From positions 1-64,000 of the IMG/VR virus record IMGVR_UViG_3300031537_000001: DNA of 64,000 bases, one strand, 5' to 3'. Both the position numbers and the translations under genes were made by a program. The stretch comes from a virus. The notes beneath the pieces are model-generated. The model searched no databases and had not been told where the DNA came from. It saw nothing but the letters and a program-made list of their open reading frames with translations. Of this stretch, positions 1 to 64,000 are shown one piece after another (within the stretch, counting starts at the first letter, position 1; the number at the start of each line of letters is the position of its first letter).

Positions 1-85
1 CATATATAAATCCATCCTTATTTAATACAGAAAAATACTCTTCCCCGGTTGGACCTTCCGGTAATATTCTACCTTTTCTTCCCAT
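1..85 (-). CDS. 5' part of a structural-operon ORF, truncated by the window edge (MGRKGRILPEGPTGEEYFSVLNKDGFIY...)
   Basis: ATG at 85 just after the stop of 89..640; open to the window start. Confidence 0.6.
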   Translation of the reverse strand, partial: MGRKGRILPEGPTGEEYFSVLNKDGFIY

Positions 86-88
86 AAT

Positions 89-640
89 TTACCGTATTAC
101 ATATTTACCATTAATAATCCAACAACCTGATCCTATTGCACATTCTGGTATATCTTCTGTTACCATATAATCAGGATAATTTGCACATACAGCATCAACC
201 CTTTCATAAAGATTTAATGCTTGCTCTATGGAACCAGAATTTATATAAAGTTTTGCAGCCTCTATATAAAAGTACAAAAATTCAACTTCTTTGAAAGAAT
301 CCTGAATTCCTGTAAGAGCTATTTTACGTGCAAGAATAAGTGATGAATAATAAGAATTAAGTAAATAAGCTTCCACAGTTTCATCGATATCATTCTCTGC
401 ATATAGAGTTAAAATACCATCAATGATATCTGTAGTAATTCCTAATTCTGCTTTTGTTATATTTAAAGTCTCGGTTTGAATTCCACTAAGTCTACTAGAT
501 AAATCTATATAGGTATCAGTTAAATAAGCAGATCCTACATAAAATAATAAACTATTAACAACTGCACCAGTACCAGCATTAACAACTATATCTACACTTT
601 GATAATCGGCTGCTATTGTAAATTGAGTAACTGCTATCAT
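89..640 (-). CDS. crAss-like virion/structural protein, function unknown
   Basis: 183-aa ORF in the late operon, with its own TATATTTG promoter upstream. Confidence 0.55.
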   Translation of the reverse strand: MIAVTQFTIAADYQSVDIVVNAGTGAVVNSLLFYVGSAYLTDTYIDLSSRLSGIQTETLNITKAELGITTDIIDGILTLYAENDIDETVEAYLLNSYYSSLILARKIALTGIQDSFKEVEFLYFYIEAAKLYINSGSIEQALNLYERVDAVCANYPDYMVTEDIPECAIGSGCWIINGKYVIR

Positions 641-667
641 AATATACCTTTTTTATTTTGTATGATA

Positions 668-675
668 CAAATATA
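668..675 (-). promoter_or_regulatory. Bacteroidota sigma70-type -7 element (TATATTTG)
   Basis: Matches TAnnTTTG, about 30 nt upstream of the ATG at 640; same TTCGTATATTTGTA context as at 53622. Confidence 0.65.
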
Positions 676-677
676 CG

Positions 678-712
678 AAAAAAGGTGATACGTTTCCACC
701 TACCACCTTTTT
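678..712 (-). terminator. Intrinsic terminator after 738..1817
   Basis: AAAAAAGGTG...CACCTTTTTT inverted repeat. Confidence 0.55.
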
Positions 713-737
713 AATTAATTTAAATAAAGAAGAATTA

Positions 738-1817
738 TTAAGTTGCAGTTACAATAACAGCATTAGAAACTTCACTAACTCCTAATACACCTGATTGGGC
801 AGTAGCAGTTAATACATCTCCTGTAGCAACAGTAACAGTAACAGAAAATATTCCAGTTGTTCCATGTGCTGATACAGCAGCTTCAGGAGATCCGTCAACT
901 GATAAAATAACACTAGAACCTGGATAAGCTACACCTGTTACAGCAGTATCACCATTAACGGCTGCATCAATAGTAGGTGCAGGAGTTTTACCATTAGTCT
1001 GAAATGCAATCAATATCTGAATAGGAGCGTCAACTCTGGCATTAGCTGTTTTGACCTGATTTTCTTCGGTTAAAACAATAACTTTATAAGTTCCAGATGC
1101 AACAGCATTAGGAATATATTCAAAGTTATTTCTCCATTCTTGATAACGATACTGATCAGATTCACCGGCAGCGAAATATTCTTGTTCAAGAATATGTGGT
1201 CCATATCCAACACCATCAGCATGAGGTGTAGTTAAAGTAGCAATAGCTGAAGAATCAACTGGTAAAGTTAATCTACTTTTAACCTGAAGAAACCTTCCAG
1301 GTAAGTGCCCTTTTACATACGTCTGTAATTTTTCAGTTATAATTACATCGGCAGTAGAAACGGCAACAGTAAATAAATCAGTATGTCCTTCTCTAGCTAA
1401 CTCAGCATTCAAGGAAGCTGCAAGCCCGGTAGCAACATTAGCTGCTACAGTATCAACGGCTGTAAAATTGCCATAAAGAGTAAATTCTCCTCTCATACCA
1501 GGAATCTTTATTTCAACACTTATTTGAAATACATCCCCAACAACTGGAGTAGGAATAGTTATTGTTTCAACTTGCATTGTCGGAGCAGCATATGCCTGAA
1601 CTCCAGCCCAACCTGCAAAAGCTGCAATCGGAGGACTTTTAACAACTATTCCATTCTTCTTCATTGCAAAATAGCCAGCCCCACTAGCTGTAAGCAACCC
1701 AGTATTAACGTTAAAAAAGCCCAATTCACCCTCAAGCAAACTGTCAACATCACCAATTATTGTATTAGAGATGAGTGGGCTAACGAACACTTTTAAAGAA
1801 TTTTTAGCAGAAAACAT
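738..1817 (-). CDS. Auxiliary capsid/decoration protein with a C-terminal Ig-like (Big) domain
   Basis: 359 aa, T/V/A-rich; C-terminal PAPTID...VTGVAYPGSSVILSVDG...GDVLTATA is Ig-like; lies downstream of MCP as in crAss-like phages. Confidence 0.65.
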   Translation of the reverse strand: MFSAKNSLKVFVSPLISNTIIGDVDSLLEGELGFFNVNTGLLTASGAGYFAMKKNGIVVKSPPIAAFAGWAGVQAYAAPTMQVETITIPTPVVGDVFQISVEIKIPGMRGEFTLYGNFTAVDTVAANVATGLAASLNAELAREGHTDLFTVAVSTADVIITEKLQTYVKGHLPGRFLQVKSRLTLPVDSSAIATLTTPHADGVGYGPHILEQEYFAAGESDQYRYQEWRNNFEYIPNAVASGTYKVIVLTEENQVKTANARVDAPIQILIAFQTNGKTPAPTIDAAVNGDTAVTGVAYPGSSVILSVDGSPEAAVSAHGTTGIFSVTVTVATGDVLTATAQSGVLGVSEVSNAVIVTAT

Positions 1818-1838
1818 AATTTATAATTTTATTAAAAT

Positions 1839-2528
1839 TTATACTTCAGATTTAGTTACTGATTTATCTTGTAAGATAAGCCCAATAGCTAAATCAATTA
1901 TTTTGTTTAGAATTTCAGTATTAAATTTTGAATTAGTTTCTAAACTTACTCCTTCGATATCCAATCCTGTAGGTAAATCTTCAAGTACAATAGGAGTTAC
2001 TTTCGCTATGTACTTAATAGTATAAGATGATATTCCTGCCCCGGAGGGAGGAACCAATTCTGCAATCGGTGTAACAACTGTTGAAATAGTTTCTTCAGAA
2101 GTTACAATTCTCCAAATCTCCTCATAATTAGGAATCCTAAAAGGACTATTTATCTTACGAGAAACTTCGGCTAATTTTACATGAATCACCTTTACTAATT
2201 TACCATCTAATAATAGATCAGTAGGATGGCTTAATACTGCTGTTTCAGCAACCACTTTTCTTGAAGTTGCTGGTAACGGAAAAAATATAGAGTTAGCGAT
2301 TATACTTGGTGTTCGTACTAATGGTATAGTAATAATAGATTCAGCAATAAATGGCTCTAAATCCTTTGAAAGGTCTCCGTTTATTTCAAACATTTTGATA
2401 AGACTATCATAGATAGAATTCTGAGCTCTGGTTAAATAAAGAGATTTCTCATATTCATCTACTGATATTCCAATATCAAATGTACCTAATCTGGTATCAA
2501 TTATGTCACTAATTTCTTCTACTGTCAT
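1839..2528 (-). CDS. Tail ring/adaptor protein (crAss gene 73-like)
   Basis: Paralog of the neighbouring gene (DEYEKSLYLTRAQ vs DTYEKSVILTHAQ); conserved crAss gene order. Confidence 0.7.
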   Translation of the reverse strand: MTVEEISDIIDTRLGTFDIGISVDEYEKSLYLTRAQNSIYDSLIKMFEINGDLSKDLEPFIAESIITIPLVRTPSIIANSIFFPLPATSRKVVAETAVLSHPTDLLLDGKLVKVIHVKLAEVSRKINSPFRIPNYEEIWRIVTSEETISTVVTPIAELVPPSGAGISSYTIKYIAKVTPIVLEDLPTGLDIEGVSLETNSKFNTEILNKIIDLAIGLILQDKSVTKSEV

Positions 2529-3165
2529 TGCTTTCAGTATTACTGTACTTATCCATATAGTAGTGTTCAGCTAAAGTAGCTGCAATTTTTAAAATATCGC
2601 GATGTAAACCTGAATCAAGTTCACACTGAGTTGTTGTTGTTACTCCATCAATTGCTGGAGATATTGTATCTAAAACAATAGGGACTGGTTTACGTAAATA
2701 TCTACAAGTATATAGAGTAGGAGTAAATCCATTTCTAACATAAATCTCAACAGATCCTCCTGTATTATCCATCGATATTCTCCAAGCTCTTCTTCTTGGC
2801 GGATATACATATGGTTTAGACAATTTCTGTTGAAGTTGTTCATTACTTATTGCCAAAACAATATGTTGTATACCTGATACATTTTCAATTTGTTCATTTA
2901 GAATTTTAAAATACCCAGAAGGTAAACTAAAAATATAAGCAGAATTATTTAATAAACCTGCTACTGGAGAATTATCAGTATGAACAGAGATTAAATCTGG
3001 AAACCTATCTCCAGATGGTTCCGATTTTAAAACTTCTTTTAACAGTAGTTCTTGTGCATGAGTTAAGATTACAGACTTTTCGTATGTATCTAACCCTGGT
3101 GCATTATTGGCATTTATGTTCTCATAAATAACATCTAACTCACTACTGAATTCTGCTGTTGTCAT
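2509..3165 (-). CDS. Tail ring/adaptor protein (crAss gene 74-like)
   Basis: MTTAEFS...NNAPGLDTYEKSVILT...YLRKPVPI...CELDSGLHRDIL pattern; position after MCP. Confidence 0.75.
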   Translation of the reverse strand: MTTAEFSSELDVIYENINANNAPGLDTYEKSVILTHAQELLLKEVLKSEPSGDRFPDLISVHTDNSPVAGLLNNSAYIFSLPSGYFKILNEQIENVSGIQHIVLAISNEQLQQKLSKPYVYPPRRRAWRISMDNTGGSVEIYVRNGFTPTLYTCRYLRKPVPIVLDTISPAIDGVTTTTQCELDSGLHRDILKIAATLAEHYYMDKYSNTESNDSRRN

Positions 3166-4034
3166 ATATTTTCAATTTCTGCTTCTAAGCGTATTCTCAT
3201 ATCCTGACCATCGTTTGTTGATAAGAACTCTAAAGCATTGTTTAAAGTAGGTGATATATTTGGAGATGATATATTTAGTCCATCCAGAGTTTGATATAAA
3301 CCTCCATTTACTTTTACTACATTACTTGCTACAGCCTTTTTCAACAGAACTTTTAATTTGTAATAAGGATCATTCAAAATAGATAAGAAATCTTTCGGAT
3401 TTTTAGTAACTCTTTTTCCGATTTGACTTTTAATCCATTCTTTAGAAGAATCCCCTGCAACTCTTACACCGTACATTAATAGTACATCTTTCATTGCATC
3501 TTCACTATCTTCAATCTTTCCAAATTGTTTGAAAGCTTCCATTTGAACATCAACAGTTTTATTAAATGTAATGCTTTCTTCATTAGGCCATACTATAACA
3601 AATTTTTGAGTAAGTAAAGGATTTTTATTATACTCTGACAAACTTCCTGCAATCAAATCAGAATATGCAGTAAGAGCTTTAACCTTTATATACTCATGAG
3701 GATCTTGTAAATTTAATTGTAAATCCTCTTTTGTTAAAGTAATACTTAATTGAGCCCAATAATTATCAACCTTTTTATAGATAGATAATCCATCAGATCC
3801 CAATCCTAACAATTTTTCAAGGCCTTCTTTTTCAACTTTTGTAAGAACGTTTGCAAATTGACCCTTTTCTAATTGTTTACAAGTAAGTGTAATTCCACTT
3901 CCGTCGAGCAATCCGCCATATGCTATATGTCTCTCGTTTACAATTTGGCCTCTTTGCCTTTTTATAAATTTAATTGTTACAATACCTTCCGGTAAAGTAA
4001 AAATTTCTTCTTTTTTTGTAGTAACTCCTGCCAT
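3162..4034 (-). CDS. Conserved virion protein downstream of MCP (crAss gene 75-like)
   Basis: 290 aa; NYW...LTKEDLQLNLQDPHEYIK motif; synteny. Confidence 0.7.
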   Translation of the reverse strand: MAGVTTKKEEIFTLPEGIVTIKFIKRQRGQIVNERHIAYGGLLDGSGITLTCKQLEKGQFANVLTKVEKEGLEKLLGLGSDGLSIYKKVDNYWAQLSITLTKEDLQLNLQDPHEYIKVKALTAYSDLIAGSLSEYNKNPLLTQKFVIVWPNEESITFNKTVDVQMEAFKQFGKIEDSEDAMKDVLLMYGVRVAGDSSKEWIKSQIGKRVTKNPKDFLSILNDPYYKLKVLLKKAVASNVVKVNGGLYQTLDGLNISSPNISPTLNNALEFLSTNDGQDMRIRLEAEIENI

Positions 4035-4061
4035 TTTATTTTAAATTTTTATGTTTAATTA

Positions 4062-4083
4062 GGAGGGGTATTTAAACCCCTCC
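4062..4083 (-). terminator. Hairpin downstream of MCP (terminator or attenuator)
   Basis: GGAGGGG-TATTTAAA-CCCCTCC stem; weak U-tract. Confidence 0.45.
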
Positions 4084-4142
4084 ATGAAAAAGAAAAATTA
4101 CTTAACTTTAATAACTAATATGAAAAAAAACCTGTATCCTAA

Positions 4143-5630
4143 TTAAGCTAACAAAGTCGGTAACATTGTAGCAGTACGTGATGGATCAAGTACTATAGCA
4201 GCTTGACTAATATACCTTGTATAAGTAGCCGAGTCTTCCATTGTTCCCATACTCATGTTAGTACTTTCACCGGTCCAAGGATTCCTGAAACCAGCTAGAT
4301 ATCCACGATGCTCCCCTTTAGTTGTTTCTACTTTCTGAATATTTGGTTCATCTTCTGCACCCATATAAAGAATATCAAAACGATAAGATTCAGCAACACC
4401 GCCAGATGGATGTAAGATTTTATTTCTAACCTTATCATCATACATTGCATCAACTTCAATCCTTACTTTAATACCATTAGGTGCATTCCACTCAGTAAAC
4501 TGATAACCTGCACTTAAAGCATTTTCATGTAAAGGAGACGATGTTTTCTTAATTAAAGCAGGATGCATACCTCCTCTCAATGAAACCCAACCAGAAGCTT
4601 CGGCAGTAACTGCTCTATTAAATAAAGTAGCACCCCTGGTACCAGTTTTAATTAAAAAACTTCTCTGTTTGAGATCAATTTTACCTTCAACCATATCCGA
4701 AAGAATAGATTCTAAGGTAAGTAAAGAGAACACATTATAAAAAGTAGTATTGGAAACTTCCATTTGCTCCCTAATACCTGCTCCTTCTTTAATAACAAAA
4801 CCAGATTTACCGGTATCGTTATAAGAACCATCAGCATTACGATTAGAACGTGAGTACATGAAAGCTTTTGCTTTTTCCTGTGACCAAGTTCTTTCTAGTT
4901 GCCATTCGGCATACTGCATCCAAGTGGTAAAATCTTTCTTTTGACTATCCTCATCAAGAACAGTAATAGTAGTAGCAACACGCCTACCAAGCATATTACC
5001 AGGAACTTTATGTTCATTACGAAGAGTAGTAAAAGATTGACGCATATCAATCGGACTAACGAAAGATATATCACCACCTTTTACAGACATAGTATCCTCA
5101 ACAAGTGAGAATTCCCTAGAGAACCTTTTACCAGCGACTAATTGTGAACCTGGAACTCCAAGAGCACTATTACCCATTAATTGAGTAGTATAGACCCAAC
5201 CTTCAACACTTTTTGTAGGTTCAGCAATAACGCGATATTGATAAACTTCTTTTTCACCAATTAATATATTCACTTCGTGAAATAATCTTTCGGCAAATAC
5301 TAAATAAATCAAAGTTCCGTTAGAGCCAACTCCTGTATCTCCTGTAACGATAGGAGTACCTGAAGACTGATAAGCATATACCAATGGAATGTTACGATCA
5401 TCATTCCCTACTAATTTCCAAGTAAAATCATCTTCTGTTTCCAAACGCTTTGTAGGTAAACTTGATAGAACTGTATCAAGGTTATTTAACCCTGAGTTCG
5501 CAAGAATCATTATTATAGTTTTTGTAAACAGTTGTTGATTTTGCCCGAATAAAGCACCTAAATGATTAGTAGTTACAAGACCACTAAAATCATATGCTTC
5601 AGTCATTTGAAATTTACTAAATTGTGGCAT
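4143..5630 (-). CDS. Major capsid protein (Crassvirales)
   Basis: 495 aa; GLVTTNHLGA, GAGIREQM, LSAGYQFTEW, HPSGGVAESYRFDI motifs typical of crAss MCP; portal-scaffold-MCP order. Confidence 0.92.
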   Translation of the reverse strand: MPQFSKFQMTEAYDFSGLVTTNHLGALFGQNQQLFTKTIIMILANSGLNNLDTVLSSLPTKRLETEDDFTWKLVGNDDRNIPLVYAYQSSGTPIVTGDTGVGSNGTLIYLVFAERLFHEVNILIGEKEVYQYRVIAEPTKSVEGWVYTTQLMGNSALGVPGSQLVAGKRFSREFSLVEDTMSVKGGDISFVSPIDMRQSFTTLRNEHKVPGNMLGRRVATTITVLDEDSQKKDFTTWMQYAEWQLERTWSQEKAKAFMYSRSNRNADGSYNDTGKSGFVIKEGAGIREQMEVSNTTFYNVFSLLTLESILSDMVEGKIDLKQRSFLIKTGTRGATLFNRAVTAEASGWVSLRGGMHPALIKKTSSPLHENALSAGYQFTEWNAPNGIKVRIEVDAMYDDKVRNKILHPSGGVAESYRFDILYMGAEDEPNIQKVETTKGEHRGYLAGFRNPWTGESTNMSMGTMEDSATYTRYISQAAIVLDPSRTATMLPTLLA

Positions 5631-5648
5631 AATTTTTTAATTTTTTTT

Positions 5649-6755
5649 TTATTCGTCAATAATATCTGTAATTATAGGAGGAGGTGGTACAGTCTCGTCA
5701 TTAAATGTAGGATTACTCTGGGAAGTACCAATAAAATTAGTTTTTTGAAGTTTCGCTTTAAAACTGTTTACAGCTTTAGTGCTAGCTCTATTAACTAATG
5801 CATTCATATCTTCAAATCCATTAGTAAGTAAATACACAAAATAAAGATTTTTCTGAAACTCAATCGGATTTTCAAGTTGATGTTTTTGTAAAGCATTTAC
5901 TGGTATACCATTATCTAAAGTAACTACAGCCTTAGTCATTAAATGATGAACTTTGTCTTGCATTGTCTTAGTAACAGCATAATCATTAAACAGTTTTTCA
6001 GTTGAATAAACAGCTTTTTTCAAATCTTCCGCTTGTTGCAGAATATTTTTCTGTTCATTTTCTTCAGCTTGTTTTTTCTGATTGATTGTAGCTTCATAAG
6101 TTTGATCCTGTAATTGTTTAAGTTTATCTCTAAACATTATGGCTTCTTCAACATCATCATTTGAATCGCTAACTCTTTGATATTGTTTCAAAGCATAATT
6201 TTCATCGAATCCCTGGGCTTTAAATCCCTCAATTATAAGATCCTTTCTGACTCCTTGATTACTTCTTATAACCTCATCGGTTAATTCTTCATAAGCTTTA
6301 CTAGCTACCAGATGATCATGAATAACTTCATCAGGTATACCAATACGTAAAGCTTCTAAATATTTTCTTTGATTGTCATTTAAATCTGATAATTCATTTT
6401 GTCGAATTTGATCTCGCATTAATTCAGCAAATGCATCATCATCTTGTACTGTTTCGATATCAGTATCTTTTATGTTTAAAAGTCCTCTTTCAGCTAAGAA
6501 AGTTGCAAAAGTTTTAAACACATTATCGTCAGAACCGGCAGGAGACTTCTCGATATCTTTTCCTGCTTCAGAGGACTTTATATCGTTACCTACGCTCTCC
6601 TGACTCTCGTCATCAGTAACTTGTTCTATAGTACTTTTTTCTACACCTTCATCATCTGTTTGAATTTCCAGATCACTAGGTAACTTAAATCCTTCCAATT
6701 GGATCATATCCATCGAAAGATCATCATCTAATATTTCATTTTCTAATCCTGCCAT
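5649..6755 (-). CDS. Putative capsid scaffolding protein (crAss gene 77-like)
   Basis: Very acidic, coiled-coil 368-aa protein between portal and MCP. Confidence 0.7.
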   Translation of the reverse strand: MAGLENEILDDDLSMDMIQLEGFKLPSDLEIQTDDEGVEKSTIEQVTDDESQESVGNDIKSSEAGKDIEKSPAGSDDNVFKTFATFLAERGLLNIKDTDIETVQDDDAFAELMRDQIRQNELSDLNDNQRKYLEALRIGIPDEVIHDHLVASKAYEELTDEVIRSNQGVRKDLIIEGFKAQGFDENYALKQYQRVSDSNDDVEEAIMFRDKLKQLQDQTYEATINQKKQAEENEQKNILQQAEDLKKAVYSTEKLFNDYAVTKTMQDKVHHLMTKAVVTLDNGIPVNALQKHQLENPIEFQKNLYFVYLLTNGFEDMNALVNRASTKAVNSFKAKLQKTNFIGTSQSNPTFNDETVPPPPIITDIIDE

Positions 6756-6793
6756 TTTGAAAATTTTTTCATTTTTTAATAGAATTTATATAA

Positions 6794-6801
6794 CAAATAT
6801 A
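6794..6801 (-). promoter_or_regulatory. Bacteroidota -7 promoter element (TATATTTG) for the scaffold-MCP operon
   Basis: TAnnTTTG about 40 nt upstream of the ATG at 6755. Confidence 0.65.
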
Positions 6802-6825
6802 ATAAACTTATTATGAGAAATAAAC

Positions 6826-6855
6826 AAAAATGGCCTCACAAGGAGGCCAGTTTTT
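6826..6855 (-). terminator. Intrinsic terminator after portal
   Basis: AAAAA-TGGCCTC-ACAAG-GAGGCCA-GTTTTT. Confidence 0.7.
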
Positions 6856-6877
6856 GATTTTCTTATAGCTATTTACA

Positions 6878-9187
6878 TCACTTTTTAGAAGCAGCAGTAC
6901 TTTTTTGTACTGATAATTTTTCTCTGTTCATTTCTATTTCTGCTTGCAATTCTTTAATTCTTAGTAAACGCTCCTCGGAAGAATCAGTTACTGTAGAGTC
7001 TATCTGTAATTGTAAACCTTCTAGTTTTAATTTTTCTATTTCTATTTTAGTTAGATTATTGGCATCGATCTCATACTGTTTGAGATCTCTCTCAGCTTGT
7101 TCAGAAGCTGCTGCATTTTCCATAGCTTGTTGTTGTACTTGCATCTCTTGTTGAGCTTGTTGAGATTGTTGTTCGGCCTGATCTTGTTCGGCTAATTCAA
7201 TCTTTCTCATTTTCTCTGTAATAGAATCAGAAAAAGCAATATCCATAACAGTACTAAGTCTTCCTCCATTTTGCATAAAAGCATGATTAGCTTGATCAAG
7301 TAATTGTTTTTTCTCCTTGGTTTTCATATCAGATACTACAAAAATATCATAATCTCTTTCAGAAAATTCATCTCCATCTATATCAAATAGTTCAGTAGAA
7401 AAATCATCAAGTATATTTTGAAGTTTTTTCTTATTACCTTTTAAAGCTACTTTACAAGTTTCAAGTAAAGCAGTTAAAGCTCTAATTTTAAAATTTTCAT
7501 GTTTTTTAAATAATTCTGCTGTAGTATTAGAAGACTGCATAACAGATCTTTCTACTCCGCCTACCGTTTCTGAAGAAGTAATAGCTCCTTGACGTTGAGG
7601 CGTAATCCCTACAATCTCAGACATTTCAGCTTTAATAAATTCTAATATATTGATTTGTTGCATTAAATATTTGGTAGTATCAGCATCAATAGTTCTACCT
7701 CCCATTGTATTCATATTACCAGCAAGTTTACCCTGAGCTATACCAGAAGAACCTTCTTTAAATGAATCAACAAACATGATTCCAAATTTAGCCATGTAAC
7801 CTATCCATTGATGTGTAGTCCAACTAGATGGTCTTTTAGCTAAATCCATTTCTATAACACTGCCCCAGTTTTTTGCTAATGCTCTGTTTATTCTATTCCA
7901 GACAATATCATATAGGTATTGATATTCTTTCATTCGATCCATCATAGAAACTGCTCGACCTTGATTTGTGTTATAAATTTCTCCAATGATACCACAGTGA
8001 GCTTTTGAAGGATTAGACATTCTTGAATACTGAATTGGTAAAGGTTCAATTACAGGATATATATCTGAACCAATTTTACAACCATGCCACCATTCTCGTA
8101 TATAAATTTTCTCCAGTGTTTCTCCTTTTGAAGGTTCAGCTATATATTCTTCCGATTCTATTTTATACTGAGTATCACCATAATCATCAAAATACTTAAC
8201 CCGATAGGCTTGCTTTAAAGAACTCCAGTAACATCTTAACATACGGACATTACCATTATTATCCATAAAGTTCCTATTAAAACGATTTCCATTGATCTCT
8301 GCAAGTTGAAGATATCCCTCAATCATTTCCCCACTCTCAGAGGTTATAAAACTATTTCTAAAATTCTGTTGATCAAAAGCTCCATACTTAGAAGTATATC
8401 CTTTGGATATTCTATCAATTTCCTCCCTAGTTAATTTATCATAATAGGTATCAAGAACCCTACCAGGGGACCAATGATCTTCTATAATAATAATATCTGC
8501 ATCTTCAATTCTTGAGGAATATCCACCTCTTATAGTATGTACTTTAATTGGATTTAAAACTTCAAATGTTGGTTCATTATCCTGTATTCCACATTGTACA
8601 ATCCCTTCACCATGAATTAAAGCATTTTTAAAAGCATCAAGTAATTTCTCATTTACTTCTAAATCCCTTACATAATGTTTAAGTAGTTTAGAGGCCCTAA
8701 CCTCTCGTATATCTTTCCACTCATATTTTAAATATAAAGCAAACTTCTTTAACTCAGACTGTAACTCTTCCTCAGATAAATCCTGACTAAGAAGTTCCTC
8801 TATTTTCTTATCTACAAGTTGCTTTCTGTTTTCTTGTTTTTGAGATATACCATCTCTATCACCTATCATTACATTATATTCAAAAGGACTCTTGCTTTCC
8901 TCACCTACTATTAAATTTATCTTAGGTACAAGTATAGGATGATGTGGAAGATTGGTAGGAATAGTTTCAGCGGTTACATTATAAGGATTAATCATTTGTA
9001 CCATATCAGGAATATTAAGTTTTCCTTCATACAATTCCTGATTAATTATCTTGGTTGCTATACTTCTCCTTGTATTTTGATTAGTGTACATTGAAGTAGC
9101 TGTATCCAGTTGATCAACACAAGACTGTCTCCATTCTTTATTTTTACTTTTATAGGATTTTCTTTGTGGAGGTAGATTAATATCCAT
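6878..9187 (-). CDS. Portal protein
   Basis: 769 aa; LPPQR...K...W start, PKINLIVGEE, GITPQRQGAI...ETVGGVERSV motifs; Q-rich coiled-coil C-terminus; downstream of terminase. Confidence 0.9.
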   Translation of the reverse strand: MDINLPPQRKSYKSKNKEWRQSCVDQLDTATSMYTNQNTRRSIATKIINQELYEGKLNIPDMVQMINPYNVTAETIPTNLPHHPILVPKINLIVGEESKSPFEYNVMIGDRDGISQKQENRKQLVDKKIEELLSQDLSEEELQSELKKFALYLKYEWKDIREVRASKLLKHYVRDLEVNEKLLDAFKNALIHGEGIVQCGIQDNEPTFEVLNPIKVHTIRGGYSSRIEDADIIIIEDHWSPGRVLDTYYDKLTREEIDRISKGYTSKYGAFDQQNFRNSFITSESGEMIEGYLQLAEINGNRFNRNFMDNNGNVRMLRCYWSSLKQAYRVKYFDDYGDTQYKIESEEYIAEPSKGETLEKIYIREWWHGCKIGSDIYPVIEPLPIQYSRMSNPSKAHCGIIGEIYNTNQGRAVSMMDRMKEYQYLYDIVWNRINRALAKNWGSVIEMDLAKRPSSWTTHQWIGYMAKFGIMFVDSFKEGSSGIAQGKLAGNMNTMGGRTIDADTTKYLMQQINILEFIKAEMSEIVGITPQRQGAITSSETVGGVERSVMQSSNTTAELFKKHENFKIRALTALLETCKVALKGNKKKLQNILDDFSTELFDIDGDEFSERDYDIFVVSDMKTKEKKQLLDQANHAFMQNGGRLSTVMDIAFSDSITEKMRKIELAEQDQAEQQSQQAQQEMQVQQQAMENAAASEQAERDLKQYEIDANNLTKIEIEKLKLEGLQLQIDSTVTDSSEERLLRIKELQAEIEMNREKLSVQKSTAASKK

Positions 9188-9212
9188 AATATTTTATTAT
9201 TAATATTTTATA

Positions 9213-9220
9213 CAAATCTA
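9213..9220 (-). promoter_or_regulatory. Bacteroidota -7 promoter element (TAGATTTG) for portal
   Basis: TAnnTTTG in the terminase-portal spacer. Confidence 0.55.
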
Positions 9221-9231
9221 CGTAATAAAAC

Positions 9232-11433
9232 TCAAATATCAAATCCTTCTACTGAAGAATAGTTTTCCATAAAAAAAGGATCATTAGCATACTCATCTCT
9301 TTCCCTATTACTATTAGAACCTTTTAAACCCTCGGCTAGTTTAATTTTATTCGCGCGTAATATAAATAGCATATTACCAGCAGATATTCTATCAAAGTTT
9401 CCATTAATATTCCATTGAGAACATTCCTTTAAATATCCAATAGATCTTATGCTATGTAACTTTAAAGTAATTTCTTCTTTATCTAATTCTGTGGTTTCAA
9501 TTCTTGCAGAACTCATCCAATCTGCTTGTAAGCGTCTACCCCATTTATTAATATTCGGAGAAGGTGGAGTACCTTTAGATTTATTACCAGTAGTATGAAT
9601 AGTTTTTACATAATCCATATCTCTTAAAGATTCAGGAGTATCGGCAAGATATCGCAAAGCATTCATTCGTTTAAAGTAATCAAATAAACCTTTCAGTTTA
9701 TTCTCATAATTTAGTTCAGCATTATAAAGTAAAGCAAGTTTAAGAGATTTTTCGAAATTAAAATCAGCACTATTTTCCCTACCAGTATACTCTGCTACAA
9801 TTTCATCTGTAAATAAATCCATTATAAGTATAGAAAATAAAGAAGTTCCAATATCATCGTCAACAGGGTCAATTCCGCCAATATATCTACCCCAGATTGG
9901 TTTAGTATCTCCTGGTAAAACTTTAGGTAGTTGAAATATCTCTATGGCTCCGGTTGTATCTTTACCTTTCATTGGATAATCCCTAATGGGGGAAATATCA
10001 AATCTGGGTCTAAATTCAACATTATTCATACCGGTATATAAAATCTCTCCTACATAATGTGGGCCAACAAAGAACTCACGGGTTGGTTCAATCCTGGCTA
10101 AATAACTTTTAATTTCCTGTACAGGAAATACTGTACCTTCAGTTCTCATTACAGCTTCCTGTGGAGTAAATGGTTCTTCAGCTATTGTCTGGGCATAGTC
10201 AGTAGGATTAGATACACTATATTTAATCTCAAACCTTTTTACTAATACTTCATATACAGCTTTTACAACATCTGAGTTACCATCTTTATCATAACAATCT
10301 TCTCTATTTAAGTAATCAGGTATAAACATACCGCAAGTTCCTATCTCAGAAGTCTTATCAAATATATTAGAAAGTCGAAGTATACTATAGGCTTTAGGTT
10401 TATAAAACAATTCTTCAAGACCTTCAAAGTTTACACCTTCTTCACCACCAGTACCAAAAGCTAACATAAATCCAAATACTCTATTACCAGATTCAACAGA
10501 CTTTTGAGCTAACCTCCATGATTTAAGTATATGGGGAAAACTTCCACTTTCCTCCCATAGAATTAATTTACCTCTTTTTCCACGAGCTTTATCCGGGTCA
10601 TTCTTTAAAGTAACCCCAATTATTTCAGATAAGAATCCACCTTCAGAAGATGTTCCTGCTTTTTTATACCCGGCTTGCTTATGCATACCTTGCAAAGAAT
10701 CTGTAATAATTAGTCTTTTGGCAAATCCTACTTTATCTACTATAAAACTATTTATATCCCATACCTTATTTAATATACCATCAAGAGTTAAATAATCTTT
10801 ATCAGAAGCTAAAGCAAAGGATTTAGATTTTTTAATAAGATGATAATTTCTAAGACACATTGAGGCAGCCTTATAAGAATATCCTTTACCCCTGGCCTTT
10901 AAAGTTACACCATGCTTACCAGCTTTCTCAGCCTGTTCTACATAATGAAAAAATAAATAATCTCCATCCCAAAAATCAGGAAAATCAGTAATCCTTTCTG
11001 CTTGTACTGTACCATCTTTAGAACGTTCACCAATAATTTCAGTTCTTAAAATAGGAGAATAGTTTAAATAAAAATAGTGATAGCCAGTTATCCACTCACC
11101 ATCACTTTTTCTTACATAACCTTCTAAACATCTTCGTTTTTCTTCATCCCAAAATTTTCTATAAGGAGAAGAAGGAGCTTTAGACGGAAAAGCATCTGTA
11201 TAAACTCCTGTTTTTTTATAAGTCAAGGCTGATTCTCTGAAGTAATCAGTATCTTCAAGCATATGAGGTTTAGCCAAATTAACTATTATCTTTTCACTAG
11301 AATCTTTAGGCATATCTTTAGCCCTAATAGTTCTATTAGACATCCAGTTTAATAGTGGAATAGAATCAAATAACTCAACTATCTCTCCAAGAATCTCCGA
11401 ATTAGTTATATTTAAATCATTTAATTTCGTCAT
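9232..11433 (-). CDS. terL: Terminase large subunit
   Basis: ITGYHYFYLNY, LKARGKGYSY (Walker A), ILWEESG (Walker B), FGTGG, GGIDP nuclease Asp, GNFDRIS; no intein or intron seen. Confidence 0.93.
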   Translation of the reverse strand: MTKLNDLNITNSEILGEIVELFDSIPLLNWMSNRTIRAKDMPKDSSEKIIVNLAKPHMLEDTDYFRESALTYKKTGVYTDAFPSKAPSSPYRKFWDEEKRRCLEGYVRKSDGEWITGYHYFYLNYSPILRTEIIGERSKDGTVQAERITDFPDFWDGDYLFFHYVEQAEKAGKHGVTLKARGKGYSYKAASMCLRNYHLIKKSKSFALASDKDYLTLDGILNKVWDINSFIVDKVGFAKRLIITDSLQGMHKQAGYKKAGTSSEGGFLSEIIGVTLKNDPDKARGKRGKLILWEESGSFPHILKSWRLAQKSVESGNRVFGFMLAFGTGGEEGVNFEGLEELFYKPKAYSILRLSNIFDKTSEIGTCGMFIPDYLNREDCYDKDGNSDVVKAVYEVLVKRFEIKYSVSNPTDYAQTIAEEPFTPQEAVMRTEGTVFPVQEIKSYLARIEPTREFFVGPHYVGEILYTGMNNVEFRPRFDISPIRDYPMKGKDTTGAIEIFQLPKVLPGDTKPIWGRYIGGIDPVDDDIGTSLFSILIMDLFTDEIVAEYTGRENSADFNFEKSLKLALLYNAELNYENKLKGLFDYFKRMNALRYLADTPESLRDMDYVKTIHTTGNKSKGTPPSPNINKWGRRLQADWMSSARIETTELDKEEITLKLHSIRSIGYLKECSQWNINGNFDRISAGNMLFILRANKIKLAEGLKGSNSNRERDEYANDPFFMENYSSVEGFDI

Positions 11434-11617
11434 TTTGTACGATTCTTATTCTTGAATCTTTTATCAATTCTCTTAACTCTTCTCTTTTGGACCAACAAAG
11501 AACTGTAACTTTTTTTATGTTACTCCATTCTTTATTATATTTATCTTGTATTTGATATTTTGTCCCTACTTCAAAATCTAAAATGGATTCCGGAATTATA
11601 TAACTATTCTTACTCAC
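11417..11617 (-). CDS. Hypothetical protein
   Basis: 66-aa ORF overlapping both neighbours. Confidence 0.55.
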   Translation of the reverse strand: MSKNSYIIPESILDFEVGTKYQIQDKYNKEWSNIKKVTVLCWSKREELRELIKDSRIRIVQNDEIK

Positions 11618-12680
11618 CTGATCTTATTAACTTTAACATTGTTTCATTATCACATACAAATCCAGACGCTTCTCTATGACCCCCTCCTTCATACTGTTTA
11701 GCTATAATACTACAATCTACTTTTTCGTTATCATTATATAATGACCACATCCACTTACCATCTTTATACCAGAAACAAGCAAATCCATCATATCCATCTT
11801 TATGATAATCTATTCCAAAATTAATAGGATTAAATCTTTCTTGATTTACACATAGAAATTTATATTTTGCATTACCTGATATGTGTGTGAAAGGATTATC
11901 TGGAAATACATCTGACTTAGGAATCTCTAGTTTAGTTTTTATAAATTCAATAAGAAAAGCTTTCTTATAAGTTTGCTTAGCTTCTGTACAAAGATATTCA
12001 TAAATATCTCCTCCAGAAAGTTGAATAGCTTCCACTGTATCAAATACAGCTCCTTGTACTTTTTCTAATCCTTGTATTGAATCTATAAGTTTTTCATAAC
12101 ATTCTTGATAATTAGACATACATGCTCTTGCCCCATATTGAAATTCTAATACTTTTTGCTCTTCATCAGTTCCTTTATGACCAAAACAATCATATCTTCC
12201 TAATAGTCTAACTATTTTAGGCATTGTTTCATTAGGAAAAAGATATTTCCAAGTAAGTTCGCAAGCTGCAAAATTAGTATCTTGTAACCCCTCATAAAAA
12301 GGAATATTATCATAACCTTGATTATCATTTATAGCAGATATATGATGGTCTATCCAAATTAGTTCTTTATCCACTATATGCCAAAGTCTTGACATTTCTT
12401 CTTTAGGAAAACTAACATCACACATTATAACTTTATCATATTCTGATAAATCTGGAATAGGATCTCCATAATCATACCCTAAAAAATAAATTGTTAGATC
12501 TTTAAATTTAGAATTTATTTTAGATTCCAATTCTTGTCTATCTTCTATACTAAGGGTATTTACAACATTTAAGTTAACCTCTGTTCTTTTAGTATTATTT
12601 TTATAAAACCAATGTTTAACTATTGCTGCACTCATCCATCCGTCTAAATCCCGACTGTGATACACACAAACTGTTTTCAT
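11610..12680 (-). CDS. DHH/DHHA1 phosphoesterase (NrnB-like oligoribonuclease)
   Basis: YHSRDLDG, MCDVSF, WIDHH and GGGHREASG motifs. Confidence 0.88.
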   Translation of the reverse strand: MKTVCVYHSRDLDGWMSAAIVKHWFYKNNTKRTEVNLNVVNTLSIEDRQELESKINSKFKDLTIYFLGYDYGDPIPDLSEYDKVIMCDVSFPKEEMSRLWHIVDKELIWIDHHISAINDNQGYDNIPFYEGLQDTNFAACELTWKYLFPNETMPKIVRLLGRYDCFGHKGTDEEQKVLEFQYGARACMSNYQECYEKLIDSIQGLEKVQGAVFDTVEAIQLSGGDIYEYLCTEAKQTYKKAFLIEFIKTKLEIPKSDVFPDNPFTHISGNAKYKFLCVNQERFNPINFGIDYHKDGYDGFACFWYKDGKWMWSLYNDNEKVDCSIIAKQYEGGGHREASGFVCDNETMLKLIRSGE

Positions 12681-12683
12681 ATT

Positions 12684-12974
12684 TTATAATTTTTTAGTTA
12701 ATTGAAATTGATGTAATAATAAAGAAAAACTTTGTACAAACATTTCATTTGAACTAAGTTCGTCATTTCCTAACTCTTCTAATATTGCATGGACAAGTTC
12801 ATGATAAAAAGTCTGTTCTTTCGAATTATCAGAAAGAATATGTCCATTTAAAGTATTAGATATTTTTATAAGTCCTCTGGCAGAATATGCCCTTCCTAAA
12901 CCAGTATCATCTATAGAAGGTACTTCTTCTACAGTATACTCTTTGGATCCTAATGTAAATTGTTTAATCATCAT
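12684..12974 (-). CDS. Small zincin-like metallopeptidase
   Basis: TFYHELVHA (HExxH) plus downstream E (NEMFV). Confidence 0.7.
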   Translation of the reverse strand: MMIKQFTLGSKEYTVEEVPSIDDTGLGRAYSARGLIKISNTLNGHILSDNSKEQTFYHELVHAILEELGNDELSSNEMFVQSFSLLLHQFQLTKKL

Positions 12975-13533
12975 CTTCGTATATACTTTTTTGTCCCGAA
13001 CCCCGATGAGTAGTATTTTCCTGAAGTTCGGTCTTAACTTGTTTTTCCATTTCCTTTATAGCCGCGATAATTTTAGGAGACTCTTTTATAATAGTAGTTA
13101 TTCTTCCTAAAGCCAGGGTATCATAAATCTCAGTCTCATTTCCTTCATCATCTTTAATAACCTGCATTAAATCTATCTTACTCAGAGCTTGTTGTAAATT
13201 ATATAAAGCTAATTCCATAGATTCCAAATGTCTTAAACTCAATGAAGGTTGTCTCTCATTATAGAAATCAATAGCTTTTTCAGTTACTTTATCTATTATA
13301 ATTTTACTACCATTATAAATAACCTCTAATATCTTTTCTGATCTTACTTCCTTATCGATTAAATCTTTAAAGTCAGATCTATAATCAACCATAAAGTAAA
13401 TATAAGTAAGTTCTGCTTTAGCGTACTCTCTACTCCTATATTTCTTTATAACATTTCGAAAAGGTATTAATGCAAGTGTTTCAGGAAGAATAATAAGATT
13501 GTATTCCTCATCAACAGAAAATAAATTTAACAT
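12964..13533 (-). CDS. Conserved crAss-like protein upstream of terminase (possible small terminase)
   Basis: Helical 189 aa ending RGSGQKSIYED; position only. Confidence 0.45.
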   Translation of the reverse strand: MLNLFSVDEEYNLIILPETLALIPFRNVIKKYRSREYAKAELTYIYFMVDYRSDFKDLIDKEVRSEKILEVIYNGSKIIIDKVTEKAIDFYNERQPSLSLRHLESMELALYNLQQALSKIDLMQVIKDDEGNETEIYDTLALGRITTIIKESPKIIAAIKEMEKQVKTELQENTTHRGSGQKSIYEDDD

Positions 13534-13898
13534 TGTGTTTCCTCTTTACCATAAACCCATTTAATTTCTCTGGCAGTTATGAAAAAATATTTTTCATCAT
13601 CTATAACTTCAATAGGAAGAATAGTTACATACTTATCTGGTCCAATATCTTTAACCTGACCTACTTGTGTAGGACCAACATTCTTCTGAGGAAATAGAGA
13701 AAAATTTATCTCTACTTCATCACCAATCTTTACATTTGAATTCGGTCCGGCTGCTACAACTATTTGTTTGGTATAGGGTTTCCCTATTTCATTGGCTGTG
13801 AGTATAACACCACCTTTAGAAACTTTTTCAACTTTTACTGTAGTCATTATTTTATCAAAAAATAATCTAACTTCAGGATACTTAATTTCATTTTTCAT
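13527..13898 (-). CDS. GroES/Cpn10-like co-chaperonin
   Basis: SKGGVILT mobile loop; VVAAGP..VKIGDEV. Confidence 0.7.
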   Translation of the reverse strand: MKNEIKYPEVRLFFDKIMTTVKVEKVSKGGVILTANEIGKPYTKQIVVAAGPNSNVKIGDEVEINFSLFPQKNVGPTQVGQVKDIGPDKYVTILPIEVIDDEKYFFITAREIKWVYGKEETQC

Positions 13899-14139
13899 CG
13901 TTTTTCTGTTTAATTAAATTTTTATTTCTAACTTTTCTTTTTCTTTTATAGCTAACAATAAATTTACCTAATCCAGGTATTATAGCATTAGTCTTCACAC
14001 CATCTAATGATTCTAATTTACTATAAGTTACTTTAGTCATTACTCTCTTCAAATCCTTTAAGTAAGAACTAATAACAAACTTAACAGTTTTCTCAGGTAG
14101 ATTTAACTTCTTTGCTACTTCCCTTATCAACTGTTCCAT
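13888..14139 (-). CDS. HU/IHF-like DNA-binding protein
   Basis: LIREVAKKLNL...IPGLGKF. Confidence 0.7.
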   Translation of the reverse strand: MEQLIREVAKKLNLPEKTVKFVISSYLKDLKRVMTKVTYSKLESLDGVKTNAIIPGLGKFIVSYKRKRKVRNKNLIKQKNDEK

Positions 14140-14500
14140 AAAATGATATTACTAAATCAAAATTATTAACCGGTGGAATAAATTGCTTTACTATCCTTTT
14201 ATCTATTATAATTTTCTTCTTCCTAAAAGTAGAAAGATAGTTTTGAAAGACAGGATCCTTCATATTTTCAAGGTTTTTCCTGATTTCCTTCTTAGTATCT
14301 AAATCATACAATAGTTTATAAGCAAGCTCTTCATCATTATACTTATAGAAAAATTTAAGATAATAATAAATAAGCTCCACCAATAAAGAAAGTTCTTTAT
14401 CAGGGAGCCTGTGAAATTGATATAATACTTTTAAATATTTAGTAATAAGATCCCTACGATTTTTCACCGGAACTTGTATTACTATTTGTCTCTCTGCCAT
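14093..14500 (-). CDS. Putative winged-helix DNA-binding protein, first gene of the leftward operon
   Basis: ATG at 14500 preferred over the upstream start, which overlaps the promoter; FQNYLSTFRKKKII helix. Confidence 0.5.
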   Translation of the reverse strand: MAERQIVIQVPVKNRRDLITKYLKVLYQFHRLPDKELSLLVELIYYYLKFFYKYNDEELAYKLLYDLDTKKEIRKNLENMKDPVFQNYLSTFRKKKIIIDKRIVKQFIPPVNNFDLVISFYGTVDKGSSKEVKST

Positions 14501-14518
14501 TGACTTATATTTTTTATA

Positions 14519-14581
14519 CAAATATATACAAAACTATAATACAAAACAAGTATACTTTATAATAAAAATTTAGTATATTTG
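14519..14581. promoter_or_regulatory. Divergent pair of Bacteroidota -7 promoters (TATATTTG at 14519-14526 minus; 14574-14581 plus)
   Basis: Two TAnnTTTG elements at the strand switch. Confidence 0.65.
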
Positions 14582-14611
14582 AATTTTACTTAATTTAATA
14601 CTAATATAATT

Positions 14612-14905
14612 ATGAAAGATCTGATAGATAAACATTTAATAAAGGGCCAATACTTTATAAATAAATATTATAAAGAAAAGCATCAAGATAATCTTGGATT
14701 TGAAACTTATATAGAAAGTAGTCTAAATTCAAACTTACTTAAAGAATTTGCAAAAGTAGAAAATGTACCTCTTATGATAGATGAATCAAAGGAAGGTACT
14801 ACTTATATAAAAGAAGTATTTGTATTTACTCGAAAATCTTTACAGGAATTGATAGATAGAGTTACTTATGCAAACTTCTATAATCCCGGTAGAATTACAC
14901 TTTAA
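14612..14905 (+). CDS. Hypothetical protein
   Basis: 97-aa ORF after the promoter. Confidence 0.6.
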   Translation: MKDLIDKHLIKGQYFINKYYKEKHQDNLGFETYIESSLNSNLLKEFAKVENVPLMIDESKEGTTYIKEVFVFTRKSLQELIDRVTYANFYNPGRITL

Positions 14906-14908
14906 TAT

Positions 14909-15145
14909 ATGAAAAATTTAATACAAGATTTTAAGAAACTTCTTAAAGAAGGTTTATGGAATAACAGTTATACTCCTACTACAACTCTTGCAGAAGAATT
15001 ATCTGAAAAATGTTTTCAGGTAGCTTCCGAATACTACAAATGGAGAAAATTTGTAGATACTATAAAAGACTCTGAACTTACTACACAATTACAAGAAAGA
15101 GAATTATTTACAAAATTTATAGAAGAAAAATATGAAAGAAGATAA
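14909..15145 (+). CDS. Hypothetical protein
   Basis: Tightly packed ORF. Confidence 0.55.
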   Translation: MKNLIQDFKKLLKEGLWNNSYTPTTTLAEELSEKCFQVASEYYKWRKFVDTIKDSELTTQLQERELFTKFIEEKYERR

Positions 15146-15554
15146 AGTTTACTATACTCCTTCAATAGAAGAATTCCATGTTGGATTTGAATACGAGATA
15201 AACTATAATGGTAAATGGTTTTTAAAAACTATACCTATCTATCCTACAACAAAAGAAAAGTATAATGAAGAAGTTATAAGAGTTAAATACCTGGATAGAG
15301 AAGCTATAGAAAGTTTAGGTTGGAAATGTATAGAACAAGAATTAACTACTTGTCCTCGTTATAATGTATATGAATTTACTTTAGCTCCACATAAATTATT
15401 AACTCATTACGGAGGTAGAGAATACAGTATAATTCATTTAGAGTATAAAAATTATGATAATACTAAAGAGTATCCTATTCTAAGAGGGTGTAATATTAAA
15501 AATAAGTCAGAACTTAAAACTTTAATGGAATGGTTAAGAATAGATCCAGATTAA
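15132..15554 (+). CDS. Hypothetical phage protein
   Basis: YYTPSIEEFHVGFEYE...IKNKSELK pattern, recalled from Bacteroidota phage ORFs. Confidence 0.65.
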   Translation: MKEDKVYYTPSIEEFHVGFEYEINYNGKWFLKTIPIYPTTKEKYNEEVIRVKYLDREAIESLGWKCIEQELTTCPRYNVYEFTLAPHKLLTHYGGREYSIIHLEYKNYDNTKEYPILRGCNIKNKSELKTLMEWLRIDPD

Positions 15555-15711
15555 TATATTCTTGGAGAATATTGTGGTATACATTCTTATTATATTTAGC
15601 AACAGTAAGTATAATACAAAGATTTAAATCTCCTACACTTACAGAAACACAATTATTACAGGAAATACTAAATAATTTACTTTTAAAATTTAAATAAAAA
15701 GATAGAAAAAT

Positions 15712-15957
15712 ATGAGACAAGGATGCAGAATAATTAACATAAATAAAACAACTGCAATAGTATGTGGGGGTGAACCTTCTGACCATAAATGTAATGAAGA
15801 TGCTATTTGCTATGATACCAATGAAGATAGATTCTTTTTTAAAGATAAAAAAGAAGCTGATAAATGGTATAGTGATAATTACAAAAATGTAAAAAGTGGA
15901 AGTGTAGCATGTTCAATTTGTGAGCGAGCTGCAATAGATAATATGTATTTTATTTAA
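15712..15957 (+). CDS. Cys-rich hypothetical protein
   Basis: 81 aa with CSIC. Confidence 0.55.
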   Translation: MRQGCRIININKTTAIVCGGEPSDHKCNEDAICYDTNEDRFFFKDKKEADKWYSDNYKNVKSGSVACSICERAAIDNMYFI

Positions 15958-16119
15958 TTAAAGAACTAATATGAAAATAAAAACTTATACAACAGAAGAA
16001 AGTAAAAACTTTCCAAGGCAATTTAGAACTATCAGTATTAAAAAAGCTATGAAGCTATGTAAAAATTTAATACCAAGACAAAGTAAAGAAGTTAAGAAAC
16101 CTAACGATAAATGATTAAT

Positions 16120-16299
16120 ATGGAAATAAAACTCTCATTACTCAGTGAATCTAACAAACAGAAATTAGCAAATTCCTTGAATGAAATAAACGATTTAAAT
16201 TATTCATTTGATGAATGGCTAATTTTAATCAATTCAATAAAGGAAATGACTGATTTCTTTTTCGAATTAAATTCACAAGAAAAAGTCGTAAACAATTAA
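16120..16299 (+). CDS. Hypothetical protein
   Basis: Small ORF in the operon. Confidence 0.45.
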   Translation: MEIKLSLLSESNKQKLANSLNEINDLNYSFDEWLILINSIKEMTDFFFELNSQEKVVNN

Positions 16300-16310
16300 T
16301 TCTTAATATC

Positions 16311-16496
16311 ATGAAAACAAAAATTAAAAAATGTAAGATTTGCGGTGATGAACCTGCCGCTTATTCCAATGAAGCTGGTTGTAATCTATGTATTAAACAT
16401 CAGACACGATTAGTAAAAAAGAAAATTGCTTTAAAGAAAGCAGCTTTACTTGCTTTAGCAACAGCATGTATAGCATTATGTATTTACTTTTTATAG
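16311..16496 (+). CDS. Small protein with a CxxC...C..C.xH zinc-finger-like motif and C-terminal TM helix
   Basis: CKICG...CNLCIKH; hydrophobic tail. Confidence 0.5.
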   Translation: MKTKIKKCKICGDEPAAYSNEAGCNLCIKHQTRLVKKKIALKKAALLALATACIALCIYFL

Positions 16497-16574
16497 AAAA
16501 TATTTTTTCATAAAATATACCTATTATAATAGTAGGTATATTTTTTTTATTTTATAAACTTTAAATTTATTACT

Positions 16575-16919
16575 ATGAAAAAAATTCAAATTGATTTTAT
16601 AGATGGAATTCCATTGACTAAAAAAATTAAGATTAATGGAACTGACAAAAATGGTGAACAATTATTCATTGGGCAAACTATTGTTGATAAATATGGTGAA
16701 AAATATGTAATTGGTTATCGTTACGGTAATGTTTGCCTTGTGCCTCCTTTTGGTATGCATACAGTTGGTGTTACAAGCTATGAAAGATACACTTTAACAA
16801 ATGAAATGACATGTGTAATGGGTAAATATCTGATTATAGGATATGATAATGAAGATTTTTTTAAAGAAAATTCAGAAGTATTAGATAGTATTAATATCAC
16901 TAATCTGATTGATTGTTGA
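16575..16919 (+). CDS. YopX-like hypothetical protein
   Basis: GTDKNGEQLFIGQTIV resembles the YopX DKNG.EI..GD motif. Confidence 0.45.
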   Translation: MKKIQIDFIDGIPLTKKIKINGTDKNGEQLFIGQTIVDKYGEKYVIGYRYGNVCLVPPFGMHTVGVTSYERYTLTNEMTCVMGKYLIIGYDNEDFFKENSEVLDSINITNLIDC

Positions 16920-17488
16920 TTTTCATAGCTCGTTTAACTTAATTGCTAAGTGGGCTTTTTGTATTTAATGATGGTGTAGGTTAGAAAAACTAAAAAAAAA
17001 AAACGGCTTACCATCGTCGAAAGTTTGTAAGCTGTTTTAAATTTAAAAAATAAGGCAGCTTAAAAAGAATCTTGTACGGACCATCTTAAAAGCTACCCTT
17101 AATTCGAATTTTATGAAATGTGAGTAGTTTAACCAGCTTTCTTTGTGATAGAAAAAAGTCGGTTATTTGGTTACAAAGATATAAATTTTTAAATTAAAAA
17201 AAGTATATAAAAAATTTTAAGACTATATACATTTAGTTCTTCGAGGGTTGAAAAAATTTTATAGAAAAAAATTTTAGAGTAGTATATGTTTAGTTTTCTT
17301 AGGGTTATTGCTCCAAAGTACCCCTACGAAATAATAGCTGGCGGGGTGTCCCCCTGTCATTTAAGCACTGAAAGCGATAGGATTAAGTCCTATATAAAGT
17401 ATGCTGATTATATCTGCACTCACTTTCATTGCGACCTAAGCTATCATAGGAATCTGATAGCACTATACATACTTTACTACTTACTTCT

Positions 17489-17929
17489 ATGGAAGCAGAA
17501 ATGGGAAAAAGAATTTGTAAAAGTCGTAGACTTATTGCAAAACCAGGCACGTACAAATTGATTGTTACATCAGTTGGTTATGTTGAAGACAGAACTATCA
17601 TAAATCTGAACGGTATTACCAAATACCATCAAACTCAGATTAATGATGCTGGCAAAGCTGGCGACTGGGACTTGGCAACTAAACAACACATGTCTGTGTC
17701 TTTATTTGAGAATGCTGGCTTTGTACCTGAAAAGGGCAATACAGTGTTAGCTGACGTGGACTATGCAGAGAATAAAGAGGGCATTCTGTGTCTTTTTGTT
17801 CAAAGGATAAGTCCGGCTCCAGTTGACTCTACTGCAAAAGCTACATTCTCTTGGGATGAAGTTTCAGAAGAAATAGCTGAAGAACCTGCAAAGAAAGTTA
17901 AAGAACCTACTATAAAAGTTGGGGAATAA
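17489..17929 (+). CDS. Hypothetical protein (possibly OB-fold, acidic tail); likely first early gene
   Basis: 146-aa ORF isolated in a long intergenic region with its own terminator. Confidence 0.6.
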   Translation: MEAEMGKRICKSRRLIAKPGTYKLIVTSVGYVEDRTIINLNGITKYHQTQINDAGKAGDWDLATKQHMSVSLFENAGFVPEKGNTVLADVDYAENKEGILCLFVQRISPAPVDSTAKATFSWDEVSEEIAEEPAKKVKEPTIKVGE

Positions 17930-17949
17930 AACACTCTTAACGGGTATGG

Positions 17950-17984
17950 AAACCGCACTGGCATTCAGTTTGCGGTTTCTTTTT
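17950..17984 (+). terminator. Intrinsic terminator
   Basis: AAACCGCA-CTGGCATTCAGTT-TGCGGTTT followed by a T-tract. Confidence 0.7.
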
Positions 17985-18456
17985 TAATCATCAAACTTAT
18001 GACATCGTTTTTCATATTCCTCTTTCCTACTCAATGCAATTTTGAATTGCTATTTGAAGTCTTACATTTTCATAGCTTTGTAGTATGATTTTAGAAATCT
18101 AAGTTTTAATTTTGTAGTTTTTATAAAGAAATTTAAACTGAAATGTTATTTTATAGCTTTGTTTTTCTTCGGATTGCTATTAAATCAGCTATGATTTGTA
18201 TTATCAACGCGCACGGCGCGACTCGGCGAAGTTACCGATTTTTTTTGAGAAAACAGTTCAAAATAAATATGATTTTTGTCATGTTTTTGAAAATAATTAT
18301 AATTTATAGCGAAGTAAAAGTGCGTTAACCTCAAAAAATATTATAATAGTAGAGGTAAAACAGGTAACATTCTGAGATAATATCAACAAGTTTTAAATCG
18401 CTGCACTTAGCTATATTTATTATTGAATTTAAAATTAACTAAAATTAAGATTATAA

Positions 18457-18683
18457 TGAAGATAGTAGAAATTACAAAAGAAAATGACATATATACTGTA
18501 AAACAAGTTCCTAATTGGCTTGAAAGATTATTTGGAATAAAAGAAAAGGTAGAAAAATTCAAAAAAGATAATTGGCATAAATATATGTTTGGAGGTGGAC
18601 TCTATTACAACCAGAAAGGTGAGGAGATTGGCAATGGTAATAAGGTTGGGCTTGCATTAGATAACTACGAACGCAGTTTTTAA
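18457..18683 (+). CDS. Hypothetical protein
   Basis: ATG preceded by the AACTAAAATT leader. Confidence 0.55.
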
Positions 18684-18809
18684 TTATAACTAAAATTAAG
18701 ATATTATGTGGAAAACAGTAATTAATGACAAAATAGTAACAGGTACTTATGAAAAACTTGTGAAATTAACTTTAGGTTTAATTGGTAATAAAATTGAAAG
18801 GGTATAGAA

Positions 18810-19028
18810 ATGGATAGAAGTGAACATTTACAATGGTGTAAAGATAGAGCAAATGAATATGTTGATATGGGAGATATGCAGCAAGCATTTGCGAGTTTTC
18901 AAAGTGATATGAGCAAGCACCCTGAAACTGCCAATCACATGGCGTTAGAAATGGGGACAATGCTACTTATATCTGGTAATTTATCAAATGCTTATCAAAT
19001 GAGAAAATGGATTAATGGTTTTAATTAG
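18810..19028 (+). CDS. Hypothetical phage protein
   Basis: 72 aa (HLQWCKDRA..SDMSKHPET). Confidence 0.65.
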   Translation: MDRSEHLQWCKDRANEYVDMGDMQQAFASFQSDMSKHPETANHMALEMGTMLLISGNLSNAYQMRKWINGFN

Positions 19029-19235
19029 TCTAATTTAGTCTGTTTTGTACTCAACAAAACTATCCAGTAAGCTACTGGCCTTGTTGATGGATTCTTAGAG
19101 TAAACGAATCCTGTCTTTTTAAGATATTATTATACAAACCCTCAGAGTTGAAATACTCATGGTGATATCGTTAAATCAATTTAATTGATTACTAATTGTA
19201 TAGATGATTTTTAAACTAACTAAAAATTTGCAAAA

Positions 19236-19478
19236 ATGAAAACAATTAAAATCAACAACTCAAAAGAAGCATCAAAATATAATAAAGAATGCTGGAAAAG
19301 AACAAACGCTAATAAAACAGGCAGCACTTATATGCCTGTAAAGAAAGAATTTATTTCCTTTTTCAAACATAATAACATTGAGATTAATGTAGATGAAATT
19401 CAATCATGTACAATGGTTTCTCAATTATTGGAAGCGGAAATAATAACGAAAACAGAAAAATATACACTAATATTTTAG
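19236..19478 (+). CDS. Hypothetical protein
   Basis: 80-aa ORF with AACTAA leader. Confidence 0.55.
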   Translation: MKTIKINNSKEASKYNKECWKRTNANKTGSTYMPVKKEFISFFKHNNIEINVDEIQSCTMVSQLLEAEIITKTEKYTLIF

Positions 19479-19899
19479 TCTATAAAGTTTCTGCAAATTC
19501 TTTGTAGGACACGCCCCGGCTTTGAGACAAAGCCGGGGTTTCTGGGTGAAAACAATAAAAATTTGCAAAATGAAAAAAGTACAGCTTATATCAAAGATAG
19601 ACCAGGGCCACTATAAAGCTGGCGATGTAATGAGAACCATAAAAGTAAAAAGTTCTTATAATTTACAGGGTTTGTTCCTGGTTTTTAGTAGATTTGAATT
19701 TATTATAAATAAAATATCATGAAAACAATAAAAACAATCGAAAACGGCAAGCTAAAACTTGTCAAAATCAAAAAGACAAAAAAGGGTTACATTAAAAAAT
19801 AAAGTATCATGAAAAAAGAAATAAAAAAGCTTATAAGGTCTTTAAGAAAGGCTAAAAAAGCAATTAGAATCCGTTACGAAACTAATTATAAATAAAGAC

Positions 19900-20421
19900 A
19901 TGAAAAATCAAAAAGAAATAATTATTCAAGTACCTGAAGGGTATGAGATAGATGAAGAAAAAAGTACATTTGAAAAAATAGTATTTAAAGAAGTTAAAGA
20001 AGTGTTAACTTATAAAGATGTAGCAATAAGTTTATTCAAAGATAAAACAGTAGCTACTATAGCTGGTAAAAGTAAAGTTATTACTTGGGAAGTAGAAGAA
20101 GAGGAGGAAGATATAATGGAACTCACAAATTCTATAACAGAAGAACAACTAGAATCAATATTAGCTCTTAACAAACTATGTAATGTAGCCAAATTTTTAA
20201 ATGGTTATTGGTTGCCTGAAAGAAAAAGAGGAGGTAATGATAAATGGTTTCATTATATTAATTATGAATCATTCGAAAGTTCTGAATCAACATTAAAAAT
20301 AAGTAAAACCAACATTGTACAATATAGTATAGTGTATTTTAAATCTAAAAAATTAGCAGAACAAGCTATTGAGATTTTGGGAGAAGAAGAGATAAGAAAA
20401 GCTTTAACTTTAAATCATTGA
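19900..20421 (+). CDS. Hypothetical Bacteroidota-phage protein
   Basis: VPEGYEIDEEKSTFEKIVFK...YFKSKKLAEQAIEILG. Confidence 0.65.
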   Translation: MKNQKEIIIQVPEGYEIDEEKSTFEKIVFKEVKEVLTYKDVAISLFKDKTVATIAGKSKVITWEVEEEEEDIMELTNSITEEQLESILALNKLCNVAKFLNGYWLPERKRGGNDKWFHYINYESFESSESTLKISKTNIVQYSIVYFKSKKLAEQAIEILGEEEIRKALTLNH

Positions 20422-20424
20422 TTT

Positions 20425-20802
20425 ATGAAAAATTTAGAAATTTATGAAGGTTTACATAACGTAGAGTTAAGAAACTTTATTGGAAGAACTTTAACTAGAG
20501 CAAATTGGAAATTCCCTATAAAACAGATTGAAGCTCTTGAAATAGCTATTGAATTAGAACGTAATTCTAATAATAATATTTGGCAGATAACTATTTTAAA
20601 TTCAAAAATAGATATAGTAAAGGCTCAGGATAGACTAAAGTATTCTGAGACTATGTATGCTCTTGGTCTAATAATGAAAATGTTTGGTTATGAAGAATTT
20701 GATATACCTGATGATATTGAAGATTATAATCCTGAAACATATGTACCTTTTATAGGAACTCAAAAGGAATTTAAAGATTTGCTTAAAAAACATCAAAAAT
20801 AA
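20425..20802 (+). CDS. Hypothetical protein
   Basis: 125-aa ORF. Confidence 0.6.
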   Translation: MKNLEIYEGLHNVELRNFIGRTLTRANWKFPIKQIEALEIAIELERNSNNNIWQITILNSKIDIVKAQDRLKYSETMYALGLIMKMFGYEEFDIPDDIEDYNPETYVPFIGTQKEFKDLLKKHQK

Positions 20803-20808
20803 GTAAGT

Positions 20809-21492
20809 ATGAATTATAAAATTATAGCAGATTTAGATATATTAAATAATTTCATTAAATGGCTTCCAGAATTAGAGTATAATGAAACTTTTTATGTTTG
20901 TCTATTTGCTTGTAAAAAATATTGTCAACATTTGGTGCATATTGCATCAGATAAAGGACAGATGAAACGATTTACATCTAAAAAAGATTATCTTATTCAA
21001 AAGATTAAACAATTAGAATGTGAAGTTGGTAATTATACTGTAAAAGGTGTAATAGCTCCTCAAGAAAGCTTAGTATTATACATTAATCCTAATCCGAGGA
21101 ATGTAGAAAAAGCTGCTAAAAATTCTTTAATACATTTAGCTCATTTAATAACAAAACCTTATAGTGGATGGAATCCTCAAGCAGAAGTTATTTCTGAAAT
21201 TCAAAAAGCTAAAAGTAGAACTATATATTTTGATTTAGATTTTGATGGTGTTGAAATTGACTTTATAAAATTTCATTTATTGGAAGATATAACTAAAGAA
21301 GCCTGTCATTTTCTTAAAACAAGAGGAGGTTTTCATTTATTAATAGAACCAAGTAAAATAGAAAAAAAATATAAAAAAACTTGGTATAAAAAGGTTATAT
21401 CTTTACCTGGAATAGATATTAAAGGAGATAATATGATTCCTGTACCAGGATGTTATCAAGGTAGTTTTATACCTCGTTTTATAAAAACATGA
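20809..21492 (+). CDS. AEP/PrimPol-fold protein
   Basis: IYFDLDFD (DxD) and TRGGFHLL (motif II His). Confidence 0.6.
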
Positions 21493-21539
21493 TAAAAGTC
21501 ATGTTTTTTAATAAGTTAAATCTTTATATTTAAAAACTT

Positions 21540-21603
21540 AATAAGTTCATTGATATTATTTCAAAAGTTTGTTTGGACGTGGGTTCGATTCCCATCAGCT
21601 CCA
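21540..21603 (+). ncRNA. ssrA: Permuted tmRNA, acceptor piece (3' part of the tRNA-like domain)
   Basis: GGAC-GTGGG-TTCGATT-CCCAT-CAGCTCC-A; upstream bases pair with the coding piece (P2). Confidence 0.88.
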
Positions 21604-21821
21604 CATATGGGGTGTTTTTGGTTGATTTTATATTTAAAGCTAAACGAATACTAGTATAAGTTTAGGAAAGGGTATAAATGAAGTGAAAATTCGTTGTAAC
21701 ATGTACCAATAGTGCGAACACCTCGCCTGCATCGATTTCGCCAATTGATAATGAATGTTGATCTGAATTAACAGGGATTTTGAGGAAGTTACGGTACTTC
21801 CAACATTCATTTTTAAAACAT

Positions 21822-21967
21822 GGGGCTGATTTTGGTTTTGACAGCAAAGTAATAGAAGTAAAGGAGAGCTTATTAGCTGTGTAAACGGCAACATAATTAA
21901 TTTATTTGATAGGAAACTAGCAATGGTTGCCTAACAACGAGACTGAGGGAAGCGAAAGTTCCCTCAC
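21822..21967 (+). ncRNA. ssrA: Permuted tmRNA, coding piece, with tag frame 21887-21934 GNIINLFDRKLAMVA*
   Basis: GGGGCTGATTTTGGTTTTGAC 5' end; TAAAC-GGC resume context; tag ends in Ala-stop; terminal hairpin TGAGGGAA/TTCCCTCA. Confidence 0.88.
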
Positions 21968-21969
21968 AT

Positions 21970-22042
21970 TGAGAAATAACTCAGTTGGTAGAGTGACACG
22001 CTGTTAACGTGTAAGTCGTAGGTTCGAGTCCTACTTTCTCAG
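21970..22042 (+). tRNA. tRNA-Asn(GTT)
   Basis: TGAGAAA/TTTCTCA acceptor; ACACG-CTGTTAA-CGTGT anticodon arm; GTAGG-TTCGAGT-CCTAC T arm; CCA not encoded. Confidence 0.92.
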
Positions 22043-22319
22043 CTATAATAAACTTCTATTCAAGTAATTATGATGTAGAAACTCTCAAAAGGGACCAATG
22101 AAGTAATTATTAAATACATGTTAGAATAGGAGTTTATTTTCTTACAAAAACTAACTAAAAATATACAATCATGAGAGAATTTTTAATAGTATTGGCAATC
22201 TATTATATGTATAGATTGTTTAAATGGTTTAATAAAAAATGTAAACCAGAAGATATTGGTATTATGGATTTAAAGGATTAGATTCCATTATTGAAGATTA
22301 ATAATTAAAACTGATTACT

Positions 22320-22556
22320 ATGGGAAAACTAATGGATAGACTACAAAAACAATTAAAAAATCCTGAAACTAAACAAGATGCTGAAGATTGTATTAAAATA
22401 TATAATTATCTTGAAGAACAATCTGGGGGACATGTATGGTCTTCGCAATGGGGACCGTTGACGAATGTAAAATTCAAAGGTTTCCCAAGTGATGAAAGGA
22501 ATTATAGTCTTAATAATATCGGTAAATTAGTATTAAAAGGATTAGAAAATAATTAA
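22320..22556 (+). CDS. Hypothetical protein
   Basis: 78-aa ORF. Confidence 0.6.
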   Translation: MGKLMDRLQKQLKNPETKQDAEDCIKIYNYLEEQSGGHVWSSQWGPLTNVKFKGFPSDERNYSLNNIGKLVLKGLENN

Positions 22557-22567
22557 AATTGATTATT

Positions 22568-23005
22568 ATGAATATAGATAGATCCAATAAAAACTGGAAT
22601 ACCAAAATATCTGATGAAGATATTTTAAATGAAGAGTTCTCAATAGGTTATTTATTACAAACTAATCTACATAATCCATTATTAGCTGAATTAAAAGATA
22701 AAGTTTTATCTACTTATAATGTAACTGCAAAATTTGAATGGTTAGGTTATAACGGTGCTTCTATTTATTGTAATGGTCAAAAATTAGTTTATAGAAAAGA
22801 TAAATTTTCAAACTTTAGTATAGGTAAAAATGTTCAAGTAATAGAACACAATTTATCTACTAACGGAGGTGGTTCAAATAATTATCCATCCATAGCGTAT
22901 AAAGGTGCAAGTATAATATTGCAATTTATTTCTTATGGATTGCCTTATGTAAATAAAACAAACGGATGGAATATAAATATAATTAGTTTAGATAAAATTG
23001 AATAA
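22568..23005 (+). CDS. Hypothetical protein
   Basis: About 145-aa ORF. Confidence 0.6.
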   Translation: MNIDRSNKNWNTKISDEDILNEEFSIGYLLQTNLHNPLLAELKDKVLSTYNVTAKFEWLGYNGASIYCNGQKLVYRKDKFSNFSIGKNVQVIEHNLSTNGGGSNNYPSIAYKGASIILQFISYGLPYVNKTNGWNINIISLDKIE

Positions 23006-24003
23006 AAACATTAAATCCTAAACTTGAAGATTAAACAAGTTAAACTCTCATCCAATTTGCGGGTTAAATATGTAGAGGTGCTCTTAGTTATGTACAGACG
23101 ACGGTGAGACTGAAAAGAAGTGATACAGTTAGAGATAGCAACCCTATGAGAGTTTATTTAAAATATTATCAAAAACCAGTAATGGAAGTTTGTAATTAAT
23201 GCCATCTGAAATATGGTGAAATTCGTTACGGCTAGATTACAAACTATTTTGATAATATAAGTGAATATTTGTATTAACAATCCTACTTCCAAAAGGGATA
23301 TTTGGGACTTGGAGAGAACAACAACCTATTGAAAAATATAGTTATAGTGGTTTATACAATAGTTAATATAATTATCCCTCACTTATTTTACATAATTTTG
23401 TATAAAAATATATTTGTTATGAAATATAAATCAATTAAAGTGTGTTGTAATATTATTAAAACTACAACATCTTCGAGAGAAAAATTAATTGCTCAATTTT
23501 TACTATTAAGATTGATTAATAAAGGTATACGTAAAGACATTAATTAAAGAGTTGTTGTACAACTATCCAGTAAGTTCCTGGCCAATTTAACTGTCAATGA
23601 CTGTGTTAGGTTGAGAAATTTAACCTCACCAACTACTTAGGTATTGGTACAGATGAAAACGAGGTGAATGGAGTTAGCTGTTGAGACTCCATAGAATAAA
23701 GTATCTAAGTCAATTTATTTGATATGATAACAATATAATACAAACAAGGTGGCCCGTGAAACTTTGAAACATAAAAGGACCGGAAAATGTTCCTCTATCT
23801 GTTTGTATTGGCAGCTAAATAAGTTTGTGGTTTATCCAACTTTTAATGGGAAGGGATCTACGAAACAATTATTTAGCATTCAAATATGAAAGTATTTGTC
23901 TTATAATTTTATTATTAATTGTGGGATTCATCAAGCGAGTTTCCTTAATAAAATTAATTGTGCAATCCTGGGTTGATAACCAGGAAAATATAAATTCAAA
24001 GTT

Positions 24004-24207
24004 ATGATTAAAAATAAAGATTTAGCAATAGAAAAACTTCCGTCAAGAATAAGATATTATTTATTAGATTGGAAAGATTCACATATGGATGAATATGTTT
24101 ATAAATATGGTGAAATAAGTTTATGTAATTTAACATTAAAGCAATTAAAAGGTTTATATACTTATGTATGTATAAAAGATGCTGAATTATTAATAGGGAT
24201 AAAATAA
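24004..24207 (+). CDS. Hypothetical protein
   Basis: 67-aa ORF between structured RNA elements. Confidence 0.5.
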   Translation: MIKNKDLAIEKLPSRIRYYLLDWKDSHMDEYVYKYGEISLCNLTLKQLKGLYTYVCIKDAELLIGIK

Positions 24208-24666
24208 AGATTTGGTAACTAAATAATTAAAGATGACATTCATAATTATTTAGTCAATATTGTTGTTTAATATGTAAAATAAAAAGTATGCTTACAACCC
24301 TTATTTGGTAATGTTGAAATAGTATATAGATTATTAAACAACTTTATTGTGTTTTGATTAATACGAAAGTATAATAGCAGGATGAAGTGATAGTACGTAA
24401 TGTTCAAATCTATCATTAATCAAAACTTATCAAATCTTTTTAAAATATAAAATCTTTCTGCTTATGAAGCATTTAATATGCAGCCAATTAAGTTTGTGAA
24501 CCGTTAGTCGTAGATTTGGCAAATCAGTTTGTGGATTAAGATAGATTTACTATGTAATGCATAGTCCAATTGTAGTAGCTAAAATGCGAATAGGCGGTTA
24601 AGTAACTATTACCTTGCCAGGTACAGAAGGATTTTTTTTATTAATATTCAACTAAATTTAAATATT

Positions 24667-24759
24667 ATGATTTTAGATGTTTTTAATAGGATGAAAAGAG
24701 CTGGTGCTATTGCATTAGTAATTGTTGGAGCAGTTGTGTTAGCAATTGTTTTACTTTAA
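24667..24759 (+). CDS. 30-aa single-TM microprotein (MILDVFNRMKRAGAIALVIVGAVVLAIVLL)
   Basis: Read from the sequence; AACTAAA leader; terminator follows. Confidence 0.55.
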   Translation: MILDVFNRMKRAGAIALVIVGAVVLAIVLL

Positions 24760-24765
24760 TAGTAT

Positions 24766-24806
24766 AACAAAACTACTTAATTAAATTTTTAAGTAGTTTT
24801 GTTTTT
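24766..24806 (+). terminator. Terminator hairpin
   Basis: AACAAAACTACTTAA...TTAAGTAGTTTTGTT plus T-rich tail. Confidence 0.6.
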
Positions 24807-24978
24807 AATTTTGTTTATATGAAGGACGGATTATATAAGGTTACAACCAAATATTTATGTGCTGGATTTGTAATTAAAAATAATAAAATAGTAAAATGTG
24901 CTCCAATACTTAGAAACAAAATAAAGTATTGGGTTACAATTGCTAGATTTATATGTGAAACTAACTAAAATAAAATAT

Positions 24979-25227
24979 ATGGAAACAATTGAAGAAATTG
25001 CAAGAAAACATGCTAATTTAAAAAAAGGATTTGATATAGCAGAAGAAGAATACTATAATTCAACAGGAATGAATGCTTATTATTCTTTTATAGAAGGAGC
25101 TAAGTGGAAAGAAGAGCAAGATTCTGAAGAATTTGAATGTATACGGTCTTTTATAAGAAGCGAACATTTAACTGCTAAATTAGAATTATATTCTAAAGAT
25201 TGGTTTAATAAAAATAAAAAGGAATGA
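24979..25227 (+). CDS. Hypothetical phage protein (METIEE...FIEGAKW)
   Basis: ATG at 24979 with AACTAA leader. Confidence 0.6.
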   Translation: METIEEIARKHANLKKGFDIAEEEYYNSTGMNAYYSFIEGAKWKEEQDSEEFECIRSFIRSEHLTAKLELYSKDWFNKNKKE

Positions 25228-25673
25228 AAGAATCAACAGAAAGTATAAAGCCTAATGATATTGCACCGAAACTGGTGTTTTATTCATTGAGATGTCTCTT
25301 TAGTCTTATTAATAGAAAGAATAAAGACAAAAATCCGAAAGATTATCCTGGTAGCGGTTCTATTAAATTAGTAGATTAGTATGAGGAATCTTAAACTGCG
25401 ATTATATGTAATTTGGAAAGAAATAGTGCTTTTCTTTAGACCAAAATTACGTAAAGAAATAAAAGAAATGGTTGATAAATTTAAAAAGGATTAATATGGC
25501 TAAGAAATTAAATACTAAAGAGTACTCGGAAGATTTATCTGATAGAATAAAAGCTCAGTTGAAAAAGGCAAATAAAGTTACAAATAAATTCAATAAACCT
25601 GTATCTAAACGTAGTCATTTTTTGTCTTTTGGATTTCATGACAGGATAAAAGATGAAAAAGAGTAACAAAATA

Positions 25674-25748
25674 CCCCTTCACTCTAAGGAAACACAGTAG
25701 TGGGGCTATGCAAGAAACATAGGATAGGTTCAATTCCTATTGAAGGGG
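25674..25748 (+). ncRNA. tRNA-like element with an atypical D and anticodon region
   Basis: CCCCTTCA/TGAAGGGG acceptor-like stem stacked on an ATAGG-TTCAATT-CCTAT T arm. Confidence 0.55.
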
Positions 25749-25776
25749 CTTTAATAAATTAACTAAATAACTAATT

Positions 25777-26052
25777 ATGCCATTAAGAATTAAATTTGTA
25801 AAGGATATCGAGAAAGATTATAAAGATGTTCATCATAGTATTGATATTGTAGCTTTAATTGAAGGTATCTTAACTACTTTAGATGATTCTGAATATATAG
25901 AATTGTTAAAAGGTATATTGAAACGAAAAGAATTAAGTTCTAATAAATTAATGCAATTAGTTGCATATTTTTGCAATGAATTACGAAATAGGAAATTAAA
26001 TCCTGCTCAAAAGAATGCATTAAAATCTTATTTTAAGGAGTTTGATTTGTAA
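25777..26052 (+). CDS. Hypothetical protein
   Basis: 91-aa ORF. Confidence 0.55.
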   Translation: MPLRIKFVKDIEKDYKDVHHSIDIVALIEGILTTLDDSEYIELLKGILKRKELSSNKLMQLVAYFCNELRNRKLNPAQKNALKSYFKEFDL

Positions 26053-26070
26053 TCAATTAAAATCAAATAT

Positions 26071-26400
26071 ATGAAACGCACAATTTTTATTCTAGTAGTT
26101 GCTTTTACAATAATGGCTTCTAGCTGTAAGGATAAAGTAACTATAAATCCGATTGTAGGAGGTTGGGAATATGTTGATGATCTTAATGATATAACATTTT
26201 TATTTACTGAAGAAGGACAGTTTACATATGCAAATACAGAATTAAATGTGTATGAAACCGGAACTTATGAAGTAATGGATGATCATGTAATAATTTATTT
26301 GGGTTACGCTACTTTAGATTATAAATTTAGAATAGAAAACAATAAATTATTTATTATTACTGAGTTCAGTAATGCATATGAATTCATAAGATTTTTATAA
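26071..26400 (+). CDS. Lipoprotein with a lipocalin-like domain
   Basis: Lipobox MASS-C; IVGGW, F.F.EEG and GTYEV motifs. Confidence 0.7.
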   Translation: MKRTIFILVVAFTIMASSCKDKVTINPIVGGWEYVDDLNDITFLFTEEGQFTYANTELNVYETGTYEVMDDHVIIYLGYATLDYKFRIENNKLFIITEFSNAYEFIRFL

Positions 26401-26500
26401 AAGGAGATTAGTTTCTCCTTTTTACTCGACTAAGCGAGTATAAATAGGTGTTAAGCTTAGTGCGTTGAAAAGGTCACATTAATAATTAATACATATAAAA

Positions 26501-26929
26501 ATGAAAATTTTAGGACGTAAACACAAAAGTGTGGATGAAGTCATTAAACAATTAGAAAAAAAAGGTTGTTTAATAACCACAGATCAGGCTATTACTAAAA
26601 GGGTTACTGATTATAAGTTACCTAGTGAAACCTTTATAAAAGACAAGTATGAAAAATATTTAAAAGGTGTAAATAGAAAAGAGCTTGAGAAAGATACCTA
26701 TTTATTGGGTATTGATGCAGCAAATGAAAAATATTTTTCGGAATTTAAAGAAAAGAATTCTGATTTATTTAGAGCTACTCCAGTTCAAAGAACAATTGTT
26801 ATTCAAGCTGAATATACAATTAATCTTGAATCAGCTACTAATATCGGTAACAAAAGTTGGGGTAAAATTGATTTTTTAGTAAATCATAACGGATTTATAG
26901 TTATTAATCAAAAATTTATGAGACAATGA
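26501..26929 (+). CDS. Hypothetical protein
   Basis: 142 aa; IGNKSWGKIDFLVN motif. Confidence 0.6.
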   Translation: MKILGRKHKSVDEVIKQLEKKGCLITTDQAITKRVTDYKLPSETFIKDKYEKYLKGVNRKELEKDTYLLGIDAANEKYFSEFKEKNSDLFRATPVQRTIVIQAEYTINLESATNIGNKSWGKIDFLVNHNGFIVINQKFMRQ

Positions 26930-27129
26930 TCATACAAAGAAAACATCCGATGACTGGGAAATTGAATTCCTTGGATTTAAATGTTACTGAAGCTCAGTAT
27001 AGACATTATTGTAATGGAACTAAAGTTCAAGATGCTTTTCCTTATTTAAGTGCAGATGAATGCGAATTTTTAATATCTGGACTATTGCCAGGAGAATTTG
27101 ATGATTTATTTTATGAAGAGGAGATCTAA
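26926..27129 (+). CDS. Conserved small phage protein
   Basis: VQDAFPYLSADECEFLISG motif. Confidence 0.65.
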   Translation: MIIQRKHPMTGKLNSLDLNVTEAQYRHYCNGTKVQDAFPYLSADECEFLISGLLPGEFDDLFYEEEI

Positions 27130-27147
27130 ATTCTTAAATCTAAAACT

Positions 27148-27333
27148 ATGGATATCACAACTATTATTTTATTATCAGGTATAGGATTACTTGGTATAAT
27201 CCTTTTTGTTGTTCTTTGGAAATTTCAAAGATCAGAAAAACGGTTAAAAAAGGCTCAAAGACAAGCGGCTCAAAAATTATTGGGTTCTGTTGAAACAGAA
27301 GCTAACTTTTATATGCGCGATAAGTCTAAATAG
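27148..27333 (+). CDS. Small membrane protein
   Basis: N-terminal TM helix, basic tail. Confidence 0.55.
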   Translation: MDITTIILLSGIGLLGIILFVVLWKFQRSEKRLKKAQRQAAQKLLGSVETEANFYMRDKSK

Positions 27334-27493
27334 CAATAAGAATTAATCCAAACCATAACGGTGGGAAGGAACACTCAACGGTTAAAATCAAAAGGTAGAA
27401 ATAAGGCTATAGACAAAGGTTCTACTGGGTAATAATGAATTTGATCTTCTAAACACGGGAGATTCCGGATTCTATGGTTTGGTTTTTTGTTAT

Positions 27494-27568
27494 TGATCTC
27501 TGGTGTAATTGGCAACACATCTGATTTTGGTTCAGAAGAGTCTAGGTTTGAGACCTAGGAGATTACCA
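27494..27568 (+). tRNA. tRNA-Gln(TTG)
   Basis: TGATCTC/GAGATTA acceptor; TCTGA-TTTTGGT-TCAGA anticodon arm; T loop TTTGAGA (non-canonical C56T). Confidence 0.8.
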
Positions 27569-27573
27569 AACAA

Positions 27574-27608
27574 GACAAAGGTCGGTGGTTCGAATCCATT
27601 ATTCCAAA
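27574..27608 (+). pseudogene. Orphan tRNA 3' half
   Basis: AGGTC-GGTGG-TTCGAAT-CCATT-ATTCCAA with no adjacent 5' half. Confidence 0.6.
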
Positions 27609-27636
27609 CTAATAACAACTATTAAAATAGTATAAT

Positions 27637-27840
27637 ATGATAATAGCAAAATTCGTTCAAGAGATAATTGTAAAAGATATAGATACCAAAGGAGATGTAC
27701 AATTATCAGTTTATAAACATCCTAATGGAGGTATGTTTGCAATAGATAGCTCATATTTAGAACAAACTACGGATTGTGATGAATACCCGGTTATTCCAGA
27801 CCCATTTAGTGATGGAGATTGGATAATGTTAATTGAATAA
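27637..27840 (+). CDS. Hypothetical protein
   Basis: 67-aa ORF. Confidence 0.6.
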   Translation: MIIAKFVQEIIVKDIDTKGDVQLSVYKHPNGGMFAIDSSYLEQTTDCDEYPVIPDPFSDGDWIMLIE

Positions 27841-27872
27841 TAATTTATAAACAATAATTAAATTTAAATAGT

Positions 27873-28049
27873 ATGAATACAAAGAAGCAATTAAGATTAC
27901 AAGGTGCTCTTGAAAGATTAGAAGCACAACTTGATAGTGGAGTAAAAACTGTTAAAAAGACAGGTGAGAAACTTCCTTTAATCGATTCAGATATTAACAG
28001 AATTAATAAGGAAATTCAGAGTTTAAAGAAAAAACTTAATAAGATATAG
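27873..28049 (+). CDS. Small basic coiled-coil protein, not in the ORF track
   Basis: MNTKKQLRLQGALERLEAQL...; 58 aa filling the gap. Confidence 0.55.
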   Translation: MNTKKQLRLQGALERLEAQLDSGVKTVKKTGEKLPLIDSDINRINKEIQSLKKKLNKI

Positions 28050-28051
28050 CT

Positions 28052-28486
28052 ATGAAAACAATAATGATTATATTTTTATTAATATTTTCTATATGTACTA
28101 AGGGACAGGTTAAGTTTGAAAGTGAATTTAATGTAGGTTGGACTGACTGGTCTAAATCTATCTATACTTCTTCTAAACAATTTAGAGTTCATTCTTCTGA
28201 TTCAACTATTTCTTTATTTACAGAAATTAATTTAAAGATTGGATGGAAAAGTTTTGAATTTAGAACAAGTGTAGTGAATTGGATGGATAATACGGATATA
28301 ATTAATTTATCTCCTGTATCTATTGAATATACTTTAGGGGTATATTACTCTTATAAATTTTTAAATATTGGTATAGAACATTCCTGTACACATCCTGTTA
28401 CTAATGGATGGACAGCGTCTTTTACTAATAGCTATAGGGCTAGTTATGAAAGAGTCTATATGGGTATTAAATTTGGAAATTATTAA
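28052..28486 (+). CDS. Secreted small beta-barrel-like (outer-membrane) protein
   Basis: Signal peptide ending KG-Q; alternating aromatic beta strands; C-terminal YMGIKF. Confidence 0.55.
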   Translation: MKTIMIIFLLIFSICTKGQVKFESEFNVGWTDWSKSIYTSSKQFRVHSSDSTISLFTEINLKIGWKSFEFRTSVVNWMDNTDIINLSPVSIEYTLGVYYSYKFLNIGIEHSCTHPVTNGWTASFTNSYRASYERVYMGIKFGNY

Positions 28487-28509
28487 TTAAAAATGCTGGA
28501 GGTAAAACA

Positions 28510-29007
28510 ATGAAAGCTAATGAAGAAGAAGAACAGGTAACTGAGGTTCCTGTTAAAAAACAAAAAGTGTATCCATTTACACATGGAGCAATTTTAAAAT
28601 ATGGTGTATTAGTTTGTATAGCTAATATTAAAACCGGTGAAGTTTTAAGAATAAGACAGTCAATGGCTGATGAATTTGTACAGAAAAAAGATACAAACTG
28701 GGCTTATACTACAAAACAAATTTACAAACAATATATTAATTCTTTAAGACCTGGAAGTAATATTCCGGCTTCTAAATTTATAGCAGATTTTGAAAATACT
28801 AAAGGAGAAAAGAAAACTCAAATTATTAATGTTTGTATTGGGCATATTTCTCATAGGATAAATAAACGAAGAAGTTCTGATAATAAAAAAGGAAAATATT
28901 ATTTTCAGACTATTCCTGCTAATACTACTATTCAAGTAGATAAAGATGGAAATGAGACTGAAGTTTTCCATGAAGCCAGAGTTATTAAACATTTAAAAGC
29001 TAAATAA
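28510..29007 (+). CDS. Hypothetical protein
   Basis: 165-aa ORF. Confidence 0.6.
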   Translation: MKANEEEEQVTEVPVKKQKVYPFTHGAILKYGVLVCIANIKTGEVLRIRQSMADEFVQKKDTNWAYTTKQIYKQYINSLRPGSNIPASKFIADFENTKGEKKTQIINVCIGHISHRINKRRSSDNKKGKYYFQTIPANTTIQVDKDGNETEVFHEARVIKHLKAK

Positions 29008-29009
29008 TT

Positions 29010-29831
29010 ATGAAAAACTATAATGTAATTGGACAAGATCAGTTAATTTCTGAAGTAAAAAGGATATTTGATATTTTCAAAAGTTCAGATTGTGCAATTA
29101 GGCCCCATTTCATTTTAACAGGAGCTTCTGGTACAGGGAAATCTTTTACTATTAGGAATATGACTGTGAGCTATGATCTGAATTTTATTGAAATTAATGC
29201 TGCCCAATTGACAAAAGAAGGCACTTCAGGTAATAGTCTTGCAAAAGCTTTATCTGGACTACTTCAAATTAGCAATAAACCTACTATAGTATTTGTCGAT
29301 GAATTTGATAAATTATTCGTAGTAGGTAATGTTAATAGTGATATTGCGGATGAACATACTACAGCAGTTCAAAATGAATTTTTGAAAATTCTTGAATCTC
29401 CGTATACTTCTATATTTGGGGACTATGGTAAGTATATTAATGTACCAGTATCAAATACATTGTTTATATTTTCAGGAGCCTTTAATGGAGAGGAAGATTT
29501 AACTTTAGATAGGCTAAGAGAGTTGGGTATGAAAACTGAATTCTTAGGAAGAGTAGGTTTGATTTACAATACTAAGCCTTTAGCTTTAGAAGATTTATTT
29601 TCTATTTTGGAAAATTCAGAATTACTTACAAATTATTTGCAATTATTTGAAGATTCTGACCGTGAACAGGTGATTTATAGCATTAAAGCTTATCTACAGA
29701 AAACTTACGAATTCAATACTCTTGGAGCCAGATTGATTAATACATTAATCCATCAATATTTTATCAAAGGTGGTAAATTAACTAAAGAAGAGGTTAAATC
29801 AATATCTTTTCAGAAAAAATTAAAGTTGTAA
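29010..29831 (+). CDS. ClpX-like AAA+ ATPase (truncated)
   Basis: GASGTGKS, INAAQLTKEG, IVFVDEFDK, VQNEFLKILE, NTLFIFSGAF, GMKTEFLGR and LGARL follow the ClpX motif order. Confidence 0.8.
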   Translation: MKNYNVIGQDQLISEVKRIFDIFKSSDCAIRPHFILTGASGTGKSFTIRNMTVSYDLNFIEINAAQLTKEGTSGNSLAKALSGLLQISNKPTIVFVDEFDKLFVVGNVNSDIADEHTTAVQNEFLKILESPYTSIFGDYGKYINVPVSNTLFIFSGAFNGEEDLTLDRLRELGMKTEFLGRVGLIYNTKPLALEDLFSILENSELLTNYLQLFEDSDREQVIYSIKAYLQKTYEFNTLGARLINTLIHQYFIKGGKLTKEEVKSISFQKKLKL

Positions 29832-29833
29832 TC

Positions 29834-30103
29834 ATGGGAAAATTCAAAGAAAAATCAATTGATGAAATGAATAAACCCTTAAAAAAAGGTGAATTTATTG
29901 TTAAAGTTCAACAATCTTTAGCTACAAATGGTGAATCATCCCAGATGTTGATATACAATGAAGATAAATCTATACTGTTTGAAGATGATTTAGACGAATC
30001 TGTAAAGATTATTTTAAAAGGTTGTCATAAAGCTTACTTTAAAGCTCGATTAAACGAAGGTATGATTAAAATAGGGGAAGAAATTCCTAATCAATCCTGG
30101 TAA
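29834..30103 (+). CDS. Hypothetical protein
   Basis: 89 aa (FIVKVQ...LIYNEDKS..KAYFKA). Confidence 0.6.
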   Translation: MGKFKEKSIDEMNKPLKKGEFIVKVQQSLATNGESSQMLIYNEDKSILFEDDLDESVKIILKGCHKAYFKARLNEGMIKIGEEIPNQSW

Positions 30104-30240
30104 TTTTTAAAGCATCAAGACATTTTTATTAGTAATTATTATTGTTTATACGTCAAAACATGGTATGTTGCTAGAATACGGTTTTGTTTATATTAGATTC
30201 TATGTCTTGGTGCTTTTATTTTATTTTTAATATTATAGTT

Positions 30241-30417
30241 ATGGAAAATGGATATAGAGAATATGAAGTAGGAATGTCATGGGATAGTTATGAAGGTAGT
30301 TTATTCCGAGAGACAAGAACCACATGGCCTTATGCTGCTTCAAGAGAAGAAGCCGAACAACGAGCTATTTCACAGTTTGGTAACAATAAAGGGTTTAGAA
30401 TTGAATATATAAATTAA
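30241..30417 (+). CDS. Hypothetical protein
   Basis: ATG at 30241 just after a structured RNA. Confidence 0.55.
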   Translation: MENGYREYEVGMSWDSYEGSLFRETRTTWPYAASREEAEQRAISQFGNNKGFRIEYIN

Positions 30418-30422
30418 CTATT

Positions 30423-30626
30423 ATGGGAAATCCTTGGGAAGAATTTGAAACTTCTACAGAAGCTGATGTTGATGCTGTAGAATACATGTATCAAGATTTT
30501 TTATTAAGTTCACCAGATGAACTTTTAAATGAACAGGAATTGAGTGATAAAAAATCTTTACAGGAATCAATTAACAAAATAAAAATTGAAGACATTATAC
30601 CGGGAGAAGATTTACTTCCGTTTTAA
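30423..30626 (+). CDS. Small acidic protein ending DLLPF
   Basis: 67 aa, very acidic. Confidence 0.55.
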   Translation: MGNPWEEFETSTEADVDAVEYMYQDFLLSSPDELLNEQELSDKKSLQESINKIKIEDIIPGEDLLPF

Positions 30627-30759
30627 AGACTTTGTATTTTAGTTGGTTAATTCCCTGACTCTTAGTAGCTTACTTATTGTGTTGTAAGGGGGTGATTGAA
30701 AAAGTTGGTAAGCCAGCCTAAGAGTCAGGTTTTTATTTTAATTTTGTATTTTATATTTT

Positions 30760-30808
30760 AGCAGAGAAACAGTATTATTCGTATATTGTTTTTCTGCTCT
30801 TTTTTTTT
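30760..30808 (+). terminator. Terminator-like hairpin before the replication module
   Basis: AGCAGAGAAACAGTAT/ATATTGTTTTTCTGCT plus T-tract. Confidence 0.6.
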
Positions 30809-30828
30809 ATTAATTAATTGAAAATTTT

Positions 30829-31452
30829 ATGAACTTAGAAGCATTAAAAAATGTAAAACTAGCTGAAGTAGAAGAAGTTAAAGGTAGTTCTAAAATTAGT
30901 ATTAAAACACCTGAAAAAGGTGATATACTAATTACGAATACTGGTAAAATCTTTTACTCGGAGAAGTTAGAAAAATTAGTAGGAACAGGTGGAATTGATT
31001 TTACCGATTCAAGAAACTGGCTAATGTATAAAAAATTAGGAAATGATCTTCCTGAAGTCATTTTCTTCAGTACAGTAAAAGATCCATCTAATCCAAAATT
31101 AGGAGCTAAAACAGATGTTAAGAAACAATCTACAAATGCTCCTATAGTATTTGTTAAAAGAGATTTAATTCCTTTACTTATCGAAATGTATAAAGTAGAT
31201 AAAGATTTTCATTATGTAGAATTACAAATTGAATGGGATTATCCTTTAACAAATGCTTCCGGTATTTATAGTTTACCTAAAACTGTTAGTAGTGGTGATC
31301 AAAAAGGTGAAGTTAAATATGTCCGCAGAGAATCTACAACCTTTTATCCAATTAGTATTATACACAATGATACTACTACTGATGTTGAAGAAACTATAAA
31401 TATTGAGAATACTGAAGATGAAAACATTGAACAGATTTTAGATAATGAGTAA
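30829..31452 (+). CDS. Hypothetical protein upstream of PolA (acidic tail)
   Basis: 207 aa, overlaps the polymerase start. Confidence 0.6.
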   Translation: MNLEALKNVKLAEVEEVKGSSKISIKTPEKGDILITNTGKIFYSEKLEKLVGTGGIDFTDSRNWLMYKKLGNDLPEVIFFSTVKDPSNPKLGAKTDVKKQSTNAPIVFVKRDLIPLLIEMYKVDKDFHYVELQIEWDYPLTNASGIYSLPKTVSSGDQKGEVKYVRRESTTFYPISIIHNDTTTDVEETINIENTEDENIEQILDNE

Positions 31453-33745
31453 ACTCAATTATATAGGATCTACGAGCTATACTACAAAGTATAGCTTTTG
31501 TTCTTCTTTTGAAGAGTTTCTTATATGGTTTTCTGAGCAACAAATATTAGGTTTGGATGTTGAAACTACTACTCATAAATCTATATTAGAAAGAGAATTA
31601 AGATCTGTACAGTTTACTGACCAGTTTGAAAATATTACCTGGGTTATCCAATGGTCATCTTTATCTTCAGACCAAAAATCTAAATTATTAAATCTTCTAC
31701 AAACTACCAGTGCATTATTAATAACCGTTACTACTTTTGAATATGTTTTATTTCGCAAGTATGGTGTAAGACTTAGAAATATTTGGGATGCATTTGCAGT
31801 AGAAAAGTTACTATATGCAGGTAAAACTTCTGAAAAAGGATTTTTTAGTCTTGCCGGTATTTATAAAAGAAGGTTTGATATTGATATGAGTAAGGCTCTT
31901 CAATTATCTTTTGATGATGATATATTTACTGATGAGAAGATTGCTTATGCAGCATTGGATACTTTAAAATTAGCTGAGATAAGAAGACTTCAGATTGAAG
32001 AAGCTAAAGCTCATGATAAAAGTGTTGGATTTAAGTCTCGAAAAGGACTAATAAAAACAATCTGGTGGGAAAATGAATTTTCTAAAGTATTAGGAGATAT
32101 TGAATTTGATGGAATACAGTTTGATCAAAATATATGGAGAAAGAATTATGATTTGGCATTACCAGTTCTTCAACAGAAAGAGAGGGAACTTAATAATATT
32201 GTCCTAAATAATTTTTCCTTACAAAGTTTAATTGAGAATAACTTTTATGTTCCTGAAGATAGATTTGATAGAATTTGGACTAGTTCAGCAAAAAAGAAAT
32301 TGGTATTATCCTGGATATTTCCAGATATAAAAGAAACTTCTAAAGAAGGATTAAAAAAGTATTTACAAGCACATGATCCAGATTTTCCTGAAGGGTTAAA
32401 GATTACAGGAAAAACCTGGGAATCTAGTGAGTATTATAACAATTTGGATATTTTATCCGATTTTTCTATACTTAAACTTATTATAAAGAATGGAACTAAA
32501 GAAGACTTTTCTCCTTTACTTGATACATTAATTGAGAATAATTTTAGGGATAAATTAATCGAAAATAATTTATTAATTCCTAAAGATACTGTTACAATAA
32601 ATTGGAATAGTTCTGATCAGAAATTAACTATATTTAAATGGATAAATGCAAGTATAGAATCTACCAATAAAGAAACTGTTACAGCTAATCTACTTATGCA
32701 TGAATTATTTCCTAAGTATCAGGAATATTCTGATATAATTAATCTTGTAACTACATTTGGAATTAAATTTCTCGAACATGTTGATAGTGATGGTAGAATA
32801 AGAACCAGTTTTAATTCAGTATTGGCTACTGGTAGATTATCTACTCGTGCGCCAAGTTTATTGAACATTCCAAAGATGCAAATTTATAGGGATGCTTTTA
32901 TAGCTACTCCGGGATATAATTTTGTTGGAGCTGACTATAGTGCCGAAGAATTAGTCATTATTGCATTAATGTCTGGTGAAACTACCTGGTTAGATGCTTT
33001 AAAACAAGGTTACGATATCCATAGTTCAAATAGTGTTTTAATATTTAAAGATAAATGGACTAAAGCTGCTGAAGAAGATTGTGATTTTGTTAAATCAAAA
33101 CAGAAATGCAAATGCAAACTTCATAAAGAGTATAGAGATAAAGAAAAGACTATTGCATTTGGATTATCTTATGGATTAACTGCTTTTGGAGCAGCTCCTA
33201 AACTAAATTGTTCTAAGACTGAGGCTCAGGTTTTGATAGATGAATTTTTTAAAGCTTTTCCACATATTAAAATTAGGTTAGAGGAGTTTGCAGACTATGG
33301 TGTTAAACATGGACTTATTTTGGAACCGGTTTTAGGTAGACCACGATTTTATGATGATTGGAAGATGGCAATTATAGGTAAACTTAGCTATAAACAAATG
33401 AATGAATATGTTAAGATGTCTTATAGTGAGCAAAAAGAAGCTGAACAACAGAAAAGTTCTATAATGAAAGAAAGTATGAATCATCCTATTCAAGGAGCCG
33501 GGGCAAGTTTATTAAAGATTTCCGGTGTTTTACTTAGAAGGTTCATTCTTAATAACTCTTATCAGGAAAAGATTCGATTATTGCTTCCTATTCACGATGA
33601 ATGGGCCACTGAATCCATTAAAGAATTATCTGTAATGTGGGCAAAAAAGCTTAAATATTATATGGAACTTACAGGAAAACTCGGATTAAAATCTGATTTA
33701 CTGAAAGCTCAACCATATATTGATAGTAAATGGACTAAAGATTAA
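31445..33745 (+). CDS. polA: Family A DNA polymerase with 3'-5' exonuclease
   Basis: LDVET (ExoI), YAALD (ExoIII), TGRLS, ADYSAEEL (motif A), RDKEKTIAFGLSYG (motif B), IHDE (motif C). Confidence 0.95.
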   Translation: MSKLNYIGSTSYTTKYSFCSSFEEFLIWFSEQQILGLDVETTTHKSILERELRSVQFTDQFENITWVIQWSSLSSDQKSKLLNLLQTTSALLITVTTFEYVLFRKYGVRLRNIWDAFAVEKLLYAGKTSEKGFFSLAGIYKRRFDIDMSKALQLSFDDDIFTDEKIAYAALDTLKLAEIRRLQIEEAKAHDKSVGFKSRKGLIKTIWWENEFSKVLGDIEFDGIQFDQNIWRKNYDLALPVLQQKERELNNIVLNNFSLQSLIENNFYVPEDRFDRIWTSSAKKKLVLSWIFPDIKETSKEGLKKYLQAHDPDFPEGLKITGKTWESSEYYNNLDILSDFSILKLIIKNGTKEDFSPLLDTLIENNFRDKLIENNLLIPKDTVTINWNSSDQKLTIFKWINASIESTNKETVTANLLMHELFPKYQEYSDIINLVTTFGIKFLEHVDSDGRIRTSFNSVLATGRLSTRAPSLLNIPKMQIYRDAFIATPGYNFVGADYSAEELVIIALMSGETTWLDALKQGYDIHSSNSVLIFKDKWTKAAEEDCDFVKSKQKCKCKLHKEYRDKEKTIAFGLSYGLTAFGAAPKLNCSKTEAQVLIDEFFKAFPHIKIRLEEFADYGVKHGLILEPVLGRPRFYDDWKMAIIGKLSYKQMNEYVKMSYSEQKEAEQQKSSIMKESMNHPIQGAGASLLKISGVLLRRFILNNSYQEKIRLLLPIHDEWATESIKELSVMWAKKLKYYMELTGKLGLKSDLLKAQPYIDSKWTKD

Positions 33746-33767
33746 GAATACTTTAAATTTACATATT

Positions 33768-34397
33768 ATGGATAATGAAGGAGAAAGATATACACATCCT
33801 TCCTACGGACAGATAAGATTTTCTAGGATACAAGGACATGCTAGGTTCTATGGTAGCGAATTAGAGCAAGATCACTATATTATGATGGAGTTACATCAAT
33901 CAGATACTGATAGAGATTTAACACAGGACAGGTATCATTCACTAAATAAAGTAATTTCAGTTCGTATGACAGCAGGACAATTTTCAGAGCTTATTACTTC
34001 TATGAATCAGGAAGGTATACCTTGTACTATTGAATATCTTCAAGGTAATGTTCAAAAACTTCCACCTATAGAAAATAGAAAGGAATTTGTCCGTAGAAAA
34101 TTTGAAGAACGTATGAAGGAGTTTGCTAGTAAAATAAAAGCAAACCAACAAAAAGCTGTAGAAATAATTAAAAAGAAAACCTTATCCAAACAAGATATAC
34201 ATGATTTATCTTGGCACATAGAGTGGTTAACACAAGAAATTTCTAGTAATATTCCATTCTTTGCTAAATGTTTTCAGGAAAATATGGATGAGGTTGTATT
34301 TGAAGCAAAACTTGAAATTGAAAATGCTATACAACATAAAATTAATGTATTAGGTATTCAAGAATTACGTAAACAAAATAAAATTTTAAAGGAATAA
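33768..34397 (+). CDS. Conserved hypothetical phage protein
   Basis: HPSYGQIRFSR...GIPCTI; coiled-coil C-terminus. Confidence 0.65.
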   Translation: MDNEGERYTHPSYGQIRFSRIQGHARFYGSELEQDHYIMMELHQSDTDRDLTQDRYHSLNKVISVRMTAGQFSELITSMNQEGIPCTIEYLQGNVQKLPPIENRKEFVRRKFEERMKEFASKIKANQQKAVEIIKKKTLSKQDIHDLSWHIEWLTQEISSNIPFFAKCFQENMDEVVFEAKLEIENAIQHKINVLGIQELRKQNKILKE

Positions 34398-34549
34398 TGA
34401 TATGAATGAAGAAAAACGATTACTATGTATAGAATTATTAAATTGGTTACTTGATAATGAGATAGTATGGGCTAACTGGTCTAAAGGTAAAATAAGCTCT
34501 GAAGATGTCTGCAATCTATTTTTAAAATCTGAATATAATGGTTAGTAGT

Positions 34550-34960
34550 ATGAAAAACTTAAAAGAATTTAAAGAGTTGATTAAAAACTATCGCTCTATA
34601 ACTATGGAAGAATTGATACAAGAAAAGTTAAACCTTCCTAATCGATATAGTGCAGAAGATTTAGAGGATGAAGAAGACTATCCAGCTTTAATAATTTCCA
34701 ATCTTACAGGATATGGTAGTACAGGAACTTGTTCTTTATGTTTTGTAAAAGATCATTATAATTTTGATTTTCCTTGTAAAGACTGTGTTTGGTTTGATTC
34801 AGAATTCACAATGAACCCGTGTATAAATCATAATACCTTTCTTAATATAGATGAAGCAAAGAGTCTTGAGGATTTATTTAAAGCCGTAAAAGCCAGAGCT
34901 GATTATATGGAAGAATGGTTATTAAAGAAAGGGATTAAGTTGAATGACGAAGAAGGATAA
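34550..34960 (+). CDS. Cys-rich hypothetical protein
   Basis: LTGYG..CSLC...CKDC. Confidence 0.55.
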   Translation: MKNLKEFKELIKNYRSITMEELIQEKLNLPNRYSAEDLEDEEDYPALIISNLTGYGSTGTCSLCFVKDHYNFDFPCKDCVWFDSEFTMNPCINHNTFLNIDEAKSLEDLFKAVKARADYMEEWLLKKGIKLNDEEG

Positions 34961-36206
34961 AAAACAAAAAGAGCTTGGTGATATTATTTATAATAAAGCT
35001 AAGAAAGATTCTTTTATACATAATTCAGCAGTTATTGGAACTGGAGTAGGTAAATCTAAAATCATAATTGATTTGATTGAACCTTTACAAGAAATATTAA
35101 AGTTTAAAAAGATTCTAATAACTGTTGACAATAATAGATTAAAGGATTTTAACTGGAAAGAAGAATTCGAATGCTGGGATAAACTGGATTTGTTTGAAAA
35201 ATATATCGAAATAAATACATATCAAACGGTTTATAAATGGAGTAAAAACTTAGATGATTATTTAATCATAGCTGATGAAGCTGATTTTGCTCTAACTCCA
35301 GAGTATAGTAAATTCTTTAAGACGTATAGCAAGGTTAATATGATTGCTATGACAGGATTTGTTAATGAATCTAAACGACCAATACTTGAAGAATTCTTTC
35401 CTTGTATTGTCGAATATACTCAGGAACAAGCTCAGAAGGATGGTTTAGTAAATCATACTCCTATTATCTTTATTAAGTTTGATCTTGGTAAAGATAAGAA
35501 TATAAAGGTATTATATGCCAAAGGAACTAAGTCTTTTGTCCAAAGTGAAAATCATGCCTATAATTATTGGGATTCTCAGGTTAGGATTTTATCTGGTAAA
35601 ATAGCTCAGGAAGAATCAAAGGCAATGATTACAAGTAATTATAAAGAAGTAGCCAGGGTTAAAGCTATGTTACAGGTATCAGCTAATAAAAGAGCTGAAA
35701 TCTTACTTAATTCCTCCACTTCTATTGATATTTGTAAACGTGCTTTAGACCAATTACATTCACAAGATCCTGATGGGAAGATTGTAATCTTTTCTAAGCG
35801 AACTACACAAGTTGATAAAATAACTCCACATACTTATCATGGAAATAATCCTGATTTGGTTAATAACAAGAATTTTAAGGAATTCAATAAAGGTATTATT
35901 AAGGAGTTAGGTCTTGTGGATAAAATTAATCGCGGAGTGAATATGGATAATCTTAAATATGCAATATTTGAATCTTATTTTAGTAGTGATACCAAGATGA
36001 GACAAAGATTAGGTAGAATGATGAGATTGGATCCAGATGATTTAGCTTATATTTTTGTTTTACTTCCATACTTTATGCGTAGGACAAAAAAAGGATTTAT
36101 TCAAGCTCCTACTGCTGCTGTTAAATGGGCTAATACTATGTTAGGTGGTTGGGATCTTACTACTTCTAAGACTTTAGATTGGAGACAAATAAAATCAGAT
36201 TTATGA
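34944..36206 (+). CDS. Superfamily 2 helicase
   Basis: GTGVGKS, IIADEAD, MTG, RGVN, QRLGRMMR. Confidence 0.88.
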   Translation: MTKKDKKQKELGDIIYNKAKKDSFIHNSAVIGTGVGKSKIIIDLIEPLQEILKFKKILITVDNNRLKDFNWKEEFECWDKLDLFEKYIEINTYQTVYKWSKNLDDYLIIADEADFALTPEYSKFFKTYSKVNMIAMTGFVNESKRPILEEFFPCIVEYTQEQAQKDGLVNHTPIIFIKFDLGKDKNIKVLYAKGTKSFVQSENHAYNYWDSQVRILSGKIAQEESKAMITSNYKEVARVKAMLQVSANKRAEILLNSSTSIDICKRALDQLHSQDPDGKIVIFSKRTTQVDKITPHTYHGNNPDLVNNKNFKEFNKGIIKELGLVDKINRGVNMDNLKYAIFESYFSSDTKMRQRLGRMMRLDPDDLAYIFVLLPYFMRRTKKGFIQAPTAAVKWANTMLGGWDLTTSKTLDWRQIKSDL

Positions 36207-36583
36207 TGACAAATGATGAAAAAAAAACTAAAATTGAAGAATTATTATCACTTCAAGATGTATTTCGGGTAAAAGATGTATTAAATGTAAATCATAAACC
36301 TCATCCTTATATAGTAGGACCTAAACATATAACTTATGCCAGTGATAATTATGGTGGTATATTAGATGAAAGAACTTTAAATAAAGTAAAGTGTGATTAT
36401 AAAGGCTGTAACTTATCTTATGAGGAACATACAAGTGATTTAGTTTGTTTTTTACAGTTAAAAAAAAATGCTACTAATGATGAAGTTAAATTTATTTTAA
36501 AAGAATTAGTTGATAATGTTGGTGAAACATTTATTGATGGATTTGGTTTTGTAGATACAGATGAAAAATTTAGAATAGAATGA
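36203..36583 (+). CDS. Hypothetical protein
   Basis: About 126 aa, translationally coupled. Confidence 0.55.
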   Translation: MMTNDEKKTKIEELLSLQDVFRVKDVLNVNHKPHPYIVGPKHITYASDNYGGILDERTLNKVKCDYKGCNLSYEEHTSDLVCFLQLKKNATNDEVKFILKELVDNVGETFIDGFGFVDTDEKFRIE

Positions 36584-37017
36584 CAAAAGATGAGATTTTG
36601 AAAGAGTTAATAAAAAGAAGAGTCATTACAAGAGTTGGAGAAAATTATTCATTTATAAATCCTAAGAAATTAGTATGTAATTGTAAGAATTTACCTGATA
36701 GATATTTAGGTATTTCTGGTACTCAGGCATTAAAGTTATTTTTTATTGATGCTGCAATACCTTCATTTTCAGGGGGTTCTATTAATTATGCACTCAGGAC
36801 TACTACAACAAAATCTATTGAAACTTTCATCAAAATTCTTGGTGATCCTTCAATAGATTTTTCTATCTTAGTAGACCGTACTAAAAAGTACTACAAAGAT
36901 AAAAGTACGGTAAAACCGGCTATGAGTAAGTATTTCATGGAAGGCTTATGGGAGACTGTTTACAATGATTATGAAAAAAGATCTGATGAAAGTCAGAGTA
37001 ATACATTTTTCTTATGA
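36580..37017 (+). CDS. Hypothetical protein upstream of the helicase (possible loader or initiator)
   Basis: Overlaps the DnaB-like gene start. Confidence 0.5.
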   Translation: MTKDEILKELIKRRVITRVGENYSFINPKKLVCNCKNLPDRYLGISGTQALKLFFIDAAIPSFSGGSINYALRTTTTKSIETFIKILGDPSIDFSILVDRTKKYYKDKSTVKPAMSKYFMEGLWETVYNDYEKRSDESQSNTFFL

Positions 37018-38204
37018 GTGTATATAATGAATTTTTAGACACATTAAAAAATAGAAGCATTCCAATTATTCCAAATCAATTAGCCAGAGTTGGAAACATA
37101 TTTAATATAGTTCAAGGTAGATATACTCTTGTAGGATCAGTAAGCGGGGTAGGGAAAACATCTTTTGTAGATGATGATTTTTTACTAAAACCATATGAAT
37201 GGTTACAAGTTACTAAATCGGATATCTATTTCGAAGGTTTATATTTTTCTATGGAAAGACAGGTTAGGGCCAAATTAGCAAAAATAACTAGTTGGTTACT
37301 TTTTGTTAAACATGGTATCAGACTTAGTTCAGAGATAATACTAGGAAATAATCCATTTAGAAAAGTATTACCTGAAGAACAACTTTTTATTGATAAATTA
37401 CAGCCTTGGATGGATGCTTTTCTTGAGATGGTAGATATTAAAGATGGCAGAAAAACAGTAAATGAAATAAAGCAAGAAATTGAATTGTTAGGAAAAAGGC
37501 TAGGTTTTCTTATTACTACTGATATAAATACTGTATTCATTGACGGAGTAGAGAAATTGAAATTCAAGGGCGAAGTTATAGCTACAAGAAAAGGAAATGT
37601 CCCTATTGTAAGATTTAATTTTCAAGACAAAAGCTATGTAATGAAACAAAATTCCAGGCTATTTGTCCCTAAGAATGAAAAATATATAATCACAATTATT
37701 GTAGACCATGTTGGAAAAATTAAAGAAGACGGTTACATTGGAAAGAAACAAGCTATCGATGCTTTGGACGCTGTTTTATCTGATGCTCGTGATGTGTATA
37801 ATTTTAATCCTATTGCTATTTCTCAATTCAATAGATCTTTATCGGACATTACTCGACTAAAGTATTCAAAAGGGAACTTAGAGCCTTTGTATGAGGACTT
37901 TAAAGATACCGGTAATACTGTTGAATCTGCTGATCTTGTTCTCAGTTTGTTTAATCCGTATAAATATGGTTCATATGATAGTGAGGGATTTTACAAAGGA
38001 TATGATATAAAACGTGGACTGTTAACTCCAGATGGAAATCAAAGATTTAGGTCTTTGCATATTTTAAAAAATAGTTATGGAGTTTCAGATGTAAGTTTTG
38101 GATTAAAGTTCTTAGGTGAGTGTATGTATTTTTCTACATTACCCAGACCTGATGATTTACCTAATTTACAAGCAGTTTATGAAAAAGTACAAGTTGGACT
38201 TTAA
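37014..38204 (+). CDS. DnaB-like (SF4) replicative helicase
   Basis: SGVGKTS, YFSME, IIVDH, ISQFNR, KDTG...ADLVL, ILKNSYG. Confidence 0.88.
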   Translation: MSVYNEFLDTLKNRSIPIIPNQLARVGNIFNIVQGRYTLVGSVSGVGKTSFVDDDFLLKPYEWLQVTKSDIYFEGLYFSMERQVRAKLAKITSWLLFVKHGIRLSSEIILGNNPFRKVLPEEQLFIDKLQPWMDAFLEMVDIKDGRKTVNEIKQEIELLGKRLGFLITTDINTVFIDGVEKLKFKGEVIATRKGNVPIVRFNFQDKSYVMKQNSRLFVPKNEKYIITIIVDHVGKIKEDGYIGKKQAIDALDAVLSDARDVYNFNPIAISQFNRSLSDITRLKYSKGNLEPLYEDFKDTGNTVESADLVLSLFNPYKYGSYDSEGFYKGYDIKRGLLTPDGNQRFRSLHILKNSYGVSDVSFGLKFLGECMYFSTLPRPDDLPNLQAVYEKVQVGL

Positions 38205-38220
38205 ATTAAAATTTTAATAT

Positions 38221-38910
38221 ATGAGATTATCCTTAGTTATTGGAAGAAGTGGATCTGGAAAAACTTCTTCTTTAAGATATGTTAATCCAGAGACTACAGC
38301 TATAATAGTTCCTAATAATAAAGAATTATTTCCTGGCTTCAATAAAGTCTATGTAGAGAAAAAGAATAAGATTACTACAAATGAAATTAATCATATTGAT
38401 GGAGTACTTACAATATTTGCTAAAAATCCAGCTATAAAATTAATTATCATAGAAGATCTTAATCATTTCTTTAATGCCAGAATTAATAGTATGGCTTTTA
38501 GAGCTCGAAATTCCGGAGGAGAAGTATTTGCCAGGTGGAATGATTTTGGAGGAGATGTAGCTGAACATTTAGTAACTGCTATATCAAGAAATACTTCTAA
38601 TGTTGATGTATTTGTGTTCGCACATACAGATATTAAAGAAGATGGACATATTGGTATGAAAACTTCGGGTAAATTACTCGACAATACTATTGATATTCCA
38701 AGCTATGTAGATTGTTTGTTTCATTCTGTAGTTATTGAAGAAGCTGGAGTTACGAAGTATAAGTTTTTAACTAATACTGATGGAATTCATTTAGCTAAAA
38801 CTCCAGCAGGAATGTTTCCAGAGAAATATATTCCTAATGACCTAAAATTTATTTTAGAGCGTATGGAAAAATATCGTAAAGGTGAAATAAAACCTGCTTG
38901 GATAGATTAA
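38221..38910 (+). CDS. AAA_24/Sak4-like P-loop ATPase
   Basis: GRSGSGKTSS, IIIED, FAH, TSGKLLD, AKTP.GMF...IPNDL. Confidence 0.8.
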   Translation: MRLSLVIGRSGSGKTSSLRYVNPETTAIIVPNNKELFPGFNKVYVEKKNKITTNEINHIDGVLTIFAKNPAIKLIIIEDLNHFFNARINSMAFRARNSGGEVFARWNDFGGDVAEHLVTAISRNTSNVDVFVFAHTDIKEDGHIGMKTSGKLLDNTIDIPSYVDCLFHSVVIEEAGVTKYKFLTNTDGIHLAKTPAGMFPEKYIPNDLKFILERMEKYRKGEIKPAWID

Positions 38911-38935
38911 ATTGTAACTTTTTAATTTTTTAAAT

Positions 38936-39682
38936 ATGATAAGATTAGGGATTAATGAAAATGTAAAAATAGGTTCAGGTACAGAAGTAACTGATAAAGG
39001 ATTAACATTTAACTTCGTTAGAGGTACGAGCTCAACTTTTGATGCTTTTGTAAATGATGGAGATATAGAAGATAGTATAAATATCTTCTTACCAACTATA
39101 TTCGTATTAGAGTTTGGTAAAACTACTCCAAGGGATCCAAAAGCAATCGCAAAAGATGTAAAGCGTAATGTATCCTATATGAAAAGTATTTTAGGTATCT
39201 ATCTTAAATTAGAAGAAGTAGATAAATACCTTGGGGGAGGAGCTTTAGCAAAACTTTTTGCTAAATACGGAGCCACAGCAGAAAATTTAGATTCTAAATG
39301 GACTGATGAAAAATTTGTTAATGGATTTATGATGGATTGTTCTAAAGCTTTTGTTAAAGCTATAGCAGACCATAAATTAACAACCAGACCTGAATTATTT
39401 AGGATTAAACTTCCCAGACAATCAAAAAACAATTTCGCTGCTTTACCATTGAGTATTTATACACCTTGGATTGAAAGTATGGATGTTGAAAAATCAGCTA
39501 TTGAATGGTCTGATTACGAGATTCAACATAAATTGGATAGAATGATTGATATTGCTACTGATCCTACTGCTCCGGCTGAAGTAAAAACTGCTGAAACATT
39601 GTTTGGAGATAATGGACAAAATACTACTCCAGCTAACGATGTTACTATAAATGAAATTTTTCCTGAACCGAAAAAGGAATAA
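38936..39682 (+). CDS. Putative single-stranded DNA-binding protein
   Basis: Follows the Sak4-like ATPase; acidic, low-complexity C-tail. Confidence 0.45.
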   Translation: MIRLGINENVKIGSGTEVTDKGLTFNFVRGTSSTFDAFVNDGDIEDSINIFLPTIFVLEFGKTTPRDPKAIAKDVKRNVSYMKSILGIYLKLEEVDKYLGGGALAKLFAKYGATAENLDSKWTDEKFVNGFMMDCSKAFVKAIADHKLTTRPELFRIKLPRQSKNNFAALPLSIYTPWIESMDVEKSAIEWSDYEIQHKLDRMIDIATDPTAPAEVKTAETLFGDNGQNTTPANDVTINEIFPEPKKE

Positions 39683-39684
39683 TC

Positions 39685-40710
39685 ATGTGTTTACTGGAAG
39701 ACTATTTGATTGAAAATAGCTTATCAGTAGAATCTATACATAAATATGTAGATGATTATTCAATATTTTCATTTTACATAGGAAAGGAGTTAGAGATAAA
39801 TAAAATCTACTCCTCTCCTTTAAGAGATTCAGATGAGCATCCTTCTTTTGCTTTATATGAAGCCAGAGATGGTAGTATCATGTTTAAAGATCATGGCCGA
39901 AATTTAAAAGGTGGTGTACTAAAATTTGTTAGACATTTGTTATCTGAGGATTGGGATAATCTTATTCCATTTCAAGATGTATTGCATCAAATCAATATTG
40001 ATTTTGATATAGGTCTTGCAGGAACTCCGAAAACATTTAAACCACGAGCAAAAATAATAAAAAGTTACAGTAAAAAACCAAAAACCAAAATAGAAATCGT
40101 ATCTAAAAGGTATAACTCATCATTTTTAGATTACTTTACTGGAAAATATGATATTACATCAGACATATTAAAAATGTATAATGTATATAATGTAGCTATG
40201 GCAAAGTTTAATCTATTTCTAGTGTATCAAAAAACTCTTTGTATCGCATATAAAATAGGTAAATATTATAAATTATGTATGCCATTTAATCCAAAAGGAG
40301 AAAGATTTAGAACTGATTTTCCTCCTAATTATGTAGAAGGATTCTTACAATTAAAGTATAAGTTACCATTTGTAATTATTACTAAAGCTATGAAGGAAGT
40401 AATGTTTTTTAGGAAACATTTCGATTGGGATTCTGTTGCAGGAAAGAGCGAAAATACTATGATACCAGATTTTATAATGAAAAAGTTATTTATCCGCTAT
40501 AAGTGCGTTTTTATTTGGTTGGATAGAGATCAGGGTGGAATCGAAGCTACAAAAGCTTATTTAGATAAATACCCTGGTCTTATCTCTATTAACTATCCTA
40601 CTTCAATAAAAGAAAAGGATGTTACTGATAGATATTTTTACATGAAAACTTTAAATAAAGAAAAAGAAAGCTTAAAAGAAATAGAAAATGTCGTTATTGG
40701 ATATAAGTGA
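39685..40710 (+). CDS. DNA primase (crAss-type DnaG/TOPRIM)
   Basis: SPLRD.DEHPSF...FKDHG N-terminus; IITKAMKE and WLDRD.GG TOPRIM; KDVTD. Confidence 0.85.
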   Translation: MCLLEDYLIENSLSVESIHKYVDDYSIFSFYIGKELEINKIYSSPLRDSDEHPSFALYEARDGSIMFKDHGRNLKGGVLKFVRHLLSEDWDNLIPFQDVLHQINIDFDIGLAGTPKTFKPRAKIIKSYSKKPKTKIEIVSKRYNSSFLDYFTGKYDITSDILKMYNVYNVAMAKFNLFLVYQKTLCIAYKIGKYYKLCMPFNPKGERFRTDFPPNYVEGFLQLKYKLPFVIITKAMKEVMFFRKHFDWDSVAGKSENTMIPDFIMKKLFIRYKCVFIWLDRDQGGIEATKAYLDKYPGLISINYPTSIKEKDVTDRYFYMKTLNKEKESLKEIENVVIGYK

Positions 40711-43291
40711 AAGTAAGAATATTGGGCTTGTTAAAGAGCTTGATGAAGCTTCTATTGATTTAATATTTAGTAATCTTCAAGAATCTCAATATAGCTTCCC
40801 TATAAAGTCGTTTATCAGGGAAATATTTTCTAATGCTTTAGATAGTATTAGGGAGAAGGAGATTGCTTTTGATATTATTATGAATGGAACTGATGTGAAT
40901 AAGTACTTTGTTACAAGATTTGAAGACGTTGTTATAGATTCAAATTTTGATGCAAGTTACTATGATTTCTCCTTTCTTGATATGGAATCAAAAAAGGTTG
41001 AAATAGTCTATACGCGAAGAGAAGAAGCCCCAAAAGATTTAATTACTATATTAGATAAAGGTGTGGGATTAAGCTCTGAAAGATTGCGTAATTATTTAAA
41101 ATTGGGATGGTCTAGCAAAAGAAATACTAAATATGCTATAGGAAAATTTGGAATTGGAGCCAAGAGTGGTTTAGCAACCGGTGCTGAATTTTTTGTAGTT
41201 AGAACCGTTTACAATGGGTATACTACTTCTTTTATGATATACAAAGAACATTTTCATTGTATAACCAAAGATGATTTTAGTGGATATACTGAAGTATGGA
41301 AAGGTCATTCTAAAGAAGGTACTGAACTAGAGATCCCGGTAGTTTGGAATTCAACTAAAGCTGCAAATGGAGTAACAATTGAGCTCGAGGTACAATCCTA
41401 TACAAAGGATAATTATATTCGAGCTATAAAAGAACAGTTATTATACTTTTATGATAGAGTAAGTTTTTTCTGTGAAGAAAATTCAATAAAGATGGAGTTT
41501 GAATTTCTATTAGAGCCGGAATTTGATTCTAATAATTGCATCGTAACCAAGTCAAGTATTATGTCAGAACCTCACCTTGTATTAGATGGAGTTAATTACG
41601 GTATAATCTCCTGGTCTGAGTTAGGCATGGAAAAACGGTATGGAAATATAGGGATTAAAGTATCTCCTAGTGATATTGATGTAAATCAATCGAGAGAGAA
41701 TGTAATCTGGTCTGAAAAGACTAAAACTACTGTTCTTGCTAAAATACAAGAAGTTACTAAAGATGCAGAATTATATCTTCAAGATAAAATAAGTTATATT
41801 GAAAACTATTTTGAATGGTGTGGTACTATGGGACAGACTAAAAGTAAAGTAGAAGGAGAATTAGTTCTTCATACTTTTAAAAGATTTGTTCCGAAAGCTA
41901 ATCTTAATTTAGTTTGGGAATTTAAAGACTTTGATACTTTAGATGGTTTAGCAGAAGATTTTAGATTTTTAAATACTTCATTCTTCTCTGACTATAATGT
42001 GGAAGAATATTTTACTTTAAAAAATGTTTATCTGAATTCTTATAGAGGAAAAACGGTTATTGCACAAGATAATGTTTATGCAAAAGATCTCAATTCTAAA
42101 ATAGTAGTATACGCTTCTGAAAAATCTATAAATATAGAATTTGTTGAGTATATTTTAAAAAAGTATTCAATAAGTAATTTTTATTATTTACGTCCTGCTG
42201 AAAGATCTTCTTCTAAAGCGACTTATTTTAATGCAATTACAGTTTTTAAATATTTACTTGAAAAATATGCTATTAATTTAGATACTTTCGAATATCCTCA
42301 AGAATATTTTGATGAATTGGCAAGGAAGGAAGAAGCAATTAAAGCAGAAAAAGAAAGGATTGCTCAAGAAGAACGTGAAAGAAAAAGATTAGAAAGGGAA
42401 AGTAAGAAAAAAGCTACTAATATTACTACTGAAGTAAAAATAACTGTTAAAAATGTATATTGGAAAAGCTATAATAAATTTTATCGGGAAAGTACCCAAA
42501 AAATATGGAAATCTCATGATTCCAGTTCTTTTGTATATAATATGTCTTATGATAGTTTTACTCTTGATTCTTTACGAAAATCTGGTACTAATATTTTTGC
42601 TAAAACTTCGGATGCTGGTATACTAAAAGCCGTTGTTGCATATCTTGCTAGTAGTAAAGTTATAGAAGATTTTGAAGGTTACAATTTTATTATTGTATCA
42701 CAGGATAATTATGAATTTTTACGTAAACAAGAAGATTTTATACCTTTAGAAAAATTTATTATGAATGAAGTTGGGGATACTTTAACTTTACATGAGTTAT
42801 TTGTACAGTATAATACACGAAGAATTTTATCAGAATTATTTGCAAAACATCACTGGTTGAAACCTGTAAGTAAACTAAAGGGTATAGATGATGATTTTGA
42901 TAAATTAGTTGAAACCTTTGATTCTTATAAATCTATTGCCTTAAATGTAAGAGAAGGAACCAGAGATCTTATTTTAAGTGCATATACAGCACTTACTGCT
43001 GAACAAACTGATATATTTAATGCTTTAGATCAGTATCTCAAAAACACAGAGATAATTCATAGACTTATCTCTGAAGGAAAAACAGATGAATTAAAAGACA
43101 AATCAAAAGAGTTATTTGGAAGTGATGTTCCATTAACTATTACTGCATTTGATGAAAAGTTCATCAACACAATAGAGTCATTCATAAAAAAAGTAGAACC
43201 AATTGTAGATATTTTACTATTTTTAGATTATGATTCTATGTCTATGGATGATATTACAAATGTAGTATCTATATTAAATAAACTTTTGTAA
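40688..43291 (+). CDS. rIIA-like protein (GHKL ATPase)
   Basis: REIFSNALDS, DKGVGLS, SSKR...IGKFGIGAKS, NGVTI, SRENV. Confidence 0.85.
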   Translation: MSLLDISESKNIGLVKELDEASIDLIFSNLQESQYSFPIKSFIREIFSNALDSIREKEIAFDIIMNGTDVNKYFVTRFEDVVIDSNFDASYYDFSFLDMESKKVEIVYTRREEAPKDLITILDKGVGLSSERLRNYLKLGWSSKRNTKYAIGKFGIGAKSGLATGAEFFVVRTVYNGYTTSFMIYKEHFHCITKDDFSGYTEVWKGHSKEGTELEIPVVWNSTKAANGVTIELEVQSYTKDNYIRAIKEQLLYFYDRVSFFCEENSIKMEFEFLLEPEFDSNNCIVTKSSIMSEPHLVLDGVNYGIISWSELGMEKRYGNIGIKVSPSDIDVNQSRENVIWSEKTKTTVLAKIQEVTKDAELYLQDKISYIENYFEWCGTMGQTKSKVEGELVLHTFKRFVPKANLNLVWEFKDFDTLDGLAEDFRFLNTSFFSDYNVEEYFTLKNVYLNSYRGKTVIAQDNVYAKDLNSKIVVYASEKSINIEFVEYILKKYSISNFYYLRPAERSSSKATYFNAITVFKYLLEKYAINLDTFEYPQEYFDELARKEEAIKAEKERIAQEERERKRLERESKKKATNITTEVKITVKNVYWKSYNKFYRESTQKIWKSHDSSSFVYNMSYDSFTLDSLRKSGTNIFAKTSDAGILKAVVAYLASSKVIEDFEGYNFIIVSQDNYEFLRKQEDFIPLEKFIMNEVGDTLTLHELFVQYNTRRILSELFAKHHWLKPVSKLKGIDDDFDKLVETFDSYKSIALNVREGTRDLILSAYTALTAEQTDIFNALDQYLKNTEIIHRLISEGKTDELKDKSKELFGSDVPLTITAFDEKFINTIESFIKKVEPIVDILLFLDYDSMSMDDITNVVSILNKLL

Positions 43292-43306
43292 CTTAATATT
43301 TTAAAT

Positions 43307-44542
43307 ATGATAATAATTAATAGAACAGACAAAAACATTGTCGGAGCTATAAATGGTAAACCTTTTTCTATACCATTTAATGAGCAATTGTATACTAAAC
43401 TGGTAAAGATTAGTGAAGATTTTGTTTCTTCTACCGAGTTGCCTAAAGCTAATGCATTGTTAGAAGAAGCAAATAAATTAACAATACTAAACTTTAAAGA
43501 GCTTATTGCTACTTCTAATCCTTATTTGCATTATAATCCAGTTAAGGATTTATACTACCTTGTAGTTAACAAAGGTAAGAAGGATGAATATGTTATTGAT
43601 AAACCTTTACCAGTTGGATTATCGGAAAGGATAGTCGAATCTTTTGAAAAGGGATTTAGTTTTATGCCTATTATTAAAGCATGGATCAGATTCTTACAAA
43701 GGGATAAAGAATATTCTGAAACAGACGCAGCATTTTTCAGCAGATATTTAAATACTATGTATATTGACTATGAGGCTGTTGATAAGTTGGTGGAAACTGA
43801 AGGATTATCTGAAGATACTGCTGTTGAACGTTGTACTTTTAACGATCTGGCTATTACTCAAGAAGGTTTATTGGCTACTTATAAAGTAGTAAATGAAATC
43901 AAAACTGAGTGGGTTCTTGTTACAGATGAAGAAGGTAATGTAGTACTTAATTCAGATGATTCACCTCAAAAGAAACAAGTTCTAAAAAAGGAATATCAGA
44001 GTCAGTATGACATTGATCCTTTAACCGGAGAAACGAAAACTACTGTAGGTAAACCCGTATATGTCGAAGATAGATATTTTACTCCAGCTATTCATAAACA
44101 TGGAGAGAATTTCTACTCAGGAGATAAATATGGTTATATTTATAAAGTAGGTGAAGCTCAGTATTTACCTAAGATAAATCCTAATACTAATGAATCTGCA
44201 AATGTAAATAAAGAAAATTCTTTTGGAGGTGGTGGTCTATACACAGGAGGGCTTAACTATATTAAAAACTACAGATCTCAAGGAGATGTTGTTTTAGTAT
44301 GTTTCTTAGATCCTGCAAACATTATTTCTTTTCAAGATGATGGATCAGCTATGCGTACTTGGGAATTATTTCCTCACAATATCTTAGAGGATGATGTAAC
44401 TTTAAAAGGTTTATATCACTCTTCTCAGTATGCAAAAGAATCTTCAGCTAAAACTATTTTAAGATTACAAGAAATTGCTGATAAAGAAAGAGAAGCTTTA
44501 GACAAAAAATCAGAAGAGATTAGTAACTTAAATAAGATTTAG
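43307..44542 (+). CDS. rIIB-like protein
   Basis: ITQEGLLATYK, GGLYTGGLNY...DPANI motifs; directly after rIIA. Confidence 0.75.
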   Translation: MIIINRTDKNIVGAINGKPFSIPFNEQLYTKLVKISEDFVSSTELPKANALLEEANKLTILNFKELIATSNPYLHYNPVKDLYYLVVNKGKKDEYVIDKPLPVGLSERIVESFEKGFSFMPIIKAWIRFLQRDKEYSETDAAFFSRYLNTMYIDYEAVDKLVETEGLSEDTAVERCTFNDLAITQEGLLATYKVVNEIKTEWVLVTDEEGNVVLNSDDSPQKKQVLKKEYQSQYDIDPLTGETKTTVGKPVYVEDRYFTPAIHKHGENFYSGDKYGYIYKVGEAQYLPKINPNTNESANVNKENSFGGGGLYTGGLNYIKNYRSQGDVVLVCFLDPANIISFQDDGSAMRTWELFPHNILEDDVTLKGLYHSSQYAKESSAKTILRLQEIADKEREALDKKSEEISNLNKI

Positions 44543-44543
44543 T

Positions 44544-45035
44544 ATGGGTACCGGTACACGAAATAAAAATGCCGGTAGTAATTGGGAAAGAGAAATTGTT
44601 ACATTATTAAATTCTGAGAAAATTTTTCATAAAGTCGGAACTTCCCGACTTTTAAGTAAAAGTTTTGATGATAATAAAATTGATGTTATAACTGAAGTTA
44701 TTTCAAAAATGGAAGAGTTTGGCTTGGCTATCCAAGCCAAAACTTCTACTACTACTCTCAGATATCCACAATTACTAAATGAGGTTAAAGAAGGTATGTC
44801 TAAATTGGGAATATCTTGTACTCCAGTTATTTTCCACAAACAAACTCAGCGAGTCAAAGAAAGATTTATGCCCAGAGGAACATTTGCTTCTTTATATTTA
44901 GGAGATTTTATAAAGATATTTAAGAAGTTAGAAGTTTATAAACAAGCTTATGAACTATTAAATTCTTACTTTGACAGCATTCCTGATGATGAAAAAGATT
45001 CAGTAAATGCTAAACTATTAAAATTAGAGTTATGA
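44544..45035 (+). CDS. PD-(D/E)XK nuclease (Holliday junction resolvase-like)
   Basis: GSNWERE...DDNKID...IQAK. Confidence 0.75.
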   Translation: MGTGTRNKNAGSNWEREIVTLLNSEKIFHKVGTSRLLSKSFDDNKIDVITEVISKMEEFGLAIQAKTSTTTLRYPQLLNEVKEGMSKLGISCTPVIFHKQTQRVKERFMPRGTFASLYLGDFIKIFKKLEVYKQAYELLNSYFDSIPDDEKDSVNAKLLKLEL

Positions 45036-45781
45036 TTTCAGCTATAGTAGATTTAGATTCTCTAGGATTTATTGTTGCTTACCAACAATTTGTAAAGTTA
45101 GAGAATAAGACTGATGCGGAGAAAGTAAAGAATCATGTTAAAGACTTCGTTTCTTCCATTTTAAATAGTGTGGGAGCCGAAGAATATATGTTATTTTATC
45201 AATCTCAGAAACATAAAAATTATAGGCTTGAAATTTATCCGGAATATAAGGCTAATCGTCCTGAAACACCGGAGTTCTTTACTCATTGGAGGTCTGTTTT
45301 ATATAAAATCTATGAAGAATTAGGAGCTGTAGCACTAAATACTATCGAAACTGATGATGCTTTAAGTATTGTATTTAAGATATTTCCAGAAAAAGAAATA
45401 GTTTTATGTCATAATGATAAAGATATGTTTCAGATTCCTTGTAAACATTATTTATATAAAAAACTAAAATTTATTGATATTTCTATAGCAGATTCTATCC
45501 GTAACCTAAATATTCAGCTATTACAAGGTGATTCTATAGACAATATAAAAGGTTGTCGAAGAATAGGAGAAGTAAAAGCTGCAAAAGCAATTGATTCAGG
45601 CCAATCAGTTATAGATGTTTATAAATCTGTTTATGGGACCGATTGGAGACAACATTATGTACTTAATGCTAAAATGATTATATTAGGAAGAGTAAAAGAA
45701 GATTTTCCTATAAAGTGGATAAAAAACACTAATTTGTTTAAAGTTGATGCTTTATTTGAATGTAAAAGTTTATTTGATTAA
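45032..45781 (+). CDS. 5'-3' exonuclease/flap endonuclease
   Basis: VDLDS, NYR..IYPEYKANR, ETDD, DKD, GDSIDNIKG..IGEVKA. Confidence 0.9.
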   Translation: MISAIVDLDSLGFIVAYQQFVKLENKTDAEKVKNHVKDFVSSILNSVGAEEYMLFYQSQKHKNYRLEIYPEYKANRPETPEFFTHWRSVLYKIYEELGAVALNTIETDDALSIVFKIFPEKEIVLCHNDKDMFQIPCKHYLYKKLKFIDISIADSIRNLNIQLLQGDSIDNIKGCRRIGEVKAAKAIDSGQSVIDVYKSVYGTDWRQHYVLNAKMIILGRVKEDFPIKWIKNTNLFKVDALFECKSLFD

Positions 45782-45819
45782 ATAATATCACCAATAACTT
45801 ACTAAAATTATATACTGTT

Positions 45820-46374
45820 ATGGGTAATAGATTTCTTAAAGATCCAAGCGATAATATTTTTAATTATTACATTTTACCGCTTATAGGATTAAACAAAGTA
45901 AGTTTTGGAGATTGCTTTATAAAAACATTGTTAAACAAAAGTTATGATGCTATTTTTGTTCAGGTAGCTTCGGTAGAAAATAAGAATAAATTTCTTGATT
46001 TTCCTTACTTTGAATCTATTGTAGAACATAAAACTGGTTTATTCTTTAAATTTTCTATACCCGCTATATTTTCTGAAGATATTAAGTTAATTGGGTCAGG
46101 AAAGTATAGTTTAATTTCAATCCAAGCTAAAACATTTATCAAATCTTACTCTGGTTTAGCTTATAATGTTAAATCTTCTGATGGTAAAACAATTGTTTCT
46201 AAGGCTTTATTAGCCTTGGATAAACATGTTGCATTAATAGAGTATTATGCTGATTATTTGGGTTTAACTGAAAAAGAAATTGAAGATTGTATTACTATTC
46301 CTGATATAGAATTGATGGATGAGCCTTATGAAAATGATTTTATAGAGAATTTTAAAATGGAAAAGAGTGTTTAA
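45820..46374 (+). CDS. Conserved hypothetical protein
   Basis: YILPLIG...DIKLI.SGKYS.IS pattern. Confidence 0.6.
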   Translation: MGNRFLKDPSDNIFNYYILPLIGLNKVSFGDCFIKTLLNKSYDAIFVQVASVENKNKFLDFPYFESIVEHKTGLFFKFSIPAIFSEDIKLIGSGKYSLISIQAKTFIKSYSGLAYNVKSSDGKTIVSKALLALDKHVALIEYYADYLGLTEKEIEDCITIPDIELMDEPYENDFIENFKMEKSV

Positions 46375-46409
46375 TACTCTTTTCCTATTGTTTAACTAAA
46401 AATTTAATA

Positions 46410-46988
46410 ATGAAAAAAGTTATAGTTATTATCATATTTCTTATAAGTTTTTATTATACAGCTACTAATGCTACTAATAAATATTTATCTGAATCAATAC
46501 ATCAGTATTCTTATAATCTGATGTTGAAAGAAACTGTAATTAATAAATTTGAAGAAGTTATAAATTTAATAAAACTCCATGAAGGGTTTAGGTCTACACC
46601 ATATGATGATTGTGGCTATTTAGCTATAGGATATGGACAAAGACTCGCCTTTTTTACTACTTTTAAGATAGGTAATTATGTTACCGAAGAAACAGCCGAT
46701 AATATTCTCAGGATTAGTTTCGATAACCACTTAAAGTTAGTTGATTATTATTTCCCAGGATTAAATCAATTTCAAAGATTTTCTGTTGCTCATATGAGTT
46801 ATAGTATTGGTCTTGGAAATGTAATAAAGTATAAATATCTATATAAAGAAGAAGGATGTTGGAAAATAAATCAACATAAACTTTATACTACTCGAAAAGT
46901 TGATAGAATTAATTCTAAATACAGGGAAAATCGGATATTTGAGTATAATTTATTTAATTTTAAAATAAACATGCACAAAAATGGATAA
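46410..46988 (+). CDS. GH24-like lysozyme with an N-terminal hydrophobic signal
   Basis: IKLHEGFRSTPYDDCGYLAIGYGQ; SYSIGLG; R..E near the C-terminus. Confidence 0.75.
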   Translation: MKKVIVIIIFLISFYYTATNATNKYLSESIHQYSYNLMLKETVINKFEEVINLIKLHEGFRSTPYDDCGYLAIGYGQRLAFFTTFKIGNYVTEETADNILRISFDNHLKLVDYYFPGLNQFQRFSVAHMSYSIGLGNVIKYKYLYKEEGCWKINQHKLYTTRKVDRINSKYRENRIFEYNLFNFKINMHKNG

Positions 46989-48483
46989 CAGTGAAAAATG
47001 GTGGAAGTATGTTAAAGTTGGACATACTTTACAATGTTTGAATGCTTCAACAGGTATGCGAGCAGGTCAAGGTTATGTTCCAAATAAGGTATTTAAAGTA
47101 TTTAACATAATCTCTCAGTTAAATACTAATAGGGCCTTTACTGATTCTAAAGGATTATCTGTATGGGATGATTGGTGTAAACCTTATTATCAAGTAGGAG
47201 ATTGGGTATCTTTTTACTCCGAAATAGAAAATAAAATTATAACAAGTAGAATTAATAAACTTGGAAGTAGTTATCATTACTTAGAGTCTGGGAATCAACC
47301 TTTTACACATCTTATTAGATATGCCTCAGATGAAGAAATTAAACAAGCTAAAAAAGCTAATCTGGAAAAAGAATTTGTATTACCTGAAAAATGGTGTATA
47401 AAATCTAATAAGGATATTGTTTCTATAGTAGCTTCTTATTGGGATAAAGGCTGTAATACTGTTTGTTATAGCCAGCTTATTAAAGAAGATAGTTATATAA
47501 ATTATTATTGGGCTTCACATAACTTAGCAAACGATTGTCCACTATTTGGACATAACCCAGGAAGTAATCATTGTACTCCATCTAAACCTGAAGGATTTAC
47601 AGAAATTACATTTGAACAGTTCCAAAAATATGTTTTAAAAAATACTATTGAAATGGATAGGGAGAAATTAATAGAAGAAGCTAAAAAGAGATATCCTGCT
47701 GGGACTAAATATATATCAGCTATGAGCGGCATAGATATTTATATAGCTAAAGGAGATCCTTATTTTGGAAATATAGTTAATTCAAATTCTATATTTGATA
47801 ATCGTGCTTGTATTTATTATAATAACAAATGGGCTGAAATTATTTCTACTCCAGAAGTAAAGGTATTGGATAAATTTCCAGAAACAGGATGTATAAATTT
47901 ATTAGCAGCACCTGAATTTATAAGCTATTTCCAGCGTTTAGGTAAAATTTTATTAGGAACTGCATCCTCTAAAGAATGGACACAATTGTGTTGGAATGAA
48001 ACAAACTATTGGTATGCTGTTAAATCATCGAAATTGGTCTTTAATCCTTCTGATTTACGTCAATTTATGTTTACAGAAACTAAACCTTTAACAGTAGATG
48101 ATTTAGTTAAAGGAGAGATTTATTGCTTTGATTTTGATAATTATGAAGGTTTTATTTCTAAATGGGAATCTTATTATATATATCCAGGCAATCATTATTT
48201 TACTAGGACTAATAGATATGATTTTTCTAATCCTAACAATATTAGATTAGCCACTCAAGATGAAAAAGATTGGTTAAATGCTTGTATTAAAGCAGATAAA
48301 TTTATTTCAAAAGAAGAAGCTTTAAAACTTAAACCGGATATAGAAGAAGTAGAATGTCATATTTGTTATAAAATAAATGAAAGAAAATCTGGTTGGAATT
48401 TTGAAGAAGAATATTATAAATTTAATGTACCTCTTAAACAACAAAAACTTTCTACATTTACTAAAATTGAATTTTTTAATTAA
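46981..48483 (+). CDS. Mosaic hypothetical protein made of small repeated phage modules
   Basis: LPEKWC...EITFEQF, LIEEAKKRYP.GTKY...WAEI, IRLAT.DEKDWL..CI modules. Confidence 0.6.
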   Translation: MDNSEKWWKYVKVGHTLQCLNASTGMRAGQGYVPNKVFKVFNIISQLNTNRAFTDSKGLSVWDDWCKPYYQVGDWVSFYSEIENKIITSRINKLGSSYHYLESGNQPFTHLIRYASDEEIKQAKKANLEKEFVLPEKWCIKSNKDIVSIVASYWDKGCNTVCYSQLIKEDSYINYYWASHNLANDCPLFGHNPGSNHCTPSKPEGFTEITFEQFQKYVLKNTIEMDREKLIEEAKKRYPAGTKYISAMSGIDIYIAKGDPYFGNIVNSNSIFDNRACIYYNNKWAEIISTPEVKVLDKFPETGCINLLAAPEFISYFQRLGKILLGTASSKEWTQLCWNETNYWYAVKSSKLVFNPSDLRQFMFTETKPLTVDDLVKGEIYCFDFDNYEGFISKWESYYIYPGNHYFTRTNRYDFSNPNNIRLATQDEKDWLNACIKADKFISKEEALKLKPDIEEVECHICYKINERKSGWNFEEEYYKFNVPLKQQKLSTFTKIEFFN

Positions 48484-48499
48484 CATTAAATAGATAAAA

Positions 48500-48925
48500 A
48501 TGAAAAACGAAAAAGTATCAAAATTTGTACTACAAGGTGTAAAAGATCTTGAGAAGACTGAGAAAGAAATATTTATCGAAAAAACTGAAAAATTTCTAAC
48601 TTTTGCTAGAATTGAAGCTAACAAGAATATTAATAATATTCAGTCAGCTATTTCAGCTAAATTAGCTTTAATTTCTTATAAAGAACAGGAAATTGAGTTA
48701 CAAGAAGCTGAAATTGAAAAAGTTAGATTTACAAAAGCTTCTAATTATGTCAAATATTGTAGAAACTTAGAAGAATCTAAACAACTTAAAGATAAGTTGA
48801 TAAACTTTACTAGCGATGAAGATGATAAGAAAGGTTTAGCTCAATTAAAATTTGAGATTGAATATCTTAAAACTCAACTTGAGTTACATAAAGAAAATTT
48901 AGTTACTTTTAATAGTGAGGAGTAG
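48500..48925 (+). CDS. Coiled-coil hypothetical protein
   Basis: 141 aa. Confidence 0.55.
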   Translation: MKNEKVSKFVLQGVKDLEKTEKEIFIEKTEKFLTFARIEANKNINNIQSAISAKLALISYKEQEIELQEAEIEKVRFTKASNYVKYCRNLEESKQLKDKLINFTSDEDDKKGLAQLKFEIEYLKTQLELHKENLVTFNSEE

Positions 48926-49179
48926 AAATACTCCTTTTTATACTTAAATTATGGAAAGCGAATATAAAGAAAGAGCTGAAGAAATTTTATTCTTTTTAAG
49001 TGCTAAACAAAGGGCGCAACCTTTTATTGGACTAAGTAAGGAAGAAAAAGAACTTATTATTACGGCTATGTGTCAATTGGCTGAAGAAGTAAAGAAATCT
49101 TGTGTTGAAGAAGCTGAATAAAAAAAAAATAAAATTGATTAATATGAAACAATTTAAGCTTATTTAAGAAGTTTGGAAG

Positions 49180-49380
49180 ATGCTTAAAGTAGGAGATAAA
49201 GTCCACTACATTCCTTTTTCAGATTGTGATGAATCAATTATAGAAAATGGAATTGTTAAATCACTACAAAACGAAGAATATTGTTTTGTTGTGTTTCATT
49301 GGTCAGATACCCCAGAAAAGTATCAAGACTTTACAGGTCAAAGAACAGATATAAAATCATTAAAGAAAGGATGGATATGA
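49180..49380 (+). CDS. Small SH3-like hypothetical protein
   Basis: LKVGDKVHYIP..ENGIVK. Confidence 0.6.
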   Translation: MLKVGDKVHYIPFSDCDESIIENGIVKSLQNEEYCFVVFHWSDTPEKYQDFTGQRTDIKSLKKGWI

Positions 49381-50183
49381 TAATAGGAATTAGTGGTAAA
49401 TCACAATCAGGAAAAGATCTTGTAGGTAAGATTATTCAATATTTAACTCATTGTAAAAATGATGATACTACTTGGGAAGATTGGAATAATTTCATTCATT
49501 ATGATTTAGGAGATTGGAGAATAAAGAAATTTGCAGCAAAGGTAAAACAAATATTATCCATTCTTACTGGAATATCTATTGAAGACTTTGAAAAAGAAGA
49601 AGTCAAGAATAGTTATTTAGGAGAAGAATGGAATTACGTTATAATTGGTGATATGCTATGTACAGTCCAAGATTATTATAATTATATTGCTGGTACTACA
49701 TATCTTTCTAAAAAAGAAGATATTCAAAGAATGACAGTACGTCAAGCTCTTCAATGGATAGGAACAGATTTATTTAGAAATAAATTTCATCCTCAAACGT
49801 GGTGTAATGCTTTGTTTAGTGAATATAAATTAAATACTATAATTAGAAATGGTCAAAAGTACAGAGGATTAGAATTTCCATCATGGATCATTACAGATTG
49901 TAGATTTCCTAATGAGGCTAAAGCTATTAAAGATAGAGGAGGTATATTGATTAGAGTTAATAGATCTGTATGTCCTAAATGTGGAGAAGAAGAAAATTTC
50001 CATTGGGATATTGTTACACATAGATTAGAATATTGTAATGAGTGTGGTTATAGATGGAATACACACGAAAGCGAAACTGCCCTAGATAATTATAATTTTG
50101 ATTATGAAATAGATAATTCAGAAACTATTGAAAAATTAATAGAAAAAGTAAAAGAAATATTAATTAAAGAAAAGTTGATATGA
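49377..50183 (+). CDS. Deoxynucleoside monophosphate kinase
   Basis: MIIGISGKSQSGKD, FA..VK, RQALQWIGTD, ITDCRFPNE, HESE; real start probably 49377. Confidence 0.88.
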   Translation: MIIGISGKSQSGKDLVGKIIQYLTHCKNDDTTWEDWNNFIHYDLGDWRIKKFAAKVKQILSILTGISIEDFEKEEVKNSYLGEEWNYVIIGDMLCTVQDYYNYIAGTTYLSKKEDIQRMTVRQALQWIGTDLFRNKFHPQTWCNALFSEYKLNTIIRNGQKYRGLEFPSWIITDCRFPNEAKAIKDRGGILIRVNRSVCPKCGEEENFHWDIVTHRLEYCNECGYRWNTHESETALDNYNFDYEIDNSETIEKLIEKVKEILIKEKLI

Positions 50184-50524
50184 ATGAAGTTCAAAAAAGA
50201 ATAGACAAATTACTAGATAGATTTTCTAATGAAGTAATTACGGATGTTGATTTACAAGCTGCTATAGTTGAATTAAGAACTCTAAAAGCTTTAGTAAAAC
50301 ATTTGTTTGAAACTAATCTTACTGAGGAAGATAATTTAGGTTTTAATGACTTACGAGCTGCTCAGATAAAACATTGTAAAGATTTACGTGTAACCAGATG
50401 GGCTCCTTATGATGGAATTTGTCCTAAATGCAGAAAACAAATATACGATGTATTAACTTTAGAGGAGTGTTCTTCTGAAGTTATTGTTAATTGTCCTTAT
50501 TGTAACGCTGATTTTACTACTTAA
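50180..50524 (+). CDS. Zinc-ribbon hypothetical protein
   Basis: CPKC...CPYC. Confidence 0.6.
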   Translation: MNEVQKRIDKLLDRFSNEVITDVDLQAAIVELRTLKALVKHLFETNLTEEDNLGFNDLRAAQIKHCKDLRVTRWAPYDGICPKCRKQIYDVLTLEECSSEVIVNCPYCNADFTT

Positions 50525-50535
50525 TTATATGTATC

Positions 50536-51006
50536 ATGATAACTCTTTATATTTTATCCTTATGTATATTTATAGGATATATTACTATTACAATAATAAG
50601 ATATGGTATACTTGATTCGGTTTCTAATTCATATTATTGGTTTCCATATAATCAAAAACTGCTTTTTACACTGTTCTGTTGGGGAATTTCAATACCGGTT
50701 ATGATTTTAGCTGAATCTCCTATTATGTTTTTTGCTGGTTCCGGAATAACTTTTGCCGGTGCTGCTGCCGCATATCAAGAAAGAATTACACATACTGTTC
50801 ATATGATAGGTGCTTTTTCTGGTGTTATATTAAGCCAGATTTCAATTGTAATTGATTTTCATTTATATATTCTGAATTTTATTTTTATCAGTATATCTTT
50901 AATACTTATTTTATTGACTAAATTAAGGATTAAAGTACATTATTTTTGGTGGATTGAAATCTTAGCTTATATCTGTATTATGATTTCATTGCTTTCAAAA
51001 CTATAA
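50536..51006 (+). CDS. Multi-pass membrane protein
   Basis: About 5 TM helices; SVSNSYY. Confidence 0.7.
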   Translation: MITLYILSLCIFIGYITITIIRYGILDSVSNSYYWFPYNQKLLFTLFCWGISIPVMILAESPIMFFAGSGITFAGAAAAYQERITHTVHMIGAFSGVILSQISIVIDFHLYILNFIFISISLILILLTKLRIKVHYFWWIEILAYICIMISLLSKL

Positions 51007-51026
51007 CATAATTTAATTATTTAACT

Positions 51027-51488
51027 ATGGTAGGAAAGAAAAATTTAGATTCTTTTGAAACTGAATCTGTTGAAAACCCTTCATTCGTATTAGATATAAT
51101 CTATTCTTCTGAGTTAAATAATTATAACTCGTTTCTTGTTAAGACAATACAAAGCGTTATTAATTATAGATTTAAGATTGAGTTATATCATCCTTCTTTG
51201 AAAAATATTATTATCATACTTACGATTCCAAGTAAGGGATTTGGATCTACTCAAGAAGATTCAATTAACTTTAGTAAGAATCAAAAGATTCTTTTGATAA
51301 ATTCTAAATTTAAAGGGTATAAAAAATTTCACTCTACTTCAAATGTAAAGGAGGCTATGAAGTTAGTATTTGACCATATAATAAATACTATTGATATGTT
51401 AGATATATTTCAAGAACTTAAGAAAGATGATTTAAAAGAGTATATTTCTTTGTGTAAAGATGATGTTATAGGTAAATTTGAAATATGA
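51027..51488 (+). CDS. Hypothetical protein
   Basis: 153 aa. Confidence 0.5.
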   Translation: MVGKKNLDSFETESVENPSFVLDIIYSSELNNYNSFLVKTIQSVINYRFKIELYHPSLKNIIIILTIPSKGFGSTQEDSINFSKNQKILLINSKFKGYKKFHSTSNVKEAMKLVFDHIINTIDMLDIFQELKKDDLKEYISLCKDDVIGKFEI

Positions 51489-51871
51489 TGAAACAATTAA
51501 TTAAAATTTTACTATATGTGTCGAGTATAGGTATAGTAGCAATACTTTTTATATTTAAAGGATTATGTAAACTACTTAAAATAGATTATAATGATACTAT
51601 CAAAACTAAGTGAACTAATAAAGAATATTATATTCTTTGTATTAATGGTGTTACTTTTTGTAGCATCGTTCTTTGTAGGATTGTTTACGAATTTTCAATA
51701 AATTGTAAACTTTCGAAGATATGAAAGAAACAAATCCCAGTTAATATATTTTTTGTTAGTAAAAGATTATTTATTGATATATTTTTCTGAATTTTATAAG
51801 GGTTGTTGGATTTGCGGCCCTTATGTTTACATTGTAGGTATGTAAGTCTACGGCATTTAAAGATAAATCTA

Positions 51872-52069
51872 ATGAGTAGATTAAGAGAAAATATTAAAAA
51901 AGCCCTTATAGACAGGGGATTTACGGGTGAAATTAAATTATTCTTTTGGCCCAAAGATGGGTGGTACGGACATTGTGACCAATTTCAACATGAATGGTTA
52001 GGTCAACACTCGAAACATTCCGTCGAACAAATCAAAGAAGGGCTTTTTGATACGTATTTAGATCAATAA
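51872..52069 (+). CDS. Hypothetical protein in a cassette-like unit
   Basis: MSRLRENIKK...; flanked by imperfect inverted repeats. Confidence 0.5.
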   Translation: MSRLRENIKKALIDRGFTGEIKLFFWPKDGWYGHCDQFQHEWLGQHSKHSVEQIKEGLFDTYLDQ

Positions 52070-52220
52070 GTTTATTACCAACAATGACTGTCCGCGTAGC
52101 GGCAGATGTTCATCACCCGCATAGCGGGAAGCCGATGGAACGCAAGTAGCGGAGCAGAGTTGCATATAGCTGCGGTTATCGTCTCGGTTTTTATTATTAA
52201 TCTTAAAATCAATATATTTT

Positions 52221-52640
52221 ATGAAAAAACAATGTGAATTAAAAAATTATGAATGTTCCTTAAATGGTCAGGATTGGTGGAGCTGTAATGAAACATCATA
52301 CGGAAAAGCCAAATCTGCTTTTTATCGAATGTTAGATATGGAGATTAAATACATTTGGATTAAATGTAGGTGTATTGGCAAACCTTACACAAGTGAAGAT
52401 TTTAAAAGAACTGCAAAATATAGAGGTATTGATTTTGCTTATTGCGGAATGGTTGTAGATGTTGATGGAGTTAAAGGTTTGATTGTAGGACATAATTCAT
52501 CAGCAAATTTGGATATTTTATTTACAGATGGGAAATGTAAAGGTCAAACTCTTAATTGCCATCCAAATTGGAAAATGACTTATTATAATTCAAAAGGTGA
52601 AGTTATTAAGTCATTTAGTGATAACCGTGCAGCTTCTTAA
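52221..52640 (+). CDS. Hypothetical phage protein in a cassette-like unit
   Basis: GLIVGHNSSANLD...NCHPNW. Confidence 0.65.
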   Translation: MKKQCELKNYECSLNGQDWWSCNETSYGKAKSAFYRMLDMEIKYIWIKCRCIGKPYTSEDFKRTAKYRGIDFAYCGMVVDVDGVKGLIVGHNSSANLDILFTDGKCKGQTLNCHPNWKMTYYNSKGEVIKSFSDNRAAS

Positions 52641-53014
52641 ATTGAGCGATGACGGCTTCCCGCTAAACTTCGTTTTATTAAAAATATTAAGTATATTGAC
52701 ACAGGAATGAAAAGGATGGAAATATAAAACTTTCGATAAATTTTATAGATTGGAATAATCTTACAATAGAACAGTACATCGAATATTTAGAAAATAAATT
52801 TAAATATAATTCAAGTGGTACAGCAAAAGCTGTTTTTGAATTGATAGCGGCTTATAAATCGTTAAATCAGAGTATTAAGGTATGCGAATATTTTGAATCT
52901 AATAATACAGAAAATAGTGCAACTAAGTGTAGTAAATGCGGACATGAAAAATAGAAGCATTTAAATACAAAGTAATTGGCTAAAATGAAAGGAGTTGATT
53001 TAAAATAACTAATA

Positions 53015-53380
53015 ATGAGAGATAGTTGGTTAGACCCTAACGGAAAAATAATAGAAGTTGGTGACTTTAGGCACAACGAATACGCTCATGAATTACTTGA
53101 AAATGAAATGGGCATGGAACAGCTACACGAATACATGGATGAACATAATTGTCATAGTGCTACTGAGGTTCTACATAAGTATGGGTGGGTTAGAATTAAA
53201 TATAACACGGCTTATCTACCAAGGATAGAAATATTAGGTAACTGTATTAGCTTAGTTAAACCTGAGCATAACACAATTGACCCACGAATGAATAGTAAAC
53301 AATTAGAAGTTGCTAAACGATTGTGTGAGGAAAATAATACCACATTACACGTAGCTGTTAATGATAAACGCTTCTGGTAA
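53015..53380 (+). CDS. Hypothetical protein
   Basis: WLDPNG...H..YA...GWVRI. Confidence 0.6.
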   Translation: MRDSWLDPNGKIIEVGDFRHNEYAHELLENEMGMEQLHEYMDEHNCHSATEVLHKYGWVRIKYNTAYLPRIEILGNCISLVKPEHNTIDPRMNSKQLEVAKRLCEENNTTLHVAVNDKRFW

Positions 53381-53573
53381 ATTGTGGCTAATGATTAAAT
53401 AGTCGCTTTTTGATTGCGGCTATTGAGTGTTATTTAATTAAAAATATTGAGATATGAAAAAAAAATCATTAACCGAAGTCTGGCAATCAAAAATTAAATG
53501 GGAGCACTTAAATACAAAATAATTAGTCAAAATAAATTAATTAAAAAAAGGATGGTAAAAGTATTATAAATTT

Positions 53574-53602
53574 TACCAGGCTTTTGCCTGGTATTTTTTT
53601 TT
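53574..53602 (+). terminator. Intrinsic terminator ending the early/middle region
   Basis: TACCAGGC-TTTT-GCCTGGTA plus T9. Confidence 0.85.
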
Positions 53603-53625
53603 AATTAGCGTATCATTTAAATTCG

Positions 53626-53633
53626 TATATTTG
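53626..53633 (+). promoter_or_regulatory. Bacteroidota -7 promoter element (TATATTTG) for the tail operon
   Basis: TTCGTATATTTGTA, 20 nt before the ATG at 53653. Confidence 0.7.
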
Positions 53634-53652
53634 TATAAAAATATAATCTATA

Positions 53653-54315
53653 ATGAAAAGAAGTGAATTAATTGCCGATATAAGAGAGGTTTTAAGATCT
53701 TATTCTATAGATGATGAAATTGCTGATAGACATATTTTATTCCTTATACGAACAAAACGTAACAAATACATACGTCAAAAGGAAATTAATAGTAGGGGAG
53801 AATATAGAAACCAACTACAACAATCTGTATTTTTGGCTTTAGAAATTACAGATACTTCAAGATATCCTGGAATTACAACAGGTGGAAAAATACTTCGAAC
53901 AATTAAATCCTTACCAAATTTAGTAGGTAGAGATGCTTTCAAACAGATGGAAATACGAACTGTTGATTATTTAGGTACAGAAGTAGAGATACTTGATAAA
54001 GCAAGAGTAGCCTATGCCTCAAGTGCTCCTAAAGGGTTTATTTATTGTTTTCGGGAAGATGATGGAAAACTATATTTTTTCAGTAAAGACCCTTCACATT
54101 TTGCTATTGAACAGGTTGTAGTTCAATGTATACTTGAAGATCCAGAAGAAATAGTAAGTTTGAATAGTTTAACTACACCTCTTGAAATATATCCTATCAC
54201 AGGAGATCTATGGGGTATTATACGGCCTGAAATATTATCAGAACTAGCAATGAGTAAAGGTATTCCTATTGACACATTAAATGATAAAGCTGATGCTCCG
54301 ACACCATCTAAATAA
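53653..54315 (+). CDS. Tail ring/structural protein
   Basis: First gene of the crAss tail block; LRTIKSLP, ILEDPEE, P.D..ND. Confidence 0.7.
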   Translation: MKRSELIADIREVLRSYSIDDEIADRHILFLIRTKRNKYIRQKEINSRGEYRNQLQQSVFLALEITDTSRYPGITTGGKILRTIKSLPNLVGRDAFKQMEIRTVDYLGTEVEILDKARVAYASSAPKGFIYCFREDDGKLYFFSKDPSHFAIEQVVVQCILEDPEEIVSLNSLTTPLEIYPITGDLWGIIRPEILSELAMSKGIPIDTLNDKADAPTPSK

Positions 54316-54793
54316 ATTAGATTTTGTCTCTCAAGACTTCTTTAAGATGTTTAAGAGACGTAATAAAACTTCAGATATAACTATGCCTACTTATACATTA
54401 ATTATAAGAACTTTCTTTGAATTAGCTGTAACCAAAATCATAAACGATGCTTTTCGATTAAAATTACCTCAATTTGGGTTATTTTATTTGGTTAAAACTA
54501 AACAGAAAATAGGAAAAGATAAAGCGGGTAAAGTTAGAGTATATGGATCTATAAATTGGAAAGCTACAAAGGAATTAATAAAAGAAACAGGAGATAAAAG
54601 TAGAAAGGTATACTATTTAAACGATCATACTAATAGACATGTCTATACTATTTTATGGGATAAATACATGGTTGATTTTACTAATAAAACCTTCTATACT
54701 TTTGCAATTAATAAAAAACACAGACAAGCATTGAATTATGCTATACTAAATTCCGATAAACCTTTAAATGCATATGAGATATGGTATCGTTAG
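54281..54793 (+). CDS. IHF/HU-like protein of the crAss tail block
   Basis: LKLPQFG...INWKATKEL...YYLNDHT...W. Confidence 0.65.
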   Translation: MIKLMLRHHLNKLDFVSQDFFKMFKRRNKTSDITMPTYTLIIRTFFELAVTKIINDAFRLKLPQFGLFYLVKTKQKIGKDKAGKVRVYGSINWKATKELIKETGDKSRKVYYLNDHTNRHVYTILWDKYMVDFTNKTFYTFAINKKHRQALNYAILNSDKPLNAYEIWYR

Positions 54794-55500
54794 GAGAAAT
54801 AATGTATAACCTTTTAAAGAACCCTTCTTTAAGAGCTGTAAATAAGAGTGATGTAGTAAATCATTTAAAAGATTTCATTAACCTTGTGGGAGCCCCCGGA
54901 TTACATGAAGATAAAAATATAACCTTAGATATTTATGATTTCAGAGCCCAGGTTCCTACCGATTTTATCAATACAACTGTTGTAAGAAAGATTATTATCA
55001 ATAGTGAAGAACCACGTCCTATAACTATGGGACATAATACAGACCAATTCTTTAATACTTATAAAGCACAAAGTGATAATGGCTCTACTATAGATTTACT
55101 TTATACTTTTAAAGTAGTAGGAGATTTTATTTATGTTGACTTTAAAGAAGGACAAATTGAGTTAGCCTATAAAGCATTTAGAGTAGATGAAGAAGGACTT
55201 CCTCTTATTAATGCAGGTACAGCCTTTAGAATAGCTGCTGAATGGTATATTAAAAAACAATACTATATGGTTCTCTGGGAACAAGGTTTACTTCCGGATA
55301 AAGTTTTACAATATACCGATCAACAATATGCATGGCATGTGGGTCAGGCTCATAGTGAACTAAATATACCTGATCCTATTGAAGCTGAAGCTATTGGTAA
55401 TGCAATTGTAAGGTTAATACCTTTGATAGATAATCGCGAGTCAAATTATAAATATGATTCACAAAAAGAAAGATTAATAAATCATGCTCCATTTAGATAA
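54781..55500 (+). CDS. Tail tubular (ring) protein
   Basis: FKEGQIELAYKA..VDEEGLPLI...QQYAWHVGQA. Confidence 0.75.
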   Translation: MVSLGEIMYNLLKNPSLRAVNKSDVVNHLKDFINLVGAPGLHEDKNITLDIYDFRAQVPTDFINTTVVRKIIINSEEPRPITMGHNTDQFFNTYKAQSDNGSTIDLLYTFKVVGDFIYVDFKEGQIELAYKAFRVDEEGLPLINAGTAFRIAAEWYIKKQYYMVLWEQGLLPDKVLQYTDQQYAWHVGQAHSELNIPDPIEAEAIGNAIVRLIPLIDNRESNYKYDSQKERLINHAPFR

Positions 55501-55506
55501 TAAGCT

Positions 55507-58500
55507 ATGTTTAAGAAAGAAAGATATATAGGAACAGGTATTGATCAGGATACTTCCCCAGATAAGAGAGGTAAAGATACTTTTTATGATTCCGAAAATA
55601 TAAGAATTTTATATAATGGTAGAAATTTATCCATAAAACCTATTAAAGAATCAGGAGAGTATACTGATGATTTTGAAAATGGAGGAGTCGGTATTTATAA
55701 TATAGGTAGTATAGAAATTAAAAATAAGCTTTACATATTTGCTACTACTAATACATCTACTCCAGGAACCGGAGATCATTTTCTTATAAGAGTTAATGAG
55801 GATGGAAGTACTGATACAATGTATTCTGGATCTGCAACAGCAGATTGGGATTTTTCTACACAATACCCACTTGAATTAGTAGCTAATTATGAAAATGAAG
55901 ATATAATTAAACTATATTGGACTGATGGATACAATCTTTTTAGGTTTATAAATGTAGCCCTTACTCCTTCAGGAACTCCAAAAATAAATATAGTAGAAGA
56001 GATTACTTTGAGTCAATTAGAACCTACTTTAGTAGCTGGCGGTAGTCTTAAAGCTGGAAATATTCAATATGCATATACTCTTTATAATTTAAATGGTAGT
56101 GAATCTGTTTTATCTCCTTTTTCCAGAATGATGTCTGTTTCTCTTAATATGAAAGGTTATAATAGTAATCAATCTACCGGATTGTCTATGCATTTATCAG
56201 CTACTATTGATACAGATTTTGAATATATTAGAGTTTACTCAATACATTTTTTAGAACTTAACCAAACTCCTGTAATAACATTAGTTCTGGATGAACAAAT
56301 TACTTCTAGTACATTTGTTTTTATTGATGATGGTAACTCAGTTGTTGCAGAATTAAGTGAGGCTGAACTATTTTCATTAGGTGGAAGACCTTTCATAGTA
56401 GGTACACTTGCTGCTAAACGTAATAGATTATTTATAGCTAATTACAGTATAAATAATTTTGATCCGGATATAGATATGAGGGCTTTCGGGTTTCCAATTT
56501 CAAGTGATATTTACTATGTAAAAAATTCTGGAGGATCTCCTACAGCCTACGATACTTCAACGGTATTTAATATGCCTCCGGAAACTGATGATTGTATTAA
56601 TCCTGATCCAGATACTTACATATATGCCAGAGGCACTTCTCCAGGGGTCGCTGGCCCTAATATCTCTATTTTTATAGCAGGTATAGATTTATCCACATCT
56701 ACTGATGGATTTAATACCCCTTCTTTAAAACGGGGGGAAATTTACAGGTTTGGAATAGTTTTCTTTAATAAGTACGGACAAAAGAGTCCTGTTAAATGGA
56801 TAAGTGATATAAAAATATATCATCATCCGTTTGGAAGACATAGAATGATGATTCCTTATGTTGTATTAACTACAGCAGGTTCTGCTGCTGCTATTGCAGC
56901 AGGATGTACTAATTACCAGTTAGTGATGGTTGAACGTAAAGTTTGGGATAGAACTATCATTGCTCAAGGGTTTTTAGTTCCTGCTACACAATATAAGGTT
57001 ATAAGTTCTGGAACACCTTTAAGTCCATATTATCATCCTCATCATGCTGTTAAAGATATATGTACAGAATCCGGATTTAGTATGTTAAATCATTTTCAAT
57101 CTGATGTAGATTGGGATTCTACCAGTTTAAATGCTCCGGAAATTACAACTGCAACCTTATTTTTTTATTCTTCAGATACAATATTTGAAAGTCAACTTGA
57201 TTCTGCTACTTCAGTAGTATGTATAGGAACAAATTATCCTGCTGCCAGTACTGATAATTCTACTGAATTTTTATATCTACAAGATGGAGTAAAATCGGCA
57301 ACATATTCTGCTACTTATAATACTTTACAACTTACCGGATATCCTCCACCTGCCTCATTTGGAGCTACTTTTCTTTTTGATAAAGATACAGCTACTCATA
57401 CTGCAATAACTAATTTTTTTACTACATTTATCAGGAATTATAATACTGCATCAGATGGTGTTACTCCGGGATCTACTCCTTTAGTATTATATGAAGTAGA
57501 TTTAGAAGAACCAAGTATGTTTTTAGCTAAAGGAGAAACAAAATTCTTTACGTCTACTCTAACGGTATCTAACGTTGTACAAATAAATAATCTTGTAGGT
57601 CCCGATGAAGGATCTTTTTATAGTAAATATTGTGGTTGTGCTGTTTTAAAATTTGCTACAACTGCCCCTAGATGGCATTCTTTAACTGTACTTAACAGTT
57701 GGGAAAAATTTAGTCCGCATGGAACTGATGCAAATCGTAGAATACCTATAGTAGATTTAAAACGAACACTTACTAATCAATATGGTGGTAATACTTACGA
57801 AGTTAAAAGACGAAATGAATACTCAATTTCAGGTGCAATTAGAACAATTGATACTACTCCTCATTTTGAAGTAATAGGAGATATTTACTTAGGTCCATTA
57901 TCTGTTAATAGAGCAGATGGTGAAAATACAACTTCCATACATAAAAACTGGAATATTTATGAACATATTAAAGTAGATTATATAGAAAATAATCATAATG
58001 TTTTCTGTAGAAGAGATAATATGTATTCCTGGTCTTCTGGTATCAGTGCAACAACTAATTACCGATATTTTAGAATTGATGATAATCATGCATTGTTAGG
58101 GGCCTATAATCAAAAAGCCAATTTTATAAAAAATTTTGGAAAACCAGTTAACTTTAATTCAACCGATATTTTTAGAAATGTAGTTCAAGCATCAAAAGAA
58201 AAATTTCCTAATGAAATGATTGATTCCTGGACTAAATTTCCAGTAAATGAAAATAGATATTTAGAAGGAATTTATGGTAGTATTACTAAACTATACAATT
58301 TTAAAGGAGAAATATATGCTTTTCAAGAAAAAGGAGTATGTGTACTTTCAATTAATCCTAGAATTCAAACTCAAGCTACAGACGGAGTAAATATTGAACT
58401 TGGTATCGGAGCCGTGTTATATGATCATAGATATCTAAATACTAACAATGGGGCTACTAATAAATTTGCTATTATCGATGATAATAAAAACTTATTTTTC

Positions 58501-59142
58501 TATGATCCTGTTTTTAAATGTATAACTGCATTAGAAGATACCAATCTTACAAATTCTCTTGGTGTTAGAAATATAGTGGCAAATCTTGATCATGGTGTTC
58601 TCAAAACTCTGTTTGATAAATTTAAAAATGAAGTTTATTTTGTTTTTAATACCTATTCTTTAATTTATAATACCGATTTACAAAAATTCACATCAAGATT
58701 TATACATGATACGGGTTTTGATGGGATGTATATGACATTTGGTAATAAAGTCTTATATAAAAAGTTAGGAGATGAAATACAACAACGAGAAATTGCTGCA
58801 ACTTATAAAGCTTCATTAATTACTTATCTATTTAATCCGGAGCCAGGCTTTGATAAAATATTTCATAATTTAGAATTTAGACATTACGGTAAAGATTTTG
58901 ATCAGATACGTGTTTATGGACAGATTACTGCTAATGTAGCAGAAGTATTGTTATCCGGTAAAATCTATAACAAGTTTAATATAAAAAGAATTCATATTCC
59001 AAGGATATTAGAAGGTCATACAACATTAGCGACAAGAGAAAGATACAGAGAGATGTATTTAATGGTACAATTATCTACTTTTGCCGGGAGTACTGACTAT
59101 AATTTAGATGATATGGTTATAATGTATAATATAAAAGGTTAA
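55507..59142 (+). CDS. Tail stabilization/muzzle protein
   Basis: 1211 aa; G...D...ENIRI start, KLYWTDG, KRNRLFIAN, LKRGEIYRFGIVF, DSWTKF, YGSITKL, KIFHN. Confidence 0.85.
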   Translation: MFKKERYIGTGIDQDTSPDKRGKDTFYDSENIRILYNGRNLSIKPIKESGEYTDDFENGGVGIYNIGSIEIKNKLYIFATTNTSTPGTGDHFLIRVNEDGSTDTMYSGSATADWDFSTQYPLELVANYENEDIIKLYWTDGYNLFRFINVALTPSGTPKINIVEEITLSQLEPTLVAGGSLKAGNIQYAYTLYNLNGSESVLSPFSRMMSVSLNMKGYNSNQSTGLSMHLSATIDTDFEYIRVYSIHFLELNQTPVITLVLDEQITSSTFVFIDDGNSVVAELSEAELFSLGGRPFIVGTLAAKRNRLFIANYSINNFDPDIDMRAFGFPISSDIYYVKNSGGSPTAYDTSTVFNMPPETDDCINPDPDTYIYARGTSPGVAGPNISIFIAGIDLSTSTDGFNTPSLKRGEIYRFGIVFFNKYGQKSPVKWISDIKIYHHPFGRHRMMIPYVVLTTAGSAAAIAAGCTNYQLVMVERKVWDRTIIAQGFLVPATQYKVISSGTPLSPYYHPHHAVKDICTESGFSMLNHFQSDVDWDSTSLNAPEITTATLFFYSSDTIFESQLDSATSVVCIGTNYPAASTDNSTEFLYLQDGVKSATYSATYNTLQLTGYPPPASFGATFLFDKDTATHTAITNFFTTFIRNYNTASDGVTPGSTPLVLYEVDLEEPSMFLAKGETKFFTSTLTVSNVVQINNLVGPDEGSFYSKYCGCAVLKFATTAPRWHSLTVLNSWEKFSPHGTDANRRIPIVDLKRTLTNQYGGNTYEVKRRNEYSISGAIRTIDTTPHFEVIGDIYLGPLSVNRADGENTTSIHKNWNIYEHIKVDYIENNHNVFCRRDNMYSWSSGISATTNYRYFRIDDNHALLGAYNQKANFIKNFGKPVNFNSTDIFRNVVQASKEKFPNEMIDSWTKFPVNENRYLEGIYGSITKLYNFKGEIYAFQEKGVCVLSINPRIQTQATDGVNIELGIGAVLYDHRYLNTNNGATNKFAIIDDNKNLFFYDPVFKCITALEDTNLTNSLGVRNIVANLDHGVLKTLFDKFKNEVYFVFNTYSLIYNTDLQKFTSRFIHDTGFDGMYMTFGNKVLYKKLGDEIQQREIAATYKASLITYLFNPEPGFDKIFHNLEFRHYGKDFDQIRVYGQITANVAEVLLSGKIYNKFNIKRIHIPRILEGHTTLATRERYREMYLMVQLSTFAGSTDYNLDDMVIMYNIKG

Positions 59143-59148
59143 AACAAA

Positions 59149-60300
59149 ATGGCTAAGAAGAAAAATTGGATACAAGAGGCAGTAAACCCAGCTCATAAAG
59201 GATACTGTACTCCAATAACAAAATCAACATGTACGGGACATAGAAAAGCATTTGCTTTAACAATGAAAAAGAAACATGGATTCCATGCTTTTGGAGGTTT
59301 GATAGGTCTTCCTGAAGGAGAACCAGGTTTAAATGCACCACCTATATATACACCTTCTGATAAAACACAATGGTTTCCAGAAAGTGCAGCATTAAGTAAA
59401 TATAAAACTTTAATAAGTCAAGGTAAAGCAAAAGATGCTGATAATCTTATATTTGGTTACTATTCTAATGAACCTTATGGACCCTATAAAGAAGGAACTC
59501 ATTCTGAATATGAAAAAAAAGGTAGAATAAAACCAATAAGAGCTAATGATCTACGTAATTTAGATACAAAACAATATAAACCTCCTAGCGATTATGGTGC
59601 TTTAATGGAAACTTTAGGTAAAACAAAATTTGATCAAAATCCTGGAGCTAATTATCAAAATTTAACTGTTAAAATGGTTAAAGGAGGTCTTGTAAATCCA
59701 CTTGTTAATATGTATGATTTAGGTGGTGAAGTAAGACCAGGACAAGAAAGTTTTATAAATAATAATATAAATGGTATATCCTCTGTTGCCGGAACGGTAG
59801 GTCAAGGATTACAGAATTCAGGATCTGCTGCTGGTACAATTGCTGGAGGAGCTTTAAAAGGAGCTGCAATGGGTACTGCTGCATTACCTGCATTACCTGG
59901 AGTAGGAGCAGTTATAGGAGGTGTTGTAGGATTAGTAGGTGGAATATTTACTAATAAAAAACGTAAAGAAGAAGAAGAAAGACTTAAAAGAGAAGCTCAT
60001 CAAAAACAAGTATTAACAAATATGGCTTCAATGCCTACACCATCCGGAGGTATTGTTCCAGGTGTAGCTAATCCTTATATGTTAAAATGTGGAGGTTTAG
60101 CAAAGGCTGCTGGAGGTTTGTTAAGTCCTAATTTACTCGAAACTTATGATTCAGGAGGTTTACATGAAACAAATCCTTATGGAGGTATACCAATTGGAGT
60201 AGGTAAAAATTCTAAAATGAATACAGTAGAGCAAGGTGAAGCAGCTTTTAATTTCAAAGATGGAAAATATATATTCAGTAATCGTTTAAAAATAAACTAA
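59149..60300 (+). CDS. Virion cargo/ejection protein with a Gly-rich TM segment
   Basis: GGLHETNPYGGI...VEQGE...YIFSNRL motif; Gly/Ala-rich hydrophobic stretch. Confidence 0.65.
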   Translation: MAKKKNWIQEAVNPAHKGYCTPITKSTCTGHRKAFALTMKKKHGFHAFGGLIGLPEGEPGLNAPPIYTPSDKTQWFPESAALSKYKTLISQGKAKDADNLIFGYYSNEPYGPYKEGTHSEYEKKGRIKPIRANDLRNLDTKQYKPPSDYGALMETLGKTKFDQNPGANYQNLTVKMVKGGLVNPLVNMYDLGGEVRPGQESFINNNINGISSVAGTVGQGLQNSGSAAGTIAGGALKGAAMGTAALPALPGVGAVIGGVVGLVGGIFTNKKRKEEEERLKREAHQKQVLTNMASMPTPSGGIVPGVANPYMLKCGGLAKAAGGLLSPNLLETYDSGGLHETNPYGGIPIGVGKNSKMNTVEQGEAAFNFKDGKYIFSNRLKIN

Positions 60301-61298
60301 TGGACTACAAAACAGAATTCGGATTACCAAAAGCTATAAAAGGTAAAACATTTGCTGAAGCAGCTAAATATATAGAAAAATTATTTGAGGGCAGAAATTC
60401 TAAAATTGATAATGATACTAAAGGTATTCTTATGCAACGATTAAGAAATTTACAAGAATCAAAAAAAGAAAAGAAGCAACAACAAGTACCTGCTAACCAA
60501 TTTCAATTAGGTGGAGAACCTACCTATCCAGGTCAGGGAGTAATCCAAGCTAATCCTAATATCAATCAACAAGTTCCTGTAAATGCTTCTCTAGGGTTAC
60601 CAAATACTAATATTTCTGATATAAATGCTAATGCATTTACCTGGCCTATAGATCAAACACCCAAAGTCTCAAATACATCAAATGGATCAACTTCCTGGTG
60701 GGATAGAAATAAATCTTTGGTAGGTGATGTAGCATCCTATGGATTAATGGCTTCTCCTATTATAGGGAATATGATGGCTATGAAAAATTTATCTAAACCG
60801 GAAACAGTTAGTGCTGGAAATATTAAAACCTCATTAACTCCTCAACTTGTAAACAGACAACAAATAGAAAGAAATCTTGTTCGACAATTGGCAGGTAATA
60901 GACAAGCATTACAATCTGTATCCTCTGGAGATTTTGGACAGTATGCTGCTAATCTTCAATCATTACATTCAAGTTCAGCTTCGGCGTTAGGTACAGTTAA
61001 TTTACAAGCTGATATGGCTGATGCACAAGAACGAGCACGAGTAGAAGAAGGAAACATAGGTATTCAACAATTTAATATAAATCAGCAACAAAGATCTTCT
61101 GAAATAAATGCTCAGAATCAAGCTGCATACGATGCTCAAAAATTAGCATTACAACAAGGTATGTATCAAAATATATCTAATGTAGGACAAAGTTTATTTA
61201 ATTATAAACAAGCTCAAAAATATGCTGATGCACAAAGTAGAGCTATGATGTTCTTAGCTTTAAATAAAACAAATCCACAACAAGAAATACAGAAATAA
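60300..61298 (+). CDS. Virion cargo/ejection protein
   Basis: KTFAEAAK; Q/N-rich coiled coil. Confidence 0.6.
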   Translation: MDYKTEFGLPKAIKGKTFAEAAKYIEKLFEGRNSKIDNDTKGILMQRLRNLQESKKEKKQQQVPANQFQLGGEPTYPGQGVIQANPNINQQVPVNASLGLPNTNISDINANAFTWPIDQTPKVSNTSNGSTSWWDRNKSLVGDVASYGLMASPIIGNMMAMKNLSKPETVSAGNIKTSLTPQLVNRQQIERNLVRQLAGNRQALQSVSSGDFGQYAANLQSLHSSSASALGTVNLQADMADAQERARVEEGNIGIQQFNINQQQRSSEINAQNQAAYDAQKLALQQGMYQNISNVGQSLFNYKQAQKYADAQSRAMMFLALNKTNPQQEIQK

Positions 61299-61299
61299 A

Positions 61300-63351
61300 A
61301 TGAATAGATATTCTCCTATAGTTCAACCAACGATAGTTAATCCTATCTCATTTGAAGAGTTTGCAAGAGTTCCTTTAGCTGAAGCTAATGCCAAAGCAGC
61401 AGGATTATATTCAACTCAAATGATAGATACTGAATATGATGTAGATGAGAAAGATTTACTTACTGCTGATAATCTTATAAAAACTGTTACAAAAGAAAAA
61501 GATTCTTTGGTTAATAATATTTTAGATGAAGGGGTAACAAATCAAACTATTAATAAATTTCTTAAAGTAAAAAAGACCCGTGATAAAGTATATAAAGATT
61601 TTCTTACTGTAGCTCAAGAGAATAAAAAGAAGATAGCTTTATGGAGATCTACTTTAGATGCCATGTCTATAAATGGTAAAAGAACTCCCCAATTTACTAA
61701 TCTGGTAAAAGAGACTGAATATAACAAATGGGATGGTACAATAAATGAAGATGGTTCTACAAAAGAATTTAATCCTTACTATGGTCCTGAAGAGATAAAT
61801 ACTGACCAGGATATTATTAATACCTTACAAAATATTAAAACTACTTATAAAGGTAAACAGGTATTAAAGAATCTATCTTTTAAAGGGTATGATAAGTATG
61901 GTAAAGTGGTTATGACTGATGAACAAGGAGAATATGTATATGATAATACAGGAGAGATTACTGCTGCTATTGATATGTTATTCAAAGACTATAAAGACCC
62001 TGAAACTGTTAGAGGAGCTTTTGCAGATTATACCAAATTGGATGAGAAAGATCTTTTTGAAAAACTGAATTATTATAAAGATATTTTTACTGAAAAAGAT
62101 GTTAAACCTTATGGTGGAGGTACTCATTTATTTGATGCGCCAATGGCTAATGATGGAGGAGGAAAAAATCCTAATCCATTTAATTCTATAACTCCTACCG
62201 GACTTACTACTGGAGCTGATGTAAAAATCCCTACAGGATTTGATCTAAGTAAATCTGGAGCTTGGTTAGAAACTGTAAATAAAGAGATGGAAAAATCACA
62301 ATCTAAATCAATGGATAAGACTTTTGATGATTTATTGGATGCTGTCTTTGGAACTGAAACAGATGATCCCAATGCTCCTCATCCATTTAAAGAAGGTCCG
62401 TCAATAGGAAATAAAGAAAAACCTGGATGGTTTCAAAGAAATTTTAAAATCTTTGCAGCCGCAGGAGATGTAATTCTTATGGGTACTATATCAAATCTGG
62501 CTAAAAATTTAGAACCTTTAATATCAGCTAAAAATGTTTCTGATAAAAATAAACTAAAAGTTATTTCCTACTTTTCCGGAGCCTATAATAAACTTGAAGA
62601 AGATAATGTAATCTCTAAGGAAGATAAATTAAATATGTTGAAAGGAGATAAAGTTACTATAAATAGAGTTTATGGAGATATAGTAGATCATGTAAGTGAT
62701 TTAGCTGATACAAAAGGAGGTTTGTATGATATTTATCAAGGAGATAATTTAAGGCAAATGCTTGGAAAGGATACAAAAACTCCAGTAGAAGATATTACAA
62801 AGGATGTAAAAGATAATATATTTTCATTGACTGTTACTGACTTAGAAACCAGAGGTAAAGATTTTACAAAAGATAAAAAAGAACTCTGGAAAATGATGAA
62901 AGATGGGGAGTTAACAGTAAGAGGTGTACTACCTGCCGGATCTCCTTTAACTACTGATAAGAATGGTAAGTATAGAAAAGAACTTTCTCAAGCCTATGTA
63001 TTAACAGATAAAGATGGAAAGGAATATTTGGCAAGTAGATTGTGGGAGCCACGCGAAGGAGGTGAAATAGGGAATGAATTTAGAATAAATCAAGATCTTG
63101 AAAAATACCTTGTATCATTAAAATTTGATATTCAATATCCTATAGCAGTTGTTGGACAAGACAATCAACAAATACGAACTTTTGTTTACAGAGATTCTGG
63201 AGATGGCCATATAAAATTAGGAGTAGGAGATACTAATGGAAAACCTATTGATTTATATAATCAGCCATCTGCCTGGGGATATATTATACCTCCAAAGAAT
63301 GTAGATAAAGCTATACAAGCTGGTGAATTTGGACTTCAAACAAAGAAATAA
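61300..63351 (+). CDS. Virion cargo/ejection protein
   Basis: 683 aa; MNRY...P.SFEE...P N-terminus; position in the tail-cargo block. Confidence 0.6.
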   Translation: MNRYSPIVQPTIVNPISFEEFARVPLAEANAKAAGLYSTQMIDTEYDVDEKDLLTADNLIKTVTKEKDSLVNNILDEGVTNQTINKFLKVKKTRDKVYKDFLTVAQENKKKIALWRSTLDAMSINGKRTPQFTNLVKETEYNKWDGTINEDGSTKEFNPYYGPEEINTDQDIINTLQNIKTTYKGKQVLKNLSFKGYDKYGKVVMTDEQGEYVYDNTGEITAAIDMLFKDYKDPETVRGAFADYTKLDEKDLFEKLNYYKDIFTEKDVKPYGGGTHLFDAPMANDGGGKNPNPFNSITPTGLTTGADVKIPTGFDLSKSGAWLETVNKEMEKSQSKSMDKTFDDLLDAVFGTETDDPNAPHPFKEGPSIGNKEKPGWFQRNFKIFAAAGDVILMGTISNLAKNLEPLISAKNVSDKNKLKVISYFSGAYNKLEEDNVISKEDKLNMLKGDKVTINRVYGDIVDHVSDLADTKGGLYDIYQGDNLRQMLGKDTKTPVEDITKDVKDNIFSLTVTDLETRGKDFTKDKKELWKMMKDGELTVRGVLPAGSPLTTDKNGKYRKELSQAYVLTDKDGKEYLASRLWEPREGGEIGNEFRINQDLEKYLVSLKFDIQYPIAVVGQDNQQIRTFVYRDSGDGHIKLGVGDTNGKPIDLYNQPSAWGYIIPPKNVDKAIQAGEFGLQTKK

Positions 63352-63352
63352 G

Positions 63353-64000
63353 ATGGCTGTAACCGAACTTAAAGATACTGGAAATGGTGAGAGTAAAAAA
63401 TATCTTACTGATAACTACAAAACTGAACAATTTACTGATGATAAAGGTATTGAATATTCTCCTGTAAAATTTCAAGGAGATGAAGAATCAGGATTTACTT
63501 ATAAACCTAGAGGGAATGTTGCTACTTTACCCGGAAGAAATCCTGTATTTATGGGTTCTACTTCTCCAAGATTTGCTATACCTTCTAAAGATTGGAGTTT
63601 ATGGGATGCTGGGTTTACCGGAGATAATATACAGGATTTAGAACGATTCAGGGCTGAACAACAACCCTGGATAGTTAAAGCCGGATATACAATCGGAGGA
63701 GGTGCATTGTCAGGTTTAGGTACTATAATAGAGGATGCCGGATATTTAATGGATTATATGACTTATGTTAATATGTTTACTGATATTGATATGCATAGTC
63801 AAAAATCCATGAATTTATTTAGAGCTTTACCTTCCGCTTATCAACAAATGGGACGCGGCTTAAAAAAGTCTACAGAGAAAAATGTAATGCCTGTATATCA
63901 AAATTTGGATCCAAATAGTTTTTCAGATCAAGTGTTTCAGTGGAATACACTTAAAACTATTATTGATAATGCAGTCGGATTTGCTGTAACCGGTTGGGGT
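63353..64000 (+). CDS. N-terminus of a large cargo protein (virion RNA polymerase-associated block), truncated
   Basis: Open from ATG 63353 to the window end; RAEQQPW..KAG motif. Confidence 0.6.
   Translation, partial: MAVTELKDTGNGESKKYLTDNYKTEQFTDDKGIEYSPVKFQGDEESGFTYKPRGNVATLPGRNPVFMGSTSPRFAIPSKDWSLWDAGFTGDNIQDLERFRAEQQPWIVKAGYTIGGGALSGLGTIIEDAGYLMDYMTYVNMFTDIDMHSQKSMNLFRALPSAYQQMGRGLKKSTEKNVMPVYQNLDPNSFSDQVFQWNTLKTIIDNAVGFAVTGWG

Follow-up and report, generated by a model that had tools for sequence, protein, structure and literature searches.

A permuted tmRNA gene too compact for pseudoknots, from a crAss-like phage whose closest isolate is Cellulophaga phage phi14:2

The window, that is, the whole 64,000-nt stretch of DNA that was analysed, is part of a 93,292-bp IMG/VR virus record and carries a permuted tmRNA gene in which the 3' half of the tRNA-like domain precedes the 5' half, as the original prediction, made from the letters alone, had placed it; a tRNA-Asn gene starts 2 nt past the end of the coding piece (Table 1). 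The other elements of that prediction were also found in the sequence: the 7-bp acceptor stem with G3:U70 and a discriminator A, three P2 pairings across the two pieces, which the cofold reproduces, and the tag frame with its closing hairpin. The acceptor stem and all three P2 helices pair perfectly when G-U is allowed, and the T stem is closed by a G-U pair. The CCA end is not encoded, the bases after discriminator A21603 being C-A-T. In the coding piece the acceptor 5' strand is followed by a Bacteroidota-type GGTTTTGAC-AGC block, evident both in the sequence and in the RF04321 alignment, and the resume codon stands at +65 from the 5' end. The linker that leads from the acceptor strand to the GG of the D-loop analogue measures 5 nt, the longest in the family of related genes described below.

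Table 1. Parts of the permuted tmRNA gene and the adjoining tRNA gene, in positions of the window
Feature	Position	Strand	Basis or content
Whole permuted tmRNA gene	21540-21967	+	Sequence; Rfam RF04321; cofold
Acceptor piece	21540-21603	+	3' strands of P2c, P2b and P2a, T arm, acceptor 3' strand, discriminator A
P2 helix, cross-piece	21540-21548 with 21866-21874	+	Sequence; cofold
P2 helix, cross-piece	21556-21562 with 21855-21861	+	Sequence; cofold
P2 helix, cross-piece	21568-21573 with 21843-21848	+	Sequence; cofold
T arm	21579-21595	+	Sequence; RF04321 alignment; cofold; family alignment
Acceptor 3' strand	21596-21602	+	Discriminator A at 21603
Intervening segment, 218 nt	21604-21821	+	Needs removal, or separate transcription of the pieces, for both ends to be free
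Hairpin with GCCA in loop, inside intervening segment	21731-21749	+	Fold
Long hairpin followed by T run, inside intervening segment	21750-21811	+	Fold
Coding piece	21822-21967	+	Acceptor 5' strand, 5' block, 5' strands of P2a, P2b and P2c, tag frame, closing hairpin
Acceptor 5' strand	21822-21828	+	7-bp stem with 3' strand, including G3:U70
Tag frame	21887-21934	+	GGC (Gly) resume codon, 15 codons, TAA stop; peptide end KLAMVA
Post-tag hairpin (helix-5 equivalent)	21945-21965	+	7-8 bp, GCGAAAG loop
tRNA-Asn (GTT)	21970-22043	+	ARAGORN; Rfam tRNA 71.6 bits

Among the covariance models that the original prediction had named as a check, standard and permuted, it was the permuted one, RF04321 (tmRNA_permuted), that recognised the gene: searched over the whole 64-kb window, it matches 21545-21934 with 52.0 bits (E 2.8e-7), above its curated gathering threshold for membership of 47 bits, although the margin is only 5 bits and the bias term is large, so that the score is a marginal one. 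Within this match the model consensus is in register with the T arm and the two acceptor strands, and also with the tag end and with the A-rich stretch ahead of the resume codon. The one-piece model RF00023 recognises the 3' half of the gene only, and the three subtype models that were merged as RF04321 (RF01849, alpha; RF01850, beta; RF01851, cyano) leave the window below threshold, scoring 12, 22.7 and 16 bits where 50, 84 and 70 bits, respectively, are required, and align with its tRNA-like domain only. Folded together, the two pieces reach -61.9 kcal/mol versus -45.9 +/- 4.6 kcal/mol for shuffles (z = -3.5), and the minimum-energy cofold consists of the acceptor stem, the three P2 helices and the post-tag hairpin. 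ARAGORN, proposed as a further check on the native and the de-permuted sequence, made no tmRNA call in either, nor in three versions of the gene with a shortened spacer; this rejection of the window copy may come from its 5-nt D-loop-analogue linker.

The mature RNA would consist of 64 + 146 nt, or about 213 nt once CCA has been added, while the genes of the hosts measure about 395 nt. The size and the gap lengths (12 nt from P2 to the resume codon and 10 nt from the stop codon to the hairpin) agree with the initial description of some 210 nt in total without clear pseudoknots. The usual tmRNA has four pseudoknots. Upstream of the resume codon, host genes can accommodate pseudoknot 1, which the window coding piece cannot; since the coding piece ends at the post-tag hairpin and the acceptor piece begins at the outermost P2 strand, no room for pseudoknots is left in either. 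The spacer between the pieces holds no tRNA and, by the ORF list, no credible ORF, and taken whole it is not unusually stable (z = -0.9). Across the family the spacers range from 16 to 266 nt, that of the window being among the longest, and the hairpin with GCCA in its loop recurs in 8 of 42 family spacers against 2.4 expected. A scan for promoters and terminators returned nothing exceeding chance.

The capsid, portal and terminase proteins of the record match phage families. The major capsid protein shares 47% identity with its counterpart in Cellulophaga phage phi14:2 and 42-45% with those of gut crAss-like phages, values that uphold the earlier assignment of the carrier to the crAss-like phages and place it closest to the Steigviridae. 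The public sequencing runs listed with the window stretch comprise one salt-marsh DNA metagenome, in all likelihood the sample of origin, and no RNA run. No SmpB is encoded in the phage record. The same tmRNA gene is found in a 37.8-kb contig (L008) whose TerL is 56% identical; there it sits inside a tRNA cluster, flanked directly by tRNA-Gln before and tRNA-Ala after, its spacer is also long (242 nt), and ARAGORN calls it a permuted tmRNA. Between the two genes there are compensatory changes in the acceptor stem, in four T-stem pairs, in P2 and in the hairpin. An 84-codon ORF on the minus strand of the window (21640-21894) was considered as a gene and rejected, as it resembles L008 only across the conserved RNA overlap. 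A complete 93.5-kb close relative of the window phage (G003) has no tmRNA of either form, which makes the gene dispensable; the tmRNA gene is a mobile accessory. An AAA+ protein of the window (29010-29831), in which Pfam recognises a plain AAA domain, is absent from the 32 other records searched, 31 of them tmRNA carriers, and thus no linkage with the tmRNA was found.

The gene belongs to a family. Scans of IMG/VR phage contigs with short conserved motifs, in which perfect acceptor and T-stem pairing were the inclusion criteria, identified at least 48 permuted genes built in the same way; 42 of these are unique. The 5' motif occurs 98 times in viral contigs: in 48 cases the gene is permuted, the matching T arm and acceptor strand lying upstream of the motif; in 32 it is one-piece, with both downstream; and 18 fall in neither class, four of which ARAGORN calls permuted. 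The window has the build of the family, with its 5' block, a resume codon some 60-66 nt downstream of the 5' end, the P2c strand as the first element of the acceptor piece and the post-tag hairpin as the last of the coding piece, and it aligns end to end with the 41 other unique genes. When the window structure was counted on the resulting alignment of 42 unique permuted genes, 77% of the cells paired versus 66% in shuffles, sliding the structure by 1-3 columns lowered the pairing to about 52%, and the covariation score was 0.324 against 0.147 in shuffles, a value reached by none of 500. All 42 genes have G3:U70; also invariant are GGAC, the T loop, and the discriminator A together with the C after it, and all are intact in the window. 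Conservation in the family extends to the stop codon, the resume codon and the A-rich stretch that leads up to it.

Because acceptor and T-stem pairing served to collect the genes, independent evidence comes from P2 and the hairpin only. Four of the five T-stem pairs show changes in both partners across the family. The share of paired cells is 86% for P2a, 70% for P2c, where 8 of 9 pairs have changed on both sides, and no more than 50% for P2b, owing to register shifts among family members. All seven pairs of the post-tag hairpin have changed on both sides, although only 64% of its cells pair in what is a rough alignment. Cofold z-scores for P2 across the family (median -0.86) are too weak to discriminate in AT-rich RNA. 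Cross-piece pairing in relatives, on which the original prediction had staked itself, is conserved with compensatory changes both in L008 and in the alignment. As to the carriers, a crAss-type capsid gene was found in none of the 42 others searched, 14 of them genomes at least 90% complete, and the largest protein of one carrier matches Bacteroides phages only. Searches by blastn with the region, with a typical family gene and with the 5' end against 50,697 phage records gave tRNA, T-arm or chance matches only, and two lineage-specific patterns had no matches in metagenome contigs. The exact 21-nt 5' end had a sole match in viral contigs, an unrelated GC-rich fragment (L007), and a 16-nt motif of the coding piece had six chance matches, none near a tRNA or tmRNA; both were discarded.

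The relationships of the tRNA-like domain point to Bacteroidota. The scanned 5' block (four G, N-T-G, a short linker and TGGTTTTGAC-AGC) matches more than 120 loci in GTDB, taken with one genome per species, and nearly all are Bacteroidota among the 80 titles listed. Among the matches listed, all 106 resolved bacterial loci with this block are one-piece and none is permuted, whereas 48 of the 80 resolved viral loci are permuted. The halves of the tRNA-like domain of the window are 86-88% similar to Bacteroidota tmRNAs with the same 5' motif, and in these bacterial genes CCA is also unencoded and the 3' trailer also begins with C. The tRNA-like domain is of Bacteroidota type, as is the Gly resume codon, the latter having been suggested at the outset.

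It had further been suggested that the permutation happened independently in this phage. A separate origin of the family is likely, given that the subtype models score far below their thresholds; it did not arise in this phage, the family being present in dozens of mostly non-crAss contigs. On the sequences at hand, we think it likely that the permutation arose among Bacteroidota-phage tmRNAs, separately from the three classical lineages. The alternative, in which the family descends from a captured beta-type two-piece tmRNA of Proteobacteria and became adapted to Bacteroidota hosts afterwards, is in our judgement rather unlikely. It can draw on the beta model having the highest score of the subtypes (22.7 bits; alpha 12, cyano 16) and on three beta-type phage genes (L025, L028 and L031) that share the motif ahead of the T arm and have a similar start of the acceptor piece. 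However, several observations stand against capture: (i) all three subtype scores are far under the cut-offs. (ii) The shared stretch also matches the consensus block of RF00023 and is hence not specific to the beta type, so that the beta-like beginning of the acceptor piece is no link between the two permutations. (iii) The 5' half has the Bacteroidota signature, and beta-type genes carry another. (iv) The resume codon and the tag start are of Gly type, as in Bacteroidota. (v) Short host-like tags persist in some family members, and in one (L200) the resume codon is preceded by a far longer stretch. (vi) One-piece phage tmRNAs with related tags exist, in L207, L219 and phi14:2. The host-like tags, the L200 gene, the one-piece phage genes including that of phi14:2 and the Bacteroidota signature favour a separate permutation among Bacteroidota phages.

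The family tag is under peptide-level selection. Sixteen unique 15-residue tags are known from the family, that of the window among them, and across these the codon-position entropy is 1.30 at the third position versus 0.97 and 0.82 at the others, while synonymous codon differences amount to 22% in frame and to 8-9% out of frame. Tags of this class begin with Gly, usually followed by Lys, have a hydrophobic middle and end in V-A or A-A, unlike the host tag; among the matches listed, the tags of host Bacteroidota are 9 residues long and of the GENNYALAA type. In E. coli, L-V-A-type endings act as efficient ClpXP degrons, and by analogy the -MVA ending of the window tag is a plausible degradation signal.

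The identity and architecture of the window gene, its membership of the family, the covariation and the selection on the tag peptide are all observed. To judge by its sequence the gene is probably functional, and we consider there to be a good chance that it is a functional two-piece tmRNA (ssrA) of a crAss-like phage infecting a Bacteroidota host. In such a case, the region would be transcribed rightward, and RNase P would cut at two sites, G21822 and the 5' end of tRNA-Asn, the downstream gene being a probable 3' processing signal for the release of the coding piece; a 3' endonuclease or exonuclease would trim after A21603 and the CCA-adding enzyme would finish the end. The 64-nt and about 146-nt pieces would be held together by the acceptor stem and some 22 bp of P2. 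The host AlaRS would presumably charge the RNA through G3:U70 and A73, and host SmpB and EF-Tu would bring it to stalled ribosomes; as the phage record is without SmpB, the host proteins (SmpB, AlaRS and EF-Tu) would serve. Translation would then resume on GGC, adding the 15-residue phage-type tag that ends in -MVA, and the benefit for the phage may lie in ribosomes being kept free during the cutting of host and phage mRNAs. The roles first put forward, countering defence nucleases or altering the fate of tagged proteins, are guesses.

The genes around the tmRNA bear on how the pieces could be released. Many relatives have a T run behind the post-tag hairpin, in the manner of a terminator, whereas in the window and in L008 a tRNA gene lies within 2-10 nt after the hairpin instead, and three family members hold a whole tRNA gene inside the spacer. 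The tRNA genes that flank the tmRNA or lie within the spacers would fit a release of the pieces by tRNA-processing enzymes.

The loss of all pseudoknots counts against function here, since one-piece tmRNA is anchored on the ribosome by pseudoknot 2 and helix 5 (PMC8012679). The RNA could be a decoy or inhibitor whose tRNA-like domain alone soaks up or blocks SmpB, AlaRS, RNase R or a defence nuclease, with the tag remaining untranslated. A precedent comes from mycobacteriophage DS6A, of which a tag-less, tRNA-like tmRNA fragment inhibits host tmRNA when expressed in E. coli (as cited in PMC11915505), and an RNA without any pseudoknot from a phage without its own SmpB would suit such a role. 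We nevertheless regard it as improbable: the tag frame is open and of fixed length in 16 unique family genes, the third codon positions are the most variable, synonymous changes are 2.5x more frequent in frame, and the resume codon, the A-rich stretch that precedes it and the stop codon are conserved. The selection on the tag peptide argues in particular against a pure decoy.

It is equally hard to believe that the window copy is decaying in an otherwise functional family. ARAGORN rejects this copy in every layout; its D-loop-analogue linker is the longest of the family and its spacer (218 nt) among the longest, its T stem has a G-U closing pair, its Rfam score is marginal, and the complete relative G003 has lost the gene or never had it. 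Yet every position that is invariant in the family is intact in the window, the three P2 helices and the acceptor stem pair perfectly (G-U allowed), the tag frame is open, of family length and ends like that of phi14:2, and the spacer of L008 is long too (242 nt). That the locus is integration-site debris, consisting of host tmRNA gene ends duplicated by a temperate element, is already effectively refuted by the family data, for although tmRNA genes are common integration sites and the unrelated match L007 was such a fragment, both halves are present here, co-oriented, with about 22 further complementary bp beyond the host-like part and accompanied by a phage-specific tag frame, in an arrangement shared by at least 48 phage contigs and by none of the 106 bacterial loci resolved among the matches listed.

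A functional two-piece tmRNA thus remains our preferred reading of a gene that is real and is an added member of a phage family already on public record. The wider meaning belongs to the family: selection maintains a tmRNA of about 210 nt without pseudoknot room in many phages, which bears on the purpose of the pseudoknots, and a tag unlike that of the host offers a direct test of whether such RNAs only add rescue capacity or redirect the tagged proteins. What the window adds is a marine, Steigviridae-like carrier of a permuted mini tmRNA beside a cultured relative, phi14:2, the closest isolate, which has a one-piece tmRNA with a tag ending in the same six residues. A bolder proposal, which we advance tentatively and think possible rather than probable, is that the family represents a fourth origin of two-piece tmRNA, confined to phages and working without pseudoknots, with the 15-residue tag as a phage-specific signal and not a copy of the host degron. 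If this were true, the window and phi14:2 would form a natural matched pair and a culturable system for the effects of permutation and pseudoknot loss on trans-translation. For annotation, the permuted model of Rfam 15 recovers a gene that ARAGORN misses, and genomes of crAss-like and other Bacteroidota phages may therefore under-report tmRNA.

The idea that this form might be unreported did not hold. Two-piece tmRNAs in phages have already been published (PMC9004378), and Supplementary Table 1 of that 2022 study lists ten crAss-like phages with a 'Permuted' tmRNA (cr115_1, cr114_1, cr10_1, cr50_1, cr273_1, cr272_1, cr131_1, cr130_1, cr125_1 and cr124_1); in addition, RefSeq NC_055868.1 (cr50_1) annotates 39374-39869 as 'transfer-messenger RNA, SsrA'. 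RF04321 gives 60.3, 49.6 and 46.3 bits on cr50_1, cr10_1 and cr125_1, respectively, and ARAGORN calls all three permuted. These genes of gut crAss-like phages (Suoliviridae) resemble that of the window in being permuted, in having a short coding piece and in leading from P2 straight to a Gly resume codon, and in cr50_1, cr10_1 and cr125_1 a tRNA or tRNA-like gene comes right after the coding piece. They differ in that their carriers belong to another crAss family and to the human gut, in the tags of the same three phages, which have 13-14 residues and a Gly start but an unrelated middle, and, in two of the three genes checked, in the motif of the D-loop analogue; their similarity is too low for blastn from the window to retrieve them. 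The tmRNA database paper contains, without comment, 48 permuted genes in Bacteroidota assemblies and mentions a permuted gene with tRNA-Ala in its spacer. The searchable literature holds no account of the family as a lineage and none of its lack of pseudoknots.

With the classical two-piece tmRNAs of Alphaproteobacteria, a betaproteobacterial group and Cyanobacteria, the window gene shares the permuted order and the joining of the pieces by the acceptor stem and P2. End processing of the tRNA type is expected in both, and phage-borne copies of the classical form are known, from OM43 phage Melnitz and the pelagimyophages (PMC9004378). The window gene departs from them in its Bacteroidota-type domain, its lack of room for pseudoknots, a length of roughly half the usual and another class of tag. 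With the one-piece tmRNAs of Bacteroidota (RF00023) it has in common the 5' signature, the Gly resume codon and the unencoded CCA, but the host genes, of about 395 nt, are one-piece, place the resume codon near position 95 and leave room for pseudoknot 1.

The tmRNA of phi14:2 (KC821624.1, 4031-4500), listed as 'linear' in the same Supplementary Table 1 (PMC9004378), is unannotated in GenBank, where small hypothetical CDSs overlie the locus. Unlike the window gene, it has the standard order, measures 470 nt and separates its 5' end from the tag by a long stretch, and its tRNA-like domain is more divergent, with 46 bits from RF00023, just below the cut-off. However, its carrier is, like that of the window, a crAss-like marine phage of Bacteroidota within or close to the Steigviridae, and the two tmRNAs share G3:U70, the Gly resume codon and the last six residues of the tag, KLAMVA; a hairpin with a GCCA loop follows the 3' end of the phi14:2 tmRNA.

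The spacer between the two pieces of these permuted tmRNA genes holds several small elements of its own, and one of them recurs outside the permuted family. In the window, the spacer contains a hairpin with GCCA in its loop, and the spacers of seven other members (L008, L159, L194, L197, L200, L206 and L220) also have a GCCA-bearing hairpin loop. The resulting frequency, 8 of the 42 unique genes of the family, compares with 2.4 expected from shuffled sequences, the highest value among 200 shuffles being 7; the stems vary from member to member. A GCCA-loop hairpin is also present directly 3' of the end of the one-piece tmRNA gene of Cellulophaga phage phi14:2, and GCCA is uncommon downstream of the one-piece host genes (within 30 nt in 8 of 106). 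The hairpin may be a signal, either for 3'-end processing or for protein binding.

A second element is a conserved sequence motif, roughly 30 nt long, that lies immediately 3' of the acceptor piece in the spacers of nine members (L029, L032, L034, L179, L194, L197, L206, L218 and L234; columns 201–235 of the family alignment, A1). Two 4-bp stems that interleave can be drawn in it, giving a small H-type pseudoknot, and members differ by compensatory changes in the second stem. No Rfam match was obtained at this motif among the members scanned, and it is not present in the window. Some spacers also carry tRNA sequences: complete tRNA genes in three phage contigs, and tRNA-like T-arm fragments in the gut crAss-like phages cr10_1 and cr50_1.

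Within the coding piece, the resume codon forms the 3' strand of a short hairpin, which the crAss-like relative L008 retains through a compensatory change from G-C to A-U; a similar stem of 3–5 bp can form at the resume codon in many family members. This hairpin might substitute for the missing pseudoknot 1, or might act as a gate on the resume codon. In the window, base pairing is also possible between the acceptor 3' strand and a G-rich run that lies 4 nt further downstream, and a T run follows. Two interpretations can be given of this arrangement, which has no counterpart in L008: a terminator-like hairpin, though a weak one, or a degenerate copy of the tmRNA 5' end.

Comparison of positions 18000–26000 of the window with L008 and L009 revealed that gene order around the tmRNA differs among these close relatives: the homologue of the ORF at 19900–20421 lies downstream of a 227-residue gene in both L008 and L009, unlike in the window, and the tmRNA itself occupies a different location in L008. 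The tmRNA region is therefore a shuffled accessory region. The tmRNA shares its rightward gene block with a Pistol self-cleaving ribozyme. An AAA+ ATPase is also encoded in the window, and no homologue of it was found among the 32 other records searched, including G003, a complete, close crAss-like relative that lacks any tmRNA.

Coordinates and supporting matches of the features described
Feature	Location	Strand	Details
Resume-codon hairpin	window 21876-21889; L008 about 993-1006		5 bp, GUAA loop
GCCA-loop hairpin	window 21731-21749		
GCCA-loop hairpin, phi14:2	L252 about 1972-1990		
Pairing 3' of acceptor strand	window 21598-21630		
Pistol ribozyme	window 26424-26478	+	Rfam RF02679, 55.2 bits (threshold 34.5), full-length match
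AAA+ ATPase	window 29010-29831	+	273 residues; Pfam AAA, 46 bits
One-piece tmRNA, phi14:2	KC821624.1 4031-4500 (L252 1501-1970)		not annotated in GenBank record
tRNA genes between the two pieces	L181, L199, L221		Glu, Met, Ala

Phages also carry the one-piece form. Over the tmRNA of phi14:2, the GenBank record draws three tiny hypothetical CDSs (gp012–gp014). Other one-piece tmRNAs with a Bacteroidota-type 5' end were found in phage contigs, among them L207 (2972–3294), L219 (3762–4088), L158, L193 and L216, and these encode unusual tags of 16–28 residues. In two of these, which are about 325 nt long, the end of the tag resembles that seen in the permuted family.
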